NCBI GenBank assembly: GCA_037379345.1
Contig: CM074512.1
Span: forward strand, 34,348,001 to 34,412,000
Reading direction: 5' to 3'
Source: Perna viridis
Taxonomy: Eukaryota
Length of the DNA: 64,000 nt
Under the pieces are notes generated by a model that ran no database searches, was not told where the DNA came from, and saw only the letters and a program-made list of their open reading frames with translations. Position 1 is the stretch's first letter, and each line of letters starts with the position of its first letter. This document shows positions 1-64,000 of this stretch, one piece after another. The position numbers were made by a program, and so were the translations under genes.

Positions 1-59
1 TAAGAATTATGGGAGATCTTCCTGATGCTGATCTAGGTGATACGCTGGCTGTAGCAGGT
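1..59 (+). CDS. myosin VII-like exon (partial, start of MyTH4-1)
   Basis: [20 protein letters not shown]; donor GTAAGT at 60. Confidence 0.85.
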
Positions 60-3000
60 GTAAGTAAAATACAACTTGGATATATTGTATCAGTTGTTCT
101 TTTTTAACTTTGTGTATTTCTCTTCTTTTCTTTTCATCCACATCTCTGCTCCATTATACAATTACTGTTTTCTAAGCATTGAATGATGTTTCAATCTACC
201 GTTTTTGTACTGTTTAACATTGCCATCTTTGTGCAATTGAGCCTCAAAATATGGCAAATATTCCTCACAGAAAATTAAAAATGGCATGATCTAATAAAAA
301 AGACGATTCAGTGCGATTTAGAGAAATGTTTAAAAACTACAAAATGACTTGAAATTTGAAAAGGTGAAATCAGAGACGAAGAGGATAGTGGCAATTGATT
401 ATATCATAAATATTACAAACTATATGATACATGATTTACTCTTTATAGACGGCACCGCCAGTGGTAACAACAGTAAGAGACTTTTTCCAAAAGAAGTATT
501 CAAAGAAAGAGGTCGAGGAAACCATGAGACGATACTCAGAATTAGTAAGTATTTTATTCTATTTGCATTATGACTGAATTTAGATGACTTTGTTACGTTG
601 TAGCATGTCGTTTAGTTCTGAATTCAAGTTTTATTCAAATCCTGTTTAAGAAAAGTGTATATGGTATTCACTTATAAATAAATACATTGCTGTAAAATTG
701 CAGTTCAAAGACCCTGCTCACTCTGGTATTGCCAACTTGCCATTCTTGCCAGACAGAAGTGGTGGTATGTTAGACAAAGTACAATATGTTACAGCACTTG
801 GAATATACAGACCAGAAATTAGGTAAAAACCACGTCCAAAATATTTATAAAATTCCAGCCTAGTTTTATAACAGTCAATTCAATTAGCTGATTGTCGTGT
901 TCATTCTTTTGATAAAACAAACATTGCTTATAAAGTTATAGATGTCATTGATGTACTAGTCTGAATCGGTAATTAGTTTAAGTGTTTTCATGGATATGAG
1001 CCTGAGTTGAATTCTTGTCAATCTGTCATAAGTAAATATTTCGTCTTTATTTCAAAACCAATATCATCAAATCTTTATTATTTTCGCATAAACCATTTTA
1101 AACCTCCCATGCTTTAGGCGAAAGTATTAACTTAAACGGATATGCGTAACAATACATGTTTGATAAAATATTACTCATTCTCAAAATTTGCCATTTCATT
1201 GACAGTTCAACGTTAAATAGCTGATTTGAAGGACACTCTAATGTCAAATGTTACCTCCAATTTGACCTTTTTAAAAACCTCAAAATGTTTCCATTGCGTT
1301 GTATTAAACCATTTATATTATTTAAAAGTCTCTTAAAAGTTAGAAAAAAGTAAATCACATGTAAGGCTTTTTCATATGTCTTATCAAGACTCGCACGTAT
1401 GTTGGTCCTATATTTAAAGTGTTTTATTATATAATTGTTTTCAGAGATGAATTGTATTGTCAGCTGTGTAGACAACTTACAAACAACCCATCCAGAAACA
1501 GTACGGTGAGAGGATGGGTTTTATTGAGCTTGTTTGCTGGAAGTTTTGCTCCAACAGAAAAGGTATTCAGTACTTTCTTATACAAATATTGTTCACATGA
1601 ATTTCCCCTTTACTCAACTTTACCAGTAATTCAAGTGATTTTCAGAAGAAATTCACTTAAAATTAATTTCATGGAAATTTTTATATGAAATTTACATGAA
1701 GACTCAATTTACATGCATTAAATGTGAATATGTCCATTTTTGCTCTATACAGGTGAGAATCATTTGAAACTCGTATTAACATCTCCTTGCGAAAGAATTA
1801 CTTTCATATTTTTTCCGAATAAAAAAAATCCAAATTGTCTACTGTGCTTACATCTTCAATCAAGTTTATATTCATGATCGGAAACAAAATAGAATTATTG
1901 ACTTTCGCAAAAACTGTTTTCGATAGTATTAGGCTATGAACTATGTATGAAAGTGATTCTTTGGACTGTACATTTATTTTCAGTTTGGTCCTTGTTTCTT
2001 ACAATTCCTAAAAGACAGTTCTCCAGTATTTTCTGAGAAGGTCGAGCGACTAGTCAGGCGCACCTTTATATCGGGGACAAGGGGATTCCCTCCAAGTTGG
2101 CTGGAATTTCAGGTATGTAGTTAAAACAATATTGACATGAAATACATGTAAAAAACACAATGTTCCGATTTTATCATTTTTATTTTAGCTTTGAAACAAA
2201 TAATAACGTTTTAGAATCTTGAATAGTTAATTCATCAAATTTTCATTAATCGGAATTTTTTTTTTTGGTCAAATTTGTTTGAAGTTATATATTCATGTAA
2301 TTCTGCTCATTCATTCTATTTTAATATTTTGGTTGCATTGTTTTGTCTACGGATTTTCCCTTTCATGAACTTTGATATATCTTCTTTTTCCAAGTTGACA
2401 TTTTCGACATTACTTAAAAAATTAACAATAAAAATCCATGAATTTTAATTAAGTTTTCAAATATAAAGTCAGATTTCTACAATGTTTCTCTTTTTTGTTA
2501 CGGTTTACACGGACTTACTTTATTCATTCATTGCAATTAACACATTATTTTTTTTTGTATTTAGTAGTCATACTCATCCTTGGGTTGTTTACTTATTTGA
2601 AACGAAATTTCTCTATTTCCTTGCAGGCAGCTAAAAATGGTAAACCCATCTTGATTCCAATAGCCCTGATGAACAACCACCGGATGTTAGTAACAGCTGA
2701 TTCAGTAACCACTGTCCAGGAGCTGTGTCATCAAATTTGTGATAGAATTGGTATTAATGATGATTCTGGATTCTCAGTATACATCACACTGATGCAAAGA
2801 GTAAGTAATAGATCACTGCGTGTTTGCCTGTTGGTAAGAATGAAGTACAATGTATATCTTGAACAATCTTTTTCAATATAGTATTAACTGATAGAATTAT
2901 TTCTATTACAGGACTATCTCACTAATCAAGAGCGTTTTAGTTTTCTTAAAGTGGTACAAGATCAAAAATCTTGATGAAACAAAGTGATTGGATTTGATGT

Positions 3001-6000
3001 CATTCGTCCTTTAAAAATAGTTTTTTGTAATAGAAATCTTCCCACATCATTTAAAAAGAAGAAGTTTAATCACGCACTGTCCTTCTTAATCTATCTCGAT
3101 TCAAATCTATTGGCAAATACAATTTAAAATATAAGTCCTTGTCACTTTCTTCTTATATCGACTTAGAAACCAACGAGTTTAAACATTTGACAATCGATCA
3201 TTGTAATCTCTATTTGACAGTCTATAAACAGCTGCTGTCATATATTAAATCATTTGCTTATACAAGTGGTATTACAATGAAACACACTAGGACATGTACA
3301 AATACACATAATGGCAATTTACAATGAAACACACTAGGACATGTACAAGTACACATAATGGAAATTTACAATGAAACACACTAGGACATGTACAAGTACA
3401 CATAATGGCAATTTACAATGAAACACACTAGGACATGCATGTACAAGTACACATAATGGCAATTTAAATTATCAGTATAAACTCATTCCTTTTCTTAATA
3501 TACATAAAACAACAAATGATCGACTTTACAGTCCTCACTTCAATTGACTTGAATAGCGCAAACAATACAAAATGCAGCTTTACATCTTTCAGATTCATTC
3601 ATATTTGTTAATCAGAGACCTTGAGCTTTTCATGACTCTTTAATTTCTGATTAACTTTTTTTCTGCTGATAGATTTTTGCGTATAACTGGCGTCAAAATT
3701 GGTGACTAGTATCACTTAATCGATCATTTTTGAAATCCAGTATTTGTGTAACAATTATTCATAATTTTCTATACGCAATTACTTTGTTATTTTTGATAGC
3801 ATTCAACTTTAAGGCGTAATGTTTACTATCAACAATGGCCTCATAAAATTGAATGATTTCTCCAATTCAGTCAGTGATTAAAACACATGTGACTTTTTTC
3901 TACTTGGCAGAATAAAAAAGTTCTTGTGAGAGATTTTCACATTTCTGAGGTTGCTACTAACCGACCGTCTTTCTAACTAGTCTTGATTAATTGTCCCTCC
4001 TTTATATGGTAAAATTTAGATTTGCACATATTTGCCGAAGCTTGTATGTTAAAAATCTAAACTTGACCGTATGTAGTGGAGAAACAATTTAAACCACTCC
4101 TTTCTGGAGGTAAATCTATATGTTACCACGCACCGTTTTATAATCGTATTGCATTTTATCGCCGAATATTGAAACTTCGTTGGAATACACAATTATCTGG
4201 AATAAGCAGAGTTTTGATTTTTTTAGTTATGCAGTGTCGATCAATGTTTTCACGTCATTGCCTTATTCCAATACTAAAGTACCAATTATATTATATTGCA
4301 AGTTTAGATATGCAGTCCACGTGTTTCAAGGAGTTACCTCTCTTTAGTAGCATTAATATCAAACACAAATGAAAATCGAAATAATATTGAATACAAGAAA
4401 AAGTATCGAAATAGAAAGCCAAACCTAGCACCAATACAAGGAATGGAACCTTCAAATTTTATAAATTTGTAATACTGCAAATTACGATGACTGATATATG
4501 AAATGATTACTGACTACTAGGTTGGTGAATAACCGTCGAAAACGTTTGGTCAACAGCAATGGCATCGAACCAAATGGTTATTAAACACATAAGTAACTAT
4601 CATATAACATTGAAAATTTCGATATGCTGTACACAGTAACTTTCATCAGCAGCAGTAAAATCAAACACGAATGAAGATCTAAATATTGTATACAAGTTCC
4701 CCAAAACATAAGTATGGAAATAATGATTAATAAAGCAGAAAAAAATGTATAGAAATCCAATTTTATTTTTTTTCAATTTATAATTTAAGAAAATGGAAAT
4801 ATTGATTTGACATTTATTCATGTTTAATAATATACTTACCAACAGATTTCTTGTCTGGGACATGGACTTCATAGAATTATGGATGCTGTCGCAGAATGTG
4901 AACAAAACACAAAACAAATGGGAATGAGAGAAAGTAGTTCTGCATGGAGGTTATACTTCCGGAAGGAATATTTTGTGCCATGGCATAATGCAAAATTGGA
5001 CGAAGTTTCTACAGAACTGGTGTATCATCAAGTGATGCGAGGAATCTCAGTCGGTGAATACAAATGTGATAAGGTATTTTGTTTTCTATAGATTTTTTTT
5101 CTGAAAAAAAAAGATTATTCTCGAAGTATTTAAGAAACAAGCCACTAAATATTTTTACCTTGTTGTCTAAAGAGTTGTAAGTTCCCAAGGACTGTAAGTT
5201 ATACTAAGTCCTTCTTTTACCCCGCATCGAATGAGAAAAAAAGTAGTTAGGAAATACAAATGTGAAACACTGTACGTCATTATGGATTCCCACCGTCGAT
5301 TTACATTGAAAATTATGGATCAGCACATTTGCTTTAATAAAGCATGTATGATTATTAATAATACAGTTTTATAATGGAGATAGATTTGAAGTATTTGTCC
5401 TGGTACTTACCTCTATGATATTATACGAACATTTGTATCAAATACTGAGTTATCATATTATAGAAGTAAATTATATTTTTTTTACGTTTGTAGGAGGAAC
5501 TACTAGTCTTAATGGCTGCTCAACGATATTTTTGTGAATCTCAGGACAATTATGAACGTATGAATCTGACAACGTTTTTGAAATCATGGATTCCAGAAGA
5601 AGCTAAGAAAGATAAAGAACTGACTTATTGGGAGGAAAAAGTGAAACAGGCTATAAGGGAAGAATTTCCAAAAGAAAAGAAAGTTTCTGTTGAATCTCTG
5701 CGAGCAGATATTGTGACGTATGCTAAAAACAAGTGGCACTGTCAATTCTCGAGGTTCTACGATGCCTCCAAAGTTGTTTCATCTACTATGACATTACAGA
5801 ATGGCATTGTTGGTGTTAACTCTAAACAAATTGATATTATGGACGATAAAGAAAATGTTCGAAATCATTTAAATTTTCTGGAAATAGCACAAGTTTCAAG
5901 AACACGGTAATGTAACTAATTCATATTAAATTTAAGGTTCCACTAGAAACAACCAACCTTATATGTAGAGAGGGCTAGGAAATTAGTTAAAAAGAGAAAT

Positions 6001-9000
6001 ATACTTTAAAACATGAGCAACGTCTATGCGACATCGTTTAAATTCAGCCTATCGTACATGTTGAATATTGTTATTTGACAACTCTTTTTTTTAATTTTGT
6101 AGAATTACAGAAACACTTTGTTATTTTAAAGAACTATACAGTTTTGAAAAAAGTGGTTCGCTTGAATACTATTTGCCACATTTTTCTCTACTATATTTAT
6201 TAAAACAATTATCTAACTTACCTATTTAACGAACCTGGAGTATTTTTAAGATGTACAATATGCATTTGCAGGCATTCAGCGACGATCACTACATTAAGCG
6301 GTGAAGACTACGTAGTTCATTCCAATCATTCCGAAGATCTTCATTCCCATCTCACAGCATTCTTAGACGGTCTCAGACGTAAATCAAAATTTGCTATAGT
6401 TGTACAGGACTCTTCCCAAATAGGTAATGCCTAAAAAATCTTTGATTACTTTTAAGAACTGGATTCTTCTCAGTTTGGTGAGAGGATTAACTGTACGGAG
6501 CGCTTCTTGGATGGATTAGCGGTTGAAGTACGCTCTTTTACTGGACTCTTATCAATTAGGATATAACAGTATTGTATTAAACTTTGACGCCTTCAAATCC
6601 CGAATTCTAAGTGACATTTAAACATATTAAATGCTTTTATTCCATTTTAATGTAAAAAGGCAGAAATTGCAACTGCAATCGCGAAAATAACACATGCACA
6701 TGGCTGAACAATTGAGTACGTTAATCTTTAAACTGATACCCTAATACTAAATATGTGACTTTGTGTCAAGGTCGTTAAAACTGGTGTTTTTTATTTTAAA
6801 GAATAAATTCAGAAATTCATTTTCAAGCAAACTGGGGTGGTCTTGAATGGCTTTCAGTTAGACATTTCATTAATGACAATAAAAAGTAATGAATAATTAT
6901 TTTACTTTACAAAGAAGACTTCATACAGCCATATTAAAATTAGATAATTTTCCATTTTTGGTAGAGAATGCTAAAATAAAAAAAAACGCGAAAAAAGCAG
7001 ATATCAAAATAATTAGTAATTCCAATACCTCATTATAGTACTTGGTGGATAACCATTTTTACTTTGTCTATACTATGCATTCTATGTTTTGTTAAATTAT
7101 AACTCCTATAATGTACATGCTGATCCATAGGCTTAGTGAATTACATTGAGCTTTTTATCCGCACAATTTACCTTCGTACATTCAAATAAAGGCTGTTGCA
7201 TTTGGACTTCACACCTTAACATTTTGGGGATTTAGATCTTCCTATATATTTGATTCTCATGCTGCTAATGAGAGGGCACTCCCTGAAATACGTATACAGC
7301 ATATCGAAAGTTGCAATATATATGATTGGTATTTTGTATTAAATTTTGCAGACCGATAACCTCTTTCTGGTTTACTTCGTATCACTCGGCAGTGTGATAC
7401 TCTGCAGTACAGGACGTAGAAAAAAAAATAGTCGGTGCATTCTCAATAAAGTTCCGCGAAGCTGATTTCGTTATCATTTTACTAAATTATATACAGTGGC
7501 AGGACTCAATACGGAGTGCAAGAGGTAATAAACCTTTAAGTAACGAATGTATTCTGGCTTATCATCAAATTTCTCAGATTGTGTATTGTTCTGGTTTCAG
7601 AAGGTGCAATAGGTGTAAATGTGTCAAAAGGAGACTTAATTATACTAGATGGAATTTACGAAAATTATGTTGAAGCAGATGTTATGACGGGAACGTGCAA
7701 ACGTACAGACAAAATTAGTCTAATGCCCCGTGATCTGCTGTATGTACTTCCAACGACAGAGGAACCTGCAGCTGATTCCATGGTTCGTATGATATGAAAC
7801 GTCATTTTTAAAAACGGATGAAAACACACATAAAGTAAGATTTAACTAATGACTGGATATTATCTAACAGAATATAAAAATGCATATAACACAATTGTTT
7901 AATTTGATATTATTCAAACCAAAACATTCCCTAAAAAGTTACAAATGTTGTGCGAGCTGCCATTTTACACTCTGACTTTTTGTGTGAATCAATCCCCATA
8001 CATCTGCACACTTCAAAGGGAATACATTCCACCTCCACACATTAGAATAGGAAGTGTTCCAGGTTGATTGAGTGAATGAGTCATATTCGACATGCTGATT
8101 TTTTTAAACTGTGTTTTACTTGATTTTCCGTGCAGGGAATGTTAATTATGCAGCTGAAGAAAGATCCCTCTGTGTTCATTAGTTTGACAGCCAATGAAAG
8201 GATCGAGCACACCTTAGAAGCCTACTCAAAAGTACATTTTAGGTATGTCTTGTGATGTGTCACTATCTCAACTATGCAATGAAACTGGTCATTTTGTTGT
8301 GAGGAAAACATGGTTGTGACTAACCGGTGTGTAAATTCAATCATCATACCCAACACTGAAAACAAAATTCTCAAAGATTTATTTCATTAAAAAGTTACAT
8401 TTCAATCGTGTTTGCTTTGAAATCTTAGTTTTTAAGCAAGCAAATAAATGAAACAATTTGAAGTATAATTTATCTTACACATTTATTTCAGACCCTCTAG
8501 TGATAATACAGTGACGAAGGTACTAAAACAGGTGTCATTCAGGAAAGAAAAGACCTCTGTAGCCTGGTTGTGGTCTAAAGACTCCATCAAAAAGCCCCTT
8601 CTACGCAAAACAGCATATAAGGAAGAGCTTAGAGCGACGAGTTGTCGATGCTTTTTAGATATCCTTTTGCATCATATTGAAATTTTTAAGAGATTTTTTA
8701 AAAATATATGGCAATAATGACATTGATGTTTCATGAGCTAGGGAAAGGTAATGCGATTTCTTCAATTGATTTTCACTACTATATTAAGTAGCTGTCTTCG
8801 TAAGAATCATGCAAAATCTGAAAAATGTGATACACCCCAAAAAGGCTACATATTTTTATTTTTGTAATTCAGTTATTTTATGGGTCTATATTATGAAATG
8901 TATAATTATTCATTCAAATCTATCTGCTCTTAAGAGATTATCAACATTAAAATTCCAACAGATTCTATTGTATTTGAGTGTCATTTACAAACTTATATCC

Positions 9001-12000
9001 CTTAATTTTGAATTCTGCAGTGCATTCTATACAATTTTTATCTCATATGAGCACGGATTATTGGAAAAACCAAATGTTAATTTATGCTTACTGACGCATT
9101 TTAAACAAAATATAAAAAAAAATAAAAATATGTAGGCTTTCCAACCATGTATCACATTTTGCATGATTCTTAGCTGGAATGCTACTCATATGACATATTT
9201 CTAAATGCATACATATAATGTTAATTTGTCTGTCTGGAGTATGTAGGACATGTCTAATACGGTAGATGTTGGGTTGTTTAACTATTAGTTGCTTTCGCTG
9301 ACAAGTTTTATAATGACTTTTCAAACCTCTTCCCCGTGATTTAAAAATAATAATTGAGATAGTGTCTATATTTACCCTTAACTAAACCACCTATTCAGCA
9401 ATATATGGGGGATATCCAAAATAAAGATAGAATTCCAGATCCAGAATTGGTCAATAGATATGTAATTGATCCAGCTATCAGGAGTGTATGTACAATAAAT
9501 ATTCAAGACTTTAAAGTTAACGTTTATGTATATTCAATACATGATATTGAATAGGATGTTAAACGTTTAGTTTTGTGTGCAATTTGTCTTTCTTGTACAA
9601 AATATTTATTGATTAAATGTTAATAAATGTATCATATTTTATAGTTTTTATCAACCCATCACTCTACGGCAAACTGGGCCTAACAGCATATAAGTTTTTT
9701 TATGTCGTTTATTGTATCACAACATTTTTATTGCTTTATTTCATTGTCTTTTCTTTCAATAGCGGCATATACGAGAAGAAGTGTTCTGTCAAATCACAAA
9801 ACAACTTACCAATAATCCAGACAAGTAAGTGGCTGGTAAAGTACTGGTAGAACAAAAGTAAAAGCTGATCTTTTTCCTTAAAGTTGAAATGCACAATGCG
9901 TCTTGCGTATGTTGTTTTAGACATCATTCCAAACTATGATAATGATTTCATACAATGAATTGCCCGTATACACTTGAAGTCCATAACTACATCTATCCTG
10001 CAAAAATGATTTAGTTTATGAAAATAACTGTTCGTCTTTAAAAAAAAACTTTTTATAAGGATAACTGTACAAAAAATGTATTCAACATACATTTATTTAT
10101 TCCTGACAAATATATGATTAACAGTGTTACCTAACACTAATTCAAAAACAAATCAGAGTTTTGTTGACTTGTGGAATGGCAGTAAATGATATATTTTCTC
10201 TCTATCTTCAGAGCAAGCGAGGATAGAGGATTCAAATTATTCTATTTCCTTGCTTCCACGGTAGCCCCAAGTTATGAACTGACGCAACATATAGAGGCAT
10301 TTCTGAAAGGAAACAAACACCCACTAGCAAATATATGTCTTGACAGTCTAAGAAGAACTAAAGAGTAGGTGTTTTCATTACCATATTATTTACTTTAACC
10401 TCTTTTATTTCCTTATATGTATATAAATGCTTAGCCATTTGATGAATGTTTTTAGATAATGCTTTTGAAAATATACTTATAAGATAATAATAGAACAGTT
10501 ATTACTAACCTTGCACTTTCATAGAAGTAACATTTATACAACGATTGCAACATGTTTTCCATACTTTGAAAACACCAAAAACTTTTGTTTAACAAATCTT
10601 GTTTCATGTGTTAAGGCATAGATTCCACTTACAAGCATTAAAGAACAAAATAAAAAAACACATGGGAAAAATTGTAAAGGACTACTAATTTATTTATGAC
10701 AAATGAGGTACTCATAAGGAAATAATATTATTCCGAAAGGCATGATTTTGAATATATATATTGTCATGTGTTGTTACCTGCACTAAAACAAAAAAAATCA
10801 AATTAGCCCTAAAATTTGTATGTGCTACTTTATTTACAGTCATTTAGAATTATTATAGTATTTATACAAAATTATTCATTACAATATTTACATTGTAATC
10901 TTATCTTTGCATTTATGTAATGTATATGCTTATATTAGATACGGGTTACGCAAATCACGGTAAGTGTTCGCCTTTGTGTTTTATATTTTATATAGTTCGC
11001 TAGTGGTAGAAAGGTCGTTTCAGATATAGCTCAAACGCATGTTAATACTTCCTTTTGTGGTAGCAAAAAAACACCGTTCACTTGTGTCTTGCATTATTTA
11101 TCACACATTTTGTTGATACAATTTATCAAAATTCCTTTAAATATGTTAAGGAAGAAGGGTTAAGCTGCATATAACACAATGATACTAAAAAAAATCAATG
11201 TCAATAAGAATCAAACTATTATACAGGTATTTATGGTGTTGGTTATTTGACAAGTTATGACGTCACACTTTGGTCGGTTGTGAAAATTGAAGAATATAAC
11301 CGCTAGTTCAGTGAAACCTATCATTTATAAGTGTTAACTTTAAACCTATATCTTTCGGCGTTTACTTTGCCATGCTTTTGCTTTACAATGTAGGCATAAT
11401 TGCTAACCTTTTTCAGAAATAATATTGTGGTACAAAAGTTTGATACCGCCTCAGTAATATGTAAATCAGTTTCAAGAAATACTTATTTTCAAGTTAGTTG
11501 GATTTGAATAAGGTATAAGGATAAAACTATGAGTGACCAGCAGAAAGACGTAGCATTTTTTTATTTTCTTCTTTCAGGGACGGGTGCAGAAGATACCCAC
11601 CACATACTATGGAACATGAAGCCTTCAGTTCTTCAAATCAAAAAGTGTCAATTAAGATTATGTTTCCCCATGGTGATAATCAGGTACATGTTTGTTAGCT
11701 CTGATCACAGTCTCGAAGTAATATAATTGACAATCGTCTGGTTCGTATTAACTGCGGGGTAGTTTTTGTGATGCCCTAAATCATGTTCATGGTCAACTCC
11801 ACTGTTCAAACGAAAAAGGTCTACAAAATAAATCGCTCGTTAGCTTTAGAAATTATTTGCTTACATCCTTCTCAGACTACATTGATAAAATTAAATCTTG
11901 CATACTTGACGTTTTTAAATTTCGAAAAGTGTAGTACAGTCTATCTTACTTTTTAACAGAAGTTCGAGATTGATCCCACATTACGAGTTGGAGCCTTTAG

Positions 12001-15000
12001 GAACATGATCGCCAACAAGATCGGTCTAGCTGTGGCAGAGGATTATGGGATTTTCTTCGGACTTAAAGAGAGAGGTTCCGAACTTTACTACTCATCCTTA
12101 GCTGTGTGTTCGTATTATTCACCAATCATACTCCCATTCTTCACTGTCATGTGATTGTGTTTTCGTATACCAATATTTATCTTTGTAAGAACCAGTATGA
12201 TTTTATACATACCTTACTAACCATGTAATAGAAAAGAAGTAAACTTGAAAGGGTAAAGTAGAAAATGCATTTTAGTTTCTCTATGTCGTTTGAGAAAGAC
12301 GTGTAGCTGATTGGATAGTAACTTGTATTAATTTCAAATTTCCAGGTTGTTTTTGTATGTGTGACGATTTTAAAACTGCTCTGAGAATGATTGAAATTGC
12401 TAACTTTACTGGTTCTTACGAAACATTCTGAGTAATGTTTTTTCTCCTGAAAAAGATATATTTTAGTTGTAGACACTTTTAGGCGAATAAGAAAATAAAT
12501 AAAAATAAATGGTCAATTTATTCACATGACAGTTCATCAATTTCTGGTAGCAAAGATATACATGCTTATACATCTCATTGTTACAGATACCAATTATGAC
12601 CATCTAGGTATAAAATTAAGCTTAAATTTTACCTGTCGTGATTTTTTGTTGCTCCAAATGGATAATAACAAATGAATGGATCTATCATGCTGTGATTGTG
12701 TGTAATTTTTTAATGAATGGTGCTACAAATTGGTTAAATTGTATGTGATCTGTGTGGAGAATCGGCTTTGGAACTGTTGCTGCTAGTATTTCTTACTGCA
12801 CTTACTTACTCTCGCTTAGCCTTTGTAAAATGTTTAGATACGAATTACGAATGGTCATATTTAAAAAAAACTACTACGATGTTTAAAACAAGTTTTTTTT
12901 TAAGAATATGTATGTAAGCCTTTTTATGATCGAAGTTACAGCAATGTTTTATATCAATTTGAACAAAAATGTTATTTATTTATGATAAGGAAAAATTCGA
13001 CGACACAGATTTTCAAGAGGTATTCGAACACTGGATCTAGACAAAATGGTTTAATTTGCTTAAAGCTTATAGGCTTAAGCTTTAATTGCAATTAAAATGT
13101 AAAATACAAAAGTTAATTCCTATACAACGAAGGTCTTAATATGTCAGTGTTCTTCTGATCTACCTCTAATGTATTCCAAAGTACCCATTATGTTTGCATT
13201 TAATTAACGGGTTGTAGATTTCGTCCAATCTCTAGTTCAGAGTTAGAACAAAAGTGTGTAAATATTAGAAAAATCGTAAATGCTTGTTCATTACAAAAGT
13301 CAAACCTAACTTTTTTCAATGTTTTTAATTAAGTTATACCTACCAGTTATATATAAAAAGAACTAAAACTGATCATTCAATGATGTAACATATATTTATT
13401 TGGTATGTAACTAAATAAATACTATATTTACTAAAATTTATATGCGACATACATTTAGGTGGTTTGTAACTGAAAATCCTTAAAATATGTACAATTTCAC
13501 ACAATAGAAAAAAAAACGAAATGCAACCTTTTAATACTAAACACGTTCTGAAGTTAAAAGTATACTTGCACATAGTGGTTCGTTCTATATTCATTACTGT
13601 TGTAACTAAATTGGCGTTTTGTAGTTCTGTGCAAAGCTCTTTACTATATTTTAAAATTAGTTTCGTTAGATTTACTTTTATTCAACATAATAGTCATGTC
13701 ATAGTAAGCCTTTAGACTTTGAATTAATGTAGTTGCATCTGTATATTTTATCAAAAGTAGAATTTAAATGTTTTCACAATAGGACACAAAATATTTAATT
13801 TTGTCACAATCTTTTTTTCCCTTTTTTTCTAATATTGTAATATAAAAATAGATATGATTGTGGCCAGTAAATGTGCAGTTATATAAATGTACAATGCTTG
13901 AATGAATGTGTTATAATTTTAAGCAGACAGCTATAGAAAAGTTATAGGATAATGGAAGTAAAAATCACTTATAATGACGAAACAAGATGCGTCAATAAAA
14001 ATGATCCTGTTTCAATATAACTCACTGTTAAAAGTGCTGTCGTCTTGTTTTAGTGATGAATGCAAGAGAAACTGAATACTTCATGGATTCTCTGACACAC
14101 GTTGAACGGTTCTGGTTGGGATCTATAGAACCAGGAGGTATGGTAGTCTATACTTTCCACTAGATCTTTATGTTCAATGAATATCAGAAATAATTGCGAT
14201 GGTTTTATTATTGTGTGAAATGCGACGGTCTTAACATCGAAATATAAACACATTATATGTGATATTTAAGAAAATAACAAACGTAAAAACCGGATTGTTT
14301 TACTGAAGTGACCAAATCGCAATAACTTATTTACGAAATAATGTAGTTACTTATGGTATGTATTATCATATTTTTTCTGGGAAAGACCGACATTGTTATA
14401 GATTAAACTAGAAAAAATATGCTCAGTAATATTATACCCCAACGCCCCCATGTTTTGACCTCCATGTTGATTTGGATCAAGTCTGAAGATGCTCAATTGT
14501 ACCATATCACGAAGATTTTGCGAAAGTTTCATTAAATTCCAGTCAGTGGGGTAGAAGTATAAACGGAAAAGAGATGGTGTCCCCCATGTCCCCAAATTTA
14601 GTCCATGTTTCGCTATGTGATACCTTCAAATAGGTTTGAATCAAAATCCGAAACAGGATTTGTACAGTTGGAATATGTAAGAAAAGATTACATGATAGTT
14701 TCATTTCATTCTATTCAGTGGTTTAAGAGGAGTAACGGATAAGAGATGCACCCTTGTGTAACGAAAGGAAGGAAGGGTGGATACCCTTTTTGCTATATAC
14801 TCCCACTTTGCAATAATGATACTGCAGTTTGAAGGATGAATTGTGAACAACGTTTAAAAGCATGTAATGATGTAGACGTGTATTTGTCTTTTATCTTTTT
14901 GTCATCACTATATTTCTATGGATTTTTAACTATTTGAAAACTTTGAGTTAAGAACCAACCGCCGTTGCTCTTCTCAATTTTACATAAGGATTCAATCACT

Positions 15001-17806
15001 ACAGTTATTGACAAATATGATATGTTAACAACAGATGATAGTTAAATCTGAACATTGTTTTAGCTGCAGAAAACTCCAGTCAGTCAGGGCTAACGGTCTT
15101 TTTCATGAAGAAAATTTGGGTTGATGCTGTACCTGGTGAGGAATTTCTTGCTGATATTCAATTTCATTTCCCTCAGGTTTGTTTTTCATAACTTGATAGT
15201 GTATTTTTGTCGTTTGTGATATCAGTAATCTTATGACGTGTTGTTTTTTCCACTAGTTGGTAATTTGGTTCAATTTATGGTGTGAATTGTATGCAATACT
15301 TTTGTTGCTTTATTTTCAAAATGTGCATTTAATGCTTGTAACCTAGTTTTTTAATACCTTTTTTAGTAATGAAAGTGTAAAGCTAAGACAAGAGTAAGAA
15401 TATAAAATATATTTTCATTCATAGGTAAACATCAAGCAATAAAAGTTCTTCTTTAATACTAAAATTTCAAAGTTGACATGATCTCTCAATTTATATTAGG
15501 AAGTGCCAAACTACCTTCGTGGTTACCATAAATGTAAACTAGAAGAGACTGTACAGTTATCAGCATTGTTATATGTAGCACAGTGTGGAAAGGACATGTC
15601 GCGGTTGCAGAAATTACAGTTAGTGTATATAATTGTTGAACTGAAATTTTTGCAGTGATCAATTTGGAATCGTGATTTCGTGGGTCAGTGGCCCTCAAGT
15701 TTTATCAACAATGTGTCTGCTATAGAAATCTTTCCATTTTTATATGGACATTGACACTTGCCCCCTGATATCCTCCAAGATCCGTATTGATTACTGAGTG
15801 TTTATGTACATTTCATTATCAAAATTAATCTTTGTTTTTTGTATCTTGTTTTTTTTTTGGGGGGAGGGGGGTTATTAAAACGACAATGTACTCGAAAATA
15901 ATAAGGATGTAGAAAAAATAAAGTTATCATTAATTTAATTACCAATAAAAACAATGTTTACCGTGTTGTATTTTTTAATAAGAAAACTACTTTTAAACGT
16001 TAAATTAATTGCAATGCCAGTTTTTGTTACATATTCATATGAAATGTAGATTTGACATATACTTACTTTTTTAGACAAGATCCATCCTTTTTGATTCCTG
16101 CGACTCTTTGTAAGGAAAAACAAAACAGCGAATGGTTTGCTGTAAGTATCTATCAACAAGGACACAGGAAGAATTGCATTATTTACTTACACATCATACA
16201 TAAATGGAATATTTTTTTAATTAAACATTTTAAATTAATATTGATCTATTGATGGCTTATTAACCAGGAGAGGTGATAAAGACACACTTTGAATATGTGA
16301 TTTGCAAAATCTAGTATTCCTAACATCATATTGTTTACAAAAATTTCTATCGAGATAATGCGTCATTCAATATAACTTTTAATAAAATTACTCTTTCAAA
16401 TACATTTGTATTGCAGATGATAGAAAGTTGCCTAACCAAATATAAGTCATTAGAACAGGATGATGCTAAAATAGAATTCCTTAAACTGCTGAGTGCGTTG
16501 CCGACTTATGGATCTGTTTTCTTTGAAGTCAAGGTTTGTTTGGGATATATATTTATAACTATACAAGTAGATAGTTTCAACTCTTTAGTCAAATAAAGTT
16601 TCTCTTTGAATACTACTATTGATGATGTATAATTGTATAAAACAGATTGTATAAGTTTTACTTCGAATTGAATTTTGAGAGCCTTCAGGAATAGCGAGTT
16701 TGGGCGGGAAAGGGTGCGGAAATATTTTTTCCTTAATGATTATTCACGTAATATACTTTATTTGTAGCAACGAAGTGTGAAAACGTATCCAAAACACATA
16801 TTGCTTGCTGTGAATAAAGACGGGGTTATCTTTCTTGATGCAAGTAACAAGGTAAGTAATTGTATCACACTATCAACTATTCCTTCTATTACTGATGTAT
16901 TCAACAATATTCAGATGCAAAATGATTTTTTTTACATATATTCACGTAATTGATGATTACATTTTATTAATGATCATTGGCTTTGAAATTATTTTAAAAA
17001 AATTTAAGGTCATTATATATGTAATAAAATAATCAAAATTATCTGTTGTTTACAGGGTATTCTTGCAAGATACGGGTATAACAAAATACCAAACTGGGCT
17101 TATGATGAAAACTCCTTCACCCTGGTTGTAGGTGAATCATCAGCAGCTGTCAAAATTTATATGGAAACAAACGTGGTAAGTTTAGCTGACAAACAACTTA
17201 ATTATTCATGATGTTATTTTATATTCACGGGTACAAACTTGTCATACCTAATTAAATTTTATGCAATTAATTTGTATCGACCTCGTTTTATTTTATTCAC
17301 TAAAACTATATAAGAAATCGGACTTCGATCCGTTTACAGTTTATCACACTCTTGACTTCATATGACTTATTCAAATTAATTAATAAACACAATTTCCTCA
17401 TCCGCTCAAATTATATGTCATCTTCGATTACTTATGTATTAATTTTGTTTCCTCAATTCTACACTTTCTAATATGTACACGTTCATTATTACTTTCTTCT
17501 GTTTGATTTTTTAATCATTCCTACAACATCATTGCATTATATTCTAATAGAATACATGTAGTCAGTAAGTATATCATTTTGGTTGGTTTTGTATTGTATC
17601 TTGAAGTTATTAAAGATTAAAATGCGCATTTGACTTTGTAAACTCCAATAAAAGTAAATATTAATTGACAGTAAATTTTTTATATATTTTTCAAGGGACA
17701 TAATTTAGATGATATAGTTATGTGCTATGTTGCTTGGATGATGAACAAACATATAAAGAAACGCCCCAGTGCTGCCGGAGTGACTGTCGGAGAATCAACT
17801 TGCTGA
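1..17806 (+). CDS. MYO7A: Unconventional myosin VII-like (MyTH4-FERM-SH3-MyTH4-FERM tail), 3' part; motor/IQ region lies upstream of the window
   Basis: Exons 1-59, 449-544, 704-822, 1445-1562, 1984-2112, 2627-2800, 4846-5073, 5494-5906, 6272-6423, 7601-7782, 8136-8242, 8492-8658, 9391-9485, 9763-9824, 10212-10364, 11578-11683, 11960-12074, 14054-14137, 15064-15176, 15500-15618, 16075-16141, 16417-16533, 16768-16851, 17056-17175, 17696-17806 join in one open frame to TGA 17804-17806. Myosin-VII motifs: [85 protein letters not shown]. The symbol marks the family; this may be a divergent paralog. Confidence 0.93.
449..544 (+). CDS. myosin VII-like exon
   Basis: [32 protein letters not shown]; AG/GTAAGT, phase 0-0. 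Confidence 0.8.
704..822 (+). CDS. myosin VII-like exon (MyTH4-1)
   Basis: FKDPAHSG...[18 protein letters not shown](R); CAG/GT. Confidence 0.88.
1445..1562 (+). CDS. myosin VII-like exon (MyTH4-1 core)
   Basis: [40 protein letters not shown]. Confidence 0.93.
1984..2112 (+). CDS. myosin VII-like exon (end of MyTH4-1)
   Basis: [10 protein letters not shown]...[19 protein letters not shown]. Confidence 0.92.
2627..2800 (+). CDS. myosin VII-like exon (FERM-1 F1 lobe)
   Basis: [15 protein letters not shown]...[10 protein letters not shown]...[11 protein letters not shown]. Confidence 0.92.
3272..3466. repeat. 47-bp tandem repeat, 4 copies (intronic)
   Basis: Unit ttacaatgaaacacactaggacatgtacaagtacacataatggcaat starts at 3272, 3319, 3366 and 3413. 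Confidence 0.95.
4617..4715 (-). mobile_element. second, inverted and internally deleted copy of the hammerhead-bearing repeat
   Basis: Reverse complement matches ~7220-7310; keeps CTGATGA but has lost stem II and GAAA. Confidence 0.6.
4846..5073 (+). CDS. myosin VII-like exon (FERM-1)
   Basis: [20 protein letters not shown]...[14 protein letters not shown]...GEYKCDK. Confidence 0.93.
5494..5906 (+). CDS. myosin VII-like exon (FERM-1 F2/F3)
   Basis: [13 protein letters not shown]...[16 protein letters not shown]...[10 protein letters not shown](R). Confidence 0.93.
6272..6423 (+). CDS. myosin VII-like exon (end of FERM-1, start of SH3)
   Basis: [15 protein letters not shown]...[18 protein letters not shown]. 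Confidence 0.9.
7200..7380 (+). mobile_element. Penelope-like repeat fragment with a degenerate minimal type-I hammerhead (7259-7302)
   Basis: ATGCTG-CTAATGA-G-AGGG/CCCT-GAAA-TACGTA-TA-CAGCAT; a second inverted copy lies at ~4617-4715. Confidence 0.6.
7601..7782 (+). CDS. myosin VII-like exon (SH3)
   Basis: [16 protein letters not shown]...[14 protein letters not shown]; NAGNAG acceptor (7601 or 7604). Confidence 0.9.
8136..8242 (+). CDS. myosin VII-like exon
   Basis: [10 protein letters not shown]...[11 protein letters not shown](R). Confidence 0.88.
8492..8658 (+). CDS. myosin VII-like exon (start of MyTH4-2), ends at a U12 donor
   Basis: PSSDNTVTK...[14 protein letters not shown]...CRCFL; followed by ATATCCTT. 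Confidence 0.88.
8659..9390 (+). other. U12-type (minor spliceosome) AT-AC intron
   Basis: 5' ATATCCTTTT, branch CCCTTAAC at 9375-9382, 3' CAC. Removing it restores FLAIQQYMGD, matching the MyTH4 motif F..I.KYMGD. Confidence 0.9.
9391..9485 (+). CDS. myosin VII-like exon (MyTH4-2)
   Basis: [32 protein letters not shown]; donor GTATGT. Confidence 0.85.
9763..9824 (+). CDS. myosin VII-like exon (MyTH4-2)
   Basis: [20 protein letters not shown](K). Confidence 0.9.
10212..10364 (+). CDS. myosin VII-like exon (MyTH4-2)
   Basis: [20 protein letters not shown]...[15 protein letters not shown](E). Confidence 0.9.
10939..10959 (+). CDS. candidate optional 21-nt micro-exon of the myosin gene
   Basis: ttag|ATACGGGTTACGCAAATCACG|gtaagt; phase 2-2; adds YGLRKSR in frame. 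Confidence 0.5.
11578..11683 (+). CDS. myosin VII-like exon (MyTH4-2/FERM-2)
   Basis: [16 protein letters not shown]...[11 protein letters not shown]. Confidence 0.9.
11960..12074 (+). CDS. myosin VII-like exon (FERM-2)
   Basis: [23 protein letters not shown]...[10 protein letters not shown]. Confidence 0.87.
14054..14137 (+). CDS. myosin VII-like exon (FERM-2)
   Basis: [28 protein letters not shown]. Confidence 0.85.
15064..15176 (+). CDS. myosin VII-like exon (FERM-2)
   Basis: ...[29 protein letters not shown]; an alternative in-frame acceptor gives start 15070. Confidence 0.9.
15500..15618 (+). CDS. myosin VII-like exon (FERM-2)
   Basis: [25 protein letters not shown]... Confidence 0.92.
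16075..16141 (+). CDS. myosin VII-like exon
   Basis: [22 protein letters not shown]. Confidence 0.85.
16417..16533 (+). CDS. myosin VII-like exon (FERM-2)
   Basis: MIESCL...[24 protein letters not shown]. Confidence 0.92.
16768..16851 (+). CDS. myosin VII-like exon (FERM-2 F3)
   Basis: [28 protein letters not shown]. Confidence 0.92.
17056..17175 (+). CDS. myosin VII-like exon (FERM-2 F3)
   Basis: [26 protein letters not shown]...KIYMETNV. Confidence 0.9.
17696..17806 (+). CDS. myosin VII-like terminal coding exon
   Basis: [36 protein letters not shown]. Confidence 0.92.
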   Translation, partial: GHNLDDIVMCYVAWMMNKHIKKRPSAAGVTVGESTC

Positions 17807-19809
17807 TAAAACTACTAATATTTAAATCTGTGAAAGTTATAGATATACCATTTACACATTGAAACTGTTATGTTTTTTTTTATATTTAGATATTTTACAC
17901 ATAACTTGGATAATGCCTGTAGATATAAGACAGATATTTTTCAACACAAATTGATGTTGCTTTATAGAAATTGTTCTTTACGCTGGAGTTCGCAACAAAA
18001 ACAGTATGTTATAGCATTAACAACACATATATGTATGATAAGATGCAGTTAATTTCATGGTTCTCATGCTTTTGCTCTATAAGTCACATAGGTTACATTT
18101 TTTTATTACCCTAAGTAATGTACAAGTTTTATCCAGGTACAAATGAAGCATAACGTTTGTGTTTTTTATTCATATGCGGATCATATTGATGCGTCCATAA
18201 AACTGGATGAAGAAGGGTCTGAGAACCAAAAAAATTTAAGCTGACCTTAAGTAATACACGTACTTTGGAACATTTTCTTTATTTTGAACTCGAGTAACTG
18301 TGAACATAATTAACCTTTGAATTGTAATCGAAATTTAGTAAAACAAACTTTAACATCTCATAGTTTTAAACTAAGAGGACCACTTCAGCATTTTGGTAAT
18401 TAGTAAATTCTTTCTCGTCAAGATAAATGTAATAACAACAACTAATCATGTGATTCGTAATAACCTTTTTTATAACTTGATAATTTTTATATGTATACCT
18501 AAATTTTGTGCTTAACAGTATTCTAAATGACCGTGTTTTCACAGATGGGATAAAGATATGCATTTAGATTTTTATCTTTTACATTGTCCTGTTGTGTGCA
18601 ACCAAAATCGAAATTGATATACATAGCACAAAACGATATCGACATACATTTCTTGCTAGCTTACATACAATGGCTACACTAAATGCTTGTAGTTGGATAT
18701 GAAATTCATAATTTTTTTTTAATTCATATGCAGATGAAAAAAAAAGTTTCGTTGACAGATGTTGTTAGTATGTGAATGGTCAGTACACTGTTATGCCCAT
18801 TACGGCGATGCTTCGCCTTGTCTTACTGCACATTTTTGGCTACAATTTACATCAAATGTTCTCCTTGTCATCAAACAAAATCGCGTTATACAGACACCTT
18901 ATCAATTGCTTGAATTCTGTGTGTGTTACAATATTTTCCTTATTTATTTTTGGCAGTATAGTCAGCCAGTTATGTGTTCATATGGGAAACGTAAATGATC
19001 GAAAGAAAAATGCTTTAATGTTTTAATTGTGATATCATTTATATATAAAGAATTAAACTTATACTTTAACCAAATTGACTTCAGTTTTTATTTTTAAAGT
19101 GCTTTGTATGTATGTAATTAACTTCAGTAGGCATACATGTAATGTAATTTTCATTCACATCCCATAATAACCACCGAAACACCTTTATTATACCGAGACT
19201 TGATGGTTAATATTGTGTGCGACGGTGTTGTAAGAAACGATATAGAAAAGCTCAAATAACTTCCGACTAGATGTATTTTAATGAAATAATTTTGGATTTG
19301 ATGCGGATTTGTTTTGAGGGGATGTGGCTGTTATGGATACTTGACGTATTCTAAATGTATTTTGATGGTACATGTAACATTTACAGTATATATGCATGCA
19401 GATCATAACACGTCCTGATTGGTGTTTTGTTTTTCTTGTTTCCGGATTGACATGACATCTAAAAAATATTGTAGCTCTATAAGGACTTTGTCTACACACA
19501 GGATAATTACAGCCCTAAGATGCATATACAATTTGAACCAATCATAATTTTGAAAATATGTCAAAATAAAAACAAGTACAAGAAAGCATTATTTTACAAG
19601 GGTGCTTCACCACCGACAACAACAAAAACAAAACCGCTCTAATAAGGAAATGCAGATATGAGGAAGTGGAAACATCAGCATTTACTGATTATTATAGAGT
19701 TACACCTACTCAAAGGAACTCAAAAGAACACACAGAAACGAGCAACGATAACCCTACTAAGTCAACTGACAGGACAACACTCTCACATTGTTGTATTCTT
19801 TTAAAGTTA

Positions 19810-19902
19810 GGGATTTAGACAGTCTGTGGTTCGACCCTGGGGATTTAGACAGTCTGTGGTCCGGCCCTGGGGATTTAGACAGTCTGTGGTTCGGCCCTGG
19901 GG
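19810..19902. repeat. 30-bp tandem repeat, 3 copies
   Basis: gggatttagacagtctgtggt(t/c)cg(a/g)ccctg x3. Confidence 0.95.
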
Positions 19903-20009
19903 AACCGTTTTTGCTTGTTAAAACATCTTCAGAGTCGCAAATGATATGGTTTGCTATATTTGTGCCAGAATGATGTTTAGTTCTCGTTACTACACAATGG
20001 TGAATGATA

Positions 20010-20093
20010 CTAGACGCAGTGAACAACCACTATAGGTACAAGACATAGAGAACAACCTCTATAGGTACTAGACACAATGAACAACCTCTATAG
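20010..20093. repeat. ~29-bp degenerate tandem repeat, 3 copies
   Basis: agac....gaacaacc(a/t)ctataggtac units. Confidence 0.75.
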
Positions 20094-20980
20094 TTGGCTA
20101 TAAAGATTCCATTTGGTTTTATCTTTACATCAAGAAGTTTTTGCCATGTGTGTAATTGAAAGATCTGCTAAATTTGCCACAACTTCAACTAAAGTCCTTG
20201 TATACATCTCATTGTCATTATATCAGATTATCAATAATTGTAACTATTTATTTAATAATAAAGTTTAATCATAATTTGAAATCCTCAATTAAAACCCGCC
20301 GTACAAACTCTATTAGTAATAATTATGTAAATGACACCGACTAAATTAACTAAACTTATTGTTTCCTATCTTGTAACTCAGTAAGTTCTTTGTTCTTGTA
20401 ATGTTTAAATACAAATCAAAATTCCACACCGAACCCCCTCGCTGTAAATGATCCGTCACCGTCGGTTCATTAGGCAAATCAGATAGTCCATTGTACTTGT
20501 AAAACAGAAGCTTTCTACTAGGTATAGGGTAAAGAAGCAAATTGTTTAATACGTAAGTACGAAGTTTATTCATTTCCTTCGAAAGTTTTCTCTTTTTCTG
20601 TTTCCTGTTTTGTTCGTTCTTCTTTACAGAGAACTTTCATATATATTTATTATTTTCTATTTCATTTAATCCTTTAATATTTATTGTTTTGTAGAAATAA
20701 TTTTGGTAGGGGCAAAATATACAAATCTTCGCCCATTGACTCTAAATATTTTTTTCTTAAAGCTGAACTACAATCTACTGGTGTATGAATGTTGATGCGG
20801 TGCCCTATACTTTACCGTGTTTGATCCAGTAGGGGTCTGAGAGTTTGCGGAGAGTTGAATCATTTCATAATTTTAGTAATTGGTTTTGCCATATATTGAC
20901 ATTTTGAAAGACTTTCTCGAATTATTTTGTCTGTAGTATAGCAACTTGCGAATTATATTGTTCCTTTTTACATCAGGATA

Positions 20981-21901
20981 ATGTCGACAAAGTCCGGGGC
21001 AACTGTTGCCTTTGTCACACAACAGTCACAGTCAGAATCCGGAGAAAAGGGGGTAGAAGCCAAAGAGAAAGAAAAGGAGGTCAAACCTGTTATCAACACA
21101 ACACCTGAAAAAAATATCCAGCTCCATCCATGGCGAAAATTTAAATCTGCAAATATTGACGCCTCTTCAAGGCCATTGGTACAAAATGGAGACATTAACA
21201 TGAAAAAATGCCTCAATCTGCCGAACGGTAACATGATATTTTCTGAACCAAGTCATAAACTCATAGACATTTATGATCAGGAGGGCTCGTATCACAATAG
21301 GCTCTACCTCTCAGGAAGACCTTTTGATATAGCTGTTATCTCAAATAGATTTATAGCTATCAGCTACGGGGAAAACCAATATGTGGAAGTGTTGGATCTT
21401 AAAACAGACAGTGTTGTCAAAACATTCAACTGGGAAATTAACTGCTTAGGGATAGCCGTTCAGTCAAATTGTCTTTATGTCGTACTGGAGGGAAGTGGAA
21501 TTATCGTTCTTGATCACGTGACAGGAGAAACCGTAAGGACTATTCCGATAAAACTAAGTCATAAAACGTTTCTTGTAGTAACAGAGGAAAGCATCATTTA
21601 CACAAACTGGGTCTATAACACTGTTTATTGTTTAGATCTGGAAGGAAATGAAAAATGGATATTCAAAAAAGTCAAACTTAACCGTCCGATCGGTATTACA
21701 GTGACACAAGAAGGGGAATTGTTTGTTGCAGGAAATCTTTCAGGAAATATATATTACATCACTGCAGACGGATTGAAGTTCACGGAACTTATAAAGGACA
21801 AAAATATAATTGATATCGACTTCGATGAGAAAACAAATCGTCTCCTAACCTTTAAAGCTGATGGATCTGCTTTCAAATATTTCGTAGAATATGGAAATTA
21901 A
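20981..21901 (+). CDS. NHL-repeat/six-bladed beta-propeller protein resembling the C-terminal domain of bivalve TRIM-like B-box proteins, 306 aa
   Basis: Intact single-exon ORF with blade motifs PFDIAV, CLGIAV, IIYTNW..NTVYCLDLEGNEKWIF, LNRPIGITVTQEGELFVAG. Probable 5'UTR intron 20553-20976 (GTAAGT...CAG). Confidence 0.85.
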   Translation: MSTKSGATVAFVTQQSQSESGEKGVEAKEKEKEVKPVINTTPEKNIQLHPWRKFKSANIDASSRPLVQNGDINMKKCLNLPNGNMIFSEPSHKLIDIYDQEGSYHNRLYLSGRPFDIAVISNRFIAISYGENQYVEVLDLKTDSVVKTFNWEINCLGIAVQSNCLYVVLEGSGIIVLDHVTGETVRTIPIKLSHKTFLVVTEESIIYTNWVYNTVYCLDLEGNEKWIFKKVKLNRPIGITVTQEGELFVAGNLSGNIYYITADGLKFTELIKDKNIIDIDFDEKTNRLLTFKADGSAFKYFVEYGN

Positions 21902-22299
21902 ACTACCTGAAAAGTATCGTTAAAATGATTTTTCTAGGAAAATGTACCCAAACAAAACTGACCATAAAGAAGTTTTATATTCTGATGCTAACTTGGGCCT
22001 GTAAATGCATGTTTTGCATGTAAGACCGTGACCTGTAGAAGTTGAATTGTTCGTTGCATGACTTATGGTGGCAATCATATTACACCTCCTGTTTTTTTTT
22101 TATATTTATGACATTCAGCTCTTCATAACATGTAGGTAAAAACATAAAGACAATACATAGAGCCTGTTTGAAGAAAAAGACAATACATAGAGCCTGAGAA
22201 AAAAACGTATAGCTTGTTGTCTTCTCTCCTATTTGTTAAAGTGTTTGAATTCTTTATCGATCTCAAGAGTTCAATCCAAATTCGACAGATTTTTATAGT

Positions 22300-23130
22300 T
22301 CGTTTTATTGTTGTAGTTTCTCACCACTGTCTCAGGTCAGGGAAAGGTTGAACGCTCACAAACATGTTTAAACCCGCCACATACTTTATGCGCCTGTCCC
22401 AAGCCAGGAACCTATAGACTAGTGGGTGTCGTAGTTATTAGTTTTACGTTGTTTTCTATAGATTAGATCGATTTCCGTCTTCTATAAATAGTTTTACATC
22501 ATTCATTTTGGAGCCTTTTACAGCTTGCTTTATTGTATGGGTTTTGCCCATCATTTAAGACCGTGTGGTGGTGACCTGTAGGTACCAGTATCGTATTGCA
22601 TATCCCTGAGCGAGTGTACGTCAAAACATGGATGCCATAAAAATATAGTGCATTTTCTTTTTGCCTCTCTACAAACTAATGTTTTGTCAAAAGACATGAA
22701 CAATGACTTAAAAAATAGAGCAAACATCACACTGTAAGATGAAGAACTTTTTTAAAAGAAAATCTAACATAATATCATAAAAATGTTCCACTGAAAAGGT
22801 TGGTTAGGTGAGTGCAAAACGAAAGTGAAAGTAGGGAAAATGGCTATTTATAGTTCAAGACTACTTTTCTGTCCAATCTTCGTGGACTCACCCTATTTTC
22901 TTTGCAGGAAATTATTTTTTCACATGTCCTTAGAAATGCTACATAAGTGAAAGTTTTATTGAATCAATTTACATATTTTTTTAAAAAATCCTAAAAATAT
23001 GCACTTCACTATAGAAGTCTATGGGAAAATCAATACGATACTGAAACCTTGTAGATGTTTAATTGATCGTTGCTTGGCTTTTGGTGGATGACTGTCTCAT
23101 TGGCAATCATACCATATCTACTATTTTTAT
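22300..23130 (+). mobile_element. bivalve-type dispersed repeat interrupted by a nested MITE
   Basis: Left part (...gcctgtcccaagccaggaacc...gtgacctgt) and right part (agatgttttaatt...tctcattggcaatcataccat) rejoin once 22580-23052 is removed. Partial related copy at ~22020-22100. Confidence 0.6.
22580..23049. mobile_element. MITE, 470 bp, 19-bp TIRs, 3-bp TSD (TGT)
   Basis: AGGTACCAGTATCGTATTG ... CAATACGATACTGAAACCT (17/19 complementary), flanked by TGT at 22577-22579 and 23050-23052. Confidence 0.8.
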
Positions 23131-24415
23131 ACAGTTTTCAAAATTATGGGTGAACAATCAATAGTTGAATATTTCGAAGCCTCTATTTGGAAAAGTTTCT
23201 CTGTATGATTTATGAAGACAAAATATACTTGAATTATTCTCTCATCATGTTAATCAAAGAGGGAAACGGCTGTAAGATAAAAATATAACATGTAACTAAG
23301 ATATATTTCTTATTCAGACGTCCTCTTTATCTCGACGGTCAATATTTGTGCTTTGCTTCGCTTTTTCCTCTAGTGCTTCCTCTTTTGTAAACTCAGTCCA
23401 AGTATTAAGACTTTTTATTTCACGTTAACTATATTGACGACTATTCCAAGCGAATTAAAAATAAAAAAAAGTTATTTCAGGCTGAATATCTGCCTTTTGT
23501 ACTATGTCCTTGGTAGAAGAAATTGATTTTTTCAGTTTTTTTTTCGGTTCACTGTAAAGTGTAAGAAGACACGACTTAGGATGTACTGGAGGAAAGAGCT
23601 ACTTAAAGTCCTTCAAAAATCCGTTATCTTACGCTCAACATTAAGATTTTTGTACTAATGTTGTCAAGAACCCCTGGTTACTCAGAGTGATTCGTTGTCC
23701 TAATTTATTGCTCTTTTTACAGATAACAACTCTCATACTTCAGTTCTACACTGATTAAAACCGTTTTAAACACATACACGTGTTTATCCAGTCGTAATAT
23801 TTTGTCATCAACATGCTCTTCTGTATGCTTTGGCATTCTAATTTGACCAAAATTATAAGAATTTCTATAAATTACATAATTTGTTCTGCTCATTTTTAGT
23901 ACTGTGTATTTTAGCTCGTAGTCATTCATTGCGACTACTTAGCTGATTTTTTTTTGTGTCAACGGTTGCGTATTGTCAACATTGTTTGAAACTTTCAATT
24001 GGTATTTTAACGGATGTGAGTTTGTTTGAAAATCTTGGTTACAAATAAAATTTCTTGTTTAATTGTTATAATGACTACAATTTAACATTACACGAACATT
24101 TCTGTAATAAATCTATCGGTCAGACTTTTCTAATTGGTAAAAGTATGGATATACCGTTACGCTGATCTTGACCCTTTCGATCCATACCTGATTAATTATC
24201 ATGCTTGTAAAAACAAGCGAAAATTAGAATTCAAAAATATGCCGCAGCCCTTTTTTTTTATAAAAATCCCAAAATAATGAAAAATATAGAAAAAACAAAA
24301 CATATAAATAATGACAACTTGAAGGTTTTATTTTAATGAGAACAGAAATGACTAAGACAAATACCGAGATTTGAAATTTCTAAAATTACGACTCTTATAG
24401 GGGACGGAAATGCCT

Positions 24416-24632
24416 TTAATTGCCTCGGATATTGTCAATAGTGTCTGAAACTCTTTCTCTTGCTCCATCTAAGGCTTCACCACCAAATTCAGACACCCTG
24501 TCCCTAGCATTGCTGAGTTTGTCACTTATATCATCTCCAAGATTATTCAGATGCTCTCCCAAATTATCAAGATGTCCTCTTACTTTAGAAGCAGCATTAT
24601 CTAAATGGTTTCCAACCTCATCAGCAGCGTTT
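24416..24632 (-). CDS. secreted peptide coding exon 3
   Basis: NAADEVGNHLDNAAS...IDNIRGN*; polypyrimidine tract + CAG. Confidence 0.88.
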
Positions 24633-26226
24633 CTGAAAAAAAATTATTTCATCTGCATTTTAGGGAATACGTTCGTATGATTCTTCAGGAAGGCTTCAGG
24701 TAGTAGTTTTGTTATGTTTTTCTCAAAGATAAACACATAACAATACTCACTTAAGATATATATTGCATTTTCGTGCTGTAACTAAGACATTTATCCATGC
24801 ACCATGCAAATCAAGCGATTTAATTTAGTGTTTCGTGACAGGGTCTATATAGTTTTTCAATATTCAAAACAATATTAAAAATGACATTTTTTTGCACGGT
24901 AAACGAAATTTTAACAAAAAATTAAGTATTTTCGGGGAAAGTTGTTGATAACATAACTATAAAACAAGGACTAGAGCTACATCCGTTCTACTGTATGGCA
25001 ATTCTGTCGTACTTTGAGCTCTTAGATTTCCATAACAACGCCAAGTTCATCAAACCTCTCGAAATGTGATACTTTCAGATTAAACAAATATCAAGCCTAG
25101 CAAAATGTTTTTGAAAAAAACTCAAAAAACATGTAATCATACTTACTCAATTTTGTCTCCTACGTCATTAAAAAAGTCACGTGCCCTATTGAAGAAATCC
25201 CATCTCTGAAATTGTACATTATTATTGTTATTCAGCTAAAATCTAAGCAGGCAGGTGTATGCTGTTGATTTTGAATACGTTTATTATTCACGTAAAAAAG
25301 TAATTTAATGATATAATGCCTGGGGTTCAAAGAAAAAAGATTAGCGAGTTCATCATTATTTGTGTATACGTAAAACAATATCCTGGATACAAACCGATTA
25401 TACTTCTTGCTATAAAGTTCGAAAATATAGGAAAAAGATCGATTATTGTTGGTGAAATAAAAGCAGATTTGCTATTGTTTACTCAAAATGCTTAGTTAAC
25501 ACGATTGTCCATTTTTAAGTACTTCATTGATATGTCAGTAGTAATAGGGACAGAAAACCTCATAACGGTAATCTTTTCGGATTTTTAACTTGGACCTTAG
25601 AACCACTGAGGGTCTGATTTCATTCTGACAGAAAGTGATCTGCTGGGCTAATACCAATCGGGGAAAAAATGCAATCGGAACTACTCAGCATTTCTCATTT
25701 ACACACAGAATGTTTTAGTGTTACGAAATGGTCGCGTAGTTCCGGTTGAACAAAATTAGTGTAAGGGAAATGACCGAGCAGTTCCGATTGTTCATTTACT
25801 GACAATTCGGTCCACAAACAAGTGGTTTCAAGTCTACCAAGACAAAGGACCACATCAAACGTATCTAATACGATAAGTGATATATATCTGTTGATAAGGC
25901 CTCCTTAGGCACCGACAACTTTCGTCCTTTGATTTGATGTCAGATACGAATTTTTTCTACGATGGCTTTTATTTTTTAGACTGCTGTAAAAGATACGAAA
26001 CTAAAAAACATCTTTGCTTTGTATTACCCTTGGTATTACAAGTTCACTTCACGTCAGACTGAAAGAAGGAGCTCAGTGCTTCTACGGTCAAAGGTTAAAC
26101 TCGCATTGATTACCATAATAAGGACTCGTCCTCTTTAAATACCTTTTGTCTGTGTGCAGGAAGACCAAGAACTAAATCCGAAGCCAAAACCAAGAGAACA
26201 ACACCAAATGCAAGAGTTAACTTCAT
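24416..26226 (-). CDS. Secreted prepropeptide, 119 aa, Cys-free amphipathic 11-mer repeat; uncharacterised
   Basis: Exons 26143-26226, 25147-25205, 24416-24632 with GT-AG junctions and matching phases: MKLTLAFGVVLLVLASDLVLG LPAHRQKR WDFFNRARDFFNDVGDKIENAADEVGNHLDNAASKVRGHLDNLGEHLNNLGDDISDKLSNARDRVSEFGGEALDGARERVSDTIDNIRGN*. AATAAA at 24327-24332 (-). Confidence 0.88.
25147..25205 (-). CDS. secreted peptide coding exon 2
   Basis: RWDFFNRARDFFNDVGDKI(E); TTCAG/GTAAGT. Confidence 0.87.
25589..25841. mobile_element. degenerate MITE in an intron of the peptide gene
   Basis: Imperfect TIRs cttggaccttagaaccact / agtggtttcaagtctaccaag; internal IR aatcggaactactc / gagcagttccgatt. Confidence 0.5.
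26143..26226 (-). CDS. secreted peptide coding exon 1 (signal peptide + pro)
   Basis: MKLTLAFGVVLLVLASDLVLGLPAHRQK; acceptor at 26241, donor GTATTT. Confidence 0.87.
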
Positions 26227-26285
26227 GTTCCGGACTTTTCCTGAAAATGTTAATTTAAATACAGATATTGGTTGGTTAAAAGCTT

Positions 26286-26810
26286 AGCCGCCCCGTGCAG
26301 GTCCGGATGACAAAAGAATAGGCCTGCAGCAGCGCTAAGCTTGTCATAAAAGGCGACTAAATAGTGCTCAGAAACCTAGCCGGGGGCTATGCGCTCTGCC
26401 CAGAGAGCAAATGGGTTGTGTGCCCCAGGTAGTGTAATGGGGTATCCCTGGCGTGTTACATGCTAGGGTTGTCAGGCTATAATACGGAAAACCTGACCGC
26501 AAACCATAGTGGTGCAACGTGTTGGGAAAGATGCCACGTTCCTCGTACGTTAAGGAACCCTTCTGTGGTATTCTCCCGGAGTAGGAACCATAGGGCTCCG
26601 CCACAAGAGGCTGAATTGCATTGCCGACCCTACCCACCTCTTCCTATTTCCAGTGGCAATCAAAATTTGTCGACCCCATATCCTTGTATCCCATCCTATT
26701 TTTCATTTCATCATCATTTCATGTTCATTTTATCATCCATTTCATGTTCATCGCCTGAATATAGCTGAAATATTGCTGCTCCGGCGTCAAACCCCAACAA
26801 TCAATCAATC
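26286..26810 (+). mobile_element. structured SINE-like retroposon with LINE-type 3' tail and (CAAT)n end
   Basis: GC-rich multi-hairpin body; tail atagctgaaatattgctgctccggcgtcaaaccccaacaatcaatcaatc; flanks taaaagctt / taaaaactt as a near-TSD. Confidence 0.75.
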
Positions 26811-27759
26811 ATAAAAACTTTAAACGAAACTATTTTGATTTATGTCCAGATCTTACTTGTTCGGAGTAGTCCAGGTGAACAAAGAAATATAAAAATAATG
26901 GTGTTCACACAATTTCAGGACAGTTGGATTAAGTTACTTAAGACTCTCAGAACCTTTTTACACTGCATTCAGGTGACAAAAGATGGAATTAAGTCGAGGA
27001 TAATTAGAAATTCCACTTTTTAACACCAATGTAATGATACTCAATTATTTTCCATAAAAATAACAAGTTTTTATATGATATATTCGGTATTGCTCTTTAA
27101 ACAGCGAGACCGGCTTAGCACATGATTTTAGTTCTTGAATGGTGAAAAATATTCCATTCCACGATCGTTTTGGAAAGAGATGATGTGGGAATACTGGTAC
27201 AATACTGAATTTAATATTGTGAAATATAAAGGTATATGAATTGACAAATGAAAATAAGTTTTCCCGTTTTGATAGCTAAATGTACTTTGTTGCTTTGTTA
27301 TAATGGAAAATATCAATAAAATTAGAATTAGTAATGATGAATTGAAGTACCTACACATGTGGTGCGATATTGTTATAAAGATTCAATGTTAATAACATAT
27401 GTTCGGAGGACCAAGGCTTCATCAATATCAAAACTAAGAAAACGACACTGGAATGTACACTAATGATATTAGTTGTTAGTAGAGTCTCGGTTATCCGTTT
27501 ATGTCTTTAGTGTCCGTATGTATTGTTTTAGTTATTTTTAGTTATTTCAGTGGTTCGTCTGTCTTGTCTCCAGGGTAATGAATATTATGCATGCTCCTCG
27601 TTCTAAATTATGGTATCCTTGTTATAACTTTCTAGTAAAAAAAATCACTACATAAATGACTATCAATTTTTAAGATTTCAGCGAGTAAAATATTTTTTTA
27701 AATACGCCTTTATATAAGAAAAAATAGCCACTAACAGCAAAAGTTTTAAAGTTACTTAC

Positions 27760-27828
27760 CACTTCTTAACTTGTCTGAACCGGTTTAAGTATAATTATTT
27801 GTAGAATGAAAAATTTTGATCTTATATA
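27760..27828 (-). promoter_or_regulatory. putative TATA box and short non-coding first exon of the secreted-peptide gene
   Basis: TATATAAG at 27821-27828 (-) and donor GTAAGT at 27754-27759 imply a ~35-nt exon splicing to the acceptor at 26241. Confidence 0.55.
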
Positions 27829-28189
27829 GTCACCTAACGTGATACACTATAGAAATGTTAGTATTTGCTTCCGTTCAAGCGACTTGAACTTTGCCATCCT
27901 CTGCGGATGAATGCAAAGAGTAAGTGGTAATTAGAGGCTCCCAAGATAATCCTGGTGGCCATCTGTCGGCTTATCTAAAGGATCATTAATTTGTGTCTAT
28001 TGAAATATACTTCCAGTTCGTCAGAGTGACCAAATTTTAAGCAAATAACTACAAAAACGTCATTTTCACATTACTCGAACAAGGCGTATTCCTTTTATTA
28101 CAATCTTATGGAGTTGTGTAGGTCCTATCAAAAGCATTATTTCATTCGTTGAAAGTTTCTTTCTATTTGTTATGGTTTGATTTTGTCCC

Positions 28190-28395
28190 ACCTTATTCCT
28201 GTTTGTTCCCTTTCTGTTGTTTTTTTCATTGTCAGTGACTAATAGGACAAGGAATCTTGACATAGTACAGCCCTGTTTCTCTCCTGTCGTAATCCAGAAG
28301 CATTCCGATTCTTCGCCCTCTACTAACACTGTGCATTTGAAAGTTTCGTACAGTGGTTTTACCATCCTGATTATAACTTGTCTGGGATGCCATAT
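28190..28395 (-). pseudogene. decayed non-LTR retrotransposon (RTE-like) reverse-transcriptase fragment
   Basis: YGIPDKL.IRMVKPLY..FKCTVLVEGEESECFWITTGEKQGCTMSRFLVLLVTD: the RT G(V)KQG motif region, with disablements. Confidence 0.75.
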
Positions 28396-28789
28396 ATATA
28401 TACCATTTTTATAACGCAGATAAAAATTGGAAAATAGACATTTTCAGCCTTATGACAACATGCGACTGTTACACTACTATAACCAGTAAAACAATTTCAT
28501 CCAAAAATATCAATGAGCAAGTCCCTATCTTAGCGCTTTTCAAGTTTAAGGATCCATTTTCCTATGGTTTTGCCGGCTCTTTAAGAATATGATAAAAATT
28601 AGAGTAATCCCTCTTGTATTAGGTAAACAGATATTTTAACGAGATACTATGAATTGGAGTTAGTTAAATGAAATGGCCCAGAAATTTTGTTTCTTCAGCG
28701 GTTGTCAATCAGTCTCCAATATTCTGCTACCATATAAATGTACTTGGGAACAAGACCGAGTTTCTTTGTATCCTACAGAAAATGACTGT

Positions 28790-30045
28790 TTAGATTTTTG
28801 GTCGGTGAAAAAACATGGCCACCGTTATTAAAAATAGAACATAGGGATCAGACGGTAGTTTTTTTGCATATATCTCCAAAACCGTTAGATTTAACCAAAT
28901 TCTGGCACAAGTAAAAGTCTTCACCATGATGAGATCTGTCTGTGATGTAATTTTGGTGGAAATCTGTTCACCCATGTTGGAGTTATTACCCTTTTTGGAC
29001 GTTTTCTTGTTGTTTTTGGTGTTATTACTTTCAAAAACCTTCTCTTCAGAATCTACTGTACACAATTTAATGTTGATATTACTGTTTTTAGGGTATCCTG
29101 CACAAAATGACCGTTTGAATTTTTGATTGAAGAAAACACATGGCCGCTTTTACTAAAGATAGAACAAAGGGATCGAAATACAGTTTTTTTATTTTTGCAA
29201 ATAACTCAAAAACCGTTGAATTTAGCCAAATTCTGTTGGAGAATAATATTGTTCACCATCAGTAGACGAACCTTTGTCAAAATTTTCAAAATGATTTGTG
29301 GCCTGTTGTAGGATTTATGGCCTGTGAAACATATTTTTTTGTCGTTTTAATGTTTAATTAAAACTCTCTGAAATCAAATGCAACAAATTATTTAATTACA
29401 GTTGGCATATTTTTTAAAGGTTTCTTCCACAACCTGCTCATTTAAAATGTTTCATCAGTCAAAAAAACATGACCGTCATTACTAAAAATAGAACATAGGG
29501 GTCAAAATGCTTTTTTAGCTCTTTTCTCATGAACTATAGAAGAATAATGAAAATGAAAGCTACCCATAAGATAAACATTGACAGGAAATATTGATTTTTT
29601 TAGGCGGCCATTTTAAAAATGGCTGCCATTTTACGACCATTGTCACCAGTTGCTCAGATTCCATCTCAGGAAGCTAGGTGTTTTAAGTTGAATGGAAAAC
29701 GACAAAAGATTGTTCTTTGCGGCCATTTTTCTGCTTAACATGGTCTCCTGATATGGTGATGATGAAAATTTTGGATAGCCGAGGTTTGACTTCAATTTAT
29801 GTTCTTTTTCAGCAAATCTATACAGGGTTAATGCCCCTCAGTCCTGGTGGAACAACAAGGCATACGAGGACAGTGCCCATTTTTTTCCCAGAGGTTCTGA
29901 AAACACTTTGAATGCACTTCACATATTCTCTTTTTCGGCATTTTATTTTTGTCAAACAGGGTAACAAAGCACGATACCTTTACTTACTTAGGTAATAGGA
30001 TATGGTTTGTCAGGTGAGCGATTCAAGCTCTTCGAGAGCCTCTTT
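28790..30045 (+). mobile_element. Helentron/HINE-like non-autonomous repeat remnant
   Basis: Three copies of aaaacatggcc....actaaaaatagaacataggg about 325 bp apart (28808, 29133, 29462). 3' end caggtgagcg plus hairpin gctct-tcg-agagc followed by a T run. Confidence 0.5.
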
Positions 30046-31584
30046 TTTAAATCTGATTTATTTTACTTTCTACTAATTTTGATAATTATAGTGTTAATTC
30101 ATGTTACAATGACACGGTTACTGATATTCCATAAGTACTACTGTTACAACTGAAGAGTTTGGAATTCCGTCCCTCCACAGTGGAGTTTTAGATAAAAGGG
30201 GGGGGGGCAAAAACATTCTTGACAAGATCACTGGTGCGGATCACGAAGTGAGTGTTTTTCATGATTTAACACACACAATTTTTCAACAATTTTTTTCCAA
30301 GCCCCCCCCCTCCCCGATCCTCGGTCGATTCACAACAAAAACGATAAAATTGATAGTCACTGCTTCTCTGTCAAGAAGGTGGTTTATAGGAGATGCAATG
30401 CGATGTTTTCTGCGTTCTTAAGATTTTTTTTTATCTTGCTCTGAAGCTTTTTCTCATTATTTCACATTTTAAATATCCAAAATTTTATTGGAAGCCGCCT
30501 AGATATAAGGACGTGTTATCTAGTTCTACCCAGCATGAAGATCTGTAAACGAATTATTTACCCTGGTGCACGTGGCGTGGTCTTCATAGATTTAATTAGG
30601 GTGCAGGCGGAGTAGGGAACGATTGAAATAATGTGACAGAAATAGATGTACATGTATATTCGAATTGAACGGTAGGACTAAGAAAAGATTTAATATACAA
30701 AAAATCTGTCATATCCGTCTTTAATTTCAGCAATTTCGAAGTTTTCTGTACCAGTGCACCCAGCCCACCCACCGTATTGTTCGTTGTAGGCGTCTTCATT
30801 TTTAGCTTTTTCTTTGTTTTATATGGTTTCTTTATTCTGCCGGTTTAATATTTGTATTTTAGTTTCTCTGTTTTATCCTTTAAATTTCATCAATCCTTAA
30901 GTTTTAATGCTTGTTTGTCAGACATGAAAGAGTATTCTCAAGAAGAACCAAATCAAAAATAATTAGCAGCTGTTCCTCATCATCCTTTTGAAAAACGCAA
31001 GATATCCATCAAATAAATGAAGCGATAAATTAAAACAGGGAAGAAAATCATAAAAAAAATAATGTAAAATAGGTCGCCAGTCACGCGTGTCAAATTAAAT
31101 GGTCTCTATCTTTTTGTGAGAAGGTATAAAAATGTAACAATGCATCAAAACGTTTGGTATTCACATTTATAGAGGCCAACTTACTGGTCGGAAAATAAAA
31201 CAGCTATATGCATGAAACAAACAATATCAACAAATATAAAAATAAACTTAGTAAAAATGAAAATTACTGTACAACCAAGTCTTAAAATATACAAAGATTT
31301 CATGCAAAAAAAAAAAACATTGACAAAATGAAAGTCCTTTCACAACCATTATCCACTACTGTCCGCATAACCGTTTCCCTCCCCGTTGCTTCAATGTCAC
31401 TTCCGGTAAATGTAGGTCGAGGCTGTGCAGAAAGAAGTCGTTCGTCTTCCGGCGTATCAGAGTTTAAGTAGCAAGTATTGCGAAATGTAAAAAAAAAAAC
31501 TTTGCTTTTGATTTGAAAAAAAAAGCATGTGACTTTTAACAAATAAAGCACAAATCAACTTAAATGTTTAAGAACTTCATATTC

Positions 31585-31727
31585 TCAACTGCATTTTCTC
31601 ACAACTTCTTCAAAGTCTGCGCATAATATTTCTTGCATTAATATTTTTGTAGTGCATCGCTTTTTGGATTTTTTCTCACATCTGTCATATGTTCTAAAAA
31701 GTCTCCTTTGAAATGTCTTTAATTTTT
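31585..31727 (-). CDS. chordin-like terminal exon
   Basis: KKLKTFQRRLFRTYDRCEKKSKKRCTTKILMQEILCADFEEVVRKCS*. Confidence 0.85.
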
Positions 31728-34700
31728 CTGAAAGAAGAAAGAGAATGTAAATTCGTCATAAGTCTACTTTTAAAAATGTTGTAAATTAAAATCTTTTTGG
31801 TATGTATGTGTCATTCACACGATACAGCAATACAGTACTAAGATAGTCAGATGAAATTTAATTATATTACAATATTGACTGGAAGATTAACATATGACAT
31901 AATTAATCTTTTGTAATATGTTTGCAATTCACTGTTGAATTTAAAATGTTCTGCAATGCGTACAATCATTTCGGAAACAGCAGCTATTATACATGCATTA
32001 AGTGTTCTTGGCTGTCTAGATTGTAGGATTTTGTCAAATTTCAACCATAAGAGACAGCTAATATTTCAATTATTAGCTTATCAACTTTACTGGAATTAGG
32101 ATCTTATTCAGTGCTGAAACCGCAAATTTGCTGGATTTATTGTGTGCCACATTTTGCCAAAATGACGAAATAACCTGGGCCTCACCTCTACTGTAAGTGT
32201 CTGCATCCGAACCCGCCATTGTTATAATTTGGGACTACTTACGAAATTCTTAAAATACTTACTCTTTCTAGCTGCTCCAAATATTATACTAGGATCCTCT
32301 ATTTGTTGTCTAAACCAGCTAGCTGGATATTTTAGCTTCTGTAAATTACTTATGCTGTGTTTGAATTCACTCTTTGTGCCTAAAACAGATGTCAGCACTA
32401 ACTTAAGGTCTGTCATGCTATATTTCTTGACATTATTTTTGACTAAGACTTCATTCTCATTATTTTAAATTTAAATTTATGAAATATTTGATAAGTTCTT
32501 TCAGTGCTTGAATTTAATTAATCCTCTTAGTTCCAAAGCATAACTTCTTCCATGGAAATTAATTTCTTTTATTTTTTGTTTGATTTTTTAATTGTGTCAA
32601 AGCACGATGAAGCTACAATAAAGCTTTGCCGTTGTTATACATTTCAGATAATTTCAGACTGTTCGAAAGTATCAATGCCGGTATTGCAAAGCAGAATTCA
32701 CACCACTCTCCTGAAGTTCAAAACTCTTGAGAATGTTATTTTTTCTCCCTGTTTTCAGGAGAAACAGGTTTGGAAATCCAGTTCATTTTTACCACTGCTA
32801 AATGATGATAATTAAAAAAAAACACTATAGATTGAGACTTACCTTCCGTGTGATTCAGGCTCCAGAGCCATACATCTAAATTCTCCGACTTCAAGTCATC
32901 AAAAGCAAAAAATGCGATGTTCAGATCTTCATCAAAATGTCTGTACACAAGATAGTTTGCTTTCTTTGGAAGACAAAAGTTCTTTAGCGCACATGTTTGT
33001 GTGATATTATGGTTCTTTGGGAACAATACCGGTAAATCCGGTTTTACTATAGAAATGTCTTTAGCGTCTGTTTTCAAACAGTAGCCTTTGTTGTTAACTC
33101 TGGGTCTCCGCTTTCTCTTATTTCCTATAAAAGAAAAGATGGTAAGCTAGATATAAATTAATAAATTTACAGTAAAATTTGTCTAGTCGCTGCTCATGTA
33201 ACTGCAGGCGTTGACGAACCTCTGTGATTCTGTTACTTACTCAGTTCATAATCTCCCAAAAAACATTTAACAGCGTTTAGTAGAACTGGAGTGTGTTTTC
33301 CTTATCGACCATATGCTGCCATACTTTGACACCTATCCACAAATTAGAACTTAGAGTACAGTTATTAACTCTATACTTCATGGTATAACCATAGACTTGA
33401 AGCGGATTAGCTGGACTGCTTGCTAAAAGGGAAAGGGTCAGTGTGCATACTGCTAAAACATTGATTTTTGAATTTAAATAAGAGTTAATATAATTTTATG
33501 CACCGCATGCCGCTACAAAAGTAATTGGGAAAGAGGCTGCCGTACATCCCTTCACTTTACTGTGTTTGTAATGTGGTAAGGAGCCTACTTATTACGAAAC
33601 ATAATAGCAGTGATTAGACGAAAAGCCTGAATAAAACCTTCATTTATCACGGCTCAACTGGCAATTTGTACCCCGACATGTATCCACGCGAGACCTAGAA
33701 CATAACAAATAAAGGGATATATATGATCCATATGCATTTAAATGTACTAAAATCCTTAAAGAATTTCATATATATGGCTTTTGCTATAGTTACTAATATT
33801 CACATTTCAAGGTTATCTACCGAACACATGAAATGGATTAAGACATATTGTATTTTGTTCTATGCACTTCTTATTTGCACTGATGCATAATATGAGAATT
33901 TTACAATCGCGCCGTTTTTTTTAAATTCAACAAGACATATTGGGCATTAGCATTAATCTTATGATTCACGTTTAAAAAATAATATATATAGATTACATGT
34001 TCATCCAGTGCAAGTTATGGTAAACATACAAAGATGGATTACGTCCCCTTGTTTGGCTTAGTCATACATGTATGTTCTCAGATCTGTCTTACTGCTCAAT
34101 TTCGTAAAAACATTTTACACGAACAAAGCAATGTTTCAATAAAAACAATTTGATGTTGTATATACCATGGTTTAAGAATGCAACTATTTGCGAGTACGTA
34201 TCAGTTTACCATGAACATAAGTGAAATACAAAGATGAATGCGTGTCTGTATAATTTAATATCTGCAAAGATTACATACGGAAACATTTTGATCAAATGAT
34301 CTAACAATCTAGTCCGTCTGTCCAGCGTTTATAACTAGGGGACAACCATTTGATTATGAAGGGGCTTGCACATTTTGTTGGGTTAGAATATTTATTTTTG
34401 AAATTTTGGGAATCAGAATATTTATTTATTTTCAACCACTTCGGGGGAAGATTATTTTTCCATTTTATTGTATGAAAATATCTGGACTGTGCTCAGAATA
34501 TTTATTTATTTTCTAGGAGGTGTAGGCCAGAAAACTGATTTTTCATTTTTTAGGGCCAGAATAACTATCTCCAAAATCTGTCAGGTTTCTGATAACCCTA
34601 AAATAGAATCGAACGGAGAGACGGCGTCGAAGAATGCTTTCATCGTCGACAAACAGAAGCAGAGCTGTACCAAAACATGTCAAGGATAGATTTGATCTTC

Positions 34701-37700
34701 TTACCATTACCTGATGAATAACTGAAAAACCTGTTCAGGTAATGGTATAAAGAGCAGCTTTATCCCTGAAGTTAACTGTTAACTGTAGAAACTATCAGAG
34801 TGGAAGTTAATGTACGACGCACGACGCCTCGTTGACAGAACAACAACGATCTGGCATAATGACATGCGTTTAAATAGTTGTCATACCTTTCCTTGTATTT
34901 TTTCCTCTCCGTCTATCTTTCTTTCTGTTTCTAGTATTTTTACAATTTGCAGGTTCCTTATTTTTATCTTTCTTGTCTTTCCTGTTTTTTCTATTTTTCT
35001 TTCTTCCTTTCCTTCCTTTTCGTCCTTTCTTCCGGCACCTTTCACAGCATTCTCCTCTCACCTTTCGTTTCTTCCCTTTACAGTTTAGTTTCGGACATTG
35101 CTTTTTCTGGCAGTCGAATACTCCGTTCTGTTTCAGACAAAGAAAACGTGCAATTTTCAATAACCTCTTATTCTCCGGTTAGAACAACAAAAAAAAAACC
35201 AAATTATTTGTGTTTCATTTGACTGCTGGATTTTTCGGCGTTTCATCCCTCACTATAGATATATGCATGCAAATGAAAAGTTCTACCATATCACTCAAAG
35301 GGATAAAGGAAATTAGTTAGACTCCAAATGAGATATACTACAAAGCCATACGCTTCGGGAGATTAGTATGGTTTCGTATTATCTGATTGGTCAACGTTTG
35401 AACTTTAATTTGAGGAAATCTGCGTTTTAAAGAATTAAAATTATTCAAGCAATTTATGAATATGTGCTCTCCTTAAAGTGCATGCGGCTTCAAGCAGAGT
35501 AACTCTTGTTTTCTTTTTAAATTTTTCCCTCATTAAGTCTCCTGACACAAATGTTAATTGTCTTTTGTTCGACTACGTCTTTGTGCAATACTTTTCTCCT
35601 GTCTTGAAACCCATGATTATAACTTTTCATCATGCAACTAATTGGAATATTTTTCTTCATAATAAAAAAAATAACACAGTTAGCTGAAAAAAAAGACAGG
35701 ACCATTTACCTGATTAATGAGCTAACCCGCCCCCTTTTCATTCAAAACCCTAAATATGTCTTACCAAACAACTGCAAGTAACACAAGGCATAGGAGAGCC
35801 GTTCACCACTGGGTGCCACTGCGTGTTGTTTTTGTGTATTCCATCGTGTGCCATGCAATCTGCAAGTAACATTAATACATCCATCATAACATCTATCAAA
35901 ATCTGATAAATATTTATTAATATACCATACATTTATCTTGTTCATAGATATATGATTGATGGATACTGAAAACAGAGTTGTTGTATACACAAACTGTGTA
36001 TTTGATTGAAACTACTTCGAACACTCCCATATAATACTTGCTAATCTTGTAACTAACGTTTAAAACAAGATCTAAAACAAAAAGATTAATACTGTTTCAA
36101 CACAAAGTCTACCTTTAACCGATGACAAATATAATATTTCCTCTTACATACATATGTATTAAAGTTTCGTTAACTGTAATTTTTTTGCTACTTTCTTTTC
36201 TAGTGTAATCCGCAAGTTTCGCTTACCTTTTCCGTCTTCAGATTTTAGTTCAAAACTTTGAACATAACTAGAACATGTGTACAAGAAAAGCGGCATGCAA
36301 AGCAAGCATCTCCCTATCATCCTGGCTATTTCTAACGCACATAAATACTACCAGACATTTTTTTCGTCAAAATTTTGTTACAGTTAAACATATCGAAGAC
36401 CTAGCTTTATGAAGTCACATGACTTAGTATGGCGACAACGAAATGATGAGCGATTACTTCTTAAGTGAATAATTAGCTAAGTACAATAGCAAAAGTGCGT
36501 TTAAACATCTAAATTGCAATATAAACACATTCTTTGGATGTTAAAGAAAAGAAAAATGGATTTCAAAATTTAATAATCGGATCACCGCAAGGGACCATAG
36601 GTCTTTATAGGGTTGGATAAACTGTGCCGACGATTTAATAGTCAGGCGACTATATTATATACGGCGATAAAAGGATGATAACTATGCCCTTGAATAGAAA
36701 GGCTACGTTTTTATAACCGTCTGAAGTAAATAAATGAAAATTTAAATATCATTCGTAAATTCTCATTGTAAGAGTGTCATTTTTGAAATTGACTTCTCTA
36801 AAACTGACTGATTAGACTAGTCGTAGTGACTCTTCCCCCTATGGGTAAGACGACAAATGTGTTAGTTGAAAAAGTCAAAGGGTGTTAATTGAGCAAACTA
36901 AATTTGAGGTTTTCTCAAAGATTTGTAAAGATGTTACAAAATCAGTTTAGTACCTTTTCTATTACAAATCATTTTACTATACACACGACAACATACTAAT
37001 TTGTAGAGAGATACTTTGAGGATAGATAAGCCAAAATCTACACTAGGAAAAAGAAATGATTCAAATAAAAAAAACGATATCTTTCATCTATGTATCTTTT
37101 TGACAATTTAAGCTATATTTCGCCATGCAATATATTTTACATGTACATGAATACAACCACGTTTTGATACGATGAAAATATTTAGTTTTAAAGTGAAGTA
37201 ACTTATTTAGTGCATAAGAAATAATAATTGTTATTCCTTTTGTGAGTAAGATCTTACCAGAAGGTTTCTTTGTAATTTCAGGTCCATCTACAAATGCCAA
37301 TTAATATATTGATTCGCATAAAGGGGGAGAGCCTGTACAGTTATAAATCCGTAGCCTGTTAAGCACTAAATTCGTTCGTGTAAAGCCTTCAATGATCCCA
37401 GATGTATATGATGACTATTTACATCTACTCTGATATAAAAATGAATACTGCGATAAAAAAGGTTATGACCGCTTTCTAAACGGTTTTTGAAACGCAAAAA
37501 TAATTGCATGAATAACCTTAAATAGAGTTAAATCGAGTATGCAACCAATAGTGACCAAACATCCACGAACAGAAAGGTACAACAGAAAAACGAGAAATGA
37601 CATTTTTCAGAACCGTTTCCTCTAAACCATTATTAGAGCTTATTTACCTGCACATTTTGGACAACAGTCATTTTTTTGTGGTATTAACTTTGTACAGCCA

Positions 37701-40700
37701 CTTGGTATATCACAGCTTTTCAGGTGACAAAGAACATTTCCATTCTGTAAATAAATGGAGTTCTACATTACTGAACATGTACATGACAATGATCTGTTAC
37801 AAGTCGTGCTACAGTTAGGTTACATACTACTAATTCAACCAATGAGCTTTTAGAATGAACGCAAAAATAGTCCTACACAAGTTTTAGTGCACTTGTGTAA
37901 TGTTGCTGTGGAAAAAGTGCACATCAAATCTGCACAGGTTAGCTTGTGTTTGGCAGGGAATTATTTTTCCTTTATTTCTAAATAAAATGTTCTCTGTAAC
38001 ATACTGAATTAAATATGTTTTATGAGTTCTGCATGAAGTCCCCTTTTTGTGAAATGTAGGGGAATTCCCATTCTATATTTTTTAGTCATTGTCTTCTAGG
38101 ATCCGGTGTCCCACTGCAAGGTGATAAACCCCGCATGATATTTTAAGGGCTATTAGTGTACACATGCAGCTTTTAGGTAATGTATAGTCTGCTTCATGTT
38201 AAACTAAAGGTAGAAGCTCCATAACTAATTGAAATTAACATTGAAGCCTATGGGAAGTGACATTAGTGTTTTGTAGCCTACAAAGATTAAAGACAGATGT
38301 CACGAAAATATCACGAAGCATAAAGAAACGTAAAAATATTAAATAATAGGTAAAAAAATGCGCGTACAATGCTAGTTGTTGCTTGGTAAGTCATTTTCTG
38401 ATTTGGTAGTTAAAGTATGTAGGAACGGAATTCAAACCTTTTAAGTTGTATGAGTACCGCCTTAGTATGATGTCATTGACACAATAAACGTGCCTTAACT
38501 AACCTTAAAGGAAATCAGGAACATATTGTAATGCTTAAATTGTAATTTTACGCCCTTTTATGTTTCATCAGTATTTCGTTTATCCCTGATCATTCCAATA
38601 TTAACTGTAATTAACGTGATTTATCTTATTATCTTAAAAAGGGTAACCCCCTCCAAAATTATACCGACCCCAACGGTATCAAATACTTACTGTGCATGCG
38701 CAATTCACACACTGGTTTTTTAATGTAGGTATAATTCCCGATGCATTGGATGGAAATACTTCCAAATGTGAATACTTCTTCCCCGCGTATGTACATTCTC
38801 GTCTGCTTTCACTGCCCTTGGTCGTCGTGTCGCTGGTGACTATAGGAGGAATGTTGTCAAAATCTACGTGAAAATAGTCCCATCTCACCTCTTTGTTCAG
38901 TAATTGTTTTGTACATGTATTTCTACGCACAAAATAGTGCAGTTCAAAACGGAGTGTATTGCTACAACTACTGGTGATTTTATATCATTTCCCTGTGTGT
39001 ATTATTTTTTCAAGTACGAGTGCTTCAAATTCAATTGACAAAGTCTGGATTGTTAACCATACTGTAATGCTACAACTTTGCTAAATTCGTTTTTGAACAA
39101 TTACAAGAAAATCGTGATTTTCACACAGTGCCTTGTAAATCGAAGTGAAGTGCATTTTCAAGCGAAATGTGAAAAAAGAAAATTGATCGTGTTAATCTAA
39201 CATTCAAAAGTGCATAATTTTCATGCGAGAAAAATAACTTGTTTCCATAGAAATCATAAATAGAATAGTCATTATTCAACTCATGCCGTTCTACTTTCAC
39301 ATTCTCAATATCTTATTACTACCGTATGTGTTTCTCTATTGAACTTTGACAATTCGTGTGGTTTTAATGCATTTTATTACTATCAAAATCCTTTTTGTAC
39401 CCATTTATTTTAAGATATACTGACCTTTCAAAATTTAACATAAAAAGGTCATTTAACACGAACGTTAAACTGGCCCTTCGTTCATGTAAGCGTTTAAAAC
39501 TGGAAGACATTATAGAAAGCAATTAACTCATTCTTATGATCAACAAAAAATAGTCTACATTTTAATACTTACCTTCACAAACTGCGCAACACATTCGTGA
39601 ATCTAATTTAGGGTTTTTGCACTCCACAGGGGGGCATACAACAGTCCTTTCACACTTCACGCTACCCTAAAACAAAATATTTCATTAACGTTTCGATGTG
39701 CGGTTCTTTTCTTTTTCATTACACATACAACAACAAACATAATAAATAAAGAAACATCCTGATTCTCGTATTTGAACTAAAATAAAATCATTAAAGTATA
39801 ATACTGCCCTAGTTATCAATATTTTTTTATGTTGTAAGGACTTCAAATACTTGTGACATGTTTATAGGCAAATCAAAAGAATTTGCGACCTTCTTTTTCA
39901 ATTGATGCATCAGTCGAAGCGCTGTTCGCCAAAAAGATATTTGAAGCAGCCCACATGCCGCGCTAAAAATCATCTTATATTATGTAGTGAAAGTTGAAAT
40001 CGAAACCAAATGTAAATGTTTTTTTCTTGATTAGTCAGTTTGGGTGGGTGCAATCAATTGATTCTAAGTCGTACGGTGAAGAAATGTTCCTACATTTATT
40101 ATACTTTTTAAGAAATGTTTTGTGTATATAGAGTTCAATTCTGGTCCGAGCAACATCGTATTAATTACAAAGGATATGTCGGTTTCCTAATAGTAATTTT
40201 GTACAAGAAAATTTTAGAAATGTATATCAGTTGAAAAGACATAGGCGAATGTTCGAAAAGAAATGTTTTCAAAGTCACGGTGGTAAAATAGGTCTGCAAA
40301 TGAGATCGGTTCACCGTGCACTACTATTCAAAGTAAAAACCAAGACATACCTTTTTAGTACAATTAATGTAAGTAAAAAACCAGCACCTGACAGTGAAAG
40401 GCACGTATCATTTCATTTTCGGAGTTGGGCTTTTAATGCGAGCCAGATTATTGATTAACACATGTAAACTTGTCTGCTGTTTTGAGCAAAATGTTGGCCA
40501 GAATACGGAATACTCCAAGATGCTGTCCAATTATTTTTGACGAAATTAAGGGCAATATGTTTTCCAAAAACTCCCAGCAAATCCACACAAAGCCTCGAAA
40601 AAATCGAATGGTCCATGCCTAAAAAGAAACCTGAACATACCTTTATACAGGTACACTCGGCACAATTAGCACCAACGGAATTCAGGACGGGGTTCCACTT

Positions 40701-43700
40701 CTCTCCTTCTTCGTACAGCTTATGGTTGAATTTACAAGATGATTCTGAAGTAGCAGGTTAAAACAATTCTAAAGTTAAGTGATGGGATAAAAGGTCGGAA
40801 GAGAACATAGACAAAAAAAGAACAATTGACAAGATATATTTATATATAAACATTACGTCTCAGAATGTGACGACTCTACTCGCTACACTGCTTCATCGGA
40901 CCAAATTGATACAGGGAATACAGAAGGGTCTGAAAAATTGCCAACAATGTTAGAACTGTCAAATTTGCAAAGCAATTTTTAGCGTTCCCTCCACAGGACT
41001 CGAACTCATAACGCTGTGACGTCTATGCTAACACTGCCTGCTCGAAGTCCAGCGCTCTAGGCCACTCGGCCAGCTAGGCTAAATAAAATATAGCTTCTGC
41101 TGGCCGAGTCATTCTTCCTCGTAGGATAAATCCAGCGTTGTTACTTAGGTACAAGCAAGATACGAGTTCTAGTCCCGCGGAGGGAACGACCAAAAATTTA
41201 CCTTCCAAATATGACAGTTCTAATATCGTTGTGAATTTTTCAGACCATTTTATATATATAGTAAGTAGGATATGTAAACAAATACAACGAATACTCAAAT
41301 TAAATACGCAAATTGAACTATTCTAAATCTTGGAGCATATATCCGATTAATAAATTTAAAAAATGGATCAGTGTTATCTAAGTGGTGTATCTTTGCTATC
41401 CATTCGTTCCGATCGTCTATACTCTCAAATGAATAAGCTTGGTCGTTGCTATATATCATATTGCTTCATAACCATAGCTATGACATTTGAGTATTAATTA
41501 CATATCTCGTTTTGATCAAGTTTAGATGCAGGTATTGTCTTCCTTTTTTCTCACACATTTAGACTATAATTCAATAACAATTTGAGTCCTGCAGTTTCGT
41601 ATCTGATCGCCTGCTATCATTAACCGCATAGCGATTTATGGCTATCTGAAATCCGTGTCATATGCATTTTTATCCAAGTTAAATGCAAATTCTAAGTTAC
41701 ATGTCAGAAATGTTGTCCAATATACCTAAATATGTATTGTTGATATGACGGTAGTGTTGTTTGCAATTGTAATTTGCAATCTGATATGCCACCTACAGGA
41801 CGCATTTATTAAAATAAGGTTCTCTCAATCTATAATTTTTTTTTCACTAAATGCTTAATGTGAAAATCCCGACTCATTCCAGAAGCAATGTTCATATCGA
41901 TACATTTAACATGAACAAAGAATATTGCAGAATCTACAAGTTAAAGTTAATGTTTTCTACCCACGTTCTTACATGTATCATAAAACTTTTTATAAAAAAT
42001 GTTTTATCCGCGTTGAGTATGGATTATAGAATAATAGAAAAACAACTAAATTCCAATAAATATTTTGTCTGAAATCTAAAATATCACTCTTTTGATAAAC
42101 TCTAATAGGAATGATCGGTGTGACGTCATAACTACAAAAAATAGCTAATGAAGAGAATATTTTAGTCATAAATGTAAAGGACAAAGACTAATATATATTT
42201 AACAACTAAAACACAACCGACGACGTCTAAAAGCGACTCCTTGGAAGTTACTTTCATAGAGATAGTCAACATTGCAGACCGTACTTGTTAATGGTTATAA
42301 AACTTTAGAGACGACTTACATGCTTGTACTATTAACTTCAGAGACAATAGACCAATAATGTTTAAAACATTTTAACAAAACACGTTCCAGGGGCGGATGC
42401 AGAAATTTTTAAAAGTTTAATACATCCATAAGGGTGATTCAATGCTGTCATTTTGGCACTAACTTTCACAAAATAATCAATATGTTCTAATAAAATGAGG
42501 GGGGGGGTCCAACCCCGGACAATCTTTGATTCACCATGTACACAATGGGCTCAAGTATTTTGGCCAAAATTCGGTGCATTTTCCAAAAAGTCAACTAAGC
42601 GTACAACTGGTGCACCCTTTCCGACTTACTCACTCAGTATGTGATCTGGCACGGATCCAAGGGCGTATGTCCCCTTAAATTGGAAAATCAAGTTTTTTGC
42701 ATGAGCTCGGACTCCACTAAATACTGGGAGCATGGATCAGGTGCACCGATAGGTTAAGCGTCCTCTGATTTTCTAGAAACACCTGCCGAGTTGCTCATAA
42801 AAAGTCGAGTCAAAGTCAAAGTGTAAAAGTGTAATTTCTCTTTTTTTTCCTTCTTATAATGGCGTTTCTAAATAAGGGTCTGATATCAGATTTCCTGAAA
42901 AACATTTTTACGTAACGATACATAAATTAATTATAGCTGTTAATATAACCAAATTCCAAAAACAAAAATTGAAACTGCAAGCTAATTCTTAACGAGACCA
43001 CGAGAGGGAAATATAAGCAAATACAAATCAAAACAAAAATATAATTAAGTTATGGTACTGACTTGGTATTGACCGATGAAACAAGGCTTATAGTGCGCTT
43101 AATCTTCCGCTCTCATAGTGCTTGAAATGTTTTTTCTTGATGTGTACTTGTTTTGTATCCGCGCGAAGTTATAACTATTTTGATTTGTAAACAACAGTGC
43201 ACTTTTTAAAAGGAAAGTTTCGCAAGTTTTTATTCCTATTTAAAGTGTAGTAAAACAACTGATTGTTTTCATTACAGAATGCGGTAGATTTTATGAATAT
43301 TACATTTCAATACTTAAAAGGCGTGATAGTGTATTGTCATTTGATACAGCCTGAGCTAACATGGACTAATGAATTCTTTTTTTCTATTGTCGCCATTTTT
43401 GATGTCTATACGATAAGCAAAAATCAAAAGTGAAATGATATTTATGATAAAGACCATTCGATTATTTATTATTAATAATAAAATATTTAGCTTTCATAAT
43501 ACGCCCTCGTAAATCGAGATTCCGTCTATAGATAATAGATTTCTATTGTTTTCCGATATTACAATCGCTCAAATAATCAATGGACGAAAAGACGAAACGG
43601 CTTTAATGAAATTCTTTCGCTACTTGGGCTTTGATCAATTTATCAGGATGAAAGGTTGTAAGAGGTACATAATTGTCATTTGTTTAACATGACAAGAGGA

Positions 43701-46700
43701 TTTTGTTTTACACGTTTGTAGACAAATAGGGGATAGTCGGTCGTAATACCGTCTTACGCAGACGACAAGTTGCACGCGACTCCAGGGGGATGAAAGCAGG
43801 TGAGAAGATTAGCCTGTTAGCTGGTCACACGGACTAGCCAATGGCGATATGAAAGCCCTTACATCGGTGATAACATCAAAATTGCCGTCCGTAATCGACG
43901 TCAAACATCGTTATAAACATATTTAACATAGGATATTTAAGTAAAATCAAATGTTTGGCTTGAACATCAGAACAAATAAAATCTCAATATCCGTTCAGTT
44001 TTCTGGCGACATGCACTCCTTACGTGCATGAAAAAGCATGTTTTTCAATTTGTTACTCAGCAGGTGAATCATTACCAAATTTAAAATGCATTTCGTTGTA
44101 TTGTTTTTCACTGCATGTTCATCCTTATTTAAAACCTGTAATGTGTGATTCGACCCTACAATCTAGACTGTGAAATGGTCAATACCCCCCTTAAATCACT
44201 CAATTTATTAGTTAGTTGTACAATAAATTATTATTGTCTTATTTCAGAACGGTTAATTTGGCAATTTATATACAGATTTCTTCTGTAAATAACACTTTTC
44301 TATCTGATAAAATTTTAAAACCTCAAAGAAATTCATTTAAATTTGATCATTTGTGGTTTACTAAGAGTGAACGGTCGTTAAATATAAGGAAAGAAGAGAC
44401 AGTGGATTTTAATGATAGAGCCCTTGCGTTTTATAAGTGTTGTCATCTCAACTCCGCCTCTCCTTTTGTGGCAGAGATATAATATGTCAGATAATTATCG
44501 CCTGTTTCCGCAAACACGCGTATACTGAATTGCACCACTACAATGAACTCCGATCAAAAGAAAGACAGACTGCGTGGGTATTTTGTAAATCTTTAATTAA
44601 TACTGAAATTAATATAAAAATGGACATGATACCAGTGGGTTTGTTGAACTAAAACCAGGGGACTTTGATAAACGAGGAGACGGTCTCCTGAAGCGTTCGA
44701 CTCTTATACATGGAGGCGCCCAGATCAATTTCCGAACCTGGACAACAATGAAATGTTCAAAAATTGCCTTTTACTTTGTAAACAGCCAGTAATTAGGAAA
44801 GGTAATTAGAATCTTCACAAGAGACAACCTATTAAGGTAATTGCACAGAATGTTTCTTTCCGTGAATTGTTATTTTGTGACTTTGCAGACGACATGATTT
44901 TGCACAATCATGATGGTGCCACGAACCGGACCCACTGCGATAACGACAAACGATGTTGTGGTTTGCCTTACTCGATTAAAGTATTATTTTTTATTGATAC
45001 GAAATGTCTTGTCCAATTTGAGACACTTTAAAAAAAGTGTTTTGGTCATTAATTTAATTGTCAAGTGGCGTCAAATAAAAGGTAGCGGTCGAACCTTATT
45101 AAAATGATATTTTGATATTTAAAGTGATTTTATAAACTGAATAACAACAACGGTTTCGTTGTGGTTTAACTTTAAATATTTAAAATGCCACGTTAAAAAC
45201 ATTTTTTATAATATTTTCGAGTGTACGTAAAAAATCTGTGCTTTTCTTGAAATAACAGAAAAAAGGATATATAACTGGTTTCTTGCCTGTAAACAAAAGC
45301 GAAGCTTATGCAGGTGCATAATTAACCAATTAACCGCATGAAATCTTGCTAAGTGGACACTTGTCCACTTGTCCACTTAGCAACATGCAAAAAGGCATTC
45401 GAAAAGTACAGACGGTCCACATTTCAAATCCCTGTATTATATGGATTCCAGTAGCGCGGTCCAAAGGTAAGGACGTCATAGTGCCATTGTAAGGACCCTA
45501 AATACCTATTTCTGCTGATGTTGTCACATAAGAACGGTCCACAGAGTCACTCGTAGTTGATTGACTCTATCGGTGAACGATAACACATTCTAGACCACGG
45601 TTTCTGGTCCAGAATTCTTAGGCTTTATTGATAAAACTCAATCTACTACCGATTTTTATCATTTATCTTAATATGCCAATAATTACCTATTAAAGATAAA
45701 TAAAAGTTCATCAAAATGATATAAGTGTCGACACATGTGACTTATTGCTATCCGGTCAGTCAAAGTATCAGATTATTTGAATACGATGTCATCTCGTAAC
45801 GTTACTGTACTTATAACCAGAAAGGCGGTTATCTACTTACAAAAGGAATCATGCCATATCCGAATATGATGGATATCAGTGGTGCCGTAGGGATATAAGT
45901 GATGAGATATTGTGTCGTAGAGTTAGCTAGACATATTTTAGGGGTGTTCAGAGGGCAATTATTTGGACAAAATTTCTCGACTTTAACACTGCTTAACACA
46001 TTTCAAGCTCATTTTTAATGGTTTTAACATTCTTTTGCTTACTAAAGAGTTAGTTTGGGGTGGGTCTAAGGACGTCGTACCCCATACCATCCTGGCTACG
46101 GCCATGACACCAATCAAAAATATGAGCCTCGCTTCGCAAAGTGAAGATTTACTTAAGACGTCTTTTTAAAATAGGATATTGGTATCATCATGTCAATGAG
46201 ATACTTTTCGAGGTTACACAATTATTCAGAACAATAAATTTTATGTTTTGTTCACACGAACATCTAATGTAAATTCAATGCGAATCAAACACGGCATGTT
46301 CAAAATCGCGAGCCATTCAGACCTACTAAAGACTACAATGCGAATTATCCAATTTAACACATTGCCAATTCGTTCAGTAATGATATGTTTTTGATAGTTT
46401 GCAAAATATGCATTAGAATCCACATTCTACAGCCGTAAACTCAGCCAAGTCCGAATCAAAATGTTAAATCAAACGTATAGTTTGTAAACACTCTGTGATT
46501 TCTATAATTTGTATCTAAATGCGAATATAATATATATTGTTGAATGCGAATCGAATGCGTATTATGTTTGAACTATGCATTATTGTAAATTAGACACTTT
46601 GAACTTAATCAGCAACATCCGACGTAAAGAAACGTCACTAAGCATATACATTTTTCTTCCCCTTTTGATAAAGGATTGGTTTCTAAGGAAATATCGTCTA

Positions 46701-49700
46701 ATATCCGTATTTGTGGCCTATAAAACGTGTCTAAAGTTCCTGAAATAACTAAAAATCGAAAATGATATCATGAATTTATGTTGCCACTTTTTTTTTAGCT
46801 TTTTATCACACAGCATCAAGGCGATTAATCAATAAAAGTGTAAAATTTGCATAACTTTTACAGACTCTACTACCCACAACTTTCCTGTAATGTTATAATA
46901 GAAGCCAACTTTAATGGTCTTTGTACATGTATCAGCTTTAACTGCATAGTTAGTTAATTAATGACACCAACAGTTAATTCTAAATGGCTCTGATATCAAT
47001 CTTAATAGCTCTTATTAGAATAACCCAGACTAGAATATATAGTCAAATGGATTCAATGCAGCCATTACGTTCGTTTATAGGAAGCAAGTTTTTCCTATTC
47101 GTAAAACATTTTTGATGTCTTCATAGCCGGAATAGCTATTGAAATGCAATAGACTAAAGTGATAAACGTTTTCACTCTTGTACTTTTGTAACTGTGACGT
47201 CATTTAATGCCTGCGATACAAATCTTTATGTTTCCCGTGATTATGAGTTTCCAATTAATAATGACTTTTAATATACGTTTTAAACATCCTTTTCAAATTT
47301 CCATTAAGTTAACTTCATATGTGCATAAAAAAAATTGCTTTAAAGTGTAAGAGGGTGGTTACCGATATCCATTTATCTGAACGTACATAGTAGGTTTAAC
47401 AGCGCAGTTGTGACTTTACTATACTATTACGCTCAGTGGACCAGGCAAGGACACAAAGGGCTATATGACAAATTTTGTATTTTTGTGGTTTATATTTTTG
47501 AATTTTTTTTTCATTCTGATGAAATTAACAATCACAAGGATGGATCCAGAAATTTATGAAAGTGGGTTCTCCAATCAGGGATTAAAAAGGGGATAAACAG
47601 TCATTTCCTCAAGTTTAACGTACGTACGAAATTGACATTTTGCATTAAAATAGACGATCATTGGGCCACCGGGCATTACACTGGGCATTACACTGTTTTT
47701 AGCACCATCGACAAAGTTCTTATTACCCAACTTTTTTTTAAAATGGTTTGTTAAATAGACACGGTCAACTGAGCCACTAAATACTAACCTAAGCATCACG
47801 ATTAACAATGTAATGTGTATACGTACATTATATTACTATAACTTGTGATTTTAGAAATACGCAAAACTTACTGTGAAGAGACAGAAGTACTCATAATTGA
47901 AATTTAAACAAATTGACAATTTTAAATTTCCCTGTTTTGGCAAAAAGCAAATTATTTTTCATTTCAAAACTGAATAAGTAAAATTGCATCGTTTTGATAG
48001 ATGTAAAGATGGGAAATCCCGCCTTTCCGCCTTTTACTTCCGATCGACTCTCGGTTTCTGGCGCAACACTTCAAGGCTTACCAGTTTCTTTGGTACAAAT
48101 TGTGCCAGTTTCATTATTCATTTTGGCAACTTGTTCCATTCAGAATGAGAATATCCTGTATACGAGCTGTTTAACCGATACTTCTCGGTACTTTTATTTT
48201 AAACACCAATTATCTCCACATAGAACATAATTTGTTCATATTACTCAAATTATCGCATAATTACGTGACACGTCGAGTCGTTGATCTTACGTCATAATGT
48301 GGTGATTTCTTGACGCTGAGAATGCTGGTAATGTACACGGGATATCGATGCTAATAATCAGACTTGCTGCATCAAAGTCTTATAATGAAAATCAGTGACA
48401 ATTTTGGTTACATAAAGCGATTGTATCGTTACCTATTCTTTAGGAGTGCTGGAAGTATAGAATTGGTTCCAGTAAGCAAAATTGTGGCATAATATCACTC
48501 TTTAAAATCAGTTAGCCATTTTTTTCTCATAATCAAATCAAATACTTTATAGAGTACACAAAAAGGCCAAGAAAATCCATCCATGATGCTATACAGAGTT
48601 TGACACTTAACTTTTCTAGCTAGGTGGCCAAAAGAACTTTCTGATTGATTAGGTAGTCCTAAAAATTATCTTGCGGCCATGTCTGCAGGTAAAGTCAAAT
48701 TTTAAGAATGGATTAAGGTAGTACGAAGGACTACCAATTAAAATTTCCAGGTAGTCCTCTCTCAAATTAGGTAGGCAGAGGACTCCTGGACTGCTGTTAG
48801 TGTCAAACCCTGCTATGAACTTGGTTTAAAAAAAGTTTGTTGAATTGAGCGCTTCGAGGACAGGTGGTACATAAAAAGAACAAAATCATCCGAAATTTGG
48901 ATCATTTATTTATTAGCATTGTCCGTAACATCTGAGATTATTGTACAGTAAACGTACAATCTCAAGTAGGTTTAGAATACAACAAAACAATGAGCAAGTT
49001 TCATGGTACTAGTACGCAAATTTATAAGAATCATCTATATGAAACCATAAATCACAGTTGTACAAAAGGGCTTACAAAATGAAGAAATCGGAAAAGTTGA
49101 TGCAGCAGTCCAAATAAATAGTGCAAATAAACAACTTAATTAATGAACGTCGAAAATCGACTTGATGCATCGATATATGGAGCATTTTACGATCATTACT
49201 CTTCATATTTTCAAGATATAGTCTCAGATCTTAAAAAAGTTTGTGTCTACATGTATGGGATAGCTTCAATGACTCTTTGTGCCAGGAATTTTGTAAAACC
49301 ATACGCCAAGTCAATTAGCAATATTTTTAATTGATTTTAAAAAACGACTTGAATTGCACAAGTAATTCAAGATTATTTTTTAGTATGCACAGTTAGGGGC
49401 AATCATTTGATTCTGAGCCGGTCTGGCCAATTTTGTGGGGTTGGCAATTTTGCGTAACAGAAAATTTATTTTTAACCTCATCGGGACAAAAATTATGCAT
49501 TTCCATTTCACTGTATGAGAGTATCTGGATTTAGATCAGGATACTTATTTATTTTCTAGGAAGTGTAGACCAGAAAATTAATTTTCAACTTTTTCAGGGC
49601 CAGAACATTTATTTCCCAAATCTGCGAGGCCCCCACTTCAGAAGCTAATGATCCTCCAATCTCAAGTATTTTTTTTATCGGAGGGACACATGCGTACAAC

Positions 49701-50149
49701 AAATACAGACACCAAACTTGAAGTTACAGTCAGAGCTCGTTTTCCCCACTTTTAAACATTTCAAATTTATTCAACACAGTGATAGGTAATGTCGGTATAA
49801 AAACAGAAGGTAAATCTAACGTTTAAATTTAAACTCAAACACAAGCATACCGATATATGAAAATATCTCTTTCTAACCAATGTTAAATTCGATCGTAAAT
49901 ACATAATGATATACGACAAAACATAAATTTACAAACTGTAGTAAACGCTTTAACATTCGGTAGTAAAATAGTAAATTTATCAACAGGTAAAGTTAAAACC
50001 CCAGGGAAGCACAAGGAGATTACGTTAACATCAAGTTTACGTATGATCTGTTAATTTGTAAATTTTGTTTTATATAAATTTTACTTACCGACTGTTTCAA
50101 GAAATTCTCCAGAAATTAGTAGAATTAAAACATTGTAGATCCAGATCAT
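31585..50149 (-). CDS. CHRDL: Chordin-like protein (CHRDL1/2 family), 478 aa: signal peptide, 3 VWC domains, K/R-rich tract, CHRDL C-terminal domain
   Basis: Exons 50089-50149, 40641-40744, 39573-39666, 38691-38863, 37648-37744, 37258-37287, 35765-35859, 34887-35127, 32843-33124, 32263-32379, 31585-31727 total 1437 nt, all GT-AG and in frame. Three C..W/F..C..C.C..C..C..CC..C repeats. C-terminal FC...LVY...FAF....LDVWLW matches the CHRDL1/2 tail pattern. Confidence 0.9.
32263..32379 (-). CDS. chordin-like exon (C-terminal domain)
   Basis: GTKSEFKHSISNLQKLKYPASWFRQQIEDPSIIFGAARK; phase 1-1. Confidence 0.82.
32843..33124 (-). CDS. chordin-like exon (C-terminal domain)
   Basis: GNKRKRRPR...FCLPKKANYLVYRHFDEDLNIAFFAFDDLKSENLDVWLWSLNHTE. 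Confidence 0.87.
34336..34590 (+). mobile_element. MITE-like repeat, copy 1 (copy 2 at 49394-49657)
   Basis: Shared tagggg..caa(c/t)catttgatt start and tttattttctagga.gtgtag.ccagaaaa...agggccagaa block. Confidence 0.65.
34887..35127 (-). CDS. chordin-like exon (VWC3 C-half + basic tract)
   Basis: NGVFDCQKKQCPKLNC...ECCERCRKKGRKGRK...NTRK; phase-1 donor GTATGA. Confidence 0.9.
35765..35859 (-). CDS. chordin-like exon (VWC3, N-half)
   Basis: DCMAHDGIHKNNTQWHPVVNGSPMPCVTCSCL. Confidence 0.92.
36227..36320 (-). CDS. candidate alternative first exon of chordin-like, with its own signal peptide
   Basis: MIGRCLLCMPLFLYTCSSYVQSFELKSEDGK + phase-1 donor AG|GTAAGC, compatible with the VWC3 exon. Confidence 0.45.
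37258..37287 (-). CDS. chordin-like 30-nt linker exon
   Basis: DGPEITKKPS; phase 1-1; TAG/GTAAGA. Confidence 0.65.
37648..37744 (-). CDS. chordin-like exon (VWC2, C-half)
   Basis: NGNVLCHLKSCDIPSGCTKLIPQKNDCCPKCA. Confidence 0.92.
38691..38863 (-). CDS. chordin-like exon (VWC2, N-half)
   Basis: ...ECTYAGKKYSHLEVFPSN...NQCVNCACT. Confidence 0.92.
39573..39666 (-). CDS. chordin-like exon (VWC1, C-half)
   Basis: GSVKCERTVVCPPVECKNPKLDSRMCCAVCE. Confidence 0.92.
40641..40744 (-). CDS. chordin-like exon (VWC1, N-half)
   Basis: SSCKFNHKLYEEGEKWNPVLNSVGANCAECTCIK. Confidence 0.92.
40927..41246. mobile_element. palindromic repeat made of two head-to-head tRNA-derived (SINE-like) units
   Basis: Minus unit: A-box TGGCCGAGTGG, B-box GAGTTCGAGTCC. 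Plus unit: TGGCCGAGT...GAGTTCTAGTCC. Both continue GGAGGGAACG..AAAAATT..GACAGTTCTAA..TTTTTCAGACC. Confidence 0.75.
42701..42798 (-). mobile_element. copy of the dispersed structured repeat also at 62229-62400 and 63804-64000
   Basis: actccactaaa.actggga..atgga.caggtgcacc..tagg.taagcgtcctctg...ccgagttgctcat. Confidence 0.8.
45346..45383. repeat. perfect 14-bp inverted repeat near an hAT-like end (tttcaaatccctg ~45433)
   Basis: TTGCTAAGTGGACA ... TGTCCACTTAGCAA. Confidence 0.7.
48594..48812. mobile_element. MITE with CAG-initiated TIRs (hAT-like ends)
   Basis: CAGAGTTTGACACTTAAC ... GTTAGTGTCAAACCCTG; no clean 8-bp TSD. Confidence 0.75.
49394..49657 (+). mobile_element. MITE-like repeat, copy 2
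   Basis: Homologous to 34336-34590; ends in a degenerate inverted terminus aatgatcctcc. Confidence 0.65.
50089..50149 (-). CDS. chordin-like exon 1 (signal peptide)
   Basis: MIWIYNVLILLISGEFLETV(E); phase-1 donor GTAAGT. Confidence 0.75.
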
Positions 50150-50418
50150 GGTCTTAAAAGAGAAAAAAAAATGGAAAATTATTTTCTCAATGTTCACTTA
50201 TTTTATTTCTCACATTTTGCTTTGCTTTGATCCGTGCGACTACTCCTAATACATGTTTGAAAATTGTTTATTAACTGATCTTTAAATAGAAACTGTCTTT
50301 CACACAGTTATTATATGTTGTTGACGGCGTCTTGGAAATTATTAAAGTCCGAGAACTTGGAGTCGACCATCTAGCCAAAAACTTAAACGATAATTGAAAA
50401 TGCATTATAATTGTAAAC

Positions 50419-50441
50419 GGCCAATCACCTAAAACCACGTG
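50419..50441. promoter_or_regulatory. CCAAT box and E-box upstream of chordin-like exon 1
   Basis: GGCCAATCA and CCACGTG ~270-290 bp upstream of the ATG; motif match only. Confidence 0.3.
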
Positions 50442-51018
50442 ACAACAAACATTCGCCAGGGGAGGTCCCTTAAAACATCTTAAATTTACTATTTTAAAGG
50501 TGTATTAAACTTGATTTGTCAATGGCAAAAACTGCAAACATACGTTATACCGCACGACAGCGCAACAGACAGACTAACGCACGGTTCGGCTCCGGTTTCT
50601 CTCCGGATGATATTATTTAACGTATTATTACCTGAATGAAAGCTTTATAACACATATTATACAAGTAATTGTTTCTCCACTGGGGGTAGTTATGATAGAA
50701 TAGGCATAAAATGATCCGATATATAATAAATACATCATAGACAGAAACCTGTCTTCGCCTTATTGTCTAACTTGATGGGGTACTTGGAAAATAACAACTT
50801 TTAGGGCGCTCGCATATGTGCGACAAAATTGATATTTTACAAAATGGTTTTAAATCGACTTTTAACTGTTTGATGACTTTATACATCAACTGATGGCATA
50901 GGTGGACTACCTACGTACATACAAACACGCTTTAATAGGTTTTCTGCTAAGTATGGCTGCTAGAATTCAATTAAGCATTTAACACCAGGAAAAAAGTACA
51001 AACACAGAGGCAAATACA

Positions 51019-51050
<32 letters not shown>
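51019..51050. repeat. (AAT)n microsatellite
   Basis: ~10 AAT units. Confidence 0.95.
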
Positions 51051-52173
51051 GATGCTTACAAAAGTAGAACATGGACCAATATGCCAGGTATTCTAGGACA
51101 GTTTGGTGGTTTATGATTTATAATTAGGTCCATAGAAAATATTAAAAGGTTCCTTCGAAAGGTATTATAGGCATGTGTATGAATAAGAGTGAAAAAGATT
51201 ATTATCCAATTAAAAGCACATTATGAGCAAATAATCAGATGCAGATGGTTTATATTATTGGAGGTACATACACAGTTTACATGTAAAACGTTCTTGTACC
51301 AATATCAAATGTGTGACTACAGTGGATTTTCGGTTTAATCGAATCCAAATCGAGTGAACTATGTTGTTGGTTCTAGCGCAGATACAGAATGGGGAGTGGG
51401 TCCAGAAAAAGGTGAGTTCCAATCGCCGAACACTTTGATCCGCCGATGTGGGAAGAACCGTCCTCTCAATTCTTCATTTTATCACTATCGACTAACCCGA
51501 TATTACATTTTTTACAGCGCAGCGATAGCTCTTCTAAAGATTTTTATGTTGAATGCATTATTTTGTATCACTATGGTCTTTGTCTTATAATCTACTTGTT
51601 ATATTAGTGCACGATTTTACTTTGTGTTGACCACTTGTGATTGGATAAAACCATTCGTCCAAAAAACCGCAGCAGCAATATGCAAATGAAGAAAAATGCA
51701 TCCGCCATTAATGGAAGTATCTGAATGAAATATGCAAATGATCATAAAAGGAAAATCCATCCACCAATTATAACAATAGTTGCAGAATGACGTTGAAACG
51801 ACGCACGCTAACTATACACTTTTCAACAATTTAATATGAATAGTTCAATCACGATACCGGCCAGTGTGTACATTTGACCTGTACGCCAAGAGAAAAATTG
51901 AATTTACCTAGTAACCACTGGTCTTAAGCTCAATCGAATCTTAAGAAACATAAAGTAGTCGCAACTAGACATCCTACTTTGTTAAAGATTCAGCTTGACA
52001 ATGAATGCACCATCACGTAAAGTTGACTTGACAATTCATAGTTTGCAGTTTTCGTTTAGTTCGTGTCCATTGTCTTTGAACGCCCTTGACTACCTTTCGG
52101 GTCGTGTGCTATGATTCAACTAATCACCTTTATATTTGGACTCAAAATCGTAAAGTTTCAACTGAACATTTCA

Positions 52174-52317
52174 TTACACATCATCAACTTTGTCAGTCAC
52201 TAATACCTGACAAACTCCTTTTTACACATCATAAACTTTGTCAGTCACTAATACCTGACAAACTCCTTTTTACACATCATAAACTTTGTCAGTCATAAAT
52301 ACCTCACAAACTCCTTA
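52174..52317. repeat. 48-bp tandem repeat, 3 copies
   Basis: tacacatcataaactttgtcagtcactaatacctgacaaactcctttt at 52175, 52223, 52271. Confidence 0.95.
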
Positions 52318-55243
52318 TTCTTTTTCATATACGTTCCATATGACTGTGTTGAATAGAAAGATGACAAACATATAGATTACCATCCTCCGTATACTTCTTA
52401 AAACAAATACGAATTGTTAAAATCTCGTATACAAAAAATTGCCATCGTTTTCAATAGGTTCATTACTTTTGTTGTTTTTTTAAGTATACCTTAAAAGTTA
52501 ATCATTCATCAATGTTGTTGTAATTGAAATATATCTAAAACTTATAGAGGACACCTTTAATATTGTAAAGTATTCATACTCTCTTGACCCCAAGGATATC
52601 ACCCGCGCGATAACCCGGTTAACCTTAAAAATAACTACTGAGTGTTCATAACATGTCCTAGAAACTACAGAAATTCAACTATTAAAATCAAGTGTGATTT
52701 CCATGTTAATGCAAATGTCGTGTATAGAAGAGGACACAATATCCTCCTAACTCTATTATCAACTGCCCGAACGACACTAGGCTTGTTCCTCTTGTATAGG
52801 CTGCCGAACGACAATAGACGTGTTCCTCTCGCTAGATATAAACTGGTAAAAGTGAAATATATTCAATATTATACTTCAGTTCATATACTCTTATACTCCA
52901 AAACGATTTCAAATACTTGTTGAAGACATCCCGTACACACCACTTATTTTCCAAAAACCCATTTATCATGCTCAATATCCCAAATGTCACTCTACGCTCG
53001 GTCCCGCAGTTACTTTTATATTGCTTAATAAACAAGTCTTGGTTCTACACCAAAGGTAGATAAATTGATGCGCACTGAATAGAAGAAAAAAAAATCCCGT
53101 ATTTTAAGTACATATATCAATGTTCATGTATGCTCTATTCATTTGTAGATCCAATAGCTGCAATTGAAACAATATTGTACTTTTAATTATTCAAAATTTT
53201 AATATTTCAAAATTTTCATGAAAAAGAATTGGTACCACAGTATATTCAGCCGCTCGGATACCGTACTAAAACTGACACCTGGTATCAACTGATATCAGTT
53301 TATCAAAAGTATTTTGAAATTTCTATATCTTTTTAAGGTATATTCAATATTGCTGGTATCTATTCAGAAAGTCCGACTCGCCATTGTCACATTTACTATT
53401 ACTACTAAGTAAAAAAAGGCAAGTCAGTTGTCTTTTGATTTGATATACATGTAACGCAAAACCTAAAATAACTTCTCAGGGATTTTTTATAAAGCTAGAT
53501 CGTGTAAAACCAAATATAGCACTTGAAATATGTTTTTCATACGAATTACATTTTTTCTTAAAATTTAGTCATCGTACGATAGATAACATTAAGTTAACAT
53601 TCTTAATGTTCAGAATACATTAAGTAAAGACAATTAAGCCGAAGTTACGTATTGCCGTCGGATCTACAAAGTCTTGTATGATCAGATCCCGATTTTGTAA
53701 ACATATTATTATCACGTGATCATTATGTACATGCACTAAACGGGGATAAACAAAATCAAAGGTTATTCCCTATTTGTAAATTGTTATGGAAAATATATCT
53801 ATCGTAGGTGTTTAAATTTGTGCTTTTAACTGGCGCCAAACTTTTATTTCTTTTTAATTAATAACTTAAAAATGTATTTCGACGCCAAACTTTTGTATAC
53901 GTTCACAGGGTGCAGTAATATCCATAAATGAAGATTAAAAAGCACGATCATCTTTTTGAAAACAATGATATTTGGTAGACAGTAAAACTATGTTAATTGA
54001 TTAGGAATTTTAAAATTTTCCTTTCAAACCCTTCCCCATTTATTTAGATATCGCGCTGGTTTTCAGAGTTCATTGAGTACCCAAATGAACACCTAATGTT
54101 TGGAGGCTATTTTACACGACTCCATCGATATAACTTGCAGGCGCTGAACGATTTTAATATCTTAAGTTATATATGGAAAACATCAAAAGAAAAGGAGAAG
54201 CTTTTCAACAGACAAACAAACTCATCATAAACTAAACAAACACAAGACAAAACTAACGATCACACGACGTTAGTAATGAAATCAAGTAAAATATACTGAA
54301 AAATCATTATGATGAGATCTAGAAACTAGAATTATAACAATTAATATAAAGAAAAACTAAATTAAAAAAAATTATGTGAAGCCAATACAGAAATATCAAA
54401 CTGTTACTTGCATAATCAATGGATTGTCTGCATATGATTCATGCTTTATGGTGGTTTATAGGTTGAAAGATCATATATTTTTATTTACAATATGTCATTT
54501 AGAATATGTCGGATTAAAGACGTACCCATGTTCTCTCATTGATTGAACTCACCTACCCTTAATTTCATGTCGTATTTAAAATTTTGTCCAAAGTCAATAA
54601 AGAAAACCACACTTTATCAAAGGGAAAAAAAATATTATTGTCCTTTTACAATATTGTGGGACCAAATGAAGAAGATTTTTCACGGTACTCACCATTTGCA
54701 TCTTATCAAAATCCAAAACATGGTGAACTGGTACATCTATTGCCTAATTGATTCCTACTACAGAAATTGACCCTTAGTGTGCCTATTTCTGAACGTTTTG
54801 TCAAAATGAAAGAAATGACTTTTTAATAAAATTGACAAACGAGTTGCTATTTGCAGATCTTAGAATGGTACTTAAAAGATATTTGTCATAATTTGGAAAC
54901 CATTAATTCTTATAAAAAGCGGTAATATCTGTTTTGGAACGACGTATAACAAAATTAAGGAAAAAATGAGTTTCTTGTTCTATCAACTTGAACTAGTGTG
55001 AAGAATTCCATTTATAGTAAAATGATTTATATATAATTACGGAACCTGCCGATTGCTAAATATTTTTTTTCATTTCTTTTTTTTTCTTTTACAACCACCA
55101 AAAGATTGAGTCTTCAGTTTAACAGTATTATAGGAACATTTATTTAGTGAAATGGATAGATCCTGAATTGTAAGTATTTGTTAACCGCGAGGTAATGTTC
55201 AACTGATACATCTTCTGGGCACTGTAAAATATCCACTCCCCAA

Positions 55244-55480
55244 ATCATAATTTGTGCAAAATACGCTTGGGCAAATTATAATTTGTTTAAAAAAATGGCC
55301 AAAAATCACTTTCAACTTGTACAAGAATCTTTCATGTCTATTTTAATACAGTAAAATAGTTCACACGAGGCTCATGGTGTTTCTTGTCAGTTTTCTTGTA
55401 CAAGTTGAAAGTGATTTTGGCATATTTTTTGTACAAATTATGATTTGTCTCAGCTTATTTTGGATAAATTATAATTTGTA
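55244..55480. repeat. foldback/palindromic element
   Basis: Perfect 26-bp IR aaaatcactttcaacttgtacaagaa / ttcttgtacaagttgaaagtgatttt, with imperfect extension to ~80-bp arms. Confidence 0.75.
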
Positions 55481-55673
55481 CAAAGTCTAAATACAAATTG
55501 TAATGTGTACAATTTGTATGAAATGACATCTTGTACACAACATATATAATACATGAATTCTTTCTTCTGCATTAAAATTGTATGAATTAATTTGCTAAGT
55601 AAATATGTCATTACATTAATTATACCAAAGAAATAACTTTATTTTCTTTCATTCACATGTGTGAAAATATCTT

Positions 55674-55815
55674 AAGTAATCACAAGTAATTATGACGTAA
55701 TCATGATTACTTTGATTAAAGTAATCATATTGAAATTATGATGTAATCGATTATATTTTACCCCGAGTAATCATTGTGTAATCGATTACATTTGAACGTA
55801 TCAGCCTCAACCCTG
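55674..55815. mobile_element. GTAATC/GATTAC-rich hAT-like MITE end
   Basis: Multiple gtaatc(gattac) motifs ending in caaccctg. Confidence 0.45.
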
Positions 55816-56149
55816 GTTTTAAAGTTTAAACATATTTTATTTGTCGAATAACATACAAAGGGGATTAGACCCTGGTTTTATCCAAGTATAAGTCCCAAAC
55901 AACCAACTTCCATTTCTACAAGTTTAATATCCAAGCCCAAACTATCATCACGAATGCCTACTTCCAATCCCAAGTCTGCAGTGCCAATCTAAATCTATAA
56001 TGTTAATTCCTTTCTTCGTATCTCCAATAATTCCGACCCCACCCCTCAACTTCATTAGTTAATCCAACATTTCCAGTGATCAGTGTCTCTTGTCTACTCT
56101 GAATCCACATTTCTGAAGCCATCCTCTATCCAACAATCTTAATATCCAC

Positions 56150-56390
56150 TCTTCATTCCCAATTATCCTTCCACCGTTCGTTATCTCTTCTGTCTAATCC
56201 TTATTCCGAATTCTCATATCACCATTTTTATCTGCATTGCTTAATCCTCATTCCCGATTCTCCTTCCACCATTCATTATCTCCATTGCCCACTCCTCATT
56301 CCCGATTCTCCTTCCACCATTCATTATCTCCATTGCATACTTCTCATTTCCAATCCTTCTTACACCATTTTTCATCTTCATTGCCTTACT
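56150..56390. repeat. 48-bp pyrimidine-rich tandem repeat (~5 degenerate copies) in a C/T-skewed tract
   Basis: tcctcattcccgattctccttccaccattcattatctccattgc at 56245 and 56293, with decayed neighbours. Confidence 0.85.
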
Positions 56391-58510
56391 TCACTCCCGA
56401 TTTACAATTCCCCTTACTATTACCAATCTCCATAACACTATCAGATATCTCAAAAGATCCATTTTATTACCCATCAATCCCGACCCGTCTTCTCTTCGCA
56501 TCTTCAATGTCCACTCCCAATTCCCAATAATCAATGCAAAAACGACCATCATTTTCAATGAACAATGTTTCATCTTTCACTCGTCACAATCTTCAATGCC
56601 CAGTCCCAATTTTTCAAAACCAAACTTTACAGATTGAATAAATCATTACAGTTCATAGTAATAGTCAGGCAAGCGTATTAGGACGATTGATGTATGAAAT
56701 GTCGTTAAATTTCAATAAAACGCGTTTGGATGACTGAAATAATTTGTTTTAACTATATTGCTCACGTTCATGTTTGCATACAAAAAAATAAGAATCAAAG
56801 AATTATAATTGACAAACCTCGACAAAGAATCTGGATATTGCTCTTGTTTATTGTGAAAATATTAACTCATGCGACATGAATTTTGTAAATATGAAATATG
56901 TAAAACGTTTTAAGTCCGTGATTTTCATGGGCAAACCCAGGATTACAGGTCGGTCGGGACAAGATGACGGACCAAGCGAAGCGAGGCACGAACAGTTTCT
57001 GGGAAGAATATGTGTAAAATCAAGCTTTTATGCAAAAGAAATCTCCATTTTAGGTGGGGTCTGACACTGATTGACGCGCAACTATCGGTTTCACCCGAAG
57101 TTTGACATTTCGCATTTTTGTAAATGAAGATGCAGATGATACGCAAATATATAAAATAAAAGTTAATCATTTTTAATGACCGACACATTTTTTTTACCAT
57201 GGTACAGACCACCTTTTCCCATAATACATTAACAATGGTTATTGGTGAAGCTCTCAACCCTACTAAACAAACAGTCGCTGGTCAGTTTTTAAAATAAAAT
57301 CACCATTTGAAGTTTGTATCAGATTATTGTAAACGTAATAATTTTCGAGTAAAATATTTGTGGGTATCAAGTTTTGCAGTGTTGAAAAATGTTGAAATAA
57401 TTACCATCTCATAGTTTTCAAAAATTCATTTCGCAAGTACTTTTTCACGCCTTATTTGCCCACCTCTAAAATAGTGAATCAGCAAAAAGAAGTACACCGC
57501 ATAAAAACAATACGTTTGTTTTATTTTGATGACATTCTGAATATTGTACTTAAATTGCAGTAATAATTTGTCAAGTAGCTATAATTACCTGTTCTTGTGT
57601 ATATCAAACAAAACTATCAATCTCAAATTCCAACAAACTGTCCTTTTAGCTCTCAGATAATGCTTAATACTATATCTCACAGTGGTATACAGTTATAGTA
57701 TATGATGAAAACATTAAGTCGATTTGATCTGACTAACAAAAGTGCAAATTGAATTTATAAGAATAATGTCTATGTCTGATATCCGCAATAGGATTATTTT
57801 TTAGTCATCAAGCTTATTTTCATATTTTTGTTTATGACCAGTTCATTCATCAACATGTTTTCAAGCTTTTCCTACAATTAAACATTTTTTTTAAATGTAA
57901 CTCATGAGAAAGATATTCGAGTTAATGACTTTCTTCATGGAAAATATGTCTGGAAATTACATGTTCCAAGCTGTTGTGATCTATTCATACTTTATAGTTT
58001 TTTTGTTCTTGTAAGTAACAGTACTCGTAGTCGCTGTATTTAATCAGGCTAGTCATTTTATTTACGTTTTGTACAAGCTGTCGGCTATTTTAAATAACCA
58101 GAAAATGCATCAAGTAAGAGTCCCCAAAACCTCAAATTTAACACACCCTTTGACAGTTTTATTATCTAGCCCTAATATATTTTGTTGTATTCAAAATTGT
58201 TTCTTGTTTGGATTATAATTTTGAAAAATGAAGACAAATGCGAGAAAGGTTCTACTTTAAACCAATACTTCATGAAAGATCCCAACTCCACTGAAAGGGT
58301 AAACAATGATCAATTTCAAATTAACATATTGTTTAAGGGAAATTACTTTCATATTGTATGCTTATGATCAAAAATCAAAAAATATTATTCAATACTCCAG
58401 ATTTCATCAGTTAGAAGATCTAATTTATGTAAAATGAAGGGAAAATGTAGTAGGTATAGTAGTACAGACGATGGAATTGTTACTTTGTCTCCTGAACTCG
58501 TCAATCAAAT

Positions 58511-58535
58511 ACACACACACACACACACACACACA
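58511..58535. repeat. (AC)n microsatellite
   Basis: ~12 AC units. Confidence 0.95.
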
Positions 58536-58950
58536 TTGTGTCTAGGTAAATTGAAGAATAGGCCGGAATTCCGTAATATGGTCTTTTATTATAATTCATG
58601 ATGATTTAGAGTAGTATTTTAAAGTATTTTTAATTACTTTATTTCTTGAATTTCCTTTCAAAATCTTAGTAACTTTCTGTTTTATGAAGTACTACTTGGG
58701 CTTCTTTTTTTAAAACTTTATTCCAAACATCTGTCTTAGTTTTTTCAGTCGATCATTAAGTCTTGTTTGTCCTAGAAATAAGACAATAAAAAAAAAAACA
58801 TTTATTGCCAAAATGGATAAAATTAGATTTGCTCTTTGATTAATTCGTTTTTAATAAAGTCATTTGTTTATTCTTTTCAATTTTGCTTCATGTACACAAA
58901 GCTTTCTACTTTCAATGTGAATATTTTGTGTTAATGTAAAGTAAACCTGA

Positions 58951-59690
58951 CAGTGGCGTATAAATTAAAGTGGATGCTAAAATCGGCAAGGGATATGGGG
59001 ACCACTCAATGTCCCCAGTGGATTCAAGGTAAAGCAAAAACGGTTTTAAGGTATTTTGAATTTGTTTTAAGCTTTATCCAGAGTGCAAAATTTTGATTTC
59101 GACAGGAACACCAAACTAATCACTCTTGACTAAACGCGGAAGCCTTGGGAAATAAACAAGAGTGTCTTGATATCCATAGTCTGTTTTCAAAAAAACATTC
59201 TGACCATTTGGTATAACAAAAGTCCAGCTTCCAGTTCCAGAGATGCCACTTTTGTAATCTTGTATTGCTTATCCATCGCCACGTCTCTATAAATGTATAG
59301 CATAGCAAGAGTTGGTATGTTGTCATCGTTGTTGTTGAGTGAGATTTAATTATGTTCATTGCGCTAAAAGATCTTTCTGCAGAGGTTGTTGAAACTGGCA
59401 TAGTTATAAGGACAGATAGGATATAAGAAATATTCGGGTAAAGATTTTTGTGTTTAGAAGTGTGTCATGGATTGTCTTAGGTTTCGTTTCAGTTATGGTC
59501 TATCTGGTTTTCCAACGAGAAATGTCTTCTTTAAGTTGTTCAAGGGTACCAATATCGTCTTCGTAATCATCGGGTATCTTCTCAATGTGAACTGCTGTCA
59601 AAATCTGCAGTTAAACTTGCACCAAACAATTTGCAAAAAACCTGTCTTCTGATTGAACTACACGTGACTCCTACTCCTGAAGCAGATGGT
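58951..59690 (-). mobile_element. decayed hAT transposon fragment (transposase C-terminal dimerisation domain)
   Basis: LYPNISYILSVLITMPVSTTSAERSFSAMNIIKSH on -, with frameshifts; CAGTGGCGTA terminus at 58951. Confidence 0.8.
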
Positions 59691-60671
59691 CAAGAAAACC
59701 GTAGACTAGAGAAACCTTCCTGTATTCATTTGGTTCTTGCACACTGCCGCCACATGATCATTTGCTCTGTGTATCTAGCGCCCATCGCGACACTGTGTGC
59801 CTGGTGGTGCATAGGTAAAATTGTGGTCGTGTAAATGTTAGGACACGCCTGTGCGCGCATTTTTGTCTCCAAATAAACCTTCCTATTTGTGGCCCTTTTA
59901 TGATCCTGCCTTTTGAAATATTTTTTATCGATTGCTTATCATGAATGTACTATTTAAAGAATGACAAAATATGTTTTCGGTCGATGAGGAAATAATCTCA
60001 ATCACGTGGTGCACACTAAATAACCTGCGCAAGTGTACACCACGGGCATTAAGGTTACTTCGAATAGACCGAAAAAGTATAACAGTTTTTCCGTATAGTT
60101 TGATTTTAGTTTCAAAATTTAAGGAATAAATCAGCAAAAAAAAAGGTTCATGACGTCACAGTCACATTACAAAATTTGGTCTATGAGGTAACGGACAAAA
60201 TTTTACTTCCAACTAGAAAGCGTGTTACATCTGAAATCGTCTTTCAAGTCGCATAAGGCAATTTCAGGATATGCTGGTAACATAGCTACGTAAAATCCAG
60301 CTCGATTCTATATGTTTGCGAGTCTATCCATCACCATGTAGCCAACTTTGTTTTTTTTATATGAAGAAAGGCAAGCACACTCTTCTGCGATTTATCCATC
60401 TTATTGTACATTGAATTTACTTATTAAGGAACAAGCACAGACCGCAACTAGTCAATACTTGTATCGTGTTAAAATTCTTTTGATTTTTTACATTGCGTTG
60501 GTGGTGTTCGTCTTATCGACAGGAAAGAATAACTTTACGTTGTCTAAGTTTGTGCACGGTATTGTTTTGTTTTGTATTTTTGATCGTAAACGTCTGTTAT
60601 ATTTGTAATGGAATTTTAATTTCAATTTCATTTATTTTTTTCGTTATATCAATACCGTCCCGAGGACGAAT

Positions 60672-60778
60672 AAGAGTAATCAAGGGAACCAAGGTTATGG
60701 CGGTAATCAAAGGAATGAAATCCAGGGACAAAAACCAGACATGGAAAACAGACATACACAACAAAGAACATTAAGTAA
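60672..60778 (-). mobile_element. terminal fragment of the dispersed repeat (matches 63804-63910)
   Basis: aagagtaatcaa.ggaaccaag.ttat.gcg.taatcaaa.gaatg...agggacaaa.accagacatggaaaacagacatac. Confidence 0.8.
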
Positions 60779-62228
60779 TTAAAATCCACATATCATTAGA
60801 GTATCTCATTATAATAAATTATAACAAATTTGTCATGATAGTGACAGGTATTGAACAGTAATGTCGTTCAATGGCAATCTTGTTCACACCACTTGTCTTT
60901 ATATCGAAACTGTACAGTTTTGTCTGGTATATGTTTATACCCAAGTCCGTCTGTCCTTCATTCCGTTACACGGGAGGGGTACATTTTATCTGTTACTCCT
61001 ACACCACTGAATAGAGTTAAATGAAACTTTCACAGAATCTTTTTGACATGTTCCCATTGTGTACCTCCTATTCAAAATGTGCATGTTACCAAATGGAATT
61101 GGGGTGGGGGTATCAAGATAGTGAGCATTGCTAACGGTTTTTCAGTTTGTATTATTTTTACGACTTTTCTCCAAACTTCGTTTTGTTTATATTTCCCATT
61201 CTTTATTATTTTCTCTGTTGAGACGTTTTTTTTCATATTTAAATGACATTGTCAGTATTTGTATTTTCCAGTATTTCTAAATAAGTTTGATCGATGGAAG
61301 GTTAGTGATCCTTTGATCGTAAGATCTTTATTCCAACATACCTACGTCAGTCTAAGTGACTATCTCATACAGTAAAACTTATCTTAACTTACAAATGGTT
61401 CGGTTTTGGCGACATTGTTCCCTTTTAATAATTAACACGTATGTTTCGTATTGAGTTCGGTAAAAATAATGAATCAATGACTATTTCAAAGCTGTTATTT
61501 ACCATTTCCGAGAAATATGGGCCAAACGTTGGGTCCGCCTAAATGTGAACTTTTTTTTATTTGTGGGCTAATTTTATTCGATGTCTATAGAAATCCTTCG
61601 TTTGTGTATGTGTGTGTGTGTAGTTGTTTTCTGTTTTAGTTAGAAAATTCACAAAATGCATTGAAAGACAAGTTTCAAACACCCAGGTGCCAGTGGTAAT
61701 AAACTTTTAATTTTTGTCAAAAGCTGTTTAGACAATCCACCATTCTTTGAATGAGACACAATGTTTAGTTAGTCAACCATTATCTACCCGTGTCAAATAC
61801 AATAGAGCATCCATATTGGTCACCAACTTACATGGTCCAATATGCTGCCGTCGCTTCATCTTGCGCTCTGCGTATTTTATCTAGGTATGCTACACGAGAT
61901 GCGTTATCAGACTTTTCAGATCTTAAAACGTATCTAGCAATAATTTGCGTAAAAACTCAAACCTTTGCGTAATGACACAAACATGTGTGCAATAACTCAA
62001 AATTTGGCGTAATCTATAACGCAATAAAATAAAATTTATGTGCTGATAATACGCTTCCGTACGGACCGATGATACGCTTCCGTACTACGGAATATATCAT
62101 AATTATAACAATTACAAATAACGTTGAACATATTAATAATGAACATTTAAACGATTATATGTACATATTTTTTAAGTATTATCTGTTACAAAGGTCTATT
62201 TCTTTTTCGTTGTGTATATATAAGATAA

Positions 62229-62400
62229 GGAAAACAGACACATACAACAAAGAAAGTGAAATAACCAAAATAATACGTAAAAAGAAACACAAGTAAATGA
62301 GCAACTCTGACTCCACTAAAAACTGGGAGAATGGACCAGGTGCACCGGTAGGGTAAGCGTCCTCTGCTTTTCCAGAAATACCCGCCGAGTTGCTCATAAC
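62229..62400 (-). mobile_element. dispersed structured repeat (probable Penelope-like 3' module)
   Basis: An 11-bp perfect IR (62297-62307 / 62387-62397) brackets a core shared with the 42701 and 63943 copies. Confidence 0.75.
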
Positions 62401-62735
62401 ATAAAACTATGACACGGGGAATCGGTTCCCAAAGTGCATCGAAAGGCATCGAAGTTGGTTAAAATCTTCTATCATATCAGAAATATTAACTACTTAATCA
62501 TACTTTTGTATGTTCTAGCTTTATCTAGTGGAGTTCATGAAAAAACAGTTGTTTCTGCAATAAATGAACGTTGGTGGTTGCCTTGCTTATTGTTTCAGTC
62601 ATTCTATCAACCTGTAGTATAGAATAAGTAGGTTTTCAACAACACCAATTGCGGTAAATTAATTAGTTTAAAATGTCTCTAAGGTCGATATAAAGTGTAT
62701 CATTAAGAAATAAATCACGTAAACTACATTTTATC

Positions 62736-62836
62736 ATTGTTTTACCACGGGCTGGCCATTTATGTGGCATTGTTTTACCCCGAGCGATAGCGAGGGTTAA
62801 ATAGCGACATAAATGGGCAACCTGTGGAAAAACAAT
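62736..62836. repeat. long imperfect palindrome with central ccgagcgatagcgagg (Crypton-like non-autonomous element)
   Basis: ~43-bp arms attgttttaccacgggctggccatttatgtggc / gcgacataaatgggcaacctgtggaaaaacaat. The family label is inference. Confidence 0.6.
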
Positions 62837-63803
62837 AATAAAACGGAGTTTCGGTTCTAATAGGACTAGTTTCTTCATATTTCTAATAGATGCAGTCTAT
62901 GTGTTGCACGAAATGATGGTCATGTATTTATCACTTATTTTACCACGGCTGTGGTCTAAAGAGCTTTGAATAATTTATTGTCCATAAACTCCTTTTAAAT
63001 AGTTTACAGGGTTATTAATTGTTTTTTTTTTTTTGTTTATTTATTGTCACATGTTAACTCTATTTCCAGGTTGTGAGCGAATTTTTTACCAATTTAAATA
63101 TTAGTTTCAGAATTTGAAAGAAAACGGTAATTTGTTCTCATGTCCCTTTTTGGTTATCGTTTCACTGCAGAACTTCTGTCCCAAAGACGCGACGTACTTA
63201 CATAGTTTACTTGACTTATCTTTTTAGAAGCAATATTTTGAATAAGATAAAGATGTTACAAGCACATTAAAACGCATTGCTGTATAAAACATTGGTCTTA
63301 ACATTCCTATAAAAATTGAAGAGGTAATAAAAATGTATACGAATTGATACAAATTGAGTTATAAAAGCTTATCTAAAAATACTTTTTTCTGTTTTTGTCC
63401 GCGACTTTTTATGGTAGATATAGTAGTCTTCTATGTTAAAAATAAAATAATAAACCAATTCGTTGCTCGATGTTAAATGCAAAAACAGTCATTGTAATGT
63501 TGTCATTCAGTATATTTGTTGCACAATATAATATCGGGTTTCCGTTAGATATGGTTCATATCAAGACTGAAATTGTTGCATTCGTTAAAAAGACAAATGT
63601 TCGAGTTCTGAGTGCCCTCTACTTCATCTTATATTTATGACTTGGGGCAGATATTTAATGTAAGGTCTAGTACCTTCTTAAGTAATCGCATTTTTTCAAT
63701 TGTACGTGTAGATATTTGTCTTTTATACTCTAATATTGTTTCAAACACACTTCTCTAATTCCCTCGATTTCACAACCTGCATGTGTATTGTGCTAATGTG
63801 TTA

Positions 63804-64000
63804 AAGAGTAATCAAAGGAACCAAGATTATAGCGTTAATCAAAAGAATGTAGTCTAGGGACAAAGACCAGACATGGAAAACAGACATACTTAATGAAGAA
63901 CATAAAGTAACAAAAATCATGCATACAAAGTAACAAAAGCAAATGAGCAGCTTGGAATCAACTAAAAACTGGGAACATGGACCAGGTGCACTGGTAGGGT
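63804..64000 (-). mobile_element. dispersed repeat copy truncated by the window edge
   Basis: Joins the 60672-type terminus to the 62297-type core. Confidence 0.8.

What the first reader, a model, noticed from the sequence alone, without database searches (positions are those of the whole stretch)
24416..27828. Hidden secreted furin-processed peptide built from anionic 11-mer amphipathic repeats
Seen: three short exons missed by the ORF track splice to a 119-aa precursor. It has a hydrophobic ~21-aa signal, pro-piece LPAHRQKR (furin R-X-K-R, split exactly by an intron), and a 90-aa mature peptide starting WDFFNRARDFF. The mature part has no C, P, M, Y or Q, 20 D/E versus 11 K/R, an 11-residue register (DVGDKIENAAD/EVGNHLDNAAS/KVRGHLDNLGE/DISDKLSNARD) and an internal duplication (LSNARDRVSE/LDGARERVSD). 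A TATA box, a non-coding first exon and AATAAA complete a compact gene. Known: 11-mer amphipathic helices occur in exchangeable apolipoproteins, perilipins, synucleins and group-3 LEA proteins; signal-pro-KR architecture occurs in host-defence peptides. Inference: a lineage-specific lipid/membrane-binding or anionic defence/stress peptide. I do not recognise it as any named family.
Basis: partly seen in the sequence, partly recalled or inferred. Interest (0 to 1): 0.8.

Follow-up and report, generated by a model that had tools for sequence, protein, structure and literature searches.

The report
Unannotated mussel apolipoprotein-like secreted helix gene
A small gene missing from the protein collections searched is real and transcribed in a green mussel, and encodes a secreted, acidic 90-residue peptide predicted to be one long helix built like a lipid-binding apolipoprotein; no relatives were found and its function is untested.

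Summary
On the minus strand, four exons (one non-coding) give a 119-codon frame: 28 aa in exon 1, 19 aa plus a split GAA codon in exon 2, and 71 aa in exon 3. Transcript contigs from four runs in four studies carry both coding-exon joints with GT..AG ends. One run also shows the 5'-UTR joint and a poly(A) tail 18 nt after AATAAA.

The predicted mature peptide is 90 aa, about 10.0 kDa, pI about 4.3. It has no C/P/M/Y/Q, a continuous 11-residue register with Asp at every 11th position, and folds as one helix (pLDDT 95.9). Hydrophobic residues form one stripe, acids sit opposite, and Lys/Arg sit at the interface (0 of 5000 charge permutations match). That is the class-A amphipathic helix of exchangeable apolipoproteins.

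Homology is not shown. The Pfam apolipoprotein hit scores 18.5 bits against a cut-off of 90, and that model is promiscuous. The gene is single-copy, and the only database hits are unrelated periodic-repeat proteins. It is absent from the published Perna viridis shell proteome.

Best reading: an apparently lineage-restricted, convertase-primed, surface- or lipid-binding secreted protein, possibly akin to the "probable apolipoproteins" noted in another mytilid's digestive gland. Signal-peptide cleavage, furin cleavage, tissue and function remain inferred. The joined protein was never searched, by rule.

The parts
27822..27828 (-). TATA box (TATATAA)
   Evidence: Read directly. It lies about 30 nt upstream of the furthest 5' extent of a transcript contig (27796). 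Promoter activity itself was not tested.
27760..27796 (-). Exon 0, non-coding 5' UTR. At least 37 nt; the true start is not mapped.
   Evidence: An X10 contig joins 27760 to 26240 with 37 nt on this side. The donor is G|GTAAGT. Seen in one run only.
26241..27759 (-). Intron 1 (1519 nt), in the 5' UTR. It contains a retroposon copy at about 26286-26810.
   Evidence: GT..AG ends and the skip of 1519 nt. Bins 26236-26840 show very high summed depth from 90-95%-alike contigs.
26143..26240 (-). Exon 1: 14 nt of 5' UTR, ATG at 26226-26224 (A at -3), then 28 codons MKLTLAFGVVLLVLASDLVLGLPAHRQK. This is the signal-peptide-like segment plus most of the pro-piece. It ends in phase 0.
   Evidence: Translation. 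Joint 25205|26143 in four runs. Mean Kyte-Doolittle hydropathy of residues 3-22 is 2.39; the -3/-1 rule fits VLA|SD and VLG|LP.
25206..26142 (-). Intron 2 (937 nt). It falls between K and R of RQKR.
   Evidence: Skip of 937 nt with CT..AC ends in X1, X4, X5 and X10.
25147..25205 (-). Exon 2 (59 nt): R, then WDFFNRARDFFNDVGDKI, then GA of a split Glu codon. This is the aromatic-rich amphipathic N-terminus of the predicted mature peptide.
   Evidence: Translation. Hydrophobic moment 0.615 at 100 degrees (2.65% of shuffles reach it). All 4 acids lie at 120 degrees or more from the hydrophobic centre and all 3 basics at 60-120 degrees.
24633..25146 (-). Intron 3 (514 nt), phase 2.
   Evidence: Skip of 514 nt with CT..AC ends in four runs.
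24309..24632 (-). Exon 3: the last base of the Glu codon, 71 codons of 11-residue repeats, stop TAA at 24418-24416, a 107-nt 3' UTR with AATAAA at 24332-24327, and the poly(A) site at about 24309.
   Evidence: Translation. Poly-T loose end at 24309 in X10. AlphaFold2 single-sequence model: helix 2-69, pLDDT 95.9. Register and class-A geometry.

Best explanation
This is a real, transcribed, single-copy gene of a green mussel (Perna viridis or a very close relative). It is absent from the protein collections I searched.

Shown: a spliced, polyadenylated mRNA of about 0.52 kb encodes a 119-aa precursor.

Inferred: an N-terminal signal peptide directs it into the secretory pathway. A furin/PC-type convertase cuts after R-Q-K-R and exposes Trp as the new N-terminus. 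The resulting peptide (90 aa, about 10.0 kDa, pI about 4.3, free of Cys and Pro) forms one long class-A amphipathic alpha-helix of about eight 11-residue turns-of-register.

The helix geometry is as follows. A narrow stripe of Ala/Val/Leu/Ile/Phe lies on one side. Asp/Glu, including an invariant Asp every 11 residues, lie on the opposite face. Lys/Arg lie at the polar/non-polar boundary. The head (WDFFNRARDFF) is rich in aromatic residues.

This is the design by which exchangeable apolipoproteins (apoA/C/E, functionally also apoLp-III) and alpha-synuclein-type 11-mers bind reversibly to phospholipid or other hydrophobic surfaces. The most likely mechanism is therefore reversible adsorption of a soluble, largely unfolded or self-associated acidic peptide onto lipid, lipoprotein or membrane surfaces in an extracellular fluid. 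That would be a small apoC-sized apolipoprotein analogue, possibly doubling as a humoral defence factor.

Its relation to vertebrate apolipoproteins is analogy or undetectably remote. It is not demonstrated homology.
For: Gene and transcript:
- Canonical splice sites and frames.
- Both coding joints in contigs from four runs in four studies. The 5'-UTR joint and poly(A) tail appear in one run.
- Many RNA-like runs hold an exon-sized share of the stretch's words.
- No variant letters were reported in the exons.

Single copy.

Species: a back-translated peptide of a P. viridis-only shell protein hits the genome once, and 48 of 48 surrounding residues are identical.

Helix:
- AlphaFold2 gives a single helix, residues 2-69, pLDDT 95.9.
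- The hydrophobic moment peaks at 98-100 degrees; 0 of 2000 shuffles reach it.

Class-A geometry in exon 3:
- 19 of 22 hydrophobic residues lie within 60 degrees of the hydrophobic centre.
- 14 of 15 acids lie at 120 degrees or more.
- 6 of 8 Lys/Arg lie at 60-120 degrees.
- 0 of 5000 permutations of the charges reach the observed separation.
- The mature part of exon 2 shows the same pattern.

Weak sequence pointers:
- The best Pfam hit is Apolipoprotein A1/A4/E.
- The best PDB hits are apoA-I and apoA-IV, E = 0.006-0.06.

Gene layout: four exons with intron 1 in the 5' UTR, a signal-peptide exon, a short exon, and a last exon holding the repeats. This parallels apoA-I/A-II/C-I-III/E genes as described in PMC6854765.

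Precedent in vertebrates: the 11-mer amphipathic helix is the stated basis of reversible lipoprotein binding by apoC1, a 57-aa protein from a 4-exon gene (PMC6928722).

Precedent in mytilids: 'probable apolipoproteins' lacking sequence similarity are the 2nd and 3rd most expressed digestive-gland genes of Mytilisepta virgata (PMC5549309).
Against: - No homology is shown. PF01442 scores 18.5 bits against a cut-off of 90.
- That model hits 13 of 14 prokaryotic control genomes and more than 100 places in this genome, without listing this locus. The four hit loci I opened (from this scan and the P0023 scan) were tandem-repeat DNA.
- The 33-codon block of the vertebrate third exon is absent; this third exon is 59 nt.
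- There are no Pro-punctuated 22-mers.
- The hydrophobic face is narrow and mean hydrophobicity is low (-0.21 on the Eisenberg scale). Gly and Asn are frequent. This also fits LEA-like or self-associating coiled-coil proteins.
- Trp at P1' is not a typical furin context (my own knowledge).
- Tissue of expression is unknown because run metadata are coded.
- The Mytilisepta sequences could not be compared.
- No lipid-binding, secretion or cleavage data exist.
Confidence: 0.5

Rival explanations
1. Anionic host-defence peptide of the dermcidin type. The precursor would be a signal peptide, a short pro-piece, and a long acidic amphipathic helix. The helix would oligomerise, perhaps bridged by metal ions through the three His and many Asp/Glu on one side, and would permeabilise microbial membranes or opsonise microbes in mucus or haemolymph.
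For: - The signal / pro-KR / mature architecture and net charge of about -9.
- A single long helix.
- His at exon-3 positions 9, 20 and 27, spaced 11 and 7 residues apart, so on one helical side next to the hydrophobic stripe.
- The transcript was assembled in many runs.
- Apolipoprotein-type proteins are themselves known to bind LPS; the apoC1 LPS-binding site is described in PMC6928722. This rival therefore overlaps the best explanation.
Against: - No dermcidin or other antimicrobial-peptide chain appears among PDB sequence hits even at E <= 10.
- There is no multigene family and no hypervariability, unlike most mussel antimicrobial peptides. The gene is single-copy and no exon variants were seen in four runs.
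- 90 aa is long for an antimicrobial peptide.
- No induction or activity data exist.
- No anionic helical mussel antimicrobial-peptide family turned up in the literature search.
Confidence: 0.17
2. Secreted LEA-like or hydrophilin-type stress protectant. The peptide would be disordered in solution and fold into an 11-mer amphipathic helix on dehydration or at membranes. It would shield extracellular or membrane surfaces of an intertidal animal during air exposure.
For: - 11-residue periodicity and very hydrophilic composition: 14 D, 11 N and 9 G in 90 residues, mean hydrophobicity -0.21.
- Language-model neighbours are YtxH/At4g13230-type and LEA_4-containing clusters, scores 0.82-0.87, below the reliable range.
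- Many HMMER hits carry YtxH or LEA-like repeats.
Against: - No LEA_4 hit, even at E <= 10.
- Lys-poor (3 of 90) and with a Trp/Phe-rich head, unlike group-3 LEA proteins.
- The atlas scores are in the range that shuffled sequences often reach.
- Secreted and convertase-primed rather than cytosolic.
Confidence: 0.12
3. Calcium- or mineral-interacting acidic matrix protein. A rigid helix would display an Asp stripe every 11 residues (about 16.5 A), ordering Ca2+ or binding a crystal face in shell or byssus.
For: - Invariant Asp at every 11th residue and 20 acidic residues.
- Secreted, Cys-free and acidic, as many molluscan matrix proteins are (my own knowledge).
Against: - None of five tryptic-type fragments of the protein occurs in the supplementary sequence tables of the P. 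viridis nacre and myostracum proteome. The 'apolipoprotein A1/A4/E-like' entry there (Unigene32111) is a different protein.
- The genome is the same species or very near it.
- The coherent hydrophobic stripe and interfacial Lys/Arg are unexplained by mineral binding.
Confidence: 0.06
4. Young orphan (de novo or fast-evolving) transcript whose peptide has no selected function. On this reading the helical periodicity is a by-product of internal duplication of a short unit.
For: - No orthologue, paralogue or family found.
- A recent 21-nt internal duplication.
- The protein is absent from the collections searched.
Against: - A complete set of secretory-gene features: TATA box, 5'-UTR intron, signal exon, RXKR, AATAAA.
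- The transcript was assembled in many independent runs.
- The charge and hydrophobic geometry is far beyond permutation controls, and it extends across exon 2, which is not part of the repeat.
- No coding variants in four runs, while introns show some.
Confidence: 0.08

Closest known systems
Small vertebrate exchangeable apolipoproteins (apoC-I, apoC-III, apoA-II; Pfam PF01442 for apoA-I/A-IV/E)
   Same: - Secreted, small and acidic to neutral.
- Built from 11-residue class-A amphipathic helical repeats: hydrophobic stripe, acids at the polar centre, Lys/Arg at the interface.
- Four-exon gene with a 5'-UTR intron, a signal-peptide exon, a short third exon, and the repeats in the last exon (PMC6854765; PMC6928722).
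- Some members have a pro-piece.
- They are the best, though weak, Pfam and PDB sequence matches.
   Different: - No significant homology: 18.5 bits against a cut-off of 90.
- No 33-codon block; the third exon has 19 and two-thirds codons.
- No proline punctuation and no 22-mer super-repeat.
- One uninterrupted helix is predicted.
- Narrower and weaker hydrophobic face.
- An RXKR convertase site.
- A mollusc, in which no such family is defined.
'Probable apolipoproteins' of the Mytilisepta virgata digestive gland (Gerdol et al. 2017, PMC5549309)
   Same: - A mytilid mussel.
- Very highly expressed small proteins with no detectable primary-sequence similarity to known proteins.
- They were called apolipoprotein-like from HHpred and weak Pfam Apolipoprotein A1/A4/E hits. 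That is the same kind of weak signal obtained here.
   Different: - Their sequences are not in the held text or supplement, so identity or orthology could not be tested.
- Tissue of expression of the present gene is unknown.
Mercenaria mercenaria XP_045186860.2 (P0023), auto-named 'GRIP and coiled-coil domain-containing protein-like'
   Same: - A bivalve protein of 193 aa.
- Signal peptide followed by WWKRR, then acidic 11-residue repeats (WDDVKENAGNV).
- 28% identity to exon 3, E = 4e-5 against the whole library.
   Different: - It aligns in several shifted registers, which is similarity of periodicity.
- Trp-rich repeats and no His.
- Residues 1-140 lie in one exon, so the exon layout differs.
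- No counterpart of it was found in this genome apart from low-complexity DNA.
Dermcidin (human anionic sweat peptide) and other anionic helical host-defence peptides
   Same: - A precursor of about 110 aa with a signal peptide and a pro-region.
- A long anionic, Gly/Asp/Val/Leu-rich amphipathic helix with His (my own knowledge of dermcidin).
   Different: - No sequence match: dermcidin is absent from PDB hits at E <= 10.
- Dermcidin's active peptide is C-terminal and 47-48 aa; here the whole 90-aa remainder is the product.
- Activity is untested.
Group-3 LEA / YtxH-type 11-mer proteins and alpha-synuclein-type 11-mers
   Same: 11-residue periodic amphipathic helix with 3-4-4 hydrophobic spacing, and folding on surfaces. 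These are the nearest language-model neighbours and common HMMER co-hits.
   Different: - No LEA_4 or YtxH Pfam hit for this protein.
- Secreted and convertase-primed.
- Lys-poor, Asp/Asn-rich, with an aromatic head.

Membership tests
Exchangeable apolipoproteins A1/A4/E (Pfam PF01442) | Significant match to the family profile (gathering score 90 bits) | tested here: not met
   Exon 3 scores 18.5 bits, E = 0.0017. The same profile hits 13 of 14 prokaryotic control genomes and more than 100 places in this genome, and does not list this locus.
Exchangeable apolipoproteins A1/A4/E (Pfam PF01442) | Tandem 11/22-residue class-A amphipathic helices (acids at the centre of the polar face, basics at the interface) | tested here: met
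   Lag-11 identity is 30% and the hydrophobic moment peaks at 98-100 degrees. 14 of 15 acids lie at 120 degrees or more, 6 of 8 Lys/Arg at 60-120 degrees, and 19 of 22 hydrophobics under 60 degrees; 0 of 5000 charge permutations match. There is no 22-mer super-period and no Pro punctuation.
Exchangeable apolipoproteins A1/A4/E (Pfam PF01442) | Four exons and three introns: intron 1 in the 5' UTR, a signal-peptide exon, and the repeats in the last exon | tested here: met
   The vertebrate layout is as stated in PMC6854765. Intron phases of the vertebrate genes were not available for comparison.
Exchangeable apolipoproteins A1/A4/E (Pfam PF01442) | Common 33-codon block in the third exon | tested here: not met
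   The third exon is 59 nt, or 19 and two-thirds codons. The feature is as stated in PMC6854765.
Exchangeable apolipoproteins A1/A4/E (Pfam PF01442) | Reversible binding to lipoprotein or phospholipid surfaces | not testable with these tools
   Needs vesicle clearance, flotation or circular dichroism with the peptide.
Insect apolipophorin-III (PF07464) | Profile match and a five-helix bundle | tested here: not met
   No PF07464 hit at E <= 10. The AlphaFold2 model of exon 3 is one uninterrupted helix; this is a single-sequence model of one exon only.
Group-3 LEA proteins (PF02987 LEA_4) | Profile match to the 11-mer LEA repeat; Lys/Ala/Thr-rich hydrophilin composition | tested here: not met
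   No LEA_4 hit at E <= 10. There are 3 Lys in 90 residues and an aromatic N-terminus. Only a 0.82 language-model neighbour carries LEA_4.
Furin/PC-processed secretory precursors | N-terminal signal peptide followed by an R-X-K/R-R site | tested here: met
   MK, then a 13-residue hydrophobic core, then small residues at -3/-1 (VLA|SD or VLG|LP). RQKR sits at residues 26-29 across the exon 1/2 joint. This is motif level only; SignalP and ProP were not available.
Furin/PC-processed secretory precursors | Actual cleavage, giving a WDFF... N-terminus | not testable with these tools
   Needs N-terminal sequencing or semi-tryptic LC-MS.
Dermcidin-like anionic antimicrobial peptides | Sequence or profile similarity to dermcidin, or demonstrated antimicrobial activity | tested here: not met
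   No dermcidin chain among PDB sequence hits at E <= 10. Activity is not testable here.
Perna viridis shell matrix proteins | Presence in the published nacre/myostracum proteome | tested here: not met
   Five peptide strings of the protein are absent from the supplementary sequence tables of PMC6641155, and Unigene32111 is another protein. The species match was checked.
Mercenaria XP_045186860.2-like bivalve 11-mer proteins | Shared exon layout and an unambiguous alignment register | tested here: not met
   Residues 1-140 lie in one exon in Mercenaria. BLASTP aligns in four different registers at 28-35% identity.

The most novel reading that the evidence does not exclude
Mytilid mussels have evolved, independently of vertebrates and insects or from an ancestor too remote to detect, their own small exchangeable apolipoprotein. 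It would be a convertase-primed, proline-free, single-helix class-A peptide with an aromatic anchor and an Asp ladder, coating lipid particles or microbial surfaces in haemolymph or digestive fluid. This would give the first defined molluscan exchangeable apolipoprotein. It would also be a clean case of convergent gene-and-protein architecture: four exons, a signal exon, and 11-mers in the last exon.
Probability: 0.3. Interest if true: 0.6.

Novelty: new variant of a known kind. Interest (0 to 1): 0.42.

Why it matters
Small exchangeable apolipoproteins are well defined in vertebrates and insects, but I found no described counterpart in bivalves in the literature searches run here.

This locus offers a concrete, transcribed, 10-kDa candidate with textbook class-A helix geometry and no detectable homology. 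It could be used to test whether such proteins arose convergently in mussels. It may also identify the uncharacterised 'probable apolipoproteins' reported among the top digestive-gland transcripts of another mytilid.

It also shows that short multi-exon secretory genes can be missing from the protein collections while their transcripts are assembled in many public runs.

If instead it proves to be an anionic defence peptide or an extracellular LEA-like protectant, it would add a new, cysteine-free class to the mussel humoral repertoire.

None of this changes a major paradigm, so the interest is moderate.

Tried and rejected
1. Word-index protein search with exon 3: no candidate.

2. Full HMMER scan: 50 hits, all heterogeneous periodic-helix proteins. 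They include a 7875-aa firefly protein, phage tape-measure-like proteins and metagenomic fragments. I rejected these as evidence of family membership.

3. Mercenaria P0023 as a possible bivalve homologue: rejected, because the alignment register is ambiguous and the exon layout differs.

4. Paralogues in the gene's own genome, sought by protein, by exon DNA and through P0023: none. The apparent hits I opened are satellite or tandem-repeat DNA.

5. Using PF01442 to pick out this mussel's apolipoprotein genes: the profile is promiscuous and mostly hits tandem repeats. I discount the weak Pfam hit.

6. Foldseek against the PDB with the single-helix model: no match, as expected for a lone helix.

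7. ESM Atlas: only sub-threshold YtxH/LEA-like neighbours.

8. Rfam on 20-32 kb: nothing.

9. Literature:
- The motif string was not found.
- There was no paper on bivalve exchangeable apolipoproteins.
- The P. viridis shell-proteome 'apolipoprotein-like' Unigene32111 is a different protein.
- No matching anionic mussel antimicrobial-peptide family turned up.

10. Steps left out. All searches used exons by reference, and composition, mass and pI were computed from per-exon counts. As a result, no whole-precursor structure prediction, signal-peptide predictor or exact-sequence look-up of the full protein was run.

11. Tissue of expression could not be read, because run metadata are coded.

Full report
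**What is there.** The finding lies on the minus strand.
- Reading the DNA and translating by reference gives exon 1, 26240-26143. Its ATG is at 26226 and it encodes the 28 aa MKLTLAFGVVLLVLASDLVLGLPAHRQK.
- Exon 2 is 25205-25147 and encodes RWDFFNRARDFFNDVGDKI plus GA.
- Exon 3 starts at 24632: an A that completes a Glu codon, then 71 codons, then TAA at 24418-24416.
- All splice sites are canonical, with good polypyrimidine tracts.
- A non-coding exon ends at 27760 (donor G|GTAAGT).
- TATATAA sits at 27828-27822 and AATAAA at 24332-24327.

**Is it transcribed and spliced?** Yes.
- A word-index search found 20 runs of one organism holding part of the 3.6-kb stretch. Three runs of one sample hold nearly all of it and are probably the genome source. 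Sixteen presumed-RNA runs from seven studies hold 14-42% of its words, and the exons make up about 14% of the stretch.
- Laying contigs from four runs in four different studies showed joints 24632|25147 and 25205|26143 in all four. Each has CT..AC ends on the + strand, which is GT..AG on the minus strand.
- One run also showed joint 26240|27760 (the 5'-UTR intron) and a 24-T loose end at 24309, which is a poly(A) tail 18 nt after AATAAA.
- Introns have essentially no coverage, apart from a repeat in intron 1.
- No variant letters were reported in any exon, while a few occur in introns.
- The mRNA is at least 518 nt.
- Strand, exon borders, 5' UTR and 3' end are therefore shown, not inferred.

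**Whose genome?** Notes from other agents called it a green mussel, and I tested this.
- A back-translated decapeptide from a Perna viridis orphan shell protein, printed in the supplement of PMC6641155, hits the genome exactly once, with zero control hits.
- 48 of 48 surrounding residues are identical up to an intron.
- The genome is P. viridis or something very close to it.

**The protein.** All figures below are computed from the exon pieces kept apart.
- The predicted mature part is 90 aa, 9,986 Da, pI 4.33, with net charge about -9 at pH 7.5.
- It has no C, P, M, Y or Q, no N-glycosylation sequon and no internal dibasic site.
- Exon 3 shows 30% identity at lag 11, and Asp occupies every 11th position in six consecutive rows. 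The hydrophobic moment over all 71 residues peaks sharply at 98-100 degrees per residue, and 0 of 2000 shuffles reach it.
- AlphaFold2 on exon 3 alone, without an alignment, gives one helix from residue 2 to 69 at pLDDT 95.9.
- On an 11/3 wheel, 19 of 22 hydrophobic residues fall within 60 degrees of the hydrophobic centre. 14 of 15 acidic residues fall at 120 degrees or more. 6 of 8 Lys/Arg fall at 60-120 degrees. Permuting charges among the charged sites never reproduced this separation (0 of 5000).
- The 18 mature residues of exon 2 behave the same way (4 of 4 acids, 3 of 3 basics) and carry five aromatic residues.
- This is the class-A amphipathic helix, the motif that underlies reversible lipid binding by exchangeable apolipoproteins (PMC6928722).
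- The N-terminal 28 residues look like a signal peptide: MK, a 13-residue hydrophobic core, and -3/-1 fits at VLA|SD or VLG|LP. RQKR fits the furin/PC motif.
- Both cleavages are inferred only.

**Relatives.**
- The word-index search with exon 3 found nothing.
- The exhaustive HMMER scan found 50 hits at E <= 1e-3, and they are a mixed bag of periodic helical proteins. They include a 7875-aa firefly hypothetical protein matched in 30 stretches, tape-measure-like proteins, metagenomic fragments, and one bivalve protein.
- The bivalve protein is Mercenaria XP_045186860.2. It has a signal peptide, WWKRR, and acidic W-rich 11-mers. It aligns at 28-35% identity in four different registers, and its residues 1-140 lie in one exon. 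I do not count it as a demonstrated homologue.
- In its own genome the gene is single-copy by protein and by DNA. Apparent hits obtained with P0023 or with the Pfam apolipoprotein profile turned out, wherever I opened them, to be satellite DNA read in frame.
Even this species' own transcript product is absent from the protein collections. 'Lineage-restricted' is therefore an absence of evidence, not proof.

**Comparison with known families.**
- The best Pfam and PDB sequence matches are apoA-I/A-IV/E (18.5 bits and E = 0.0017; E = 0.006-0.06). These are far below the 90-bit threshold, and the profile is demonstrably non-specific.
- The four-exon layout parallels the vertebrate apoA/C/E genes: a 5'-UTR intron, a signal exon, a short third exon, and the repeats in the last exon. 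The family's 33-codon third-exon block and Pro-punctuated 22-mers are missing (PMC6854765).
- There are no LEA_4 or apoLp-III profile hits and no dermcidin among PDB hits.
- Foldseek is uninformative for a lone helix.
- A useful precedent comes from Gerdol et al. 2017. They reported that the 2nd and 3rd most expressed digestive-gland genes of the mytilid Mytilisepta virgata are 'probable apolipoproteins' with no primary-sequence similarity, recognised only by HHpred and weak Pfam hits. Their sequences are not held, so I could not test identity.
- The protein is not in the P. viridis shell proteome tables.

**Verdict.**
- Observation: confirmed.
- Gene: real, transcribed, absent from the protein collections searched, single-copy.
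- Mechanism (inferred, about 50%): a secreted, convertase-primed, class-A amphipathic helix that adsorbs reversibly to lipid or hydrophobic surfaces. It would be an apoC-sized apolipoprotein analogue, with a possible defence role.
- Rivals: dermcidin-like anionic antimicrobial peptide (about 17%), extracellular LEA-like protectant (about 12%), orphan without function (about 8%), mineral-binding matrix protein (about 6%).
- It works like an exchangeable apolipoprotein but fails the membership tests that could be run.
- Novelty: a new variant of a known kind.
- Interest: moderate.

**Context.**
- Downstream, tail-to-tail with this gene, lies a single-exon 306-aa beta-propeller/NHL-like ORF (20981-21901, + strand).
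- Upstream on the minus strand lies a VWC-domain exon (34870-35160).

Noticed in passing
window 26236-26840 (intron 1 of the gene): A retroposon copy lies here, and its relatives are extremely abundant in the RNA contigs of all four runs. Summed depth is 1e4-6e4, mostly 90-95% alike, with many rearranged joints. No Rfam family matches.
   Followed up: partly
window 20981-21901 (+): An intronless 306-aa ORF with weak beta-propeller (NHL-like) Pfam hits. Its exact product is in the protein collection. Relatives at 73% and 55% identity occur in Logan contigs, and there is a 29% match to a Mytilus edulis B-box protein. It is probably a TRIM-NHL-type gene or fragment, lying tail-to-tail with the peptide gene.
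   Followed up: partly
window 34870-35160 (-): An ORF fragment with a VWC-domain hit (E = 3.7e-4).
   Followed up: no
L026:6001-8350 (Mercenaria mercenaria CM038759.1): XP_045186860.2 is auto-named 'GRIP and coiled-coil domain-containing protein-like'. In fact it is a 193-aa secreted-looking protein with WWKRR after the signal peptide, followed by acidic Trp-rich 11-residue repeats (WDDVKENAGNV). This is another uncharacterised bivalve 11-mer protein.
   Followed up: partly
window 24534-24574: A 21-nt tandem duplication (80% match) inside exon 3 encodes GHLDNLG/EHLNNLG. It inserts a heptad into the otherwise 11-residue register while keeping the hydrophobic stripe in phase.
   Followed up: yes
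G000:C1:41897923-41898684, C3:12209857-12210372, C14:33623172-33623714, C7:16158265-16158804: The Pfam apolipoprotein profile PF01442 scores up to 79 bits on six-frame translations. The three of these loci I opened (on C3, C14 and C7) are satellite or tandem-repeat DNA; the C1 locus was not opened. This is a caution for any annotation of 'apolipoprotein-like' genes in this genome.
   Followed up: yes

Follow-up and report, generated by a model that had tools for sequence, protein, structure and literature searches.

LP-SINEs are retroposons in which a LINE-derived head replaces the tRNA head; their first ~70 bp match the 5' ends of the LINEs Nimb-17_LMi, I-3_DR, and RTE-9_CPB, and this segment has been proposed to act as a promoter (Matetovici et al. 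2016, PMC4758252). Section 10 of the same paper draws an analogy between the LP head and the ribozyme of L1Tc (Pr77/L1TcRz). HDV-like ribozymes of this kind (Pr77/L1TcRz, R2, RTE) resemble the LP head in occupying the first ~77 nt of a LINE or of a short derivative and in having a sharp 5' end, according to the available text of PMC4758252 and PMC5786205. Orthoflavivirus xrRNAs are 3'-UTR elements and frequently occur as tandem copies (PMC13556198). Class 3 xrRNAs stop Xrn1 at the 5' base of their P1 stem (10.1101/2024.12.17.628992), and a 2021 review treated cellular xrRNAs as still to be found (PMC8374639).

We analyzed a 64,000-nucleotide stretch of Perna viridis DNA (contig CM074512.1), hereafter the window, that carries an element of this kind. 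The LP-SINE element type is already published (PMC4758252); here we describe a predicted fold of the LP head and its occurrence in viruses. The available text of that paper proposes a promoter and gives neither a structure nor a viral occurrence, and we found no description of the LP-head fold or of viral copies in the open literature.

An LP-SINE copy in an intron

The region from 26286 to 26810 is the GC peak of an otherwise AT-rich window. An earlier note on this DNA had read it as a GC-rich retroposon insert with a microsatellite end, and copies of the same family elsewhere in the P. viridis genome bear this out. The window copy is a non-autonomous non-LTR retroposon on the plus strand, spanning 26290 to 26810, and is 94.1% identical to the family majority sequence, the lowest value among 30 copies compared with their majority sequence (range, 94.1 to 98.6%). 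Searching the 723-Mb genome for the element gave 6,151 candidates; the 40 of these that were scored were near full length, the 39 besides the window copy being 91 to 92% identical to it. Exact-word counts gave 7,828 head 19-mers and 13,343 tail 24-mers, so that the family numbers more than 13,000 copies by its tail words.

The starts of these copies are sharp at a G (G1), which in the window copy is G26290, not 26286. Positions 1 to 3 are the start in 55 of 60 copies chosen by an internal motif, and positions 1 to 4 in 17 of 30 copies chosen by the tail (the window copy included) and in 22 of 53 bystander copies with a tail, the others scattering in both of the latter sets. The bases upstream of G1 are background, with no conserved sequence in 144 flanks. 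Target-site duplications (TSDs) of at least 8 bp were present in 74 of 104 copies having both ends (median, 14 bp), and in 58 of the 74 the duplication stops exactly at the first G or takes it in, with no donor flank carried along. The near-TSD reported earlier for the insert is, by contrast, decayed: its arms (left, 26277 to 26289, plus strand; right, from 26812) match by eye at 8 of 13 positions, and the 4 bases preceding G26290 mismatch.

As the earlier note had stated, there is no pair of A and B boxes at the 5' end of the element. Rfam at E-value thresholds gave no match to the window region or to 10 family loci, and ARAGORN at a relaxed threshold returned a single spurious match, which spanned joined ends. 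The earlier note had also named a tRNA or 5S head on full-length copies as the sign that this copy had simply lost its 5' end. Background bases stand where such a head would be, and, because the starts are sharp and the TSDs end at the first G, the element is not a tRNA- or 5S-derived SINE truncated at its 5' end. It is non-coding and has TSDs and a terminal microsatellite, and its start matches by eye the "Nimb-17 homology" block in Supplementary Fig. S2 of PMC4758252, that is, the ~70-bp 5' homology to a Nimb-17_LMi-type LINE. The LINE-derived head in place of a tRNA head, the TSDs, the microsatellite end, and a mollusc-type tail are all shared with the LP-SINEs of that paper; the body is different, and the family is absent from the lists in the available text. 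We concluded that the element is an additional member of the published LP-SINE kind.

The element lies in an intron of a minus-strand host gene, antisense to it. Assembled contigs from two of four runs join position 26241 to an exon near 27760, which places the intron at 26242 to ~27759, upstream of an exon (26143 to 26241, minus strand) with a start codon at 26226 and a signal-peptide-like N-terminus. Thus, of the proposal that the insert is antisense in intron 1 of a peptide gene, the orientation, the intron, and the signal-peptide-like start stand, and it is likely that the intron is intron 1. The gene (24364 to 27900, minus strand) has exons near 27760 and at 26143 to 26241, 25147 to 25205, and 24364 to 24632, with a downstream exon built of short repeated units. 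A splice donor guessed near 26856 was unsupported by the contigs. The window copy is a decayed passenger within this intron.

Behind the head, the body (26369 to 26690, plus strand) has hairpins that are common to the family by descent, and a short signature within it (26544 to 26560) resembles the Snail/Nin-related domain of the PMC4758252 supplement. The tail (26691 to 26810, plus strand), with its (CAAT)n end, resembles the 3' terminus of an intact P. viridis LINE with APE, RT, and RNase H domains, scoring 103 versus 61 ± 6 (maximum, 79) in 500 mononucleotide shuffles, although AT-richness and the shared microsatellite inflate this score and one LINE family was compared. That LINE is young and ~6.07 kb long (loci L422 to L429; e.g., C6 ~15556800 to 15562870, minus strand); the copies at the eight loci fetched are 98 to 99.8% alike and encode an ORF1 of ~490 aa and an ORF2 of 1247 aa with endonuclease, RT, and RNase H. 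Copies of the SINE are densely clustered, dozens per 200 kb, at ~3.33 to 3.53 Mb of C1, and often flank copies of this LINE. Nimb LINEs have been reported as partners of bivalve SINEs (PMC11481361), and the ~6.07-kb LINE is a plausible, if unproven, candidate partner of the SINE described here.

The predicted fold of the 79-nt head

The first ~330 nt of the insert had been described as a series of consecutive stems. All of the named stems can be drawn in the window copy, but the fold does not rise above shuffles: 26286 to 26620 gave a z of −1.28, with 11 of 100 shuffles equally good, and subregions gave z values of −0.5 to −2.3 on the plus strand, the best of them (family positions 81 to 215) folding equally well on the opposite strand. 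A proposed pseudoknot, ATGACAA/TTGTCAT, has 7 of 7 pairs in the window copy versus a mean of 5.86 in 29 other copies and so comes from private mutations, as does an inner stem, GTTCCT/AGGAAC (6 of 6 pairs versus a mean of 5.03 in other copies). Because the body folds no better than shuffles and these stems are products of private mutations, the argument that G-U-rich stems point to structure at the RNA level is weak for the body.

The sole part with support across families is the head (26290 to 26368, plus strand), a conserved structured domain (the LP domain) common to LINE 5' ends and RNA-virus 3' UTRs. Sequence comparison predicts an H-type pseudoknot, then a stem of 3 bp, a further pseudoknot that is optional, and finally an invariant hairpin. 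P1 pairs 26292 to 26295 with 26304 to 26307; in the window copy, a change at 26307 has broken one of these pairs. One unpaired U (26296) precedes PK1, a 7-bp pseudoknot stem (26297 to 26303 with 26321 to 26327) in which all seven pairs change on both sides; the linker that precedes its 3' strand ends in AGAATA (AGAAUA in RNA) at 26315 to 26320. P3 has 3 bp (26328 to 26330 with 26339 to 26341), and its first pair is seen as A-U, C-G, U-A, and G-C. PK2 pairs the loop at 26331 to 26337 with 26362 to 26368 and is supported in retroposons (z, 3.1), not in viral copies (z, 0.8). P4 (26343 to 26361) is a near-invariant hairpin with a 7-nt loop, which we take to be T-loop-like, followed by TAA; its invariance is partly forced by the search patterns, and a private change at 26346 breaks one pair in the window copy. 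The earlier note has neither the pairing of 26292 to 26295 with 26304 to 26307, which belongs to the pseudoknot supported here, nor P3. Its broader proposal of a mobile structured RNA with a non-tRNA 5' module holds in that the element is mobile and structured and the module probably defines the 5' end; the extent of the module is 79 nt, not 330.

Support for these pairings comes from swapping partners among 21 heads, hand-picked by eye (one or a few per family) from the about 140 matches listed and parsed with a limit on linker length. PK1 formed 5.81 of 7 pairs with its own partner versus 4.03 with swapped partners (z, 6.6), P3 formed 2.48 of 3 versus 1.66 (z, 5.2), and PK2 gave a z of 3.5 over all heads; these z values are not probabilities, since the heads are related. 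In the viral heads (n = 6), PK1 formed 6.83 of 7 pairs with its own partner versus 4.3 with the partners of others, and PK2 was not significant. The parsed heads have a P1 of 3 to 8 bp, one unpaired U in 20 of 21 cases, and a linker ending in AGAATA in 18 and AGAATT in 3. Linker length ranges from 1 to 17 nt in this set and reaches about 50 nt in other families (L069, L089, L110, L126, and L180 carry an insert of ~50 nt between P1 and AGAATA and keep both pseudoknot arms). An alignment of 22 heads, fitted by the model to PK1 and P4 and not to P1 or P3, had 92.4% of 370 cells paired versus 74.7% in shuffles and a covariation of 0.518 versus 0.182, with slid controls at 0.05 to 0.13. The head stems thus covary, and the absence of covariation that would have told against the earlier reading was not observed. 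The scallop head in Supplementary Fig. S2 of PMC4758252 aligns by eye with 26290 to 26368 and has P1, PK1, P3, and PK2 changed on both strands.

The earlier note could not fit the insert to HDV or hammerhead ribozymes, and the LP sequences fail our descriptors for both as well. Like an HDV-like ribozyme, the LP head has a hairpin, then C-U-A-A and a closing stem, but it lacks the order P1-P2-P3/L3-P1.1-P4. Our HDV descriptor, built on that topology, matched none of 15 LP sequences with a P2 of at least 6 bp and gave one weak 5-bp match, to the family majority sequence. Core patterns for hammerhead, twister, and pistol were absent in 16 of 16 sequences, and Rfam was negative. In the pistol ribozyme, as in the LP head, the loop of a 5' hairpin takes part in a pseudoknot and an A-rich linker comes next; the LP head differs in having no P2 insertion ahead of the 3' strand of the pseudoknot and no Rfam match, and cleavage of the pistol type, close to the 3' end, would take off the head that copies retain.

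The HDV descriptor does match the head of the ~6.07-kb LINE, which is not a validated control. The first ~145 nt of this LINE differ from the LP head and have no Rfam match; they fit an HDV-like topology in which a large insert of several hairpins precedes the predicted catalytic C, a fit that the descriptor also gave to 3 of 200 shuffles. At ~114 to 139 of the head of one copy (L427), compared with 26343 to 26361 of the window, the closing bases and the TAAA that follows are identical, and the 7-nt loops are similar. This likeness between the last hairpin of the LINE head and the LP core hints that the two heads may have a common ancestry.

Occurrence of the head in other elements and in viruses

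An 18-base core pattern matched at least 122 metagenome loci, and the AGAATA linker lies upstream, with at most 1 mismatch, in 109 of the 123 matches listed; these belong to many families with different bodies. At L371 the LP head opens a LINE (from about 2980) with an ORF1 and an ORF2 carrying an APE-domain endonuclease. One family (L078, L122, L130, L144, and L149) has the LP head directly upstream of a tRNA-like head, as in the scallop MESC SINEs; L097 has two tandem LP heads at one retroposon locus (436 to 606), the first lacking part of P3; and L134 (489 to 585, minus strand) has a divergent head, scoring 42 bits, with an altered linker and a longer loop. A search of the P. viridis genome for other families with an LP head gave 64 matches, all of the same family as judged by their matched letters. 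Rfam had no match on 15 motif loci.

In IMG/VR, the complete fold was present in seven of nine matches, and six of the seven carriers are RNA-virus contigs representing five distinct genomes. L197 has an RdRP_4 domain, L199 an RdRP_3 domain with a nodavirus-type capsid, and L201 an RdRP_3 domain; L195 and L200 are one virus from two samples with the same junction and a Peptidase_A21 capsid; and L193 has a coat S domain and a 1217-aa ORF with no Pfam hit, so that its class is one we infer. In all five genomes the motif is on the coding strand and follows the last stop codon at a distance of 6, 10, 23, 75, or 101 nt; the contig end is 88 to 184 nt away, and no ORF of 100 aa comes after the motif. 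In L193 a second tandem copy is cut off by the contig end, and PK1 has 7 of 7 pairs in both copies. The seventh carrier, L196, is a 212-kb DNA virus in which the motif is intergenic, 122 nt past one gene and 153 nt ahead of the next. These six distinct viruses all come from patterns that require the core. Looser viral patterns found no further virus (of 125 first-half matches, only the known loci pair 7 of 7), and a phage collection gave one chance match only. A model built from retroposons alone scored the full viral motifs at 40 to 68 bits versus at most 27 for core-only chance matches from 100 sources.

None of eight matches in GTDB is a credible prokaryotic copy. Three lack the fold, and L366 and L369 are short MAG contigs, judged without context. 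L368 (1 to 560), L370, and L371 are animal-like repeats or a LINE within scaffolds filed as bacterial and are likely host contamination or misassembly in bacterial records.

The start of the viral 3' UTR, where the motif lies in all five RNA-virus genomes, is an xrRNA-type location. As described in the available text of PMC8374639 and 10.1101/2024.12.17.628992, xrRNAs of classes 1 to 3 resemble the LP head in being compact, pseudoknotted RNAs that open a viral 3' UTR and in occurring in tandem, with a halt at the base of P1 in class 3. In xrRNAs the 5' end is encircled by a ring of about 15 nt that a pseudoknot closes, and of these two features the pseudoknot has support in the LP head. The LP head is set apart from these classes, by those descriptions and by the lack of an Rfam match, in having an H-type pseudoknot first, then P3, the optional PK2, and the invariant hairpin. 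It has no three-way junction, in contrast to flavivirus xrRNAs, and, unlike the xrRNAs described there, is found in animal retroposons. Thus, the LP head is xrRNA-like by place and outside the described classes by structure.

Possible roles of the head

RNA viruses have no DNA stage, and therefore a DNA promoter cannot be what they keep; the pairing that they do keep implies a role of the motif at the RNA level. The proposal of Matetovici et al. that the head is an internal DNA promoter, which if it were the whole explanation would make the viral copies passive captures of host RNA, draws support from the position of the head and its purine start, and LP heads can replace tRNA heads or precede them (PMC4758252 and the L078 family). 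We nevertheless consider a promoter alone improbable in view of the compensatory changes in the stems, the range of linker lengths, the intact pairing and constant location in RNA viruses (samples L195 and L200 share their junction), and the lack of convincing TATA enrichment upstream of 140 copies (TATAWA counts of 8, 10, and 5 per 10-base bin at −50 to −21 versus 0 to 9 elsewhere); a dual role as promoter and RNA, as in Pr77, is possible. The fold might instead be a binding site that does not define an end, recognized by a host factor (for translation initiation, RNA stability, or export), a replicase, or a reverse transcriptase. Tombus-like viruses have cap-independent translation enhancers in their 3' UTRs (PMC6299227), and the motif precedes long ORFs in the L371 LINE and in the DNA virus. 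Such a site seems unlikely to us, given that non-coding SINEs of many families keep the fold, that it sits at the extreme 5' end of the elements, and that the carrier viruses have unrelated polymerases.

Whether the motif heads an element or a viral 3' UTR, the RNA downstream of it must stay intact, which fits an exonuclease block or a ribozyme that cleaves on its 5' side. Our tentative preference, a reading that we would put just short of an even chance, is that the 79-nt head is a candidate xrRNA-like block to 5'-to-3' exoribonucleases that would fix and protect the start of the element. In the five RNA-virus genomes the motif lies where such a block would be expected, with a tandem copy in L193; the elements begin where class 3 xrRNAs halt Xrn1, at least as described in 10.1101/2024.12.17.628992; the retroposon-only model recognizes the viral motifs; and the GTDB matches include no true prokaryotic copy. 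Self-cleavage just 5' of G1 by a ribozyme of new or rearranged fold, which would free the element from read-through RNA in the way that HDV-like ribozymes serve other LINEs, is in our judgment a less probable but serious contender. An exact purine start with no donor flank suits it, and the 58 of 74 TSDs at the first G fit cleavage or a transcription start at least as well as they fit a roadblock; in three families the first base is a purine, 6 nt ahead of the unpaired U. The head also occupies the slot of Pr77/L1TcRz, by the analogy in PMC4758252, and in that same slot the ~6.07-kb LINE has its HDV-topology fold, with the predicted catalytic C in a hairpin-C-U-A-A context like that of the LP core. 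On the other hand, the HDV, hammerhead, twister, and pistol descriptors fail, Rfam is negative, the 3' half has no HDV P3/L3 loop, and a cut of the HDV type would lie within the head, a part that copies retain. Ribozymes are known in UTRs of linear RNA viruses, but the cases detailed in the available part of PMC13725137 are 5' UTRs; a cut behind the last gene of a linear virus would cost it its 3' end, and the tandem heads of L193 and L097 likewise speak against cleavage. A roadblock, in turn, has to contend with a secondary structure unlike those described for xrRNA classes 1 to 3 and with the small number of viruses (six distinct, found with core-dependent patterns), in one of which, the DNA virus, the motif is intergenic. 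Viral copies keep no purine at the place of the element's +1, and this, together with a P1 of 3 to 8 bp, is easier to reconcile with a mechanical block than with cleavage at a fixed site. The location in viral 3' UTRs makes an exonuclease block somewhat more likely than self-cleavage.

If the head is such a roadblock, the element, which has no pol III promoter, would be transcribed within host or read-through RNA (here, that of an intron) or from a start of its own. Xrn1 or Xrn2 would trim the uncapped RNA and stall at the base of P1, leaving a stable RNA with a single defined 5' end; the protein of a LINE would then bind the tail and insert the RNA copy, the enzymes likely being those of a Nimb-like LINE of the I superfamily. 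In viruses the same block would leave a non-coding fragment of the 3' UTR, as known xrRNAs do.

Since 2016 there has been no explanation for the ~70-base head common to LP-SINEs and to insect, fish, and turtle LINEs; its covarying fold and its place in viral 3' UTRs point most of all to a stop for Xrn1 or self-cleavage. Either of these, if true, would mean a further class of RNA: xrRNAs beyond viruses in the first case, a new ribozyme in the second. We think it probable that the head represents a new class of compact, 5'-end-defining RNAs, whether as the first exonuclease roadblock of cellular mobile elements or as a new self-cleaving ribozyme, and that it has been exchanged among the LINEs and SINEs of animals, RNA viruses unrelated to one another, and a large DNA virus, letting promoterless retroposons carve their RNA from host transcripts. 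If so, it would account for more than 13,000 copies with exact 5' ends in a SINE that has no pol III promoter and would provide a short natural 5'-end module for RNA-templated gene insertion.
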